A stretch of 64,000 nt of DNA from Lepidodermella squamata (Eukaryota > Animalia > Gastrotricha): assembly GCA_047495785.1 (NCBI GenBank), contig JBLDXI010000033.1:1488001-1552000 (forward strand), in the 5' to 3' direction. Of the stretch, positions 1 to 64,000 are shown in pieces. The first letter of the stretch is position 1. Each line of letters begins with the position of its first letter. The position numbers and the translations under genes are program-made. The notes beneath the pieces are model-generated. The model was not told where the DNA came from, did not search any database, and worked only from the letters and a program-made list of their open reading frames with translations.

Positions 1-808
1 CGCTGACGTCGAGCTTGTGCTAAGATTGACGCGAAAATCTTACTCATCCTACATTTTCTACATCTTCATACCATGTTTGACTGTTGAATTTGTTTCATTG
101 CTTTGCTTCTGGCTGGATCCGAGGGATAACGAAAAAGTCACACTAGGTATTGGCCTTATCTTGACCTACGTCGTTTTTCTGCTTGTTGTCAATCAAAAAT
201 TACCTCGCTCTGCTACGGAAATTGTCCCTCTTATAAGTATTTATCTTGCTTTAACTATGTCTCTAACCGCTATCATGGTTTTCACCCAAATCTTCCTATT
301 AAATTGGTACCTCCGCCCCGTTCATTTAGGCCCAGTTCCGAACTGGTTGCGTAAGGTTTGTCTCGAGTGGCTCGGGTGTTTAGTTAAGGTTTGCAGTAGT
401 GAGTCCTATCGATTGATCGATGAAAGCAAAATCGAGAGTACAAAAGCTCCATCGTCTATTAAAACAGCTAAATTGACATCATCACCTGCCTTCAACTCAT
501 CAATGTCGATGGATTCGTTTTTCAGTCGTAACAAAAACGAGGGTCTAGATGGCAATTTACAACGGCTGAAGGTTATTGAGACGAAAGTTGAGAATACGGT
601 CAAGTATTTTACGTCGGACCGGTCTGAACGATGGACGCGTGAACGGTATCGGCAGGACTGGTTTCGCGTCGCCTTCATAATTGACCGCGTGTTGTTCTAC
701 CTGTTTTTCATCATCACGTCCGTCATCAATGTTATCACGCTATTTTGGATTCCAATGTCGCATTACGTCCACGCATCTGACGGCGATAGTGATGCGACCA
801 ATGACTGA
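1..808 (+). CDS. Cys-loop ligand-gated ion channel subunit (nAChR-like) #1, 3' part (M1-M4); 5' end lies outside the window
   Basis: Pre-M1 RK, M1 YIFIPC, M1-M2 linker DPRDNEK, M2-M3 LPRS..VPLI, M4 preceded by W..VAFIIDRVLF; AATAAA at ~818. Confidence 0.92.
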   Translation, partial: ADVELVLRLTRKSYSSYIFYIFIPCLTVEFVSLLCFWLDPRDNEKVTLGIGLILTYVVFLLVVNQKLPRSATEIVPLISIYLALTMSLTAIMVFTQIFLLNWYLRPVHLGPVPNWLRKVCLEWLGCLVKVCSSESYRLIDESKIESTKAPSSIKTAKLTSSPAFNSSMSMDSFFSRNKNEGLDGNLQRLKVIETKVENTVKYFTSDRSERWTRERYRQDWFRVAFIIDRVLFYLFFIITSVINVITLFWIPMSHYVHASDGDSDATND

Positions 809-951
809 TTTTGTATAAATAAAATTTTTATTTCGGCGGCGTTATTCCACAAGGGTTCAATGTTGAGAGGATGTACCGATATCAAAATAAAAATGATTTA
901 ATTTTTAACAAATTTAACTCAAAGCACCAAACAAAAAAATAGCGGCTAAAA

Positions 952-3041
952 ATGATAGCCCTATTTATTACTCTAACGATTTTTCGAGTGGTTGAAGCCT
1001 CGGTAGTTCGGCCAATTCCTTTATCAGGAGGTGATTATCAACTCTACGACCCGGAACACCGGCGAATCCGCAATGTGACAGATGAAGAGCAATTAGCTTT
1101 GCATCTGTTCAGTCATTACGATAACATGACAGGTAAATCAGAAAAAAATTCGAAAAAAAATATTTAAAACACCTTAAAAATAGGGCCTGTTATCAATGGG
1201 AGCAAAACAATACATTCAACGTTAGGGATTTTTATTGTATCAATTCAAGAAATGGATGAAATTAATCAAATTCTTCACTTGTCGGCTTGGCTTACAATAG
1301 TAATGAATTTTTCTTTGAATAATCGAATGTTTAGCGCAGTTTTCTTTCTAGACTTGGAATGATGAGAGGCTAAGTTGGAACCCAGAGATTTACGGCGGCC
1401 TGAAATCGGTGACCGTGAATGCCAATCGCGTCTGGCTGGCTGATTTTGTCTTCTACAACTCGGCGGCTGAGATCGATTTGAACTCGCTGCGGGCCCGTAA
1501 TGCTGTAATCGATTACCATGGAAACGTCAGAATCACCCCTCAAGCTCAACTTTGCGCTGCTTGCTACTTTGATTTAACTGTATTTCCTTTCGATGACACG
1601 ACATGCCGGATAAATATAGGTAAAAATGGTCAGGTTTTGAGGTGAATTTAAGGTTCCAGCTTTGAATTCGAGCCTTCTCTTTCTCTGATTATAATCCGAT
1701 TATCCGGATAAAATTAAAAATTTTTTTTAGAAAATTAGTTGATCCAATTTTCTTTATTCGGTGATACAAAATTTGATTGGTAAACATTTTATTTTGATTT
1801 TCCGATTTTTCAAATGTGTGCCTTGGACTTCGAATTCTTTGGCCGCAATTCAAAAATGATCAACAACCGATGCTTCAAGCCCAATAATCGGAAAATCAAA
1901 TAAAATTTTCAGTAATAAAAAATGTGCTGGACTATTGGAATGTAATGCTGGAACCTCAATTTTAGTGGTCCAAACTCGTTTTAAATTTTTCTAAATTTTT
2001 TGTGTATAACCAGGCTCTTGGACTTATGATAGCGAAAGGTTGGTTCTTCATAATGCATCCGAATCCGCTGATTTGTCAATGTATGACGCCAACGAAAACT
2101 GGGTCATTGACAAGACAAAATTTCAGGAAATTCAAACCAGACATCGGCCAGTTGTCGTTCATTCCCATGTCCGTTCACCAACCGGGGAGGATCGTCATCA
2201 CGTCGAACACTACTACCACACAGGGCCTGCTCGAACAATGGTTCGGCCATTTGCCGATGTTCAATTAATTATCATTCTGCAACGAAAATCTTACATTCAT
2301 TACATTTTATATATTTTTCTACCTTGCGCTATTGTTGAAATGATTACATTGCTTTGCTTCTGGCTCGACCCTCGTGATGGGGAGAAAATTTCATTAGGCG
2401 TCGGTCTCATCCTTGCCTATATAGTTTTCCTACTTGTTGTCAACCGAACTCTACCTAGATCTGCTAATGAAGTCGTGCCATTGATTAGTTCCTATCTAGC
2501 TATAACTATGGCTTTAACTGTTGGCTTGGTTACCGTACAAATTCTCCTCCTTAATTGGTACTACAATCCGAAACATAAAAATGTACCCGGATGGTTGCGC
2601 ATCATTGTCTTGCAATGGCTGGGCCGATTTTTTGGAATCCCTGATAACCCGGTAAATGACGATTTAATTTATTCCCACAGTTTCAGATCGGCGCCATCTC
2701 CTGTTCGGCCCATCCGGAAACACATATCCCCTAGTATGAAGGGGAGACCTAAAAGGGAAAAACCCTCAGAAATTTCGTGGAGCGAAAGTGTGATGAATCA
2801 TCACGAAAATCGGGTTAAAAATACCGTTAGTTACTTTGGCATGCGTCATTCGGTTAAAATGGTGGAAAGGGAAAAATTCAATGATTGGTTCCGCTTGGCC
2901 TATATTTGCGACAGATTATTGTTTTATTTCTTCTTCATAATTCAACTGTTGTTTAATTTTGTGACGCTAATCTGGTTACCCTATCGCCACTCTGGCCACG
3001 CGTCAGTTTCATATGATCACTCTGATGATGATGGCGATTAA
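952..3041 (+). CDS. nAChR-like Cys-loop channel subunit #2 (non-alpha type), 4 exons
   Basis: Spliced by hand (introns ~1133-1183, ~1300-1350, ~1620-2013). Signal peptide, W.D.RL.W, VWLADFVFYNS, Cys-loop CYFDLTVFPFDDTTC, GSWTYD, DGEK, four TM segments. Confidence 0.92.
1648..1959. mobile_element. Possible MITE in intron 3 of channel subunit #2
   Basis: Short terminal inverted repeats TTAAGGTTCCAGC ... GCTGGAACCTCAA; this intron is much longer than the usual ~50 nt. Confidence 0.4.
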
Positions 3042-3200
3042 TAAAATTATTGAACTTCTATATTTAATAAAGAGCTCCCTCGTGGATTTCATAGCCTCGG
3101 TAATTTGCTTAATTGATCTGCGCCAGGTGCAATTCTCAGCACTGGTCAGCAATTGATGGTACATTTAATTATAGTGGCCAGCCGCACTAAAAATAAAAAA

Positions 3201-5537
3201 ATGGAAAAATTAGTAGCTGTCTTGTCGCTTTTAAACTTGATTTTCGTGAAATCGGCAGAAGGCGAGATATCGAACTCGACCTTATCGCCAAGTTATGTCT
3301 CATATCGCGCATCAATAACTAAGGTGTTTCTAGCCATGCATAGAACTGCGACGGACGAAGAACGGCTGATTTACAAGCTGTTTCGGTATTACGACGCAAG
3401 AGCGCGGCCGGTGGAGCCTGACCGCGCCCGCGACCGGGTTATTGTCAGCGTAGGCGTGACACTCATTGCTGTTCCTAATCTCGATGAGTTGAACGAGGTC
3501 GTCGAATTCGATGTTTGGCTTCAAATGGTAATCTAAAAATTTATTTTTAATCTTTTTATTTATTTCCAAATTATTGAAAATTAATAAATTATTTAAAAAA
3601 TTTTAAAATTTAATTTAATTTAATGTTTTTTCAAAATTTCCATTTCTGTCAATTTGACCAGTATTGGGATGACAAACGTTTGGCATGGGACCGAAGCCTA
3701 TACAATGGTGTTAAGACTATATCAGTGCCAACGAAAAGAGTTTGGGTACCCGATGTTGTAATCTACAACAGGTAAGATTAGTCCTAATTCAAAGTCAATT
3801 TAAATTATGGCTGCTCCAGCGCCGATATGGCTGATGCTCGTAATACCCAGGGCAGGCGGGCATTGGTTGATTATAACGGCCGAGTAAGGGTAAGTTCAGG
3901 TAACTAATGGCCGAAATAATTGGTAAAATTTCCTGATTTCAGCTCTCTCCTTTCGTAAAGCTTCACACCCCCTGCCGAATGGATTTAACTCTGTAAGTTC
4001 AGTCCTAAAATGATTTAGCTTTTTAATGATTTATTTACTAATTTAGTTATCCATTCGATGAACATTCATGCAAGGTAATATTTGATTATATCTTAAATTT
4101 TGGAAATATTTTTTGGACGGTAGATCATTTTCGGGTCCTGGTCTTACGATGACACTCAGGTCCTACTAATAAATATGACCGAAACCGCAGATATCAGCCA
4201 ATTTCGGCTGAGTGGCAAATGGGACGTAGTGACAGCCAAACTGCGATCAGCCCGAGGCCGCCGGCTCAGCTTTTTCTCGAAAGGTTCTATCCCTGGCTTC
4301 TACAAACGTCACATTAACAACCCTCGCCAGTTGTCGGAGGCCTTAGACCTTAGCGCTAGGCAACAAGAGATAGTCGAGAATGAAATGAGGCGCCTAAACA
4401 AAACTCACCAACACCTCACGATGATATCAACGGTGAACTGCATCGTCCGAATGAGGCGGCGACTTCTTCTCAATCATATCATCAACATTTTCGTACCTTG
4501 CTCCTTAATTGCTTCAATCACTTTGATGTCCTTTCGATTGCCGCACACATCGAAGAAAAAAATTTCATTAGGGGTCAACGGTCAGCTTTCTTTATTGCTG
4601 TTCCTTTTTCTTGTTGCAAAATCTACGCCATCGACTTCGGATTCGATTTCGCTTCTAAGTGAGTTGCTGAAAAAATTAAAAAAAAAATTATTAAGGAGGA
4701 TTTTTCATTTTTCCAGCTACCTATTTGCTATTTACAATGACATCTGCGGGTTGTATTGTCATGCTGGAAGTTTTAATACTGAACGTTCATCACATGGGTA
4801 GTTCAAAATTTATGCCAGTTCCGAATTGGATGAGGAAACTGGTCGTCGATAGAATCGCGCCAATGATTGGATTCAACAAGCGCGCCCTGCACGAGGCGAT
4901 GCTTGTAAAACAGAAACCGCCTCGCCGTTTGAAATCAACGCGAAGTATATCCGGGTCTTTGAGAAGCATGACTCGGTCTTTTTTCACCTTCAACGACCTG
5001 GCCTCATCGTTCGATGAGCTGTCCAACATTTGCGAGCATAACGCTGAGCTTAGCCTTGACGAGCAAGCAGAGAAAATTATGCGACGAATCAAACTAGTTG
5101 TGACCAACGAAAAGTCTCAGGTTAGACCTAGTCGAAGCTATTCCAGGTTAACGACTATCCCCTCTGTGGAATTTCTCGACGACGAACAATTTAACGATTA
5201 CTGCAATGCGCCGTTGGTCGCTGATTATTACCGAAAACTGCGCAAAAAGCAACAGGGTGACCGAGAAAATCGGCAATTACTCCTGATTCTCGACAGTGTA
5301 TCAAACACCCTGTCGTATTTTCTAGTCAGGTCTCAAGAAAAGCAGCTTAACGCGACGTGGCTAGCGGAATGGCGCGTGATTGGCATGGTCCTGGACCGAT
5401 TTGCGTTTTTCTTATTTCTCATCTGCTTGGTTGGGACAAATTTTCTGCTGTTGATGTACATTCCTTTTATTACGCATGTCGAGCACGTCGACGATACTGA
5501 GGAAACCTTCGGACAAGGCGAGCAGTGGTCAATTTGA
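3201..5537 (+). CDS. nAChR-like Cys-loop channel subunit #3 (non-alpha type), about 7 exons
   Basis: YYDARARPV, YWDDKRLAW, VWVPDVVIYNS, Cys-loop CRMDLTLYPFDEHSC split over small exons, GSWSYD, M1-M4, long M3-M4 loop, EWRVIGMVLDR. Confidence 0.92.
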
Positions 5538-5776
5538 AAGTACTGCGTGTTGTTGACAGTTATTCACTTTATATTGTTGTAAACAACCATTTATATTCGA
5601 CAATCGATAATAAAATTAATGGTGTGAACAAGTATTCTAAATTGCTTGCTAATAATTAATGAGTAGCCATACCTGTCGCGCACTGATTGTTGATTGCTGA
5701 CCTACAGGGGGTCACGTGTCACAACAACACTGAGTCGCGTTTCAAATAGCCTAAATTACATTTTCAACAGATAAAA

Positions 5777-7767
5777 ATGAAAATTTTCCGAATTATTTTG
5801 ATTTTTCTTCATTTTTGCTGCGATTTTGGCGCAAATGCAGCAAGTGTATCGGCCTATCCTCTTTCAGGGGGTGACTACAGTCTATTAGATCCGCGGTAAG
5901 GATCAATTTCAAAAATTTCAATTAAAAATTAAACCAATTTTTTTCGAAAGACATCGGCGGATTCGGAATATTTCAGACGAAGAGCGATTGTCGAGTCGAT
6001 TATTTAGATTTTACGATGTTAGGAGCGGTCCTTACTACAACAACTCTGATATCATTCAGATTCAATTCGGTATTTCCATCGCTTCAATTTTAAAAATACA
6101 AGAGGTCAAACAAATATTGCACTGCCTCGTCTGGCTTGATTTGGTATGGAATATAAATCCATCTTAAAAATGACTGAGTCGATTATATTACCTCTCAGAG
6201 ATGGACCGATCAGAGGCTGGTATGGAACCCGAAAAATTACAATGGAATGAGTAAGATGGCTGTGCCTACGAAGCGAATATGGTATGAAAATCATAAAAAA
6301 AATTCAAAAATAATCAGAATTTTCTTTTTCTAGGTTGCCTGATATATTGCTGTAAGATTTTTAATTTTTAAATAATTAAAATTAAATTGGCAATTTTTCA
6401 GATACAATTCGGCAGAAACTCTTGATACTCGTTTCATGTACGGAATTCACGCAATTGTTGAATATACAGGGATGGTCAAAGTCATGCCTTTCATAAAAAT
6501 TCGATCGTTTTGCCCATTAGACCTGAGCATGTACCCATTCGATGAGACAGTGTAAGTGGCTTTGATAACTTCATTCAATTTGTCAAATTTTTCCCATTTT
6601 AGGTGTCCCCTCAGATTCGGATCATGGGTTTACGATAGCAGTAAATTAATTTTGACAAATCAATCGACCGAAGCTGATTTATCGCGATACTCCGAGTCAA
6701 GTAAATGGGACATCCTCGCCACAAAAGTCGACCGTATCTGGCGAAATCGACTGATTTTCCACGATTGGCCACCAAATCAGAATCTGACGCATTTGTACGC
6801 CGATCTGGAAGTTAGCCTCAGAATGCGGCGACGTTTCCTCTTCAATTACTATTTCGACATATTCATCCCATGCACTGTCATCACTGTAATCACCCTGATG
6901 TGCTTCTGGCTCGATCCAAGGGACGGCGAAAAAATCGGGCTAGGTATCGGCCTTATCCTTACCTATATCGTCTTTATGCTAGTGGTCAACAAAAGCATAC
7001 CGACTTCAAGCGACGTTTCGCCGTTGATTTCGATTTACCTTACGGTTACTATGGCCATGTCTGGAACTGTCGTAGCTGTTGAAATTCTGATGCTGAACAT
7101 TTATGGCAGGGGCAGGGAGAACTCGAGCCCACCTAAATGGCTTCACGTCCTGGTCGTTGATATTTTCGCTAGGTGTTTCAAAATTAATTTCAAGCGGAAA
7201 CACATCCGGCAGCATCGTCGTTCCAGCTTAAATCTCAGCATTTCTGAAACAATTGACAGCCTTGCGAAACCGGTGAGAAAAATTCCGACCAAGGTTAAGT
7301 TGTCCAGTGTTGGAAATATTTCACCGGTTTTGTGCCGAGTCACGTCGTTTAACGCGGATATGATGAAGACCGACGAGGAAGTGAAGCGAGACGAACTATT
7401 CAGGCGAGCCCTGGAGAACATTGCGAATGTAAATAAAGCCGAAAATGTTCTCATCAACCGAGCCCGTCGTCGATTTTCGCCAAATCGGGTGTTAAATTCG
7501 GTGAGATCGCGCGAGGAAGAGGAAATGCATAAGCGGCGGTTGATTTTGCTGGATTCTGTTCGAGACACTGTTTCTTACGCAGCGATGCGACGCCGTGATG
7601 AGAGTGCTAAGGTTAAGAACAGCGAAGAGTGGGACGTTATCGCATATACGATGGATCGACTGCTTTTCTACCTGTTTTTCTGCATTATGCTATCGTCAAA
7701 TTTTATTCTACTGTTTTGGCAGCCTCTTATGAGCCACTTGCCTCATGATCATGCTACTTTTATGTAA
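5777..7767 (+). CDS. nAChR-like Cys-loop channel subunit #4 (non-alpha type), 6 exons including an 18-nt microexon at 6334-6351
   Basis: ATG 5777 with signal peptide, RWTDQRLVW, W-LPDILL-YNS, CPLDLSMYPFDETVC, GSWVYD, DGEK, EEWDVIAYTMDR. Confidence 0.92.
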
Positions 7768-8144
7768 ACTGAGGTCTTGAAAAGACGAAACGGTTGAGAC
7801 TTCTATAATAAAAAATGTATAGGTCAAAAATATTAAATATCTGAAAATGAGATTCTCGGAATTTTCCAGACCTCATATAGAGTACAAAGTCCATCAGCTG
7901 AATAAATAAAATAAGTGACGCTCAACAGTTTTTTGGGGGTTACGAATTTTTGCTCGTGAAATGTAAAAAATTCGCAAGAATGCTCTTGCAACAGGGTGAC
8001 GGCTGATCAAATAAGTTCAAAGGGTAGTCCGAGAGCGAGTGTTTACAAGTGCTTCAGAAATAAATTGGGCGGTAACCCAGGAAAGGCAGAGATAATTTAT
8101 TTCCTGACTCTAATAATTCTTAAAAACCCTTCCGTAGATAGGAA

Positions 8145-8435
8145 ATGAAGTTCATCTTGGCAACTCTGTTAATTTCTGTCGGCCTAGTCTGGGCTAACCA
8201 AAACATCATCAGCAAAAACGAAGCTGTCGTCGATGCTCTTAATCATAACCAGAGCGATGTTGAGCACGGTCTGAACGAACATCTCGTCAATGGTTCCATT
8301 GATGATGCCTACAACAATCTGTACAACAACCTGATTTTTGTAGAGGACGAAGACCACGAAGATTTCGAAGTTGACAACGGTGACGTTGAACAGCCCGGAA
8401 ATCTGGCGCCATTGTCTCGCGCTTCACAGCACTAA
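8145..8435 (+). CDS. Truncated papain-family paralog: signal peptide plus acidic propeptide only (96 aa); pseudogene or stand-alone propeptide
   Basis: Near-identical to the N-terminus of 11147..12244 and 19633..20733 up to QPGNL, then diverges and stops; no catalytic domain follows. Confidence 0.7.
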   Translation: MKFILATLLISVGLVWANQNIISKNEAVVDALNHNQSDVEHGLNEHLVNGSIDDAYNNLYNNLIFVEDEDHEDFEVDNGDVEQPGNLAPLSRASQH

Positions 8436-8726
8436 AAATGTCTCGCGAAAATGGACAGAAGTAATAATTAAATGCCTCAAATTATACCTAATAGTATGAA
8501 TATTTTCTGTGAGTTTATTTGATGTAACGCTCCAAATTCTCACTATGCATAGGCTGATTCCTTGTGTCCACTGTTGGATTTAACTGAAACTAACCCAGGT
8601 TTAAGATAAATGAATTACTACATTATGCGTGATATTTCAATTGAATAAATCAGCATGTTCGAATATATCGTCTGATGCATGACCGGTGGCCAGCCGATTT
8701 GGATCGCCTTCATCGCTAAGCAAATA

Positions 8727-9221
8727 CAGTAGAAGCTGTGTAATCCGGACACCATCGGTCGCGGAAAATTTGTCCGCATTAGCACGCTGTCCGCATTGGG
8801 CGGTCCTCTATATTCCGAGGCGCCCCTTGAAAGGGCGTCAGCGAACAGGATTAGGCCCCTTTTACGCGCAGGTACTGTTTGCTTTTCTAATTAGCGCGCT
8901 CTTTAGTTAGATTTGAGTGGTTTTCACACATAATTTGCAACTTGAGGCTAAGTAAGCGAAGATTTGTGACAATATCCATAACCCACTCGGAGACATGGAG
9001 CTGAGGGGTGTCCGCGGTGTCCGCACTACAGAGCCTAAAATACCCATATGGACTGTAGCTAGAAAACTGGCCGTATTAGCACGCGTCTGCATTAAGAAGC
9101 TGTCCGCCTTAAAGAGCGCGATGTCCGCATGTTATAACGTAAACTCCGTCCGTCGCCCTAAAATCGTCCGGACTAGCCCGCTGTCCGCATTGCTGGGGTT
9201 CGGATTATACAGCTTCTACTG
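8727..9221. mobile_element. MITE, Tc1/mariner-pogo type
   Basis: TIR CAGTAGAAGCTGT(G/A)TAATCCG at both ends, TA on both flanks, internal repeated TGTCCGCATT motif. Confidence 0.85.
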
Positions 9222-10085
9222 TATTTAAAAAAGTTCGGTTTCCAGTTTTTTCCACTGTCACCGCAAATTGAACACACAATTGAAAAGTGGATTGCGTAAT
9301 GGAAATGTCGTACGGTTCAGTTTCAAAATCGTTTAAATAACCTAAGATTTCTTATGGAAATTTCATTTCTGAAATTAAAATGAGACAAATGAAGTGTTCC
9401 CACATGGTTGGTTATTTTTTGCTTCAATGGAAAAAGCGATTCCGCCCGGTGTTTCCGCCCGGTGATTCCGCCCGCTCACGCGTTTTAAGGTGGATCTTTT
9501 ATTATTAATTTCGGTTAAAATCCAAATCACTGAATTACTGGGCGAACCATACTCCATTTAGGGATTGGACTAGCAAAGCAAAAATTTGAACCAAAGAAAG
9601 CATTTTAACAAAAACCATTTTTATTGAACAATAATACTGTGGGAGAACCTATAAACAATAGTCAGTTCTGGATGTGACATGCACCGTGCAGTAAATTACT
9701 TGACAACTGGCGTCGACCGTGAAATGGCGTGATTCAAACCGGTTCTTCATAGGTTTGACAGGATCACAGCCCAACAATGCCAATGTCGTCGCTTCGCATA
9801 GAGATTTTCCACCGAAACTCGTTGAACAGCATAGTCGGCGTATCGTTTCCTGGAATTTTGCACCGTGCCAATTGTCTCAAGCGCCAATTCTTCGATGTAT
9901 TGTTGCAGTTATTCAGCAACGCCTTCAAAGTCATCGCCGTCATCGCCGCCGGATTAAACGCTGGAATCTGATCGGCCAAGGGGAAATTCGGGCTTTTGCT
10001 ATAGCAGCTCGATAACTTGAGCATTGCGGTTTTCACGAGCTGATTGGTGTCGCTCAGACTGCAACAGCCATATCGTTAACGTCGT

Positions 10086-10248
10086 TGAATAACTCGGATT
10101 TAGGCTTGTTTACTTCCATTTGAAAAGGGTAGGTGACAAGTAAAACGTCTACTGTTTTTGCCCCTTCATTTGCGTTGAAAAAGCCGCTTTTTACTTGTCA
10201 CCCGTGACCTTAAAACGGATGTAAACAAGCCTAAATCCGAGTTATTCA
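10086..10248. mobile_element. Small inverted-repeat element (MITE-like)
   Basis: Perfect 28-bp inverted repeat TGAATAACTCGGATTTAGGCTTGTTTAC plus an inner GGTGACAAGTAAAA inverted repeat. Confidence 0.75.
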
Positions 10249-11080
10249 TTTATGTTTCATTTTAATACCCGTCATTCATTGCATCGTTTACACTAGTAAG
10301 AGATACCCCGCAAATCCAGAATGCTGTTGCGTGTTAATGGGTTTTGGGTTTGTGCGGCAAATGATCAGACCGAGTCAGACAGACGGCGCAAGGAGCCATC
10401 GTTTTTATCGAGTATGCGTACTTCCCAACACCATTCTGACAGGTAACTTTCTTCCCGATCAATGAACAGTGGATCGGCTTCAATCTGCAGCTTACAATCG
10501 CTCGCTGTAATAAACTGCGACTTGCTAAGTCGTATATTTTTTACACTGGCATCCGATATCCGATTTCTTGATTTTCCTAACATTGAACATTTATATTATA
10601 ATTTCTCTCTCAGGTGAAAAAATTCATTTTGCAAAAAAAAAACTGAATCTGAGACTGTCACCGCCGAGAACTGTGTAGGCGACAGGCCTCGCGCCGTGTT
10701 GCCGTTATCCAGAGCAAAATTACATTTCAAAGTCCATATTTTGAAAATGATAAATTGCTGGGTTTATTATAAGTTCATAGGGCAAAAGTTATATGTACAA
10801 GAATTATAAAAAAAATATGGAACCTCGGCGCATGGCATATTATAGCTATTTGACCCTAAGAAGTTTCTCGACTCAAGATTGAATTAAATCACGCAGGTGA
10901 TTAAACTAAACGCTATTGCAACGCACATTTTTTATGTTTCAGGCCATAATTTTTGACACGCAGATGGAAATCTCGTAGGAGTTTTAGCGCTTAGCGCGGT
11001 TTCTTGACAAGCACATCGCAGGCACGCCTGATCAAACTATTCCCAGGGCAGTCCTAGGCGGGATGCGGGGTTTCGGTGGG

Positions 11081-11088
11081 TATAAATA
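11081..11088 (+). promoter_or_regulatory. TATA box of papain-family gene A
   Basis: TATAAATA ~65 nt upstream of ATG 11147; the same motif and context occur at ~19569 before gene B. Confidence 0.7.
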
Positions 11089-11146
11089 CAGGTCTGTTGC
11101 CCATGCCTGCTCAGAAACCCATTCAACTTTCTCCTCTCACAGAAAA

Positions 11147-12244
11147 ATGAAGTTCGTCTTGGCAACTCTGTTAATTTCCGTCGGCCTTGTCTGGGCTAAT
11201 CATAACATCATCGACAAAAACGAGGCCGTAGTCGATGCTCTGAACAATAACCAGAGCGATGTCGAGCATGGTCTGAACGAACATCTCGTCAATGGTTCCA
11301 TTGACGATGCCTACAACAATCTGTACAACAACCTGATTTTTGTTGAGGATGAGGACCACGAAGATTTCGAAACTGACAACGGCGACGTTGAACAGCCCGG
11401 AAATCTGACCGCCCTGGCCCGCGCTGCTGCCATGGCCCGTCAAGCTATCGACGACACCTTCAGCGACGACCCGTCTCTGGTTGCCCCCGATGACTCTGAC
11501 GGCCCCGTCATTACTAATTACGAGGTATACCCCGGCACTATTTTCGATTTGAGGCAGTTCGGCGCTCTGAGCCCGGTTCAGAATCAGAAGAAGTGCGGCA
11601 GCTGCTTCGCCTTCGCCGCTACGGCTGTTATCGAATCTCGCCTCGCTGTTTTGACCGGCAAGCCCTTCGACCTGTCCGAGCAGCAGCTGGTTGACTGCGT
11701 GAACCCGGGCAAGAGCGGTTGCAAGGGTGGCAACTCGTCGCCGACTTACAAGTACTATCAGAGGGTGGGGTATGCTGCTAGGGATACCGACTATCCCTAC
11801 ATCGCCAAGACCAACACGGAATGCCAGGCGGATGCGTCCAAGGGCGTCAGGTTCAACATCACCAAGGTCTACGAACCTGCTGACGTTGCTGCGATTGAAA
11901 ATGCGCTCCGCGGTGGAGCTGTTCGCGCCGCTATTCACGTCCCGAAGGGTTTCATGTCGTACAAGAAGGGCATCATGGATTTCCCTGAATGCTACAACTC
12001 TCCTTCCCCCAAGCACGCCGTTGCCATTGTTGGCTACGGCACTGACCCCGAGTCTGGCAAGGACTTCTGGATCGTCCGCAACAGCTACGGATCTACTTGG
12101 GGTTTGTCCAATAACAATATTTTAGTATCCACGAAATTGTTTAACTTTTTCACAGGTGACGGAGGTTACTTCAGGATTCGCAAGGGCAGCAACCTGTGCA
12201 GGATCGAGAGCACCACCAACTACCCCGTTGTCGTTCTCCTGTAA
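11147..12244 (+). CDS. Papain-family (C1A) cysteine protease A, cathepsin L-like catalytic domain; one 54-nt intron at 12102-12155
   Basis: Signal peptide; QKKCGSCFAF (Gln, catalytic Cys), LSEQQLVDC, GCKGG, KHAV (His), WIVRNSYG (Asn), GYFRI. Confidence 0.95.
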   Translation: MKFVLATLLISVGLVWANHNIIDKNEAVVDALNNNQSDVEHGLNEHLVNGSIDDAYNNLYNNLIFVEDEDHEDFETDNGDVEQPGNLTALARAAAMARQAIDDTFSDDPSLVAPDDSDGPVITNYEVYPGTIFDLRQFGALSPVQNQKKCGSCFAFAATAVIESRLAVLTGKPFDLSEQQLVDCVNPGKSGCKGGNSSPTYKYYQRVGYAARDTDYPYIAKTNTECQADASKGVRFNITKVYEPADVAAIENALRGGAVRAAIHVPKGFMSYKKGIMDFPECYNSPSPKHAVAIVGYGTDPESGKDFWIVRNSYGSTWGLSNNNILVSTKLFNFFTGDGGYFRIRKGSNLCRIESTTNYPVVVLL

Positions 12245-12462
12245 AAGAAGAATACACGAGATTCCGCTTCAGCATAGGGCTTGAACTCAATACAACATGA
12301 CATTTGGTGGTGGTAATAAATAATGAGCAATGATTCATTTTCACTTGAGTTTTTTCACTACATTATGCTCAATGTGAGTCTCATTTACGTATGTCGCGTA
12401 GCTTTCTTGCCAAACATGCGGCTTTACTACAGTAGCATGCAAAGGCAACCCTTCACTATAAA

Positions 12463-12800
12463 ATGAGCCCGCGAACGCTGTGACAGAAGCACCCTGTCCA
12501 TACCGAGCAATTCAAGCTATCGAAATCTTGACTGCAATTTAGCAGAAGCCGAATTACCTGTCGTACCGAGTTCCGAGCGGAACGATAATGACCTAAAGGT
12601 TCCAATGTTTCAAGTATAGTCGGCGAATGGAACCAATTCAGCCGCGTTCGTCAACTTTTACCGAGGTCGGACGCATCGCTTGAATTTGACACCACGTTCA
12701 GTTTTCACCCCGCAATCTACACGTTCGATTAGTGGCTGCGCAATGTAAACAATTGGGCACAACAAACGACGACTCTGTTCGAAAGTGGTCGACCTGTAAT
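12463..12800 (+). pseudogene. Decayed copy of the CD225-like gene at 20955 (ends approximate)
   Basis: ACAGAAGCACC...GAGCAATTC(A)AGCTATCG...TTACCTG...AGTTCCGA..ATAATGAC aligns with 20969-21078 but has frameshifts; same position downstream of the paralogous protease. Confidence 0.7.
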
Positions 12801-13114
12801 TCGCCTTCTGGTTGATAGTAACAAGTTACCATTGAGCTTGGCCCTAGATTTGACTAACTACTAATGTCTTACTAATGTCTAACTAGTGTGATTCATTAGT
12901 AAGTAAAACAGAAAAACTAGCACTATTAGTCAATCTTGACGCATACATAAGTCTTTGCAGTAGCTACTAGCTTAGCTTAAACGTCAAAAGTTCACCCAAA
13001 TCTGCAATAAATTATAAAAAACGCGGTCACGCTCAGAAATGAGTCAGCTATGATGCCTTCAGCTATTTCAATGCCCCTCGAATGCATATATATCAAATTC
13101 ACACACAATTTTCC

Positions 13115-14394
13115 ATGGCGTTTCAAGCGGCACCTCCACATGCTTACCATTTTCATCGCAATGAGCAGCAGTTAACAATTCATCTGCCGATTGATAATTA
13201 CCCTCCACTTGATCAGCAATTCAATCTTGGCGACCAGCAGTTACATCGACCAGCGGCTGATGATCCTCCACCGGCTTACCAATTTCATCGCAATAGACGG
13301 CAGTTGACGATTCAAAATTATCCTCCACTTGCTCAACCATTTTGTCTCGGCGACCAGCAGTCCTCTGCCCATCGGCCAGCGGCTTATGATTCTCCCCTAC
13401 AGAGTGAGCAACAGTTCGCTATGCATCGACCGGCGGTTTACACCATAGCGAGGCCTAACATTGAAGCACATCCACCGACCAGCAGTGTCAAGCCAGTCAA
13501 ACCTGAATCGAGCATAATTTCAATCAGACTGCGATCAGGATATGGAATCGCAAGACTGCTACAGCTTACACTCAACATCGTATACATAGCTCTATCAATA
13601 GCCTACATGGTCGATCTGAACCGCTATAAAGATAAATATATCAACGATGGTGCTGAGTATCTACAACATAAGCATTGGCTATCCTCGGGATGGGTCATTA
13701 CGCCGTCTTTTTTTGGCCTCGTGGCCGCGCTCCTGCAACTTTTGGCCAAAAATTGCTACAGTTGGGCTTACGATATGGTTTCGGTAGGAGAGCTTGATCA
13801 AATTATTGTTTTTTCTTATCAAATTATTTGAATTAATTTCCGAAAATTGCTTGAAGACCAACATTGCTTTTTGAATATTTATGCAGAATATTCTTCTGAC
13901 TATATTGTACCCACCCTGTCCCTTTTCGGCGCTCCAGAAGAGCACCTTGTTTTCGCCCGCTAACCATTTCTTAAATCATATTTATTGTGTAGCATGCCCT
14001 CCACAAAAATCAGCTAGAAATTTTGACATTTTTTAATGTTGTTTTGCAGCCGCGAAATATAATGTTACTTTTGCAGGATGTTCTTCTGGCCATATTGTAC
14101 ATACCATTCGTCGCCGGATTTGTCTACATTCTGACGAGACCTTGCTTCGAACACACCTTGATTTCGTGGCCCATCGGCTGGGCAGTCTTGGCAGTCCAAT
14201 CGTTGCTGACAATGAGTTACATAATCGTTTGCTCCACGATGTGTTGCAAATGCAGCAATCGGCAACTGGTTGGCAAACCGAATCGATACTCACCTATCAT
14301 GTGCTGCCTTTCTGCTGCCTACGCAGCCGACCCAGGAGTTCAGCTGGCGTTGGCAGAGATCGTTCGACGAAGGGCAATGCGAGGTAGGTCCTAA
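13115..14394 (+). CDS. Four-TM membrane protein with a repeated Pro/Gln/His-rich N-terminus containing PPAY; intron ~13784-14078
   Basis: ORFs 13082..13831 and 14023..14394 join in phase at GT/AG sites; four hydrophobic segments and a Cys-rich tail; family not recognised. Confidence 0.65.
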
Positions 14395-14667
14395 TTTCCT
14401 ATCACTAACTCTCACAGCGTGCGATCTTGGATCCTGGGTATGGACAATTGGGAGTGGACAATTTCCTATGAGATTTTTCCGCAATTACTTTTGATTTCAT
14501 CCAAAAGATAGTGGAGCGAGGTAATTTAGAAGAATGACTAAATTAGCATTTTCTTATCCGGTCTGGCTGAGCTGGGAGATAACTCCCTAATCGAACACTG
14601 TACTCTGATGTTTTTCTTGTTTATGTTCCACTAGCACTTTCTCTTTATTTTTCAAGCAACAACTAGT

Positions 14668-14892
14668 GGAGGATCCAGAGGGAGATCCGGAGGAGGATGT
14701 GGAGGCGGAGGAGGAGGATTCGGAGGCGGAGGAGGAGGATGTGGAGGCGGAGGAGGATGTGGAGGAGGAGGAGGATGTGGAGGAGGAGGAGGATGTGGAG
14801 GAGGAGGATGTGGAGGCGGAGGAGGAGGATGTGGAGGCGGAGGAGGAGGATGTGGAGGCGGAGGAGGATGTGGAGGAGGAGGTGGCTGCTAA
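14668..14892. repeat. GGA-rich tandem repeat (units like GGAGGCGGAGGAGGATGT), possibly coding for a Gly/Cys-rich (+) or Pro/His-rich (-) peptide
   Basis: About ten 12-21-nt units whose lengths stay multiples of 3. Confidence 0.85.
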
Positions 14893-15229
14893 CAACCAGC
14901 CTTGCCTGGATGCGGTTCGCTGCGCCGCCCACCGCCTCGATACCTGTTCTACCGGCCGCTGCCGTACCACACCAGCCAGCTACTGTCGCCGCTGACGCCT
15001 GGTCTCATTGGATTGGGCCCTCTGGGTTGCCGCTCTGGCTGCTTCCAGCCGGCTCGTCATGGAACCGGCCGTTGCTGAAATCCGGTTGGCAGCCTCCACC
15101 ATCTGCCGGGCTACTGTTGTGCTCGGCTCGGCCGGCTGCTGCCTGGTTGGAGGACGGATGAGCGGCTCTTGAAGAAACTGCGGCTCAGAATCCCATCGAG
15201 AGCAATCAGTAGAGTAGTGACTCAGTTAG

Positions 15230-15365
15230 AATAAATAATAATCAGAGATGAATAAAGCCAATTAAAGCATTTTCCATTCAAGAAATATTTTATTTGCTGG
15301 GATCACCACCGGTTTCGACGGCGACCGAGTATGAGAATAAGCTGTTTGAGGACGAGTAGAAATGG
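15230..15365 (-). pseudogene. Relic of the 3' end and 3' UTR of the basic secreted protein gene at 17333..17911
   Basis: AATAAATAATAATCAGAGATGAAT...CCGGTTTCGACGGCGACCGAGTA is shared with 17272-17400; translates as FSYSVAVETGGDPSK* versus FSYSVAVETGAAPSK*. Confidence 0.8.
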
Positions 15366-15533
15366 GATAAAAAAGCTTCATTGGTAAAAAAAAAATAGTC
15401 AAACAATTCATAATGTCACTGCGCATATTTGTGTATTTTTTGCTGGGGGGAATGAAAACTGCGAAGGCTTTGCGTAAGAAATCAAACTTTCTTAAAATCA
15501 AACTTTTCTCAAAATACCCTACGCCACAGTATT

Positions 15534-15701
15534 CCCGTAGAAACATTTTGCACTTTTATCATTAATTATGCAAATGAGTTTGAAAATTACAAGAAACAAT
15601 ATTTTTTCCTCGAACCTTTTGCTGGCAAATTTTTCTTGTATCCTGTTTTTCTCAAACTCATTTGCATAATTAATGATAAAAGTGCAAAATGTTGCTACGG
15701 G
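15534..15701. mobile_element. Palindromic MITE
   Basis: ~50-bp arms CCCGTAG(A/C)AACATTTTGCACTTTTATCATTAATTATGCAAATGAGTTTGA and their reverse complement. Confidence 0.8.
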
Positions 15702-15974
15702 TAACCTCTAAGCCGCTGACGAACAACAAGCCGACCATCTGACGCCCAATTTTTGAGAAGTTTTATGCTTCTCGTGGAATGTGGACTTCACACTCATAGA
15801 GCTATTTTTAGAACTTGCAACTAGCGCTCTATGGGACATCAGCATGAGAATGAAAAATCCATGCGGCATCAGTAGCTGTTTACGCCTTATGGCTCGCTAT
15901 GATGTGAAGGTCATGCTAAGCTCATCGACTCAACCAAAAGGTGTTTTAATCATTTTCCATCAATCTTCCGAAAC

Positions 15975-16958
15975 ATGAAACCTGCCTGTATGTTGTTGTT
16001 TGCTCTTGCGAGCTTTTGCCAACTTGAGGTGTCGATGAGCGGTGAATTTGAGTTCTCATCTACCGATCCGATCAGCAGCACGACTTCCGAACCCCCGAAA
16101 ATCCGGCCGACTTGCGGCAAGCCGTTCTACGATCCCGAAAACATCGTGCGGCAAAGGCGAATCGTTGGCGGTCAAGCCTCTCCCCCGCATTCTTGGCCAT
16201 GGCAAGTGTTGATTCTTCGCTACGGGTCAATTGCCGGCGGGGGAACTCTCATCTCACCTCGTCACATCATCACCACAGCAAAGATGTTTCGCCATTCGAA
16301 GAATGACACGGAAGATTATGACTTTTTGGTGGGGACAAATAAGGCGGACTCGAGCAATGCGACAGCTCAGCGTTTGGAAGTCGACACCATCATCGTTCAT
16401 CCGAATTACCGACAAGTTAACAAGCATGACTGTGACCTCGCAATCGTGCGCCTCAAAGCTCCAGGCGCGACCTTCAATAAATGGGTCCATCCAGCTTGCC
16501 TGCCTTTCAGCAGATCAGACCAGCCTGCAGTTGGTACAAAATGTTACGCCACTGGTTTCGGCACCAATAAAGGGACAGGTTACAATAGTGTGTTAAATGA
16601 GGTAGCTGTACCTATCATTGCCAATGATCAGTGCACATCTTGGGACCCAAAGTATCGAGTAAGTTGTTTTTTACTGATATCTCAATAATACCGCTCAAAC
16701 TTCGATATTCCTCAGAAATTCCTCACTTCTCGCATGCTATGTGCCGGCTATGAAGAAGGAGGCCGCGACAGCTGCCACGGTGACGATGGAGGCCCGCTGG
16801 TATGCAAGGTTGGTCCGAACGACAACTGGGTGCTTCATGGCGTGACTTCCTTCGGTTTCGGCTGCGGTGAGAAGAATAGACCGGGCGTCTATACACGCAT
16901 CACTGAATTCATGGATTTCCTTGAAAATAACATTTTCGATTATAGCGCTGTCGTCTAG
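15975..16958 (+). CDS. Trypsin-like (S1A) serine protease homolog, predicted inactive; intron 16659-16715
   Basis: Signal peptide, CGKP, RR|IVGG, SWPWQV, DLAIVRL, MLCAG, GVTSFG, PGVYTRI; TAAHC is replaced by TTAKM and GDSGGP by GDDGGP. Confidence 0.92.
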
Positions 16959-17332
16959 ACAGGAGCCTGGAAGGGTTTTAGAATTTCTGCTGCGTTTTTT
17001 CTGCATTGATTGATTATCAGGTTTTTCCATGCTTTTTACTGTTGCGAAAAGTGCACACCTTAATAAAGTATCGCGATCATTTCCTATTGTTTTATTAGTG
17101 TTTATTTCTTTCTTAGTTTTACGGCTGCAAATAGCTCAAGTTCAACGCCATTTATTGTTAATTTATGCAGCTAAACTGCTTCCAATCCTTTTGTGATCAA
17201 TGAACGAAATGCATTGTAAACGAATCTTCAAATTGCTCTCGATTTTTCATTTTTTATTGTTAATTTGTTGGAATAAATAATAATCAGAGATGAATGAGCC
17301 AATGACGGCATTTTTTTCATTTAAAAAATATT

Positions 17333-17911
17333 TCATTTGCTGGGAGCAGCGCCGGTTTCGACGGCGACCGAGTAGGAGAAGTTGTCGGAGGCCGAGTAGC
17401 TGCCGCTCTTGCTGCCCTTGCGACCCTTGCCGTGCTTGCCGCCCTTCTTGCCTCCAAACTTCTTGCCACCGTGGCGCTTGTTGCCGCCCCTCTTGTTGTA
17501 GCCGCCGAAGGAGCCCGATCGCGAGTACGAGCCGGACATGGATCCGCGCTTGTGCACGCGCATGAACTTCTTGGTGGAGACCTTGCGGGTGTGCTTGTTC
17601 GTGCGGGCCGACACCGACGCGGACACGGACTTGGAGAACGAGGCACGGCGGTGCTTGCGCCCAGCGACGAACGCCTTCTTAGCCGGGCGCTTCTTCATCA
17701 CGTGCTTCTTCGGCTGCCGGTTGTAGGACACGCTGATGGAGACGCTCTTCGAGTAGCTACGAGCCACACCCTTACCCTTGTTACCACGGCCAGCCTCAAC
17801 ATCCGCGAAGGCTGAAAATAAAACAATGTCAATTTTATAGTCAAAGTAGGCCCACATTTTGTTACCGAGGCACAGCAGAGCGACGACGGCGAGAGCTAAA
17901 GCAGCGCGCAT
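17333..17911 (-). CDS. Secreted Lys/Arg/Gly/Ser-rich low-complexity protein; 54-nt intron at 17812-17865
   Basis: Signal peptide MRAALALAVVALLCLAFADVEA after splicing; strong C/G third-position bias; TATA-like ATATAAA on the minus strand at ~17994-18000; a partial paralog relic at 15230. Confidence 0.85.
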   Translation of the reverse strand: MRAALALAVVALLCLGNKMWAYFDYKIDIVLFSAFADVEAGRGNKGKGVARSYSKSVSISVSYNRQPKKHVMKKRPAKKAFVAGRKHRRASFSKSVSASVSARTNKHTRKVSTKKFMRVHKRGSMSGSYSRSGSFGGYNKRGGNKRHGGKKFGGKKGGKHGKGRKGSKSGSYSASDNFSYSVAVETGAAPSK

Positions 17912-18289
17912 TTTAATTGGTTTGAAAATGAATGAATACCAAAAAATTAAGAAGTGGAAACGATGATGCTATGATCTGGAACTTATGTCGTAATTTATAT
18001 GCTCGCCAAATTAGGAAGAAACGGACCAACGGCAAATTTAAGATGCGCAGTGTCGCTCATTAAAGGCTGGCATGGATTGAACTTTCGGAGTTGAGGATTT
18101 GATGACTTTAACAGTTGTTTCCGCTGGTCTACAGCCATTCTAGTAATAATTAATGAAATTATTCTAGTATACAAGTGCTTCGCAGATAAACTGGGTTGTA
18201 AGCCTGGAAAAGTTATTCCTAGTTTATTACTTTAATTCGTCTGCTGAATTTGAGAACAATGAAGTTGGCAGTATCTTCTGATTGCCCTC

Positions 18290-18540
18290 ATCGGCTATGC
18301 CTGCAGGCATTGATTGTAGAGCACGCCATAATGAACAAGGCTTCGTCAATGCTCTTAACCATAATCAGAAGGTGGGAAGGCAAAACGCAAAGCTTACAGC
18401 GGAAGAGAAGGAGACCATTGAGATGAAAGATAAGAATTAAGAAAATACATAAGGGAACAGAAGACAAATGGCAGAGAAGGGAAGGCTAGGTCGCACAGAC
18501 AGAGAGCGGGCCCGGCCATGCCTACGATTTGTTCGCGAAA
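18290..18540 (+). pseudogene. Further decayed relic of the papain-family N-terminus (ends approximate)
   Basis: GTCAATGCTCTTAACCATAATCAGA matches GTCGATGCTCTTAATCATAACCAGA at 8229; stops follow. Confidence 0.45.
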
Positions 18541-18739
18541 AAGTATGACATATCGGCAGGCGGTCTCAGCGGCTCTGCACCTTAGGATGCCGTCTCGACA
18601 GTCGGGAGGATGTGAACGCAGTCAACGAGGCGAACGTTAAGCATAGCACACATGCAGTTGATTTTCGGGACGTCGAAGCAGCTCCACTGCCTCTTTGCAC
18701 GACCTCGCGCGACCGATGCACGTGAACAGATGATTTTAC

Positions 18740-19630
18740 TTCTTCTGAAGCTTTTTCATCTTCTGCTAATTTGAAAGTCCATCAGTTGAATAAATTATAT
18801 GCCCTTCATGGACACATTTAATAGTTGTTCATAATTAGACACGAATTGAAACAAACATGTGGGAGTGTCTGCGTTTTTTAGCGCAACCCTTCTTAACATT
18901 AGTATATGCAGCCGAGCTGAATACAGCAGGTGATTTTTAACGCAAATTCCCTGCGTTTTTTAGGCTATAATTGGGCTATAATTTATAATTTATATTTAGG
19001 CTATAACATGAAGATATGAAAATATCGTAGGCGTCTTAGCTTTCAGCGCGGTCCCTTGACAAGCACAGCGTGGGCACCACGGCTGATCAAACGTAGGAAC
19101 GGCTGTGATATATAACTTGGATGAACTTGTTTTACAAGTGAAATGAATTTGAGGCTGTCAACGCTGTCGCACTGAGTAGGCGGCGGGCCTCGTATCGACT
19201 GCCGTGTTCTCTTTCTGAAGTTTCTAGACCCCTTAATTTCAAAGTCAATCAGCTGAACAAATCGTAACGGCTTATTTTTGTAGGTTTTCGAAGGTCAAAA
19301 TTAAACAAGCAGGAACCTCGGCGCATCCACCGACAGGGCATAGTTATTTTGATCCTCAGAACTTTCTCGACTGAGATTGAATCAAAATAAAGCAGGTGAT
19401 TAAACTAAACGCTATTGCAACGAAAAATTCTTGCTTTTTTAGGTCATTTCTTCACGTGGATAAAAACTCGTAGGAGTGTCAGCTCCGGTACCTTGACAAG
19501 AAATCGTGGGCACAGCTGATCAAACTATTCCCTAGGCAGTCCTGCGCGGGATGCGGGGTTTCGGCGGGTATAAATACGGGCCTGTAATCTGGGTCTGATC
19601 AGAAATCCATTCAACTTTCTCTTCTAAGAA
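18740..19630 (+). promoter_or_regulatory. Tandemly duplicated upstream module of the protease genes (other copies at ~7880-8140 and ~10650-11145)
   Basis: Shared blocks in the same order: AAAGTC(C/A)ATCAG(C/T)TGAA, GCAGGTGATT, TCGTAGG, CTTGACAAG, CTGATCAAA; only the second copy here keeps the TATA box. Confidence 0.6.
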
Positions 19631-19632
19631 AA

Positions 19633-20733
19633 ATGAAGTTTGTCGTTGCAACTCTGCTGATTTCCGTCGGCCTTGTCTGGGCTAACCAAAACATCATCAG
19701 CAAAAACGAGGCGGCCGTCGATGCTCTGAACCAACACCAGGACGTAGTCGAGCACGGTCTGAACGAACATCTCACCAATGGTTCCATTGACGATGCCTAC
19801 AACGATTTGTACAACATCCTGTCTTTTGTTGAGGACGAGGACCACGAAGAATTCGAAACTGACAACGGCGACGTTGAACAGCCCGGAAACCTGGCTGCGT
19901 TGGCTGCTCGCGCTGCTGCCAAGGGCCGTCAAGTTGCTGACGACACCTTCACCGATGATCCTTCTCTGGTTTCTCCCGATGACTCCGACACCCCTGTTAC
20001 TACCGACTTCGTGACTTACAATGGTACCATCTTCGATTTGAGGCAGTATGGCGCTCTGAGCCCGGTTCAGAACCAGAAGAAGTGCGGCAGCTGCTACGCC
20101 TTTGCCGCTGCTGCTGTCATCGAATCTCGCCTCGCTGTTTTGACTGGCAAGTCTTTTGACCTGTCCGAGCAACAGCTGGTTGACTGCCTGAACCCGGGCA
20201 AGAGCGGTTGCAAGGGCGGCAACTCGTCGCCGTCCTGGAAGTACTACCAGAAAGTCGGCGGCGCCGTCAGGGATGCCGACTACCCGTACACCGCCGTGAC
20301 CAACACTGCATGCCAGCTCGATACTTCCAAGTTGATCAAGTTCAACATCTCCAAGGTCTACGAACCTGCTGACGTTGCTGCGATTGAAAATGCGCTCCGC
20401 GGTGGAGCTGTTCGCGCCGCTATGCACGTCCCGAAGGGTTTCATGTCATACAAGAGCGGTATTATGGATTTCGAGGAATGCTACAACTCCCCTGCCCCCA
20501 AGCACGCTATTGCCATTGTTGGCTACGGCACTGACCCCGAGTCTGGCAAGGACTTCTGGATCATCCGCAACAGCTACGGATCTACTTGGGGTTTGTTGAG
20601 TAATAATTATTTAAGTTTGCATAAGACATTTTCGTTTCTAACAGGTGAGAAGGGTTACTTCAGGATTCGCAAGGGCAGCAACCTGTGCAGGGTTGAGAGC
20701 ACCACCAACTACCCCGTCGTCGTCCTCCAGTAA
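19633..20733 (+). CDS. Papain-family (C1A) cysteine protease B; 54-nt intron at 20591-20644
   Basis: QKKCGSCYAF, KHAI, WIIRNSYG; close paralog of 11147..12244 with the intron at the same position. Confidence 0.95.
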   Translation: MKFVVATLLISVGLVWANQNIISKNEAAVDALNQHQDVVEHGLNEHLTNGSIDDAYNDLYNILSFVEDEDHEEFETDNGDVEQPGNLAALAARAAAKGRQVADDTFTDDPSLVSPDDSDTPVTTDFVTYNGTIFDLRQYGALSPVQNQKKCGSCYAFAAAAVIESRLAVLTGKSFDLSEQQLVDCLNPGKSGCKGGNSSPSWKYYQKVGGAVRDADYPYTAVTNTACQLDTSKLIKFNISKVYEPADVAAIENALRGGAVRAAMHVPKGFMSYKSGIMDFEECYNSPAPKHAIAIVGYGTDPESGKDFWIIRNSYGSTWGLLSNNYLSLHKTFSFLTGEKGYFRIRKGSNLCRVESTTNYPVVVLQ

Positions 20734-20954
20734 TAGAAGAATCCACGAGATTCCGATTTGGTTTAGGGCTTAAGTGCACTCCAGCATTAAATTTGGTTGT
20801 GGTAATAAATATTGAGCAATGATTCATTTCCACCTGAGTTTTTTCATTGCATTATGCTGCGTGTGAGCTGAGTCTCATTTACATACGACACGTAGTTTTC
20901 TTGACAAACACAGAGGCATTTTGTTCTATTACATGAGTTAGAATTATTTCTAAT

Positions 20955-21461
20955 ATGGCTGCACCTATAACAGAAGCACCACCTGCCTACACTGAGCAAT
21001 TCAGCTATCGCAAGCTTGACGACGATTTAGTCGACGTCGAGTTACCTGCCGCCTCAAGTTCCGATCGAAATAATGACACGGCTCTTAATAATGGGAATAA
21101 CAACCCTGTCGTAATTCTATTGGAAGCTCCGACCTACGACGAGTCTACAAGCCGCCATCGAACGGCCGCTGTTACCATGTCAATCATATCTATTTTCACG
21201 GTCATCTGCTGCTCTTGCTGCTGCTCTATCCCAGCTTTAGTTCTGTCCCTGGTCCCGGCCTGCAATAACCGGATGTCGCGATCACCGGTTGTTAGACCCC
21301 TCTACATCGCTGCGATTGTTCTCGCATGTGTGGCAATTGTCTACGCCATTATTTTCATCGCTTTAGGCGTTGTTTTTCAAGACAGAGTGAAGAATTTCAG
21401 CTGTCACTATGACTACGATAATAACAAGTTCATCTGCGTACCTGTCACCAAATCTGAGTGA
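20955..21461 (+). CDS. CD225/dispanin-like (IFITM/PRRT-like) membrane protein with an N-terminal PPAY motif
   Basis: Two hydrophobic segments; the first has a Cys cluster followed by IPALVLS (ICCSCCCSIPALVLS), resembling the CD225 CC..GI.A.V.S pattern. Confidence 0.55.
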   Translation: MAAPITEAPPAYTEQFSYRKLDDDLVDVELPAASSSDRNNDTALNNGNNNPVVILLEAPTYDESTSRHRTAAVTMSIISIFTVICCSCCCSIPALVLSLVPACNNRMSRSPVVRPLYIAAIVLACVAIVYAIIFIALGVVFQDRVKNFSCHYDYDNNKFICVPVTKSE

Positions 21462-21490
21462 CATTAATTCATTTTTTTCGAAATAAAATA

Positions 21491-24028
21491 TTAACTGCCG
21501 ATTTCAGGCAGAGTTGTGTTAATGTTAAATTTGTTTTTCAACGCCGTTGCGAGTTCGATGTAAACTTTCGGATCTTCGATAGTTACAGGTATTTCGAATT
21601 TCTTCTCGTTAACCATAGCGGCCAGGGTGTTTCGAGAAATTTTGCCGCTTCGAGTTTTCGGCAGTCGTTTGCAGATGAGAATGCCGCCCGACAGCGTCGC
21701 AATGGCGCCGACATTTTTGCGCACCGATTCGCCAATTTTTTTCACCGCGTGCTCTTCGTCCTCAGCCTCGCTGTGGCCCGGCCGTTTGTGGCTGGCTTCA
21801 CTGACGGTTTTCAGCGTGCAGAATGCGAATGGAACGTGGCCCTTCAGCGAGTCTTCACGGCCAACAACGGCGGCTTCTGCGATTTCGTCGACGAGTTGAA
21901 TGGCTTCCTCGAGGGAACCGGTTGATAAGCGGTGCCCGGCAACGTTGATGACGTCATCAATGCGGCCCATGACGAAAATATTACCGGCTTTATCCATGTA
22001 GCCAGCGTCAGTGGTATTGTAGTAACCCTGAAAATTTTGGAAAAACAGTTGAAAATTTTTTAATCGAATATAAAAAAATTTTAAATTTTAAAAAATTCAA
22101 AATTTAATTTAATAATTAATAATTTTAAAATTTAAAATTTTATTTAAAATAAATTGAAACAATATTTTAAATTTTAAATTAATACCGGAAAAGCTTTGAA
22201 ATAGGATTCGATGAAGCGATCGTCCGACTTGAATAGAGTCGAGAAAGATCCAGGTGGTAATGGCATTCGAACAACGATAGTGCCGAGCTCATTCGGCTCA
22301 GCTCTAGTATGATCGCTTCTTAAAACTTCAACTGAAAAAATTCGAAAAATTACGGAAAAATTCGATATTTTTTATCAAAATTACCATGCCAACCAGGGGC
22401 GGCTTTGCCCGCTGAAGAGAGTGGTGGTAACTCTACTACGGCGTTGTGTTTTTTCGATTTCAAACCCATGAGAGTGGCGGTTATTGGCCACCCTGTTTCT
22501 GTTTGCCACCAGTGGTCGATAACCGGCTTTCCACGAAATTTCTCTCGCGCCCATACCAAAGTTGCCGGGTCGAGATGCTCGCCGGCAACAAATACTCCAC
22601 GGAGATGGTCGATGTCATATTTCGAACCTTGCTCGCAATCCGGATCCTGAAAAAATAATCGTAAAATCAATTGGTCATTCAAGTCGAGGTTCTTACAGCT
22701 TTTTTGATCGCCCTTAAAGCTGTGGGCGAGGAAAACAGACCGGCAAGTTTGTACTCTTCGATCAACCGGAAAAACGACCCGGCATCCGGGGTGCCAACAG
22801 GCTTGCCTTCATACAGCAAAGTCGGGTTGCGATGTAGCAACGGCCCGTAGCAAATAAAAGAATGACCCACAACCCAACCTAGGTCGGACGTAGCCGCCCA
22901 GTTTTCGCCGGGCTTCATGCCGTAAATACCGCTCATTGACCAGTGAAGCGCGACAGCATGCCCACCCGAAGGTCGAACGGGCGCTTTCGGGGTTCCGGTT
23001 GTTCCTGATGTGTACAGCACGTAGACAGGATCAGTCGCTAGGACTGGAACAGCATCCACCGTTTTGTTCGAACAAGCCGTAGTACTCTCGGTATAATCAA
23101 CCACGTTGTGGCCTTCGGATTTTAGGTTCGAAATATCCTGTGAGTAATCACGGTCTGAAACCTAGAAAAATGGAATGAGGGTACAATTTTGGGATTTTTT
23201 TAGAATTTTTCTTACAGCTGGACGTTGATAGACAATGACTGACTTGGGCATAAAATCCGAAATTTTCAAAGCATCGCGAACGATTGGTAGGTAAGGAATT
23301 TCGCGGTTAGGCTCGGCGCCGAATGTCGACGTAATCAGGACCTATTTTGACACAATTAATTATCCTGATTTTATCGATGGGTTTGTTACCTTTGGTTTTG
23401 CGTGGCTGATTCTCGCCGATAATTGCAGGGCAGCGAAGCCGCCGAAAACCAGCGAGTGAATGGCGCCGATCCGAGCAGACGCTAGCATTGCGAAAATGGC
23501 TTGAGGAACCATAGGCATGTAGATCAACACAACATCGCCCTTTCGAACCCCTTGCTTTTGCAAAACCGCTGCAAGGGAACACACCTATTCGAACACTGAA
23601 AACATGAGTATCCAATTTTTCGACAATTTTCGAAATCTGAATTCTAAAATTAGATTTTCTAAATTTCAAAATACCTCTCTGTGTAGTTGATTGAAGGTGT
23701 AAGATTGCTTGGTTTTGGTAACCGGGCTGTCGTAGTAGAGGGCGACAGTATCGCCAAAGCCTTCATCGATATGCCGGTCGACGGCGTTGTAGCACGTGTT
23801 CATAGTGCCGCCGACAAACCACCGCGTGAAAGGCGGGTTTGAGTGGTCCAAAATCTGATCCCATTTTTTGAACCAATGCAACTTTTCCGCCTCTTCTGCC
23901 CAGAATTCGCAATCACGAGCGAGTTGATGGTTATGGCTCTGGCGTTTCTTAAGAAGGGTGGTTGTAGTCGATATGTAGCGGTTAAAATTAACCCTCGACA
24001 CTGAAGTTTTGCGAAAAATGGAAAGCAT
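21491..24028 (-). CDS. ACSS3: Acyl-CoA synthetase short-chain family member 3 (mitochondrial propionyl/acetyl-CoA synthetase), multi-exon
   Basis: Transit-peptide-like N-terminus, [82 protein letters not shown]. Confidence 0.9.
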
Positions 24029-25016
24029 TTTTTCGAAAAATTCCTAATGAAAATCGAAAAATTTGAAATGAAATAGTATCAAGGTAAGCATATATCTATT
24101 TCGTTGAAGAGTATGCCGGCTCGTTTCTTTTACTCTTAGAAAAAACTGGCACATAGAGCAATTCTACTTGCGTTCTTTGTGTTCAAGAAGCGAGTGTGTC
24201 GGAATGCGTATTATAGCCATGTTGTGTATAATTTGATGAGTGCGCAACAGAAAAAAACTCAAAAGCTTGTGGTCACTGGCGTGTCATTAAACGAGCACAT
24301 GGGTAAAAAAAAATGTTTGAACCCACAGGTGTATTTTACCACACCACCGGCGTGCGACTATTTTTCGGTCCTAATTTTATGGAAAAAGGTTAAATTATTC
24401 TGCAACAATGGCCCGAAATATCAGCATTTTTCGGTATCATACGGGCAATACTTATCAGCAAATGAATGGCGATACTGAAGGCAGAAGCTGAAGAAATTGT
24501 GAGCTCCAGAATCTACCTTATATATATATATTACAATCTTCGGTGCGCTTTTATGTAATAAAGGCTCTCGCATTCATCGTATACTTTATTCATCTAATAT
24601 ACCATCTGTATTATACGTATAAAATAAATCCATACTTTTCGCGCTATATATATGAGAAATACTCTGAAAGCGCGCATAATAATATACGAGTACTGAGCGA
24701 ATAATAAATGCCCAGTGCTTAGCGGTTGGATGTAATATAATAAAAAGTATTGGCGAATCTTCGATATAACGGATTTTTTTGGTTTTTTCGATTTCGCATG
24801 GTTGAGGAATCTTTTTAAGCCTGACCGCAGAAAAGGGGTGTCTGTATGCTGGATCACAAAATAACCAAACTCTAAAACCAAAGATGACACTCTTCCAATA
24901 TCATAAGTACTGAGCACTCGGTCTTTATTATGCGCCGAGCGCCGCATCATGTTACGCGTTTATTGAGTAAAATTCCCTTTTATATAGGGCGAAAAAGCGA
25001 TAATAAAATGTAGCAA

Positions 25017-25661
25017 TTATTTTTCCGCATTTTCTTGCTTTCTCGGCCGTCGAAATTCGATAAACTTATCGACCAGAGTTGAGCTTTCGCGGTTGATGGT
25101 GTACAATTGGCCGTAATGAGCCGCGCTTTTGAGCACCCAACTGTCGATTTCATCGCAGATTTGTTTCAGCTGGTCAATATGCGACGTATCAGCGTCATAC
25201 TCAAGCCGGGCCTCGTCGACCTCACGCATGAAGGCCTCCAGCCGTTCCTCGAACTCGTCCAACGAATCTTCTTGGTTGAAGCTAGACCTCGCGGCTATGA
25301 CTGGCAGGGACTCGCGGCGAATTCTCGACGGCGATAACGGCTCTTGGGTCGAAGTTGTAAACGCCGATTGCCTTCGATTTGCTGATAATCGGTTGTTGAT
25401 CTCAAATCCGGATTTTTTGACAAAAATCGTGCCACCAGGCAGCTTGACAACAGGTGTTTTACACGCATCGACGGCTGATTTTGACTCGGCGAATTCAACA
25501 ACAGCTGTTGACGTGCTGGTGGCGATGTCGATAACTTGGCCGAATTTCGAAAAATAATCCCGAAGCTCGTCGTCACTTGGTTTAGAAACCGCCTCTCCAC
25601 CCTTGAAAGTCACGCTGATTTTCGCCTCACTTGACGATAAATTATCGTCCTGTTGTCGCAT
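25017..25661 (-). CDS. RRM-domain protein with a C-terminal coiled coil (R1)
   Basis: DELRDYFSKFGQVIDI...AVVEF..SAVDAC fits an RRM; amphipathic helical C-terminus; no introns. Confidence 0.75.
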   Translation of the reverse strand: MRQQDDNLSSSEAKISVTFKGGEAVSKPSDDELRDYFSKFGQVIDIATSTSTAVVEFAESKSAVDACKTPVVKLPGGTIFVKKSGFEINNRLSANRRQSAFTTSTQEPLSPSRIRRESLPVIAARSSFNQEDSLDEFEERLEAFMREVDEARLEYDADTSHIDQLKQICDEIDSWVLKSAAHYGQLYTINRESSTLVDKFIEFRRPRKQENAEK

Positions 25662-25936
25662 GATGGTAACTAATTACTTTTATATTACAGCAATAAAAAA
25701 ATGTGGACTCGTAGAGTGACACCAATTCAGCCACCTTATCATTAGTCGCACTGAAAACAAGTGCGAAAAACCTGGTCTTATCTTTCGGGCTGTCGGGTCC
25801 GAAGTTTTGTTATTGCGGTTATCGTTTGCACGAGAAACAGTAGTCAGTATTAACCTGGGCCGCCTTTTTTATTTGCTGACCAAAGATCAAATTAATAATA
25901 ATATATAGGTCATTTTTCTTAATTTTATTGCGGTAA

Positions 25937-26569
25937 TTAATAATCAAATTTAGTTTTAAAATGGCCAAATGCGTTGTAGTCCATAGTGTTGAAAAACTCA
26001 AGTTCGCCAACAAGACCGGTTCCGATGAGTGATTTACAGAAAGCCAGCCAATCTCTGTCGTCTGTATCACCCAGCGTAATGAATTGCAAGAACGTTTTCG
26101 GTGAGCAAATTCGTTTTACAAGATAGTGAATAGCTTCGAATTGAAAGCTGTTCGCCCCAGTTCCGAGGCCTACGAGGCGAATACGTTCAAGCGGCTGTTT
26201 CCCAAACTCCTCGCTGAGCTGCTTGACTTGCAGTGTCGATTGCTTAACATCCAATTTAGCCCGATCATGGCTTAGGCGATGGAATTTCAGAACTCGAACC
26301 AAGTCTTTATCAGTTGGGTCGAACTTGAAGAGCCGGCCAATTTCGGCCGAGTCGCATTGCCAGTTCTCATCGGTGTAATTGTCAGTAATTAACCCGAAAA
26401 ATATAGTTGTACAAGATCCAAGTGTCACATCAGTTGCATCCAGTGTAATCAAATTGCTATTCAGCGACATAGGAAAAAATGTTGTAGGAACTTCAGCTGC
26501 ATTTTCGCCAGTTATCAGCTGCGAAATCACGCTGGTTGGGGAATCAGATTTTCTCTCGGATTCATTCAT
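25937..26569 (-). CDS. Unknown alpha/beta-domain protein X1
   Basis: Intronless ORF paralogous to 26827..27519 and 29200..29892 (TIFxG, WxxDxAExGR, QFxxxGDxxDxxWLxFCK, ELEFxNxxDxxxFGxF). Confidence 0.85.
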   Translation of the reverse strand: MNESERKSDSPTSVISQLITGENAAEVPTTFFPMSLNSNLITLDATDVTLGSCTTIFFGLITDNYTDENWQCDSAEIGRLFKFDPTDKDLVRVLKFHRLSHDRAKLDVKQSTLQVKQLSEEFGKQPLERIRLVGLGTGANSFQFEAIHYLVKRICSPKTFLQFITLGDTDDRDWLAFCKSLIGTGLVGELEFFNTMDYNAFGHFKTKFDY

Positions 26570-26826
26570 TTTTTACACTGGAAATAAAAAATCTCGAGAA
26601 TAAAAAGTCACAATATACCAGCACGAGTCAAATCGTGATTCATCTTACACAACTAAAATATTCCTGTAATTGTGCTTTGTTTTATCATGAAACATGACTC
26701 ATTGTATGTATGTGCATGCAGTTGGCTTGGAACGGTGATATAAATTCCGAGTGTTATCACGAGTATTTTTTCATGATTATATAAAGAGTGTTATTCGCAT
26801 TTTCAATTATCTAAACCTAAAGCAAA

Positions 26827-27519
26827 ATGGATGAAAGGTTACTGGAGATGCTACGTCGCCGCATGGCGGATGCTTCGAGCCGGGCGAAAAGTTCAGCGAA
26901 TGGGGATAGCAGCGATGATGAAGAAACGACCAATACAGCGACCGGCGACAAGTCAGCCCCGGGCACGTCGTATTTCCCTGCCGAGGTCCTGAGCCCAACA
27001 ATCAAATTTGTCAGCGTTCCACTTCGCCGCGAGCCAGCCGCGACCATTTTTTTCGGTCTGGTTACCGAAAATTACCCACTGCAAAGCTGGCAAATCGATG
27101 CTGCGGAAGTCGGCCGGTTGCTGAGATTCGACGCCGACGACGAATCGCAGTGCCGACACCTGAAATTCGTGCCGGAAAAGGGCAACAGCCAGCGGCTGGA
27201 CATTGGCCAGGCGGTTAAGCAAATTCAGACAATTCTAGAAGGCTCGGAGCCGTTCAACAAACCTTCCATGCCCTTCATCCGGTTCGTTAGGATGGGCAAT
27301 AGCGGGCATTCTTTCCTGTACGATTCGGTTAAATACATTCTGAAGAAACTTGGCTCGCCGTCGATGAAAATTCAATTCGTCACGCTTGGCGATTCGGGAG
27401 ATCACGACTGGCTGGTTTTCTGCAAAAATCTATGTGGCACTGGCCAAGTTGCGGAACTTGAATTCCTGAACCCGTTGGACTTCAACCCTTTCGGCTATTT
27501 CCGGGAGAAAACCGATTAA
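26827..27519 (+). CDS. Unknown alpha/beta-domain protein X2
   Basis: Same conserved motifs; TATATAA at ~26779 upstream. Confidence 0.88.
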   Translation: MDERLLEMLRRRMADASSRAKSSANGDSSDDEETTNTATGDKSAPGTSYFPAEVLSPTIKFVSVPLRREPAATIFFGLVTENYPLQSWQIDAAEVGRLLRFDADDESQCRHLKFVPEKGNSQRLDIGQAVKQIQTILEGSEPFNKPSMPFIRFVRMGNSGHSFLYDSVKYILKKLGSPSMKIQFVTLGDSGDHDWLVFCKNLCGTGQVAELEFLNPLDFNPFGYFREKTD

Positions 27520-27744
27520 ACACGAACTTTACCTTTTCCTTATATCCAAGGAATTGATTATGTTGCATTGTAATCCGCAAAAAATCGTTGAATAATAAAT
27601 GAGAAATACCTTAGCCTTGTTGCAGTTTTAAATTAATCGACAAAGCACGACGTATTGCGGTGGCAGTATGTACTACACTGCACCGAATGTCATTCATACA
27701 GGCTATTATTTAGTTTTCGAGTGGTTCTTTCGCGTGATTTTTAA

Positions 27745-28161
27745 ATGTCCAACGATGGCAAGGGCGAAATTCTAGTCACCTTCGACGAAGATTTGCCAAC
27801 GTTACATACCGATTCGTTAAACAAATATTTCTCACAATTTGGTCCGGTAAAATCTATAACTGTCATCAACCCTCGATCAGTTGTGGTCAGATTGCGGGCT
27901 ATACCGAGTCCTGAATTAATTAATGCGGAATTGGACGACATTATGGACAGGTCGGCAATGTTACTTCTCGAGGCAGATCAACTCGAGCGAGAAGCTCGTC
28001 GTAGTAAGGCTGAGCTGAAGCGAATCCGCGCGTCTCTGGACGATTTCGGGAGGCAAGTAATGGAAACAGCGACTTTGGCTGATGAACTAACTTCTATTTC
28101 ACGATTTTCGAGCGAAATTATTGAGACCTTCATAAATTCTGAGATGTTCAAAGATTTATGA
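27745..28161 (+). CDS. Truncated-RRM plus coiled-coil protein (R2), paralog of R1
   Basis: LNKYFSQFGPVKSI RRM half; C-terminal LTSISRFSSEIIETFI matches R1 LYTINRESSTLVDKFI. Confidence 0.7.
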   Translation: MSNDGKGEILVTFDEDLPTLHTDSLNKYFSQFGPVKSITVINPRSVVVRLRAIPSPELINAELDDIMDRSAMLLLEADQLEREARRSKAELKRIRASLDDFGRQVMETATLADELTSISRFSSEIIETFINSEMFKDL

Positions 28162-28730
28162 CCTTTTTTATTAATATTAATTTTTAATAATAATTTTAAT
28201 TTCAATAATTATTTATTAATAAATTATTACTATTTTTGACCTGAAAAAATTGTTTAATTCGATTGTAAACATACCAAAAGCTGAGGATGATTGTACATAA
28301 GCGCATCAATGAAATAATCATGACCTCCATTGATAAGGGATTTGTAGAAACAAAGCGAATCTCGCGGTTCGATCCGCATAAGGTGTGGGAATAAAAAGAG
28401 CAATCACATCGCATCGCTCGAAGCAATAATACTAAAATATTATACATCGCAATTGATTATTTGTCTAAAAGTCACGATCGTAAAACACTGATTCAGATTT
28501 GCTGTACCTATCAATAATTATCGCCTATTTCTTCCGTTAAGCGCAGCGAAATCATGTATTATTGCCATCATTTTGAAGCCCTAATGATATCGTTTTTTAT
28601 AAGTGTTGCATTGGCAACGTAATAACTTCTCACCTGTATTTGACACTTTAATGGAAAATTACTGCTAAAAATCGACTTCCTATAGATAGACTTGTGAATT
28701 GTTAATCATTACCCGCTCAACGAATGAGCA

Positions 28731-29177
28731 ATGACAGTCCGATTATTGCTAATTTTTTCACTTAATTTCTTGTCATCGGCTTATGCGGTGATTTGCTACC
28801 AAAGCATCGGCGGTGAATCATCCAGACGACTGCTCATCGAAAGCAACGGCTGTAAAGTTTGCAACCTAGTAAGGATCTACCGAGCCCCGCCTCACATCAA
28901 AATTAAGGAAGATTGCCCATCGAACGACACGCTTCACCTATTCATACCTCTGATGCCGATTCACAGCTGTTTCACGTCAACTCAGCCGGAATTTAGCTGT
29001 GAGAACAGGTGTAACCAGTTGAGGAGGCACATGTCGACAACAGATCGCCTCATCGAATGCCGATGTTGCTCGGAAAATTTTTGCAATTATTTCGATCAAG
29101 AAACTAACTCAGCTAATAATAGGCACTCGTTTTATTTATCATTATTTATAGTGAAATTGATCATTTTTCTGGATTAA
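28731..29177 (+). CDS. Ly6/uPAR (three-finger, quiver-like) protein, probably GPI-anchored
   Basis: Signal peptide, ICY start, C..C, SCF, ECRCCxxxxCN end motif, hydrophobic C-terminal tail. Confidence 0.8.
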   Translation: MTVRLLLIFSLNFLSSAYAVICYQSIGGESSRRLLIESNGCKVCNLVRIYRAPPHIKIKEDCPSNDTLHLFIPLMPIHSCFTSTQPEFSCENRCNQLRRHMSTTDRLIECRCCSENFCNYFDQETNSANNRHSFYLSLFIVKLIIFLD

Positions 29178-29199
29178 ATGCTGTAATATTCTTTTTTGT

Positions 29200-29892
29200 T
29201 TATTTTTCGCGGAAATAACCAAATGGGTCGTAGTCGAGTGGGTTGAAAAATTCAAGCTCGGATACAACCTCAGTTCCGCATAGATTTTTGCAGAAAACCA
29301 GCCATTCATGGTCTGACGTATCACCGACCGAAATAAATTGAATCTTCAGCTTGGGCGAGCCGTAAGTCTTGAGAACGTGCTTAACCGAGTCGAATAGAAA
29401 CGGCGTGTTCGCCTTGCCCATGCGGATGATGCGCATAAAGTCGACACGGCGGCCGTTGCTAAACGGCGGCATCGAGCCGATTTGCTGCAGCATCTGAACG
29501 CCGTACTTCATATCGACGGCGTTCGACGAGCCTTTTTCCGGCACGAATTTCGCGTGGTGAACCAGCGACGCGTCTTTGGCGTCGAATTGGAAAACTCGGC
29601 CGATTTCTGCGGCGTCAATGTCCCAACTAGCGTCGTTGAATGATGGCGTTACAATGCCGAGGAAAATCGTCGGGCATGGGCCGGTTGTCACGTTTTGGCT
29701 GACGATTTTCAGCGTGTTGCTGAGTACTTCAGACGGGAAGTAGGACGTATTTTTCGGCGCGCCGTTTTCACCCTGTGTAGTTTCATTTTCATCGTCACTG
29801 CCAGCCACTTCGGTTATTCTAGCGCCACCAGCCGATGAAGACGACGCCGTCGCCATGCCTCTTAGCATTTGAAGGAACAGATCGCTGTCCAT
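29200..29892 (-). CDS. Unknown alpha/beta-domain protein X3
   Basis: Closest to X2 (TSYFPxEVLSxT, KFVPEKGxS, WLVFCKNLCGT, NPLDxxPFGYFREK). Confidence 0.88.
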   Translation of the reverse strand: MDSDLFLQMLRGMATASSSSAGGARITEVAGSDDENETTQGENGAPKNTSYFPSEVLSNTLKIVSQNVTTGPCPTIFLGIVTPSFNDASWDIDAAEIGRVFQFDAKDASLVHHAKFVPEKGSSNAVDMKYGVQMLQQIGSMPPFSNGRRVDFMRIIRMGKANTPFLFDSVKHVLKTYGSPKLKIQFISVGDTSDHEWLVFCKNLCGTEVVSELEFFNPLDYDPFGYFREK

Positions 29893-30384
29893 TTCAATTA
29901 ACAGGAAAAGTAAAAATCCTACTTGACAGTAACAGAAAATTGCAGGAATAAAACTGCGATATCCTTATCTCTACAAATTGTTGGGCGAAAGTATTTAATG
30001 ACGATTATTCAGCACCGTGATATCAAACGGGAATATTTCTTGGTACTAAAAGCTTATCTCAAACTTGCTTTTTTCATGCCTTCAAATGTTCGTGAATTAT
30101 ATGAGCGGTTGAATTACAATCTTGACTCACTAAAATCCAGAGTGGTGGAAAGCATGATGAATGGATGAAAAAAACAAAACACGTATCAGTTGTTATGATT
30201 CATCTTCAACTTTTTCCTCTCCAAAACGTTGTAGAATAAGCAACACAACACACGTTTTTTATAGAGAATTTTAATACGAAGCGCCATGAATAATTTATTT
30301 TAAATTCAAGTACCATTTGTTGGCTTCGTTCATTTTCTGATGATCGCATTTGATAATACATTATAGAACTGTTGGTTATTGGTA

Positions 30385-30547
30385 GGCTCAGCGTGAATAC
30401 GGCTCCGATATTGATGCACGTGATTTTTTTTCTTCGTAAACAAAACACGCGACACAATAGCAAAAAACAGGCGATGTGTGGTGTCGTGAGATTTTCGGTC
30501 GCAAAAAATCACATGCATCAATATGGAAGCCGTATTCACACTGAGCC
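30385..30547. mobile_element. Palindromic MITE (GGC...GCC termini, PIF/Harbinger-like)
   Basis: GGCTCAGCGTGAATACGGCTCCGATATTGATGCACGTGATTTTTT and its imperfect reverse complement. Confidence 0.7.
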
Positions 30548-31650
30548 CTCGAATTATAACGGGTATTTACGCGAACCTTAGACGCATCGCTTTGGTCAAC
30601 AGGCAAAAAATGGTTGACTAAGAGTATACGAACGTGTATCGACGGTGTAGCTATTAATTCGCGAAAAATTGCCTACTTTCATTTATCACGGGCTTGTCAT
30701 CCTACGCCTTACGTTCTTCGAAGCGCTAAGCTATTCATGTAGAGATGTGGTTGATGTTCCCGAGAAACGAGGACGCGTAAGGCCGAAAGCTAGTAGAGCA
30801 GCCGGTTTCATCGGAGCCTCAACCTGCCCCAGTTGCTGAAGGTCGCTGGTTCAACCGTCACTGCTCGCACAGGAATTAGCGATTTTTGCGAAATCGCAAA
30901 CTTGAGCAGATACAGTGTATAGAGATGATTCACAACAGGCAATGCACAGGAGGTTGCGTGAAACCCTCGTTAAAAATCATCTTTTATTTCGATGGAAACA
31001 TGGTGGGATTGAGGACGTCTAATTTTGAAGACCACACGCTAGGATGGCCCTGACAGTCGAGAATTTTAAGTTCGCCTTGCCAGCATATTGAGTGTAAGGG
31101 CAGGCTGGCTATATAGTTCAACTGAAACATGAGTGGAATTAAACTCAAACGATTCTAAAAATACCCAAACTTGTGATGAAAGGTTCTAGAAGTAAGTGAG
31201 ATGATTTGACCATCACCGTGCTATTTAGACCACTTTTACGTGGCAGGTTTTTCGGAGTATTCTGAGTCTGGTAGATATTTCTGAGATTATTTTATTTCAG
31301 CTAATATTATTAGCAATACACAGTTGTCTTGTCCATGAATTAAGTTTCATGTTCGATGCAAAAGCGGCAACAAGCGAAGTTTCAAATTTCATCAAGAAAA
31401 TCTTGACTTGTGCTATACGAGCGACAATGGCAGATTAAATCAAGAAGAATATACAACAAATAACGAGCATCTTCAGATAAATGTTAATGTTAATCACAAT
31501 TAAATGCATTGTAATCAATCCACAATCGAACGCGATTTATACAGTTTGAAAATCATAGGCATGACAAGAGTGGCTTGGATAAATACAGAATATTACATAC
31601 ATATATATATTAAAAATATATTATCAAATGATTTCATTCCCGAGTCTGTT

Positions 31651-33657
31651 TCACCACAGTTTGAATGTTTGGGGCAAAAACTTCTTCAAATATTTTTTCC
31701 AAGCACTGTCATCCTTTCTGTACTTTTCAAAAGGATCATAATTCGGATCTTTCGATTGAGCGATGAGCGTTGCCATTTCCAATTGATCTTCCAGGTGGAC
31801 AAGTCGTTCCGTGTAGCCAGGTTGTTTCGTTCGCTTTTCTTCGCGGATTAATTCCTATAAAATTAACAGAAATGCATAAGCTTTGAAATAAGTAAAAAGA
31901 ACCTCCTCCGCAAACCTCAATGTAGTCAACCTCAGTCATTTTGTCTTGGACATAGGCGATCTGGTAAAGTCGATTGATCGAGTCCCTCATGCTTTGCACC
32001 AACACACTTACTTCACGCTTCTTTTCCATCATTTGGCTGGCAAGGGCTTCAAGGAGCCTGACGGCGGAGGCTTTTTCTTCCGTAGCATTGTTATACTTGC
32101 GCAGCATATCTTCCTTGGTTATTGTTTTTTTGACCATGCGCTTTTTCCACACAAAGGGCAAATTTTGATGCAAGTCCCAGGCGCACTTCTTCGGACAGGC
32201 GGTGCATTTTCCGTTGGCCATCGCGCAACAATCCATCTTGTCTACATTATTATTGTACAGACAACGCTCGTGACAGGTGAAGAGACAAACTAAACAGTTT
32301 GTGGTATTTTGCCCATTTGGAACTCTTTCCTGCACAAAATTAGGCTTAGACACATGAGAATAGAGATAAAACAAACTAACTATACCTCAAAGCCTTCTGG
32401 TTCTTCTATGACCACTTTGAAATCTCGGTTCCGAGCAATTTCGGCGTCATGGTCTGCAATCACGTTGGCTTCTTTTCGCATCGTTTCCACCGCATTAATT
32501 CCGTCTTCAATTTGCCGCTTGAGAGCTCGAACGAGGCAATGCAACGCGCGCCGCTCTTGCAAAACATCCTGCGTGAGAGTAAGGCTTCTAGCAGGCATTT
32601 TCTGAACGGTTTGGCAAAAGTCGCGATACGCATCCATGCCCATCTCCCAGAAAGCAGGTGCCAGCTTCTTGTTTTGCTTTTCTTGCGGGAAAACAGCGCT
32701 GTTGTTGAAGACATGATAGCCGTCAAATTCTATTCCCGACTCTTTGATAGCGTCCAAACACGGCGGTTCTCCATCGTCGCCAAACGTGATGACCGGCACA
32801 ACATGCCCTTTCATATCTTTCCCAAAAATGCTGATCACCGCGTTGAACTGATACTTGGTCGTGGCCGTGAGTCTGGTCTCAGCGTTTTTGACAACCAAAC
32901 ATATCGCATTCAGCTGATCGAGACCATTCGAGCCACTGTGCTTGAACCAATGCTCAATAAACTTTGTAGTTTCCTGGTCACGTCGGATACCTCCGTCGGT
33001 GTCACCGTAGCCTGGCGTATCAACCACAATCAACCGATAGCCCAAGATATTATCATTGAAAACATAGGAAGATACAAATTTTGTTTTGCTGCTAGCTGAG
33101 GAGACGACACCACTTTCTTCGTTTTCTTCAACCTGTTCCAGGAATATTAAATATAAGCAAAACGCAAATGAGCAAAGGTCTTTGAATACCTCAGACACGA
33201 TTTTGAATCGAAAATCATCCTCGAATTCGACTCCAAACAAGAAATTCGCCATCGAATTGAGAAAGGTTGTTTTGCCACTGCCGGTTGCGCCCACAACCAG
33301 AATGACCCTGTCTTCCCACAGATCCCTTCGTTCGCCGAGTTGAAACATGCGGACACCACCAATGTTTGCTTTGTTTCGGCTTTCGTCAGCGTCAGTCCAA
33401 GCCAGGTCGAAGGTTTGCTGGTGGAGCAGAGTTTTCGGCGCCATAAAAATCTTCTTGATACATGGCCTGCTTTCGTGAAGAAGCTCCGTTGATAACTCCT
33501 TAATCCTCAGGGCTAGCCTTTGTGGTGGAAGCTCTTCGGGAGGTTCTTCTTCGCCGATTGGAAGATCTCCAATTCCGATAGGAAGTTCTATAGGAAGTTC
33601 TGGCCCCACTCTCGAGGTTGGGATATCATTCTGGTCGTAATATTCAAATTTTCTCAT
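31651..33657 (-). CDS. TRAFAC-class GTPase (septin/AIG1-like G domain) with coiled coils and a Cys/His-rich domain; 4 exons
   Basis: G1 GATGSGKT, G3 DTPGYGD, G4-like TFGD; NCLVCLFTCHERC...CCAM...CTACPKKCAWDLH; last exon ELIREEKRTKQPGYTERL...FKLW* obtained by manual splicing. Confidence 0.85.
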
Positions 33658-35050
33658 GGATAACTAGATTCGAATGTTGAATGACAAGCATACACACATA
33701 CAGTGAAATTTGTCTAATTTTCAGTGACTCGAATGTGAGAATTTAGATGTGGAATTGATGGTCTAATCCGGAGCGACTTGAGTTGCACGATCGTTATCGG
33801 GATTATAAAACTTGTAAGGAAAAAAGGGCAAAGGCGTGGGTTGGTAAGAATTTTGATTTTGCGGTCGCTAAGGGTCAGGTCCCTGAGCTACTGTTGAGGT
33901 TGACCAGAGCCGTCTATAATGCAGTCGGGATATTCACCCAGACCAGCGCCAAGAACAAAGGTGAACAAAGGGTTGAACAGAAGTTCACCATTGTTCACGA
34001 GGAACTTTGGTGAAAATGAATGAACACGATTTCACCAATCTCGGTGTCGGTCTAGGCTCTAGGCAGCTCTGACGTACACCTGTGAGCTCTATAAGGACGG
34101 AACATACGTTTTGTCCTATAAGATAAAGACTCGGCCCCGCCACTACGATGGTCGATTCAACGAATGCAAGTAGATACTTCACTAGCAGAAACTTCTTGAA
34201 GCGCATATTGATGCTCAGGTGACATTGAAATATGAACATATAATGAAGTGTAAAGAACGTTGATTTGGAACAATGATTTTAAATACCGATGATGGAACGC
34301 TAGGGATTTTTCAACTTATCGTCACTTCGGGCGCGGTTACACGTGCCGAAACGAATTCCCGCGCTTCAATAAATGAATACGCAACATTTAAAATGGGCAT
34401 TCCAGGTTCTTGGCGCGCGATTATTGTTTTTAACAAAATACTGGCAGTCATTTAAAAAAAATCTCCTCGCAAAATAACATGGAGCCGAGCTTTGAAAAAA
34501 TTTGACATGACTATTATGCACCATATTTATTATTCAATATATACGAATTTATTAGGTATCACCTCTATGGAAATTTTCCGCGTCAAAAACTGCGCGCCCA
34601 AACTTTATGTTGTTCGGTTTTTAGTGTTGCAACAGGCGTGAGGAGTATTTCCATTCCTAAAGGTTCTCGCACAAACTCGTTTCTATTTTTTTTTCTTACG
34701 CATACGAGGAAAAACATACGCACACAGCGAATCGCATACACCATACACCCACCAGCTCACAAACTGATTTCTTTTTTCCTCGTATGTAATTTCTTTTTGC
34801 TCCGTCAAGTCGTCGAAAAAAGCGATGGCGGCACGTTGAGGCGAACCCTTGACGCTCTCACCCATTTGTTACGAAATTACGCGTCACCCATTTGTTACGA
34901 ACGAACGAACGAACGAAAATCTTTTTATTTGCACGAGGGAACTTGTTTACAGAGCTCGATGCCCCGACCCTTGTGCGACTCGCTAAACTCGTTGAAGGAG
35001 CGTTCGCGGAGGATTGAACGTAGGTGTTGCCCCGGGTTATATACTCCATC

Positions 35051-35090
35051 ATTCGGCTGTGATTCGGCTGTGATTCGGCTGTGATTCGAT
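35051..35090. repeat. Short tandem repeat (ATTCGGCTGTG) x3
   Basis: Read directly from the sequence. Confidence 0.8.
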
Positions 35091-38000
35091 CATTCGGCAT
35101 GTTGAGTGAGTCGAGACAAGCTGACATCTCTTTGTCGAAATCTCGACAGGTGGTCAAGTGCGGGTTGTCAAGCTTTGCCAGTTTCGTGCAGGTCGAGTAG
35201 TGTTGAATGAATTTCAATTATAATTTCACGTTATATTTTCATTTAATTCGAAAATTCAATCCTAAAGATGGTTATCGAGAATAGCCAGGTGAATAATTGG
35301 CAAAATGCTGAATTATAGAGGAGTTCTTGGGCTATCGAATGCCGGTTTCCATAATTCCGGACGATCTTACGTTGATTAATGGCTAATTTTGCTAATTTTG
35401 TCACCTTATCGGAATTAGAGAACCGGGTGCCAACTTATCCAGTTACGCACTAGTTGGTACCTTAACTTTGATACCGATAAGTTATTCGTCTCGGCAAGAT
35501 GAGCGTGGAAATCGCCTTTGTTGCTTTACCTGTGAGCTTTTCCTTGACGCGAGGCGATGCCTGAACCTCTGGTGTTTATGATAACATAGCACTTGAGAAA
35601 CGACACGAGCCCCCTCGCCCGTATTTAGAATTATTTTTGCGATCACGTGCTTTAAAATTCATGAAACAGATTAGCTCAACAATGCACATTATTTCTTGAG
35701 TTGCGAGAAAAAAAAGCGTTTCAACGGAAAAATCAAGAAATTGACAAAATGTTGTATAATTTTGAGAATTAAACGATTTCCAATCGCCCCTGCGCCTTCA
35801 ATTCACAGCGTTTTTAGAACAGTCAACTGTAAAAAAATGAGACAGCCAGTCAGCTGATTGAGTATCGTTCCGGTCTTTGATATCTGGCTGGAAAGAAAGT
35901 AGATTTTCACGCTTGATAAGGCAACCAGACAGTGTCTGGTACTTTTCGCTATCTGCGCTATATACTTACCATCTTTTCATATCATGCATATCGGTGACAA
36001 TGCATTTAAAAGCAGGACTAAAAAATAACGCATGAATGAATCGCACAATGAGGAAAATAATAAGCACAATACGGTCGTTTTTTTTCGCAATCGTCCCCGC
36101 GCTCCAGCGTAAAATCTATTTGTCATTTCGCTATGATGATCACCACAAAACATGCTTACAGCAGCTGAAAAAATTCCCGATAGGCTTGTAATTTTGGCTA
36201 TACTTAAATATCGCATGAAAGCTCGGCTGCATTTTCAGATGCCTGGGCTGTTTATATATAGGTCGTCAATGTTTTAACCGGTGAAGCGAAAAAAAACAAA
36301 AATTAGATGGTTGCACCCGGTGTGATTTTTTGTTGCTATAGATTTTTCGCATCTATATGTATAGATTCCTCCATCAGCAATAATCTCGCCAACTTGTTGA
36401 AGTAATTACAACAATAATCTTCCCGATCAGCTGACAGATGAGTGAATGTATATCGTCATTATCTGGCATGTTTCATCCGCTCAGCATTACATACCCACTC
36501 CCGCCGCCTCCTCCCGCTTATTTCCGGCGCAAGTATTACTGGATAAACACATTTCTTCTGCCTTATTGGTATCAGCTATCATCAAACATTAAATTAGCCC
36601 GGCGTAACTAAGGACGCGCTTTTTGAGATGTACCTTAGCAACGCGGATAATTGTTTACTAGGACGCTATAAAGTCATCAAAAAATGTTGTTCAGATTTCA
36701 GCTTCAAGCGCAGTCGAGCGTACCCAGAACGATGGACATTTGATTTGGTGCAGATTAGCGCGCGTGATTTATGCCCCGCGCTTTTATTATTTCTCGCATT
36801 CGATTAAACCTAAAATATGACACTAATAATTCTGCGGCAATAAAATTTATGATGACTTTTTCGTGTTCGGTGAATAAGTTGCCGAGCCGTATCTCGCGTA
36901 ATTTGTTATCGTTATTAAAACGGCGATATTGTATCTATTATTGAATCTATCGAGAGCGCGGCCGTCTTCATCGCCGTCGTCGTCGTCGATTATTAGGCTT
37001 TCTTATTATTGTTACTAGTTTGGCCTGATTTATTAGTGTGTCTAATTTGAAGAAGCGCGCGCGCGGGTGCCGGACGGGTCGCGCGCTCTCTCTCTCTCGC
37101 CCGCTCGCCCGCCAAAATTGAAAATTGTCAACGCGCCCGCGCAAAGTCACGCCGTTATTATTATTACTTCGTGTCTATTAATAACTGTATTATCATCGCC
37201 ATCGTCATCATTGCCGCTTTAGATGAAGATACTCGTCGTTGATGGGGCTCTATGTTGATGTCGCCATTTTTGTTTGCCGAGATCTTTATAGCCATGTCGA
37301 CGCTTGTTATTAGAAGTATTATCATTGTCATGACACTCAATAGCAGGCAACTAAAACTCATTCGAAATAAATCTCATTTAAAAATCAGTTTAGTCTTAAT
37401 TCGTGATTTTCTTAATTTTTCAATTTTAATCAAAATTCCTACATAAGACCTTGTTTTTCCTAATTTGTTGCTTCGTAGTCCATACTCTTAGACTATTTCG
37501 TGGGTTTTTGTAGGAAATGGAAAGGCAGAATACTAGTTAAGCGTTAATTTCGAATTTTTTTTATTTTTTCCCGCCTCCTTAAAAATCTTAGAAATTTTCA
37601 GAATTGCAAATTTCTTCTTTTTATTAGTTTCATATTCAAATTAATTAGACCTAATTTTTTTCTTAAATTGACGGTAGCAATGGCCTCTTTTATTTGATGT
37701 GAAAATCAGAAATCAATTATTAACAGAGCTCGGCTTGTCTTATATAGGTAACCGCGCCAATTATCGAGCGAAAATTGGTATAAGTATATATTTTGTCGCG
37801 CCAGCAAGGGCATGAACTGCTTTTTGTTATTACAGCGTCAATTGAAGCCGATTTTGCGAGTTGGCGCTTACAGGAAATATCAATTATTTTATTTATATAT
37901 AATAAGGGCGCGTTGATTGGTGTGCCTTATGGTAGCTAGGCCTGGCGCCACTAAGACGGCGAGTGGGTGCGCTAAATCCCATTAATAATTCACTTGGCCT

Positions 38001-38675
38001 TGTGCTATATAACAAATTACACTCTATTACTCAACGGCTGTAGCACCTTAGTCTTAGCGTATTGGGCAGGCGTCTTTATTAAAATCTACGGAGTATACAA
38101 AACCGACAAATCCTCTTCCTAAGGCCAGCCGTCAACAAGAGCGCAACCGGCAGCACAACACCTCATCGCGCCTGCTGTAAGTAATAATACAAACTGTAAA
38201 CAATATATAGGCCGACACCTCGATCATCATCACATTGCACCCGCAATCTATTAGAAATTATTAAAAGCTATTGCCTTTTTATTTATAACAGTGTCGCAGA
38301 AAAACAGCGCGTTGTTTTGTTATTTTTAGCTACTATAGGTAGAGGTAGGTACCCGGAAGTTGGCTAGTTGAAAATGAGGAAGCGTGTGAATTGAGAAGAA
38401 ATTATTATAACCCCGCGACACCCATACACAAAGCTGGAAAACAACAAATTATTATTAGGGGCGAAAATAACACGGCGCATTTCTGATTTTTTTCTATAAA
38501 TTCGCGACAGGAAGGATGCGGTTAATTTTAATAAATAGTTCTGAATGAATCGAGGCATTATTACGACTTATAGCTCTGATTTTTTCTAGAAATTACCGTT
38601 TAAATATTAAAATTCAAGCTTTAAGCTGGATCCGTTCGGGAAATGCGGCATTGAAGCCTGTTATTCGCGAGTGAT

Positions 38676-41600
38676 ATGAGCTCGGATCAAAACGCGGACG
38701 ACGACGGCGGGGAGCAGCAACAGCAGCAGTTGCGGCCCCACCGGCACCACAGCAGCCGGCACCACCATCATCGGCAGCGCGAGCAGAGGCCGATAATGAA
38801 GATACTGCTCGTCGTTCTTGTGGTGCTGTGCATCGTATTCGCTGTTATTGCCATCATTTTAGCCGTTAAAATCAGCAACGCGTCCTCGCTGGCACAAAAC
38901 GCGCCTGGTTCCATACTGATACCGGTTGACCCGCCAGGCGACGATTCTGCTACTTCCGACACATCAGCTCAAGTCAGCATTGTATAATTAATTTATTCTA
39001 ATTTTTTATTAATTTTTTTAATAGGTCTCATTAGCTTCATCTGGCGAAAATCCACCGCAACCTAGCACAAAAACAAAAAGCCTATCAGTCCCTGGGAATG
39101 GGCAACGAGTAGCACTATTGGACGGCCTTGACCCGCAAAGACCGGGCCAAATCACCGGGCACCAGGTCGTTATGACATGCGGCAATCAGGCCTGCTTAGA
39201 CCTGGCGCTTCATTTGCATAAAACTGTCAACAAATCAGCGGCGCCTTGTACGCATTTTTACGACTATGCGTGCGGCTCATGGCCGATAAAAGATACGTCA
39301 ACGGCGAACAGCTTATTAGGTCAGGTCATGCAATCGATTGATAACGAAGTTCAGACAGTGTTGGAAAACGTGCTGTCACTACCGTACAGCCAGCGGACGA
39401 ATGGCCGGGGAGTGGCTGAGCAGCAAGTTGTCAACTTCTACGATGCGTGTACCAATGTAACGACCAGAGAAAAATTAAATTGTGAGTAAAATTTTGATAA
39501 AAAAATTAATTAAAAAAAAAATTAATTAAATTCGAGAAAATTTTATGATTTTTTAATTTTTTCCAGCGAGACCACTAATTGACCTCCTTGATGCCGCGTT
39601 GGCTCCTTGCTTTCTATTCGGCGCGCCTGACCTCAACGAATGGGACCCAGTCGAAGCTTGGAAACGAATTTTCCGTGATTTCGGCGTCGAAGTCATCTTT
39701 TCAATCCACGTTCAAGTCCCGCCCGAAACAGAGGGCCCAGTCTGGATTGTCATCGCCCCGCGGTCGCCTCAGCTCGGCTCATTAGTCGACTCAAAAGAGG
39801 GCATTGAACGAGCTAAGGACGTGCTATTTGACATCGGGCAGAAACTGTCGAATGCAGCCGGAGTTTCGCGAAGTCTCGGCGACCCCTTCGACTACGGCGT
39901 TTCTCATTTTGTTCAAGACACTCTTGACTTCACTAAATTTCTCGCAACTGCGAGGCGAGAGACCTACCCTATTGTCACAATGTCCCCAGCTGAGTTCGTC
40001 AATGCTTTTAAAGCTAACTCGAAAGAGCCGAACGATCACGCGTTTAATCCGACAAATTATTTCGAGGAATTTTTCCGCAACGCATCGTCTCTAAGCGTGA
40101 CAGTTCCTATCAACGTCGATGCGGGAATTCAGCCTTTTATCAAAGTTTTAGGAAAATACATGCAGCAGCATAAAGATACGTGGAAAAGGCGATTTAACAA
40201 CTACTTGACTACGGAAATAATTCTTCATTATATGCTGGAAATTTCCGGCGATTTCGAGCGGCACCTCGCGAGTTTTTTCCCAAAGTCGTATAACCGTTTT
40301 TATTCGAAAAGCTACTCGGTCGAAACGCGGTGCCGCAACGAGGCCGAATTTACGTTCAAGGACATTGTCTACGACATGTTGGCGAATAAAAAGTCTTTCA
40401 ACCCGCCTGATTTGCCTATTCGTATATCGCGCGATATGTTCGTCGCGGCGATGCAGTCGTCGAAAATTCTCAACATGGCGCAAATAAAGGTGCTCATCAG
40501 CAAGCTGATGACAGCGCATATTGTCAACCAGTCAAATGCCGGCGATTTAGCATCGCGGTACACCGGCATAGGCATTACGAGGACGAATCATTTTGAAAAT
40601 GTAATCAAACTGCAGCGCATGCGCTACGCCAAGCTGATGCGCCTGTTGACGGGCCGCGAGGGCCCGGGCGATCGCTGGGACAATTTTCTTCGCTCGACAT
40701 CGTTTGCAGCCTATGCTGGTGACTATGAGCGAGCGTTTTACGTAAATTCTCTATTGTTCAGGCAGCCATTGTTTGATCCGGATTGGCCAGCAGAATTTAA
40801 TGTAAGTTTAACAGAATCAAATAAATTTGTAACAGACAAATGTGATGGCTTTGGACGAAACCATGCTTTTCGAAATAAAAACTTGGCGCTATTTCTGAAA
40901 ATTTTGGTGATTAGGGCCAAGGTGGAGAGCATAAATTCTGACTTGTTTGCAAATTTTGGCGATTTTACGAATTTTACCCGATTTTTGGCAAATTAATCAA
41001 TTTTTTATTCAGTTTGACTGTAATGAGTGGGTAATTTGGGTGATTTGCGTGCGTTTGCATAATGACCTAAAAAGAGCCTTGTGCGTTCTAAATTTACTTT
41101 TGACCCTTAGGAGCAATTTCGAAAAAGTTTTCGAAAATGAAAATGTATAATTATTAATCGCATTTTTAAACGAAAATTATACGATTCTACACGTTCAGCC
41201 CTGCCAAAACAAGTCGTCCAAAATGTGTTACAGAGGGAGCAACAATCAGGGAATCCCCATGCTAAATTTCATCTGAAATGTTTATTTATGAGGGGAATAT
41301 AGATGGGCCCCAAATCTCCAAATATTTCTCGAAAATTGGTTATAGCTTCAAGTCTTTGAGCCATCCGTCATTCAAAACGCTTACCCAATGTTACCTCACC
41401 CGATATAAAGAATAAGAATTCCACCTTAATATTTTCTATTGTTTCTCGCAATTTGACTTTTTTAATGTTGCCTGCAGATTGCCCGGTCGGCTGGTGTCCA
41501 TTATCAACTGCTCAAATCGATGATGTTACCTTACTTGAAGCGCGAAACCAATTCGTCGCTGTTCCGCAACTACCGCAGCGCCATATTGTGTTACCAAAAC

Positions 41601-41954
41601 GCTCTGGCGAGTGTCCGCTTCACCGCCCCTGTATCACAGGCAGTCAACTTCGCACTGCTTTTCAACAGCGTTAATACATCCCTACGCTTTCTCGCTACAA
41701 ACGCTGCGATGTTGAAGAAAACAGTGCTCGACTACGCGATACCCGGCTTCATGGTCCGGCCGCCGCAGTTGACGATGATATTGGCGGCGCAGCCGTTTTG
41801 CCGCAAGGACATTTCTGACGAACAGAAAATGCTCGTACATCACGTTTTCGCCGCGCTGCCGCAGTTTGCCGGCATCTTTCATTGTCAAGCGTCGGCGACG
41901 CAGCAGCCACAGCCGGCGGCTCGAGCCGTTGCCTCATGCCCGGCCATTCCGTGA
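38676..41954 (+). CDS. Neprilysin-like (M13) type II membrane protein lacking HExxH (predicted inactive); 4 exons
   Basis: TM segment, TCGNQAC...PCTHFYDYACGSW, FYDAC, QPLFDPDWP, C-terminal PQFAGIFHC...C; the zinc-motif position reads NIARSAGVHYQLLKSMM. Confidence 0.82.
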
Positions 41955-43283
41955 TTGCTATAGTCCTAGCTAATTTTTCGAAAAAAATGCGCCAAAATTT
42001 CGGATTTGTAAATACTTTGTCCTTGAATAAAATTATTAACCATATACCTTATTTTCACATCTCAGATTTCTATAAAGTAACTATAACATAGGTACGAAAA
42101 TTCTAGCCTAATGTACCGACAATAATTTGCCTGTATTATATAATATTGCTCTTATTATTTGATTGTTGAAAAATTATTGCAATACAATTTTTTATCTGAA
42201 AGCTGTTTTTTTACGAAATAAAATATCAAAAGTGAGAGAGAAAAAGTAGGTCAAAGTCTTTATTGTCAACAAAGTGAATTTTCGAGGTCAAATCGCTCTC
42301 AGAGCTAATTAGTTCCAGAAATTTAACGACGTGTTTCGGTTCTAGAAACTTCAGACATCAGTGTTACGCAATAGGCAGCTGTTACAGCGATCGAGTCGAG
42401 TCATCATCAATTCTATTTAATTTTAACCCATCATTTTTCGCTCGAGTTCTGCTTTTTGCCGTGCAGGCGTGGCATTTGTTGTACCTAGGCTGTATCACTG
42501 ATTTCTTGCTCCACCATTAATAACATAGCTATCAGCTGAATTTATCTTATCAGCCAAAACAAGAGACGTTATTTGTTCGCTATTGGACTTTGGACCTTTC
42601 CAACAACGTGCGATCGCTAGCTGTCGCGAATTTTGTCTGAATTTTATTTGGCTTTTCAGAATGACACAAAAAACGTCTTTGAATCTAATAGCTATAGAAT
42701 AATATCAGCTATAGAATGAAGTCGACGTCAGGTATTTGATTCACGTCGTAATTACGTATATTGTGTTCGTGCTTGTTTGTCGCGTTATCATATAAAGCTA
42801 CTATAACACCAAAGCCAGCAGAATTATCTTGCATGCGTATATTATAATGTAGAAGCCCCTTTTCACGCATGTGTCCAAATTGTTTGTGGTTGTTTATTCT
42901 GCCGAGAGTCGTACGGTTGTTGTGACTGATGCTGCCACTACTGCAGTGCCTGGATATTCCCCTCTAGGCTTACATAGCCTACTACAACCACCACAACTAT
43001 TTGACCTCTTCTCGGTTCGGTGCAAATAATTATGCATGCTACCGGGAAACTGTAGATTTTCTCTGAATTATTGTAATAATAGCGAAAAAATCTCTTGGAA
43101 AACGTTCAGTAGGGAAGAATATGTTAAATGCATAGCCCGTAAATTATAAGACGATTTCTAAGAATGTAATTTGATTGAAAAATCACGATTTATTTTGCTT
43201 GAGAGTCATTATAGAATTTCTTATTTAGGCTTGTTTTCTTTATGATTGTGGCCTTTGGTGCGGAAGAGTCTTAAATTGAGGTA

Positions 43284-43743
43284 CAGTGAAAGTTGTATAA
43301 TCCGGAACCTGAATTAGTCTGGATTAGGCTGAGGCCGGAATATTTATCACCGGACACGGTCCGGTTCAGGACTTTTTATTACCGAATGCATAGTAAAGGT
43401 TATACTTAAATTTCCAGACAACGGTCCTTGTTTATTCAACTCATAGTATCATTGAATTATTGAACTATTGAAATGAGCTTTAAAAAAACAAGTTTGGAGT
43501 TTCACTTTCAATATGGATGCTACGAGCAAATTGGATGCGTGTTTTTATTCATAAAAAAACTCCAAATTTTAAACTAAAAACCTCTAAAATTCGGCGAATT
43601 ACCAAATTTCCGGTTTAGGGAGTCCGGATTAGACAATACATTTTCTATGTCAAGTCCATACTTCCGGCACGACCCACCCAAATTGGTCCGGATTACGCGT
43701 ATTCCAGTTTAGACCGGTCTGGTTACTTATACAACTTTCACTG
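43284..43743. mobile_element. MITE, pogo/Tc1-type, related to 8727..9221
   Basis: 17-bp TIR CAGTGAAAGTTGTATAA, TA on both flanks, internal TCCGG(A) repeats. Confidence 0.85.
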
Positions 43744-44214
43744 TAATTTTTGTGTTCTAGAGGAGTTTTGGGAGGTTTTCCATAATAAAGATTCCCTGTC
43801 ACTGGTCGCGTGTTTGTCCCCTGGGCTTTTAGGCATATAACAGTCTTCTGCTCCCTATGTTTTTTTAAGCTAGTCATAAGACGCAAGCAATTGCCTCTCC
43901 CCACACTTTATTATCACCTAATATTGAGAGTCCTGAAATAATAATGATGTAATTAGAAAGTCGGTTTTTAGAGGTATTATAGAGGAGCTGGAGATATTCG
44001 CGAAGGAAAATTGGATAGGGATCGTATTAAAATGGGTCATGCAATCGTAACTTCTCCAACATTTTTATTTAAATTGATGCGAATTCCCAGGATACTCGTT
44101 ATACCAAAATTACCTGATTTTGTCTACCTTCGCATGCAAACCTAAATCTCATTTTTTCATCTTTCATAATATTTTAGCTCAGTGTTATTAAATCGAGATA
44201 CTTGTCTAATCAAA

Positions 44215-46535
44215 ATGTTGGCCAACGGCAACGGCCATGCTCATAACGGGAACGGACACGCCAACGGCGGGTCTCCGAATTCGGAACAGCGCTTTGCCGT
44301 GAATGGGCTCGACGTCGCTCAGTTCAAGGATGAATTGCGGCGGCTCAAAACCGAGGCTGTCGACGATTTGTCGCGTAAAATGGAAGATCTTATCGAAAAA
44401 GCTGACTTTTCAACAGGCAGCAGTGTTCTACTTCGAACGTACTACGGCCACGGTCCAGGCGAACGGGGTGCTAGTAGCTCAACCCCGAGTAGGCAAAAGA
44501 CTAGTCGCCAGCCATCATCTCCCGGTTCATCCAGAGCGTTGCCTGAGAAGGAATTCGTGATGCGGAATTCTGTACTGACCGATCTCTTCAAAAGTCGCCA
44601 CATTCAAACCATTGAACACATTGTGATTGCTTGTTTGATCAACTGGGCCCTGTCAACAGCAGTATCCGATTACTACGCCAAGCAGAGCCTAAGCGCTGTT
44701 TTACCTAGTTTCAACCTTGTCGAAAGTGCTTTTGCCAACTACCAGGTCGCGATTGTCGTCTGGCTGAAATTGATGTTTTTCTCCTTCCTCGTCTACCCGA
44801 TCGCAAACTACTGGGCGAATCACCGCGATGAGACGAATTATTTCACTAATTTCGACCGATTTTTTGTGGTCCTATACATCGCGTATCAAATTCATATGTT
44901 CATGCTGCCGTATGATGTGTTGTTCCGAAGCACGAGTCTTGGCACAGCGGCGGCTATTGCACTCGCTCTCGAGCAGGTCAGGCTGATGATGAAAATTCAT
45001 TCGTTTGTCAGAGAGGCGCACAAACGGCAGTTCAAGTTGGCGAGTGCGATATCGAAAAAAGACGACAGTCACGACGAAGGTTCGCCTCGAAGCAGCCCTC
45101 CCCCAGAAATTTCGAGATTTCCTGGATTTAGCAGGTATTTTATAAACTTCTTGTAGAGTTTTCAATTTTTTAAATTGAATTGAAAAGTATTTAAATAATT
45201 ATAGTGTATCCATATATTTGCCCCACTAAACTTGAGATTCGTTGCAGTTTCGGGATTTTCACTTTTGATTTGTGATGGCCCTGGAACTTTTATATTAGAT
45301 ACCTGGTACCATCAGCTTGGTAGTTGGTAGAGAAAAATTTTCAATGTTGGCTTCCAAGACTTCTGTTATCGGAAAAATCACTGATTTGTAAAATCGATAA
45401 TTGAAATCGATATTCGCTTCACAGTGATATATGAGATTGGTTAGGCATGATAGTTAAAAAATTAAGAATTTAAGGCAGACGTGGAACTGGAAAGAAACAT
45501 ATTATAGGAAAATCTGGTATGCTATAGATCCTCAAATTTAATGTTTGAACCCAAAATTTAGGTTGAAATTATTTTTTTAATTATTAAACCTATTGTTTTG
45601 TAAATAGTTTTCGAATGGCAATATTTTTCGAATTTACCTATTATTAATGATAAAATTTTTATTTTTAAATTAATATTTCATTTATATATAATTTTGTTCA
45701 AAGGTATCTCTACTTTTTGTTCGCTCCTACTCTGGTCTACCGCGACGTTTATCCCCGAACGGATTCCGTCGATTGGAATTTCGTCTGCTCGAACTTCCTC
45801 CAAGTTTTCGGCTGCATCGTCTACATGTACTACCTAATCGAGCGTTACCTGATGCCCGAATTCACCACCTACTCACCCCACACTGTATCAATCGAAACCA
45901 TCATCAAAGCGTCTTTCCGCTGCATCCTACCCGGCGTTGCCTGTCTTATGCTCGGCTTTTTCGGTTTCCTTCACGCTTGGCTGAACGCGTGGGCCGAAAT
46001 GCTGCGATTTGGCGATCGCTTATTCTACAAAGATTGGTGGAACGCGACGTCTTACGCTGAATATTACCGGTTATGGAATTGTGTTGTACATGATTGGCTG
46101 TATTGCTACATCTATAAGGATATGCAGGACAATCTGAATTTCAGGGTATTTTATTTGAATATTTTTCACGCGGTTAATTATGGCTGTTTTCCCAATTAGC
46201 ATAGCCGTGTTGTAGCAGCGTCGTTCGTATTCGGCATCTCAGCCCTCTTTCACGAGTACATCGTCATAGCTATGTTGAAATTCTTCTTCCCGGTCCTTCT
46301 ACTCGAATTCGGCGGTGCCGGTTTCCCGCTGCTATTTCTCAAAATTAAAGGCCGATTTTCAAATGTCTTCGTGTGGACTACCATCATCTGGGGCCTTGGC
46401 TTTCTCATCGGCATGTACTCTTTCGAAATTTCAGCCCGTCATACCTGTCCACCTGCTTTCGAACACGTCTTCCTCGACGCCGTTGTACCTCGTTTCTGGT
46501 CTTGCATGCGATGGCCCAACGAAAGCCAAAAATAG
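44215..46535 (+). CDS. SOAT1: Sterol O-acyltransferase (ACAT/SOAT, MBOAT family); 3 exons
   Basis: [70 protein letters not shown]. Confidence 0.92.
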
Positions 46536-47343
46536 TGATCAAAATCTGCGACATCAAAATTGAGAAACCGTGTGGTTATGCACCTATACGTTATATGCAG
46601 TACAACGCTCGATTGTCGATATAAAAATTATTATTGTTTTATTTATCGCGCAAGTCGTATGAACTTATTGAAAGTGTTGCCGAGTACATGCTTCATGTGT
46701 AAAAATAAAAACCTTGTTTTTCCGAAGCGTATAACGCATCCGCCTCTTGTACTTGAAAATTGTGCCGAAAACAGGAAAATTTCGCTGACAGGTGTGAGGG
46801 GCAGAAAAAAATCACTAAATAATTAGGCCTGATTTTTGTTTGCCGACAATTTGTAAATAACAACATTGCGCCGCAAAAATTGTGCCCTGATTTTTTTTGA
46901 GAACGTTTTCTTCATTTTATACAATTTCGAGATTTTTTCGAGATTAAGGCGGTTAAATTCGATCATTGGCGTTTTAGCTAGCGGCGCAAACAAGCTATCA
47001 AATCGCTTTGTTTGCGTGTTTTGTATTTATGCCTTGCGATTCGAAAAGCAAACAACGCGCTTATATTTTTATTTGCTACCATCAAAAATCCCGCGAAAAC
47101 GGCTCTAATTAAATCTTCATCACTGCGCGCGAATATGCGTTATAAATCACCGCTTGTTTCGTTCGTATGTATAGCGAAAAAATTCTGATACTATAATGAG
47201 CGGGCATGCGCGCGTATATATCTTCTAATCACCGCCGACAATAAGTCAGCAAAACAACAATTTAATTGTTATTTTTCAGAAAAGTTTTGCCTCGCTCTCT
47301 ACACAAAGTAATTGCGCGCAAGGCATGTAAATAAACACAAAAA

Positions 47344-50300
47344 ATGACTCAAATCAACCACTTCTACGCGCTTGTTTTTTTCGCCTTCGTTGCGACCGTT
47401 CGCAAATGCAGCGGTCAAGTATTTGGGTATGTTAGCCATCATTTAGAAGCTATCTCACCTGGCAATTAAATCACCACTATTGTAACCTCAGATGCCAGCC
47501 TCAACAATATGATACCCACTGCTATCAGTTACAAGGAATAGGAAAATGCTGTTTCGGTGAACCGTTGCCGCCCATTGTGTCACCCGACGGCGTTACTTTC
47601 CGAGTCTTCAACCGGTCAACCAACAAATTCGATTCATTCTCCCCAGAACATTCTCAGTAAGTTTTAATTAATAAAAAATCCAATTTTTCTCCAAGTCCAC
47701 TAGTAGTCCCAATTCACTTGACGAGATTTCCAACATTTTATGTGTACGCTAATTAAGGCTGGCAATGCGATGTCATCCATTCCAGAACGCGGTCAAAATT
47801 TTTTTTCCAAAAAAGTATCGCTTCTCGGCCTTTTTGGCTATGATCAAAGTGTAGTATCTGTTCTTTGTAGTTTAATATCTACAACGCCCTCCATGTGGGG
47901 GCTACGATATTGACCCGATTTTTGGCCGCCCGGGCAGGTGTCGCCAGCTTGCTGGACCCTGTCCACGAGTCGGCCCGGTATTGCAGTACCTCCGGGATTC
48001 GGCTCACCCCCATTCGTGGGGGAATGAAACTAAAAACAAAAAACACCTTGAAACCAGGCTGAGATCAATCTTATTATTGGGATTGGGGGTTATTTTCGAA
48101 GCCGTCTTTATCGATATCGCCTGGAAATGATTTCAACTTTATTGCACTAAAGTCGGCTTCATCTCGCAAGCATAATTGTACTACGGTCGATAAATGTTCT
48201 ATAACGGCCGATTTTTGACCGAAATCAAACGTTTTGACCTCAAAAACACATGTTGACCTATTTATATAACGAATTAGAGCAATAAAAGGTTTTATTGCTG
48301 TTAAGAGGCTGTCAAAGAAGAAGGTCACAGCTAATGATGAGCAATGTACTTGCGCCTGGTTTTTATGCCACATAAAGCTGGCTTTATCGATAGTCGGTTT
48401 ACCATAAAGACAGCTACGAAAATAACCCCCATTGGCAATTCCCGCATTCTTTTAGCTTCTCACCTGAAGCTCAGCATTGCTAGTTGAAAATTGCGTTAAA
48501 TTTTGTTGTTGAAAATGCATAAAAAATATCTTTCAAATATCAATCTTTGATCGCAACTGATTGCTGAAATCTGAAGTCAGTTTTATGCTGAATTCATTTT
48601 GTTTCTCTACTTTTTGCTAGTATCGAACGGTGCGTGTTCATCCTCGTTCATGGGCACATGTCCAGTTCGCGCGCCAAGTGGCTGCTCGACGTTGCGAAAC
48701 GCATCCACCGCGTCGGCCAGTGTCTCGTACAGAAGAACGAATACGCGAGCATGGGCGCGAGCAAGGGCATCGACACGCTACAGGGCACAGTTGTCAGCTA
48801 CAACACCGACATGCCACACATTCTCGTACCGCCAACCGTCATAGCCATCGACTGGTCACGACCGGCTGCGCCAATGTACGAACAAGCGGCGGCTAACGCT
48901 AAGGCAGTAGGCCGTGCGGTTGGGACAATCTTGGCTGCTAGCCAACTTTTCACAACTTGGCGGCCGAAGATTCACTGTATAGGCCAGGGCCTGGGCGCGC
49001 ATGTCTGCGGAATAGCTGGTTCAGTGTACGGTGACTTCAAACGCATCACTGCACTCGACCCGGCCAGACCGCTGTTCGAAGAGAGCGAAGACGGTATCCA
49101 CTTCCATCCAAGTCTAAGGCTTGACAAATCAGACGCTTCATTCATCGATGTTATTCATAGTAAGAATATTTTAATTTAATTTAATTTATTTTATTCAATT
49201 TAATTTTTTATTATTTCCAGCTACGGCGAGACTTGGCGCACAAGCTCCGATTGGCCATGTTGACTTTTACGTAAATGGCTTAAGAAATGGGACTTTGATC
49301 CGTCATTCTCAGCCATTTTGCAATACCGAACTCGATGTGAACAAAACTAGATGTAAGTTTTTGCTTACAAATTACAGTGCTTACTTCAAAAAGCTTATGA
49401 ACTTTAAAAATTTATAAATTTTCGTAAAATTATTTCATTGACGATTTTAATTTAAATTTCTAAAATTATTAATTACCGATTTATCATTTTTTATTTAAAT
49501 TTATTAAATTTACCGGATTTATTACCGGATTTATTACCGATTTATCATTTTTTTATGTAAATTTTTTAAATTTAAATTTATTTAATATTTGCAGTGTGCA
49601 GTCAAAACCGCGCGCATGAAATTTTCCGCGACTCGTTTTTGAGGCGCTGCTATTTCGGCAAATGTTCCGATGCGCCAAAGTCATTACAAGCCCGAAAGTG
49701 CGAAGTTGGCTGGCGGTCTTACAAATGCGTCCAACACGGCGTTTATTGCGGCGCCACTGACATAGACCCAACTACGTCCGAAATCACGTGCGCCGACACG
49801 ATTGGCGACGATCGAGATGCGAACGGGACTTTAATCGAATTACCTGCTACCGTCACGCCGAAAACTACGCCATCAGTGACAGCGGAATTTCTCGAAACAA
49901 TCAACCCGGATCAGCGGAAATTTCGCGTTTCCATGTCTCATCATAACGTAGTGCCTAGCGCTCACCCATTAGTTGCGGCGAAAAAACTCCACGGCGCTGC
50001 CACAATTGACGTAGAACCGCCGAATAAACGGAAACCAACTACGACAACAACAACGACTACTACAACCACGACGACTCAACCTACGACTTCTATTGCAGCA
50101 ACGACAGAATTACCGTACTACGACGCGACCGTAACTGAATACCCGGAAATGTTGCCAACAGCCGGATATTACAACCCTGTGGCTCAAATCAAGAAAACCG
50201 AACTAGTCCTACCGCCGCATAGTTGGGAGCAAACTTCCCCGAAAGCTTTGTCTCGGTTTCAAAAATTGAGAGGCAATTGCCGCGGAATCGCTATCGGAAC

Positions 50301-50478
50301 AGCCCCGCTTGATTTGAATCTGGAAGCCTGCGCCCAGGCGTGTCTCATGCGCCGTGAATGTGCCGGCTTTTCTTACTACATCGAGAATCACGGCTCAACT
50401 TCGCCCTGCATTCTGAAAGCGACCGGTTGCCCGGACCCTGAACCGGCGCTTTTCACCTTTTTCCGTCGGCTAAATTGA
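47344..50478 (+). CDS. Pancreatic-lipase-like pseudoenzyme A with Thr-rich linker and C-terminal PAN/apple-like domain; 5 exons
   Basis: Signal peptide, LVHG, VIAIDW, HCIGQGLGAHVCG, RITALDPARP, RLDKSDASFIDVIH, GHVDFYVNG, CSQNRA; C-terminal CAQACLMRRECAGFSY...CILK. Confidence 0.85.
47817..48010 (+). ncRNA. U2: U2 spliceosomal snRNA
   Basis: ATCGCTTCTCGGCCTTTTTGGCTA, branch-pairing GTGTAGTATCTGTTCTT, stem IIa TTGTAG-TTTAATAT-CTACAA, Sm site GATTTTTGG, stem-loop IV CCCGG-TATTGCAGTAC-CTCCGGG. Confidence 0.97.
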
Positions 50479-50997
50479 AATGAATAAGTAGTTTCCGTTT
50501 GCGTACTGGAATTCTAAATTTTTCAAAACACAGCCTCGAAAATTTGGTCTATATGCCCTTATTTTCACCTACCAACTAATACAATATTCTAGGCTTTGTT
50601 GTTGTTCCCTGACTACCTGAGTTATCAATTTTTATTGTATATCAATTTTGCGTTCTTTCTCATTTCGTGTAATCTCATTGTTAAGTGTTGTACAGAGCGT
50701 AAGAATAAACACAACAATGATGAAACAATGAAGTTTGTAATTTACGCCGAGAGTTTAAGGCGGCCCCCGTGTCGAGCCGCGCTTGCCGGTATTGCGAGTG
50801 CGTTGTTGCGTGCCCGCGGCGTGGAGTGCGCGCTTAATTGCGCCGTTTTTTCTTAGCCTCGACGCGCGTGCACAGGCGGAGTCACGGCAGCAGCGACTCG
50901 ACGGGCCGACTCTACAATTAACATCTTCCATGTTTACACGCCGTTACAGGTGGGCCCCCGCCAATTTTACGCCAAACTGAATTGAGTAATAAAAATC

Positions 50998-51028
<31 letters not shown>
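50998..51028. repeat. (TAT)n microsatellite
   Basis: Read directly from the sequence. Confidence 0.9.
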
Positions 51029-51030
<2 letters not shown>

Positions 51031-51260
51031 GCTGGGTTTTTCAAAAACTTTCCTTCGTGCACTTGGAACGCGACGCCTTGTTTGGCTCTCGGCTGGTTAA
51101 ATAAACAGTTAATTATTTCGTTTATATCCGGTTTTGTCGAAACGAGAACACCTCTCAAGTATTTACCTGGCGCGAGTTTTTACAGAATAGGGTGCGTAAA
51201 CAACACCGGTCGCACAACCCGGTTTTCGCGCATCATTTTTTTTCGCCGCACCGGGAAACA

Positions 51261-53420
51261 ATGAAGTCACATTTAATTATAGCCGTCTCACTTCTGGCGT
51301 TGGTAAATCGACCTATTTCCGCGTCGCAGCATCTAATTAAGTAAGATACAATTGATACGTTTAACCGAGCGTTACATCGAAGCGTTTGTTAGCTGTCCAG
51401 GTGGGCGGTATTCGAATTGTTACAACCTGCCCGAAACAGGCAAATGCTGCTTCGGGCACGCTGAGGAGCCGGAAGTTCACGTCAATGACGTCGCGTTGTT
51501 GCTCTACGACAACGGCCTTCAACAGTTTTCGGGCAACACTCGCGTTGAACATTGCGTCTTCCTCATCGTTCACGACTATGTGTCGCAGGCGAGCGCGACT
51601 TGGATTTCAAACATGGCCTACTCGATCCAGAATATCGGTAAATGCATTGTCCAGTCGAAAGTCCTCGCACAGACGGGTAAAAGCCACCAAACTGATGCTA
51701 TGCGGCGAGAGCAGGTCTTGTACAACCCATCGATGCCTTACCGCAAGGTTGCGCCGACTATTATTATCGTCGACTGGGCAGGTCCGGCTATGACTCTGTA
51801 CCAAACAGCGGCAGGCGCTGCTCGAGTAGTCGGTCGAATTTTGGCTGAAAAACTGTCTATGCACCGGCATTTTGTCACTAAACGGCCGAATATTCATTGC
51901 ATTGGCGAGGGTAATAACGTTTTTCCTGTAATAAACGAATTAAATGACCTATTTTTTATGTCCAGGCCTCGGCGCGCACATTTGCGGCGTTGCGGGCGCT
52001 AATTACGCCCTGGGTGAGTTTATGCGCATCACCGCTCTCGATCCATCTCGCCCGCTGTTCGAAACGAGCGATGACGGCTTTGAGGTATCCTTCGAAGACC
52101 GACTTGATAGCTCAGATGCTAAGTTTGTCGATGTGTAAGTTGAGCGAAAGTTGTGGTTCTGAAATTATTAAGGTGGTTTTTTGTGTGCAAGGATTCACAC
52201 AACTGCAGACCTGGGATTCAATGCGCCCGTTGGTCACATCGATTTCTATGTCAACGGAGACCATGGCCGGACGAATATCAGTCAAATTCAATCGCAATGC
52301 CGAGAAGTTTTCGGAGGAGATCGAGATCATTGTAAGTTAACCTCCAAGAATTTCTAAAAATTGTCAATTTAATGATATTTTTGCAGTGTGTAGTCATAGA
52401 AGAGCTCGCGAGATCTTGCAAAGCTCCTTCCAGCGGCAATGTATGTTCCGTAGCTGTGGGAGTGATGGGGCGAATGAGGGCGAGCGATGCCTGGCTGGGT
52501 GGTCGTCCTATCGCTGCAAGGGCCAAGGGTCCTTCTGCGGGCATGTTGAAATCGACACAGCCGGGCTCGCTCAATGCCACGTCGACTCGTACACCGCCGA
52601 GGCGAGGCGAGTCGTGGCAGATGGGCCAGAATTGTCTCACATGCCTGCGACACCCGCCTCTTCTCATGTCCATCCAAGGAAGCCTGGGCCGTTACCGCCA
52701 AATCCGCCTTACTACGAAAGGCCCTCAAGGAAGCCGACTACTACGACCCCTCGAACGACAACTCCAACGATTACGACAACCCCCGAGCCAACGACAATGG
52801 AATACATGATGATAACGGACCCGCCGATTGAGACACCCGACTACCGAAGAATTGACGCTTATAACGCTTACAACAACTACAACCAGCCTTACCACCCTGA
52901 ATTCCATCGGCTGTCAGTTGTGAAACAGCCCCCGACTCCGGCTTATCCTGTCTATGAACCAGCGACGACAGAACGGCCTCATTTATTGCCTGGCTACGGG
53001 TCTTACGACTTGAAGTACCAGGGTGGCTACAACAACTACGGCAGTGGTAGCGGCGGCAGTCGGCGAATGCCCAATTACGACAACCAGGAGGTGATTAACC
53101 GCTACAATAGCAAGTACGCTAGCAACACCGAGCATCACCCGTCGCAACAGGCGCAGCAAAAGCCGTTCGAAACCAGGCCGTTGTTGTCGCTCAGCCTGTT
53201 CACGGATGTTGGCGGTAACTGCGCTGGCAATTCGATGATCACGCTGCCTGAGAAGACGATGGAGCAGTGCGCCAAGGCGTGTCTCGACGCGTTGGGCTGT
53301 GTCGGGTTTTCAGTGGAGCGTGAACACCAGGGCCCTGTGTTCACTTGCATCCTGAAATCGCAGGGCTGCGTCAAGCCGAACCCGCAGGGTGACTTCAAGT
53401 TCTACCGCCGCGAAATGTGA
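51261..53420 (+). CDS. Pancreatic-lipase-like pseudoenzyme B with Thr/Pro/Tyr-rich linker and PAN/apple-like domain; 5 exons
   Basis: Signal peptide, IIIVDW, HCIGEG|LGAHICG, RITALDPSRP, RLDSSDAKFVDV, GHIDFYVNG, CSHRRA; C-terminal CAKACLDALGCVGFS...CILK. Confidence 0.85.
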
Positions 53421-55155
53421 CTCAATTTAGGCCATGATACCTAAAACGCCTGAAGTCGTTATCTTATCTAGCTGTCAGATGATTGTGTTGTGAATTTTTC
53501 ATGCTAAAATAAAAATATTCAATTATATGTAATGCTTTGGTTTTAAAATCGCGGCTTAATTGCTGCGAAATGAGACGAGTCGATCGGGAACCAAATTAGC
53601 CTCTAATCCAATATTGACCATGGTCAATCATGAAGCGGTATTTGCTAAAATACTTTGACCCAGACTTATGCAAAATTGAGTCCTAGATATTGACGGAAAA
53701 CGAGGACTCTATTCCAGAACTTGCTTCTATCAGGATGTGCCAAGGGCAAACCCTAAATTTATAGGGTTCCGGCATCAGATTTTCTCAAAATTTGGTTTCT
53801 CGAGTTCTACGCATTTTTCAACATCATGCGTGACCAATAGATTCTCTGCTGCGCTCAAGTTTACGAGTTATCGATCTTTATCGTTTCCAAGTATCGATTT
53901 TACAGACCAGTGATTTTTCCGACATCAGATATCTTGAAAGTCAAGAGGAGTTTCGACATCATCGCTAATGGCACCAGGGATAGTTAAAATAAAAAATCCA
54001 TGGGGAAGAAGGGGGAGAGGGTGAGCCAATGATTGTCATCTCTGATCATATTGTAGGCCGGGTTTGCAAGGTCAAAGTACAACTCTAAAAATAGCGCGCG
54101 AAGTTTAAAAATAGCACTATTCAGTACCTTTCTATGCGTAGCCTTATTTTTCAAATTTTTCAGATTTTTCAAACTATTTTAGAAATTCCAGTATTAAAAT
54201 AACCCAGCATTTTCAAGATACATTTCAATAATCTGAAGAATTTGAAGAATTAGAAAAAAATAATCTAACAACTAACTGCAAGATCCCAATAGCGTGAATC
54301 ATGCTTTGGACGTTGACCTTACGAAACCCGGGCTACAAGGTCAGAACCTGGCAGAACCGGCAGAACCGGAATAGAGGGCAGAGGTTGCCGGGCGTTCGAA
54401 AAAATAAAAGACGTTGCCTTTTATAAATCGGTATTTATTATAATAAGGTGCTGAATGCTGAATTTTTTAATTGATTTTTAGGATTTTTTATCGTTTAATA
54501 GAATAATGTTGTTGTCTCTTGTTGCATTCTGAAGCTTTGCCAATTTTATATAATAATTAATCTGATTATTTACGATCGATTACACTCGGGAGTTACAGCC
54601 TGGAGAACAGGTATTACATTTTCGGTGGATTTAGGGATGACGTCGAGACCCGTAGTGGCAATAGTAAAAAGTGATCTTGTGTTATTTGAAACTGATCGAT
54701 TTAAACGTTAATCGAAGATCGGCGGCAATCCATTGCTCGAGAGAAAATCTCGCCTAAGCTTTTTATTACTATAAATAAATCGTTATTTCTCGTGAGCAAG
54801 AAAGTGCTGAGCAGCAGCAGCAGCGCCTACGTGCCGTCTCAAGTCATGTAAGTATTCGATTCTAAAGTAAAAACTACTTTTGTACTCGATTTTATTATTT
54901 CATCGCGACAAGACCGCACAGGTCCCTAAGGATCCAAGCACGATCACCCGCCTTAAAAATCACAGGACACGCGATGCGATATATACTAACGCATATATAT
55001 TGCCACCCCAAGGGACGGTCAAAATCATTGCGTGAAGAATTTTAGGCGTTATAGATGCATAACTATGCAATCACAGAGAGTGAATATCGAAAAAAAACTT
55101 GGCCGGGAAAAGTTATATATTTTTTATTCTCCAAACTAGAGATTTTTACGCTTCA

Positions 55156-55704
55156 ATGATCAGTTGTTCATTGTTCTTCCGAGCTCACGTTCTGCTGACT
55201 AGTTTGGTTGTACTACTGTCATCTTACATGTTCGGCCGGACATCTGGTATCCTATGCTACATCGGCTATAGCGAGCGGCGAAATCCGAAAAAAATGGAAA
55301 TGTCCGGATGCAGTGCATGTCGCATAGTTATTAAATTTGAAATACCGCCGCAACCCAACCACGACGCTCCAACTTTCCCATCAACACCCGAGCCAACCAT
55401 CCCAGCCTCAACTATCGTCCCGCTAGTAGGCGCAGCTCGAAAATCAGCAACACCCGCCGTCCCTATAGGCTTAATTGCTAACGAACAGCCGAGTGAAATC
55501 GGCTACACTTGCTTCACTACGGCGACTTTGGCTCGGTGTGAAAGGACATGTAGGTACCTCAGGGCTACCGTTGGGCCGAATGAAATTATCGGCGAGTGTC
55601 GTTGTTGTGTTACCGACCTTTGCAATGCAAGCAGCAGATCGAAAAGTATTTCAATATGTCTAACTTTTCTCGTTACTTTCATATCAAAAATAATGATTAA
55701 TTAG
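55156..55704 (+). CDS. Ly6/uPAR-like protein with a Pro/Thr-rich insertion
   Basis: LCY, CSAC, TCFT, ECRCCVTDLCN, hydrophobic tail. Confidence 0.8.
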   Translation: MISCSLFFRAHVLLTSLVVLLSSYMFGRTSGILCYIGYSERRNPKKMEMSGCSACRIVIKFEIPPQPNHDAPTFPSTPEPTIPASTIVPLVGAARKSATPAVPIGLIANEQPSEIGYTCFTTATLARCERTCRYLRATVGPNEIIGECRCCVTDLCNASSRSKSISICLTFLVTFISKIMIN

Positions 55705-55811
55705 GCCTATTTTTTATATATTAAAAATGAGAAACCTCTTGTGAGTGAGTTTTCGATTTTTCTGTCACGGCATTTTGACCTTCGACCAAGTTCCCGCTGA
55801 ATTTTTGTATT

Positions 55812-56282
55812 ATGCTAAAATTTATTATCATATCACATTTTTTAGGGCTCAGTGAAGCTTTACTTTGTTATCTTAGCTTCGGAAGAGGTGCGAAGCAGCA
55901 ATTAATTAAGGGAGATGGATGTGGGGCGTGCAGTTTGGTTAGAACCTATCGAATACCTGATAGGCTATTGCCGCAAGTTGAAAACTTGACCGATTTCAAT
56001 CAGCTGATACCCATGTCGCCTCATTTTGGCTGTTTTACAACAAAAGCTCCAAAACGATCTTGCGCGAGTCGATGCAGCCTATTGCGAATGCATCTGCTGT
56101 CAAACGAACGCATGGCTGAATGTAAATGTTGCTCGACACCACTGTGCAATTATTTCCCGATAAAAAGCAACAGTGTTTCTTCACTACCACCGCGCAAATG
56201 GCATGCGATAGTACTGATTTTGGCCTTTAAACTGGTTCTCTCTGTATATTACAGTGATTATATTTATTTCATCGAGCTTTAA
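55812..56282 (+). CDS. Ly6/uPAR-like protein
   Basis: LCY, CGAC, GCFT, ECKCCSTPLCN, hydrophobic tail. Confidence 0.8.
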   Translation: MLKFIIISHFLGLSEALLCYLSFGRGAKQQLIKGDGCGACSLVRTYRIPDRLLPQVENLTDFNQLIPMSPHFGCFTTKAPKRSCASRCSLLRMHLLSNERMAECKCCSTPLCNYFPIKSNSVSSLPPRKWHAIVLILAFKLVLSVYYSDYIYFIEL

Positions 56283-56543
56283 TGCAGCGTGCATATACAC
56301 GAAAGATTTCGGCACCGGGATTTCGTAGATACTTCCTGTCAGACTTAATACGCATTTATATAACACATTTACCTTATACTAATAAATATACGTATTTTTT
56401 GTTTATAACGCAGGAAGCCCCTGGTACGGGGGAATAAAGTGAATGTTATTCTTCCGGGCGCTAATTCCTTTATAAAGAACGCGCTTTCATGTGAATTAAG
56501 TGCCAGGTGCGGGATCAGATAGTATGAATCACTCGATTGAAAT

Positions 56544-57032
56544 ATGATTTTGTTGAGATATTCGCTACTTTTATGCGTCGCAGCCTTTAGCGAGGCTGGT
56601 ATTAACATCCCAGGTGATATCACGTGCTACGTCAGTTACGGCCATCGGACTAATGCTTACGTTACGGAAAGCGACGGCTGCCGAGTTTGCAGTTTAGTCC
56701 GGCGGTACCGCATCGCCACTTTTGGACAGGAACGACACGATCATGGCTCTTCGGCAGCTATCCAGTCCGTGCCTCAAGCCCACGTGCAGAATGTGCCGTT
56801 GGCGCCGATGCAGAGTTGTTTTACGTCGACGGCGAGGGGTGATTCGTCGTGTGAGGGCCAGTGCGAGCAGATGAAGGCGAATCCCACGCCGAATGAGTTC
56901 ATGGTCGAGTGCCGGTGCTGTACGACGGACCTGTGCAACAGCTTCGAGAGTGGCGCTAGTAGACTGAATACTACTGTGGCTTTTATTTTCTACTGCCTAT
57001 TTTTAGCATTCCTCTTCGCAGCTATTCAATAA
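56544..57032 (+). CDS. Ly6/uPAR-like protein
   Basis: TCY, CRVC, SCFT, ECRCCTTDLCN, GPI-signal-like tail. Confidence 0.82.
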   Translation: MILLRYSLLLCVAAFSEAGINIPGDITCYVSYGHRTNAYVTESDGCRVCSLVRRYRIATFGQERHDHGSSAAIQSVPQAHVQNVPLAPMQSCFTSTARGDSSCEGQCEQMKANPTPNEFMVECRCCTTDLCNSFESGASRLNTTVAFIFYCLFLAFLFAAIQ

Positions 57033-57374
57033 ATGCGATGAGAAGAGAAATGGATGATTGGCGAACAATCTTCTTCTTACAACAATCATTTTTACTTTTA
57101 GGTATATTCTCACGAGAATAACGGTGTCACACCATGGTCAACTATTCATCAAAGCATCAGAGGCTTTCTGATTGTTTTTGATGGTTCGAAGGCCGCTTGG
57201 ATTCCCCCGAAATTGTGTTCCAGACTGAGGAGGATACAAGAAACGCGCTGGAAATTGATGCTTTTTTTGTGATTTTCTTGTTCCTAGCGAAACGCCTGTG
57301 CGAAGCGAATATACCGTCCTGATGAATTTGACCGATGGTGGTTTGGAAAACGCGGTGTCATGCTGAAATTGATA

Positions 57375-57554
57375 CAGGGTGGCCAAAAAATTGGGCAGAA
57401 GACGAATTCGATGCGCATCAATTTAATGAGGAGTGTCAAGAAATTGAGGAGTTCCATTGGCAAAAGAATGCTTGAAATTCTTCAACTTCTTAAAACTCCT
57501 CATTAAATCGATGCGCATCGAATTCGCCTTCTGCCCAATTTTTTGGCCACCCTG
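57375..57554. mobile_element. Palindromic Tc1/mariner-type MITE
   Basis: CAGGGTGGCCAAAAAATTGGGCAGAAG... arms covering most of its length; TA on both flanks. Confidence 0.88.
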
Positions 57555-57651
57555 TAAAAATAATTTTAATTGCATTAATCGAAATTACAAAGATTTTCTC
57601 ACCTCCGGACACGTTGGCGGATGCGGCGTGATTGCAACCATTTTATTTATT

Positions 57652-58641
57652 TTAAAAAATGCCGGTACTATGAGACGGCGAGACGGTTGTCCGGTTGTCC
57701 GGCTGCGAGGGTTTCGGCCGTTTGCCTACAGCTCGAGCACGGCGCGTGGCTTGTTGGATGGCACGTTTGCTTGGCAACAAAGACGTAACAGCAATTGGCA
57801 AGCCTTCGGTCAGATCAAGCTGCAACCGATGAGGTTTATCTCGAGAATTTGCAGCACGAGTCTAAAGTTGAAAAATGAACCTTTGTATAATTGGTTTGGG
57901 GTGTTTTTGCGATAACTAACCTTCAACGCGTTCATAACCTTCTTCGCTTCATGTCGCTCGGGCATCGGGTCGTGATTGTCATCTTTCCAGGCTTTCTTCT
58001 CGAAAGACAACGGCAGTGGTAGCAATTGATTCGTCATGTAGGCCGAGGCGGAGCAATCGGTGTGATCAGCACATTTCAGCAGGATTTGATCATGCTTGGT
58101 TGATTTGTATAGGACAGAGTACCGGTAGCCTTCTCGCAGGTAATGCGTCGCGCCCATCTGAGATTTGAATGGCTCGAACTTATCGATTTGCGCGCCGGCA
58201 GCTTCTGCGATACCATTGCTATCGACTGGCGAGGCCAAATCGTTCATCGGTTCCGATTTTGGGGAAACAGGTGGAGGAGAAGCGGGAAGCGCGAGCTGGT
58301 CGAGTCCTATGCCCCCGGCGAGTGGTAAGGACGAGACGGTCGATTCGTTGCCAGGCGCATCATCGCCGTCAGGCTTCAACTCTAGGTCGCTGTAGTAGTC
58401 GTCTTGAACTTCAAGAACGCCAAAAGCCAAATTGATTGGACTTGAAATGATTAAAACGTTTGCTATGTCTGAAATTAGGTTAATAAAAGACTTACGGGTC
58501 TTGGGCTATAAATTCGGCCGATTCTTCAACGGTACGTTCAGCCTTAATCGTAACAATTGCGCCGGGTGTCCGACCGCGACCGCGCTTAGCTGGAGTAGCC
58601 TCGCTAGCAGCATTTTCAGGTTGGCGATGATTTTTCGCCAT
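57652..58641 (-). CDS. AT-hook plus FLYWCH-type zinc-finger protein, probably derived from a Mutator (MULE) transposase N-terminus; 3 exons
   Basis: Spliced by hand (introns 58441-58495 and ~57862-57920): KRGRGRTP; FKSQMGATHYLREGYRY...LKCADHTDCSASAY...NHDP; LKTRAANSRDKP...LLPSKRAIQQATRRAR; stop followed by AATAAA; no DDE domain. Confidence 0.65.
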
Positions 58642-59184
58642 TTTAATACAATATCGAGTATTTATAATTTGAAATGCGATTCAAATAAAACGAATCAGCA
58701 ATCAGCATGTCGATGCGCGCTATTTAAAAGCACACAAACACAAGATGACCTACAAGGCATGCAAATTATTGCGCAACACTTGGGCCGCGCGCACTAAAAA
58801 AATCAACTCTTTTTTTATTTTGCGTTGATGTGCTTTGTGGCCATTTAGCCCGCCGATGAGCGCACTTTGTTGCGTACCAATTTCTTTCAGGCCTTTTACT
58901 TTGTGGGGGCGCCGACTTTCGCTACTTGGATCTCTTGGACCCAAGCGGGAACATTTATCACGATTTAATCGCTCAAGATCAGCTGATTCCGATTAATACT
59001 CGTTCTGTTCCTCATTTTATTATTAAAATCAAGCCATGGCTACAATATCCAAGCTACTAGCAAGGCAGCTTTTCCCATATTTAGCGTACAAATTTGGAAA
59101 ACTTGCAATTTGCATAAAATTTTACTATTTTTTCACCTATCACTTATCAGTCAATTCAATTCATATCTAGCCATTTTTTGTTAT

Positions 59185-61922
59185 TTACCAAACCGTGCAC
59201 TTGTTCGTCGGATTCATCGGAGCATCCTTGTTACATTTGAAAGCAGTAGCGAAATCGGGATGGTTTGAAACCGGGCCATTGACGCTGGAAAATTGAATTT
59301 TTATTGAAAATTTAAAACATTTTTTTTTAATTTTACCGGAATTTCCCAGGCGAATGAACGTTTTGCAGGATCTGCTGCTTCAAAGATTCTGGGGTGTAGA
59401 GAGTGCACCAGACTTGAGAGTAAGCGACGAAGAAAAGCTGGTCGTCAGTCAGGAAATCGAGACCGATATTAACAGTTTGGTTGACGGCATCGACTGAATC
59501 CTTATAAGCCTGGTACGACGCTCGAAGCCCTCCGTTATCGCCGATATTTTCACCCAGGGTCTGTTTCCCGTCAAGGTGAAGACCCTCAGCTTCATAGGCA
59601 GCGTACTGATCAATCAGGCACTGGGCTCGTTTGTCGAATTTCTCCTTAGTATCCTTCGACCACCAGTTGTTAAGGTTGCCATCCTTATCATACTGACTTC
59701 CACTGTCGTCGAAGCCGTGGCCGATTTCGTGCCCAATAACTGTGCCGATCGCAGCGAAATTGATAGCTGGCGGCATTTCTGGGGCTTGGTAGAAAAACGG
59801 GGCTTGGAGGATACCAGCCGGTACGACGAATTTATTTTGCGTCGGGGAATAATAAGCATTGACAGTTTGAGGAGTCATGTACCAACGAGATGTATCAGGA
59901 GCTTTCCGGAGTTGCTGAAAAAATCAATAGATAAATACTTAAGATTCCAGGAATTCACGGGACCTACGCTGAACTCATCGTCGAATTCGAATGAGTGGCT
60001 ATAGAACTGATTTTGGACAAAGTCGGTGCTGACTTCAAGATTCGAGTAGAACTTGTCCAAATAAGTGTCCTGTTTAATCCAAGGAGGGTAGGCAGCTTCG
60101 TACTTCAGAGAATCGACCTAAAAACATCAAAATTAAGGTTGATTTATGCTAAATGCTGCACAGGGTACCTTGGCTAGAGCTTCAGTTTTTGTTGGTTGAT
60201 CCATCCAATCCAAGTCAACAACTCGTTTTCTGAAAGCGACCGAAACTTTATCGATGACATTGACGGCCTTAGATGGAGAAATATTTAAAAATTCCGAGTT
60301 AAGGGCAAATTTTCTTACAATGTCCTTGCCAGTTTCGGTGAAATGATCTTCAATGTACAAGGCGCCAAGGCCGAAACCAACAGCGGCATCCGTGTAAGAA
60401 ACGCAATCCTGCCAACGAGGCAAGGATCCTGAATGGAAAGGGTTCCAAGACAATTCTAAGCTTGATCTAAATCTTACCTTGCTTGCCAGAGAAAACTGTC
60501 TGGAACTTATCCGAAGCCTCGCTGAAGTCCCCTGCAAATTTGAGACGGTCATTTTGACAACCTTTTCCAACTGGACTTACCTCCAAATCGGGCTGCGTAT
60601 TGCGAAACAGCTCGGAAGACGACGTAGTTGTGAAGAGTTCGCTTTCCCTCGGTCGTAGTAAGGTATCTATTGACCAATGTCGTCAGATCAAGAATGTAAT
60701 CAGTTCCGTAGACCAGAACCGGTTCGGTCTCATCAACAGTGATTCTCGCGGATTTGACGGATTTGAAGATATTATTGGCAAAATCAACCCATCGGATGAA
60801 ACCAGCCTTGCCTGATAAAAAGAATAAGTTTCCTCGAATGTTTTAGCTTCAATTGAATTACTCTGTAACCAGCCGAGAGATTGCTTATTGTACTGAGTTG
60901 ACGGGTCTCGAAGCAGGCGAGTCGGTAGAGAAATTTCAGCCATTTCTTGCTCGAACTTGACGACATCAACGATCAAAGCCTGGTCAACTTGATCCTCGCC
61001 AACAATCGATTTGGCATAACTTGTCAGCAGTTCAATGTAGGCCGTCATGATTGGGTCAGCGTCGGGCCCAGTCAAGGTTTTATTGATGTAGTAATCACGT
61101 GTTCCGGATCCTAAGCCCAACCCGGCCTGGCTGACTTGAATGATGTTAGTCTTCACGTCCTTGATATCGCTAGAGACGCCGAATGAGAAAAATCCACTCT
61201 GGCTGTAAGCATTTCGCTTTTCAAGCACTGTCTCAAGGTCCCAACCGCTTGGGAAGGTGGCGGTTGGAGTTAGGTAAAATCCAAGCATGTCGTTGACTAG
61301 TTTCAACAGCGCAGGTTTGCCATTCGCGGCGATTTCATCGGTCTTCAAACACGCAGCGTAGTAGCGACGCGCCTTCGCCCTGTTCTCAGCTTCCTTAGCC
61401 GGCGCTGGAGCTTCAAGGATGTCCTTCAGGTCCTTTAGAACCAAGTTACGGGCCTCGTCAAAGGTGCTGTATTTGTTGTATCCCGTCGGGATATTGGCTC
61501 GACCTTAAAAAAAATGGCGGTAATTTAAATTCAAATGTATCCTAAATTATTTATACGTTCATAGCCTCCGCAGGTGTATTGGTAGAAATCTTCGCAGGGG
61601 TTCGCGCTTGGGTCCATATTCGCTAGAATTGCGCCAGCTGTGGCGACGCAATTCGTAGTTGTGCAGACTTTCTTCTCCTCAACAGTAATCTCAGCATTTT
61701 TCTCAACTTCAGCACTGTACAAAATGGCTAGGGTGATGACGGCCGTGGTTAGTAGGATGATGGGAATGAAGAACACGATGAATTGGCAACAGGCTGACTG
61801 CCTAGCTAACCAAGATCGATCGTCTAAATTACGGGAAAAGCTTGAAAAATTATAGATGTTTTTGTATTATGTTTCGAACCTTTACGATGCACATGATCGT
61901 CGCCGAACTCGCCCTTTTCCAT
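59185..61922 (-). CDS. Neprilysin/endothelin-converting enzyme family (M13) metallopeptidase, predicted active; multi-exon
   Basis: Type II TM, PCEDFYQYTCGG, VNAYY, GILQAPFF, GHEIGHGFD, GENIGDNGG, HSPGKFR, C-terminal CTVW. Confidence 0.95.
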
Positions 61923-62457
61923 CTTAAAATTAATAAATTCCTAATAGTTTCGAGTAAAAAAGGAGCTTTAATATTTAGGCGGTTTTGTAACCTTATGAAT
62001 CGCACCCTTTTAATCACACGTCTATACGGCGTTTTGCCCCAAATGAGCGCAAAAACTGATACCAATTATATCGCAAAATGACTTAATTATACCCATTAAA
62101 GCCGCTATTGAATCGGGTTTTTCACCGACAGTGAAGGGATTTCAGCGATAAGCTGCCCACTTTTTCATTATAATATGTGACGCTGTGTGAAAGTTTATCT
62201 CGCCCCTTTGCACCCAGCCGGAAAAGTCATTTGGCACCCATTTTTCATTGTTTAGTATGTCTTGCCAACCAGCGCGTATATTGTTATCAGATGCCGAAAC
62301 AGCGGGCGGCGGCTAATTTCCCCGTTAGATGCTCCGCCTCTGATTACCGCCTATAAGTTGATGAGTAGTTGACGAGAGGCGATGTCACCTAGTTGATGAA
62401 TCATGATATTGAAAATGATAAAAAATCTGGAGCCGAAGGGGCTAATTTAGAACTTAA

Positions 62458-63244
62458 CCCTTTCATGGCCATAACGACGATTTCGGAATTTTGACTTTGA
62501 CAGTGCACCAAAATTTCATTTTGATTTATTTTTTATTTTTGATCGCCCTTTCAAGCAATACTACTTTTCGATGTTGGCTACAAGAATTTGAAACAATCAG
62601 ACCGCTATCTCACACCGTTTTGAAAATATGACCATTTTAAAATTGATAACTGAGGTATGAAATTTCGATTTTTCTCAAATTGAAATTAAGGTAACCCCAT
62701 CTCATTATCCGGTCATACAAAAAATACTACAGTGTCCGGCATAGTCTCATTGACCTGTGTGCAAATTGTTATCTGATTTCGACAAAAACTAACAGCGCTG
62801 CCTTGATTTTAGCTAAGTGGTCGAAATCGTCCTGTCGGCCCAGACGATATACAGGCGAGATGCGGGTTTTTTGTGCTTCAAAACGGCGGCGTGTGAAAAA
62901 GCTGACTTGGCTGAATACTGATCGAAATGCTGATTTTTGAAAACTGGGTTTAACTGATTTCTTTTCTCAGAATAATGAAGGGAGAATTTCAGGGACCGTT
63001 AAGGGAGAGGCTTAGAACATGCAAATTCAATGTTGACAGCATCTAATGCTGTAACTAGGGTGTTTGAAAAATGTGCTGAAATCAGCTGGGCCGATAGGGC
63101 GATTTCGACCACTTTTTGCACAGCCTTAACGGTGATGGATAGAGACAAGCGGGTTTCAAAATCGTGATCAGGGCCTTCGAAAACCCCTAGAACTCCTGTC
63201 AAATATTTTTTCTACCGGAGATAAATAATTCGGCCATGAAAGGG
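62458..63244. mobile_element. Non-autonomous piggyBac-type element
   Basis: TTAA on both flanks, 13-bp TIR CCCTTTCATGGCC, no transposase ORF. Confidence 0.85.
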
Positions 63245-63303
63245 TTAATTAAATCAGGCAGATTCTTAAGCCTCATGAATTCAGCTTCAATGTTCAATGT
63301 TCA

Positions 63304-63385
63304 AGGTTTTCGTTTTTTCGAAAAATTGGGAAATTTTTATGTACCTACATAAAAATTTCCCAATTTTTCGAAAAAACGAAAACCT
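63304..63385. repeat. Perfect palindrome with 40-bp arms and a 2-nt loop
   Basis: AGGTTTTCGTTTTTTCGAAAAATTGGGAAATTTTTATGTA-CC-reverse complement. Confidence 0.9.
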
Positions 63386-63737
63386 GATAATCAATTACTT
63401 CTTTGTGATCTTTTATAAATAATCTCACAATTTTTATGATTTTTTTTGTTTATTGCCTGATAATCGAATCTTCAGAAATAGGGTAATCAGCTTTGAGTAT
63501 AAGTAATGTCCAACATTTTGGGCTTGAGTCGAAATTTTCAGATCATTTTGCGCAATCTCGAGACCTCTGTTCTTCGATCCAACTGCTCAGCTAATTGTGA
63601 TTCTGAAGCGCCATTATTTAATGCGTAATAATTCGCGTGTTATTCTTCGATTTGCTGCAATGATGCTCCATCCTAATTGGCGCCAAGTCGATAAAGGACT
63701 GCCTATGCTGGCAGATTATTGACAAATTAAAAAAAAA

Positions 63738-64000
63738 TGATTTCTATATGGGGATTTTCATTTATTGGTATGCAAAGCAATTCGGATATTTTTATTGAAT
63801 TTTACGAATTTTTCCAATCCAGTGATCGCCCTGGTTTGTGCCGTCTCATGCAATCCAGCTGAACAGGCCGCCGGAGTAGCTGACCAACAAGCTGGCGAGA
63901 GGACAGCTTGGGTTAGCGTTGAGTAAGTCGAATTTAGGTTTCCAGATAATTCCGCAATTCAAATCATTTCCAGCCACGAAGTAACGAAGAAGAAGAAATC
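63738..64000 (+). CDS. 5' end of a gene for a probably secreted protein; runs off the window
   Basis: Three in-phase exons with ~50-nt GT-AG introns give MISIWGFSFIVIALVCAVSCNPAEQAAGVADQQAGERTAWVSVDHEVTKKKK. Confidence 0.55.

What the first reader, a model, noticed from the sequence alone, without database searches (positions are those of the whole stretch)
25017..29892. Two-gene module duplicated as a unit: unknown alpha/beta protein (possibly NYN/PIN-like) plus RRM-coiled-coil protein
Seen: the layout is R1<-X1<- ->X2->R2, a mirror-image duplication of an X-then-R pair with only 225-275 bp between partners, plus a third X. The copies are strongly diverged yet all intact and intronless, which suggests long co-retention. 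X has five alternating beta/alpha units. Inference from by-eye comparison: the motif order resembles the NYN (MARF1/LabA-type PIN) nuclease fold. Beta1 TIFFGLVTENY sits where that fold has VFWDxENC, and the acidic loop GDxxD(H/R)(D/E)W after beta4 sits where it has SGDxDF, but the first catalytic Asp is absent. Established: MARF1 combines NYN and RRM domains in one chain. This could therefore be a split, lineage-specific RNA-processing or RNA-defence system. A degenerate vWA fold is the alternative.
Basis: partly seen in the sequence, partly recalled or inferred. Interest (0 to 1): 0.75.

Follow-up and report, generated by a model that had tools for sequence, protein, structure and literature searches.

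The report
Mirror-duplicated orphan two-gene module
A small invertebrate genome carries mirror-image copies of a gene pair: a protein from a family found in no Pfam or PDB search, followed by a small helical partner with an RRM-like head. The pairing is old and real, but the idea that the first protein is an RNA-cutting NYN enzyme finds no support.

Summary
R1&lt;-X1&lt;- -&gt;X2-&gt;R2 plus a third X are five intact single-exon ORFs at the stated coordinates. X1-X3 are 37-52% identical and R1/R2 are weakly but collinearly related.

The NYN/PIN reading is not supported:
- There is no Pfam signal in 48 family members.
- The NYN profile finds a true NYN gene elsewhere in this genome but nothing at the X loci.
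- Only one acidic position of the supposed catalytic set is conserved.

X belongs to a family with no Pfam or PDB-sequence match. It has about 96 clusters in public environmental data, all unnamed, and eight loci in this genome.

New here: two distant X paralogues on other contigs (X5, X6) are each followed, same strand, by homologous small coiled-coil genes (S5, S6). They sit in separate well-supported clades (AU p=0.007), so the "X + small coiled-coil partner" linkage predates the local duplication.

R's RRM lacks the RNA-stacking aromatics. Function is unknown; I favour a protein complex of X with its partner.

The parts
25017..25661 (-). R1, 214 aa. RRM-clan domain (about aa 14-83), Ser/Arg-rich linker, C-terminal helical or coiled-coil tail. 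Lies 275 bp downstream of X1.
   Evidence: ORF. Pfam RRM_1 E=2.4e-5, 24.6 bits against a cut-off of 20.7. Collinear similarity to R2. Weak ESM hits to RRM-clan clusters, at most 0.81. No relatives in the word search or elsewhere in the genome.
25937..26569 (-). X1, 210 aa, single exon. Member of the unannotated alpha/beta 'X' family (clade C).
   Evidence: AATAAA at 25924-25929(-), 8 nt after the stop codon.
26570..26826 (.). 257-bp divergent intergenic region between the X1 and X2 start codons. Presumed shared or bidirectional promoter region; it holds TATA-like tracts.
   Evidence: Sequence read. The promoter role is an inference.
26827..27519 (+). X2, 230 aa, single exon. This is the protein that was modelled: an acidic N-terminal tail, then a compact alpha/beta domain at residues about 50-228.
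   Evidence: AlphaFold2 with the 48-sequence alignment gave pLDDT 89.3, pTM 0.77. AATAAA at 27594-27599(+).
27745..28161 (+). R2, 138 aa. Truncated RRM-like head (beta1-alpha1-beta2-beta3 only) running straight into a helical or coiled-coil tail. Lies 225 bp downstream of X2.
   Evidence: ORF. RRM_1 E=0.0073, below the cut-off. Alignment to R1. No other copy in the genome.
29200..29892 (-). X3, 230 aa, single exon. Closest paralogue of X2 (52% aa; 72% DNA identity as an inverted repeat). No R-type partner downstream.
   Evidence: No partner ORF or remnant was found.

Best explanation
X1-X3 are cytosolic members of an undescribed eukaryotic protein family that matches no Pfam family and no solved relative. 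The core is about 160 residues and forms a three-layer alpha/beta sandwich (beta1-alpha1-beta-hairpin-alpha2-beta3-alpha3-beta4-alpha4-beta5). This topology is shared by vWA and small-G domains, but X has no MIDAS, no P-loop and no NYN acidic set. The ancestral X gene already carried a small gene directly downstream on the same strand. That partner encodes a short beta-rich or RRM-like head and a C-terminal coiled coil. The pair was copied as a unit: the inverted X1-R1 / X2-R2 duplication in this window, and X5-S5 and X6-S6 on other contigs. Some copies lack the partner (X3, X4, X7, X8). Inferred mechanism (not shown): X and its partner form a complex. The partner would oligomerise through its coiled coil and dock its pseudo-RRM head on X. 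X would bind an unknown small ligand, metal or phospho-group at the C-terminal edge of its sheet, where the conserved positions cluster: Gly77 loop, invariant Gly157 loop, Gly188 followed by an always-acidic 189, D/N125, and N215-T-x-D218. It is not a NYN/PIN nuclease, and nothing shows a link to RNA.
For: - Family: a profile search of 1.84 billion representatives gave 96 hits, 35 of them below 1e-30, all unnamed and from metagenome or SRA-derived assemblies.
- No known relatives: no Pfam hit for any of 48 members at E<=10 and no PDB sequence relative.
- Conserved positions: R152 and G157 are invariant, residue 189 is acidic in 48/48, residue 125 is D/N in 48/48, and T73 and G223 are nearly invariant.
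- Partner linkage: X1-R1 and X2-R2. X5 and X6 are each followed at +103 and +182 nt by S5 and S6, which are homologous exon by exon (E=5e-8 and 4e-9).
- Age of the linkage: X5 and X6 lie in separate clades (96/90 and 95/84 support) and joining them is rejected (AU p=0.007). X5 is sister (99/94) to the X1-X4 clade that carries R.
- Cytosolic: no signal peptide, and some relatives are tail-anchored.
- Pseudo-RRM: R1 and R2 lack aromatic residues at RNP2 position 2 and RNP1 positions 3 and 5 (read directly, against the established RRM consensus).
Against: - No direct evidence of an X-partner interaction, co-expression or any biochemical activity.
- R and S show no detectable homology to each other, so 'the same partner' rests on position, size and a C-terminal coiled coil.
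- Half of the X loci (X3, X4, X7, X8) have no partner, so X can presumably work alone.
- The conserved Gly/acidic loops could be structural rather than ligand-binding.
Confidence: 0.5

Rival explanations
1. First reader's reading. X is a degenerate NYN/PIN-like ribonuclease and R supplies the RNA-binding RRM in trans, giving a split MARF1-like RNA-processing or RNA-defence system.
For: The loop after beta4 (LGDSGDHDW) resembles the SGDxDF loop of NYN/LabA domains (direct reading). R1 passes the RRM_1 threshold.
Against: - The NYN profile (PF01936) finds one true NYN gene on contig C1 but nothing at any X locus, even at E<=10.
- No NYN/PIN hit for 48 family members, in the PDB sequence-profile search, or among the top 50 of four fold searches with a pLDDT-89 model.
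- Across the family only one acidic residue of that loop is conserved, and the Asp after beta1 is absent.
- R lacks the RNA-stacking RNP aromatic residues.
Confidence: 0.03
2. X is a non-catalytic pseudo-enzyme scaffold of the G-domain/vWA topological class, like class i pseudoGTPases such as AAGAB/Irc6p or the MIDAS-less Rpn10 vWA. It would act purely as a protein-protein adaptor for its coiled-coil partner and bind no ligand.
For: - The order of secondary-structure elements, with a beta-hairpin after alpha1, equals that of G and vWA domains.
- Rpn10 vWA gives Foldseek E=6.5e-4 then 9e-3. ESM features point to vWA clusters at 0.86-0.88.
- Class i pseudoGTPases work as interaction domains (PMC12490416).
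Against: - SDR, caspase-like, TIR and receiver-like folds score equally.
- The strand order of the model could not be inspected because coordinates are not exposed.
- An invariant acidic residue and Gly-rich loops at the sheet's C-terminal edge are more typical of a ligand site.
Confidence: 0.25
3. There is no functional coupling. X and its downstream neighbour are simply adjacent genes that were carried along together in segmental duplications, and R and S are unrelated, fast-evolving or de novo small genes.
For: R and S are not detectably homologous. Four of eight X loci lack a partner. X3 and X4 instead sit next to Ly6/uPAR-like genes, which shows that neighbours do travel with X. The X5 and X6 regions are rich in transposon fragments.
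Against: S5 and S6 are homologous although their X genes belong to clades that split long ago. The same strand, order and short spacing (103-275 nt) recur in all four pairs. All four partners remain intact ORFs, and S5 even has a clean 53-nt GT-AG intron. This is hard to explain without selection on the linkage.
Confidence: 0.17
4. The pair is a selfish toxin-antidote-type or otherwise conflict-driven element. This would explain tight linkage, fast divergence, copy-number change and lineage restriction.
For: Tight two-gene linkage, strong divergence between copies, patchy partner loss and TE-rich surroundings of X5 and X6.
Against: The copies are old (37-52% identity), not young. The family is broad, with 96 clusters in three deep clades. 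No toxin-like domain was found and there are no presence/absence data.
Confidence: 0.05

Closest known systems
NYN / LabA-type PIN-like nucleases (Pfam PF01936; MARF1, Regnase, N4BP1)
   Same: Small alpha/beta domain with an acidic G-D-x-x-D-type loop after the fourth strand. MARF1 combines NYN with RRM domains (established knowledge).
   Different: No profile match. No structural match in the top 50 of any search. The Asp after beta1 is absent and only one acidic position is conserved family-wide. X has a beta-hairpin after alpha1 that PIN folds lack (the PIN topology is from my own knowledge).
vWA domains, especially MIDAS-less Rpn10/PSMD4
   Same: Same order of elements (betaA-alpha1-beta hairpin-alpha-beta-alpha-beta-alpha-beta). 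Weak Foldseek hits, E=6.5e-4 to 3e-2, TM 0.34-0.40. Weak ESM-feature neighbours.
   Different: No Pfam VWA match in any of 48 members. No DxSxS...T...D MIDAS. X is shorter and lacks the last helices. The scores are not distinguishable from other doubly wound folds.
Class i pseudoGTPases (AAGAB psGD, yeast Irc6p, CENP-M) and Rag/Arf small GTPases
Small RRM-clan proteins (Pfam RRM_1, DUF1866, DUF4523/C6orf201-like)
   Same: R1 passes RRM_1. Weak hits to DUF1866 (R1) and DUF4523 (R2), and the same families appear among the ESM neighbours.
   Different: R1 and R2 lack the RNP1/RNP2 aromatic residues. R2 keeps only beta1-alpha1-beta2-beta3. Both are fused to a coiled-coil tail. No homologues were found by word search.

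Membership tests
NYN (PF01936) / PIN-like nuclease | Significant match to the NYN sequence profile | tested here: not met
   No hit for X1-X3 at E<=1 or for 48 family members at E<=10. The NYN profile run over the whole genome at E<=10 hits only a true NYN gene on C1.
NYN (PF01936) / PIN-like nuclease | Set of three to four conserved acidic residues, including an Asp after beta1 | tested here: not met
   Beta1 is followed by G-x-x-T/D-x-x-Y with no conserved Asp. Across the family only position 189 is always acidic and position 125 is D/N.
NYN (PF01936) / PIN-like nuclease | PIN-like fold recovered by structure comparison | tested here: not met
   With the pLDDT 89.3 model there is no PIN/NYN entry in the top 50 of Foldseek-PDB, VIA wide (48,161 chains), VIA second look or BFVD.
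vWA domain | Match to the VWA profiles (PF00092/PF13519) | tested here: not met
   None in 48 members at E<=10.
vWA domain | MIDAS motif DxSxS...T...D | tested here: not met
   Absent from the alignment and the conservation table. Some true vWA domains such as Rpn10 also lack it.
vWA domain | vWA fold | tested here: inconclusive
   Rpn10 vWA gives Foldseek E=6.5e-4 (first model) and 9e-3 (second model), TM 0.34-0.40. This is no better than unrelated folds.
Small GTPase / class i pseudoGTPase | G1 P-loop GxxxxGK[ST] and the G3-G5 motifs | tested here: not met
   The loop after beta1 is G-x5-[YF]-x. There is no NKxD or SAK. Class i pseudoGTPases lack these motifs too (PMC12490416).
Small GTPase / class i pseudoGTPase | Canonical G-domain fold | tested here: inconclusive
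RRM (R1, R2) | Pfam RRM_1 above the gathering score | tested here: met
   R1: 24.6 bits against 20.7. R2: 16.6 bits, below the cut-off, but collinear with R1.
RRM (R1, R2) | RNP1/RNP2 aromatic residues that stack on RNA | tested here: not met
   R1: RNP2 is I-S-V-T-F-K, RNP1 is T-A-V-V-E-F. R2: RNP2 is I-L-V-T-F-D, RNP1 is S-V-V-V-R-L. The aromatic residues at RNP2 position 2 and RNP1 positions 3 and 5 are missing (read; the consensus is from established knowledge).
RRM (R1, R2) | RNA binding | not testable with these tools
   Needs EMSA or CLIP.

The most novel reading that the evidence does not exclude
X plus its small coiled-coil partner is an ancient, obligate two-component system built on a new ligand-binding or enzymatic alpha/beta domain. 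Selection has kept it as a linked gene pair through at least one deep duplication in a rotifer-like lineage and its relatives. The pseudo-RRM/coiled-coil protein acts as the adaptor that targets or switches X.
Probability: 0.3. Interest if true: 0.6.

Novelty: categorically new. Interest (0 to 1): 0.42.

Why it matters
Conserved two-gene cassettes are unusual in animal genomes. A cassette built on a protein family absent from Pfam and the PDB, yet with about a hundred diverged clusters in environmental data, points to cell biology that has not been studied in small invertebrates or protists.

The label 'categorically new' means only that the family could not be placed in any known kind. Every family considered failed a defining test. 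It does not mean a new mechanism was shown.

In practice the result removes a tempting but wrong annotation (NYN nuclease / split MARF1). It also gives a clean set for experiments: four X-partner pairs, a confident model, and a short list of invariant residues (T73, D/N125, R152, G157, D/E189, G223).

Tried and rejected
- The word-index protein search gave nothing for X2, R1 and S6.
- It then found nothing in metagenome contigs (A5 and P0020), genome contigs or viral contigs.
- R against S: BLASTP gave at best E=0.037 and hhalign gave probability 0, so homology is not claimed.
- No R or S remnants lie downstream of X3, X4, X7 or X8.
- Caspase/CPD-like reading: the His and Cys positions are not conserved (His161 in 3 of 7 paralogues; the conserved Cys lies inside helix alpha4), so it was rejected as a catalytic reading.
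- SGNH 'GDS' reading: the Ser is often Thr/Asn/Pro and the motif follows beta4, not beta1, so it was rejected.
- GxGxxG Rossmann reading of the loop after beta3: only the first Gly is invariant, so it was rejected.
- Extra Pfam domains in long or extended family members: none.
- Organism identity: a paper search on assembly statistics was useless. 'Probably a rotifer' comes only from other agents' notes.
- The S5 spliced model was compared exon by exon by reference.
Full report
**Observation**

The window is G000:C33:1488001-1552000, from a 121-Mb animal assembly. Other agents of this scan think it is probably a rotifer; I did not confirm that.

- R1, 25017-25661(-), 214 aa
- X1, 25937-26569(-), 210 aa
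- X2, 26827-27519(+), 230 aa
- R2, 27745-28161(+), 138 aa
- X3, 29200-29892(-), 230 aa

The X-to-R gaps are 275 and 225 bp, and the X1 and X2 start codons are 257 bp apart. X1-X3 align over their whole length at 37-52% identity. X2 and X3 are still recognisable as 72%-identical inverted DNA repeats.

R1 and R2 share two collinear similarities, the RRM N-terminus (E=7e-4) and the helical tail (E=5e-5). R1 passes Pfam RRM_1 (24.6 bits, cut-off 20.7). R2 scores 16.6 bits and keeps only beta1-alpha1-beta2-beta3 before the helical tail.

An AATAAA follows each X stop codon (25924-25929 on the minus strand; 27594-27599 on the plus strand). X and R therefore look like separate, tightly packed genes and not one spliced gene.

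**What X is not**

Pfam gives nothing for X1-X3 at E<=1. It gives no recurrent family for 48 family members scanned one by one at E<=10.

The NYN profile PF01936, run over the whole genome at E<=10, finds one genuine NYN gene on contig C1 (37.8 bits) and nothing at any X locus. A profile of the family finds no relative among all PDB sequences.

With seven paralogues AlphaFold2 gave pLDDT 71.7. With 48 family members it gave pLDDT 89.3 and pTM 0.77. Neither model has a standout structural neighbour:
- BFVD: E=2.4e-3.

There is no conserved Asp after beta1. The NYN reading is therefore not supported.

**What X is**

A profile search of 1.84 billion representative proteins found 96 relatives (78 below 1e-10, 35 below 1e-30). 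All twenty that I looked up come from metagenome, JGI/IMG or SRA-derived (Logan) assemblies. They are unnamed or called 'hypothetical protein' and sit mostly on contigs of about 1 kb.

Variants include a natural tandem X-X fusion (P0001), members with N-terminal extensions or internal inserts, and four with a C-terminal membrane anchor. No extra Pfam domain was found in ten longer or extended members, including the long form X7. X has no signal peptide, so the domain is cytosolic.

The family signature is:
- P51
- T73-x-F-x-G77
- Y83, W88, D91
- D/N125 (48/48)
- R152-I-V-x-L-G157 (R and G invariant)
- W175, K180
- Q183-F-x-T-x-G188-[DE]189 (acidic in 48/48)
- F-C-K-x-L-C-x4-C
- F-Y-N-T-x-D-Y-x-P-F-G223

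The Gly-rich and acidic positions sit at the C-terminal ends of beta1, beta3, beta4 and beta5. That is where doubly wound folds usually bind ligands, and this is the basis for my inference of a ligand, metal or phosphate site. It is an inference only.

The genome itself holds eight X loci:
- X1-X3 in the window
- X4, 4 kb before the window
- X5 on C17, with an identical copy on C39
- X6 on C46
- X7, a 516-aa long form on C46
- X8, an interrupted tandem copy of X7

**The partner**

This is the main new result. I scanned 1.5 kb downstream of every X. Besides R1 and R2, X5 is followed at +103 nt and X6 at +182 nt by a small same-strand gene (S5, S6).
- S6 is a 119-aa single-exon ORF ending in a coiled coil.
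- S5 has two exons (L012 6165-6302 and 5992-6108, minus strand) separated by a 53-nt GTAAGT...AG intron.

The two S5 exons match S6 residues 10-51 (E=5e-8) and 67-102 (E=4e-9). The exons were compared one by one by reference; I built no joined sequence.

In a careful maximum-likelihood tree of 48 family members, three major clades are well supported:
- Clade A (100/99) holds X7.
- Clade B (95/84) holds X6.
- Clade C (96/90) holds X5, which is sister (99/94) to X1-X4 plus the external P0007.

Forcing X5 and X6 together is rejected (AU p=0.007). So homologous S genes accompany X genes that separated at a deep split of the family. The R-bearing X1/X2 clade is the sister of S-bearing X5.

The simplest reading is that 'X followed by a small coiled-coil gene' is ancestral to clades B and C. 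R would then be either a very diverged S or a replacement at the same position. Sequence comparison cannot decide between these (BLASTP at best E=0.037; hhalign nil).

X3, X4, X7 and X8 have no partner or remnant. X3 and X4 instead each sit next to a Ly6/uPAR-like gene.

**R and RNA**

R1 is RRM-clan by Pfam and by weak ESM-feature neighbours. However, the three aromatic positions that stack on RNA in canonical RRMs are Ser/Thr/Val in R1 and Leu/Val/Val in R2 (direct reading against the established consensus). R2 lacks half the domain. A protein-binding pseudo-RRM is therefore at least as likely as an RNA binder. Nothing supports an RNA-processing or RNA-defence role.

**Most likely mechanism**

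I commit to the following. X is a cytosolic alpha/beta domain with a probable ligand site at the C-terminal edge of its sheet. It works in a complex with the small protein encoded just downstream. That partner oligomerises through its coiled coil and contacts X through its head.

What is shown:
- the family exists and is widespread;
- the fold class, in general terms;
- the conserved positions;
- the repeated, ancient linkage.

What is inferred: the physical interaction, the ligand site, and any function.

**Limits**
- Scans of metagenome, genome and viral contigs returned nothing. Synteny outside this genome and the taxa of the relatives are unknown.
- Model coordinates are not exposed, so the strand order could not be checked.
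- No expression data were available.

**Verdict**

The NYN/MARF1 interpretation is not supported. The object is a real, old two-gene module built on a protein family with no Pfam or PDB-sequence match and no known function. Interest is moderate at 0.42. It is not placeable in any known kind, but no mechanism has been demonstrated.

Noticed in passing
window 28731-29177 (+); L014 7808-8293 (+) = G000:C33:1485807-1486292: ORF of 148 aa with a signal peptide, ten Cys, a C-terminal 'CCSENFCN' motif and a hydrophobic tail. From my own knowledge this looks like a GPI-anchored Ly6/uPAR three-finger protein; Pfam is blank. It lies next to X3, and a 161-aa paralogue lies 1.1 kb downstream of X4, so X and this gene were also co-duplicated.
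   Followed up: partly
G000:C33:1483820-1484662 (L014 5820-6662, +), about 4 kb before the window start: Fourth X paralogue of the same chromosomal cluster (X4, 280 aa, with a 22-residue insert before beta4). It has no partner gene.
   Followed up: partly
L012 6405-7025(-) with S5 at 5992-6302(-); L015 5384-6187(+) with S6 at 6369-6728(+): Distant X paralogues X5 (C17; an identical copy is on the 71-kb contig C39, probably a haplotig) and X6 (C46). Each has a homologous small coiled-coil gene just downstream.
   Followed up: yes
L016 4799-6349(+); L027 3687-4859 and 5184-5432(+) (G000:C46, about 637-646 kb): A long form of X (X7, 516 aa) has a roughly 290-residue N-terminal extension with no Pfam match. 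Its tandem copy X8 is interrupted between the two ORFs by a frameshift, insertion or intron. Each is followed by a paralogous secreted-looking gene on the opposite strand.
   Followed up: partly
L012 1916-3116; L015 8801-10000; also C4, C20, C30, C33:37798, C75: A young repeat (98-99% identical copies, at least seven loci) encodes a 98-aa HTH-like ORF and a 121-aa coiled-coil ORF. Two of the copies lie 2.7-3.4 kb downstream of the X5-S5 and X6-S6 pairs. A repeat of about 285 bp also flanks X5-S5 on both sides and lies upstream of X6, and a non-LTR reverse-transcriptase ORF is adjacent (L012 8027-9451). These are probably just TE-rich neighbourhoods.
   Followed up: partly
window 31736-33657 (-): Intronless 425-aa P-loop GTPase ORF with weak AIG1/GIMAP, septin and dynamin-type hits, directly followed in the same orientation by a 212-aa Cys-rich ORF. 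It may be one immune-type GTPase gene.
   Followed up: no
window 47817-48012 (+): Complete U2 spliceosomal snRNA gene (Rfam RF00004, 157.7 bits).
   Followed up: no
window 22350-24028 (-): Multi-exon acyl/acetyl-CoA synthetase-like gene (recognised by eye from the ORF translations) just upstream of R1. It shows that the X/R cluster sits among ordinary intron-bearing host genes.
   Followed up: no
X family alignment A3, positions 199/203/208 of X2: A C-x3-C-x4-C triad is conserved in about 40 of 48 family members. The third Cys is Val in the window's own clade. It may be a metal or redox site that this clade has lost.
   Followed up: no
window 30378-30554: Inverted repeat with 52-nt arms, 87% complementary, 73 nt apart, in the intergenic region beyond X3. 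Hairpin- or MITE-like.
   Followed up: no
G000:C1:3663972-3664388 (-): The genome's one clear NYN-domain gene by the PF01936 search (E=1.7e-7). It is unrelated to the X loci.
   Followed up: no
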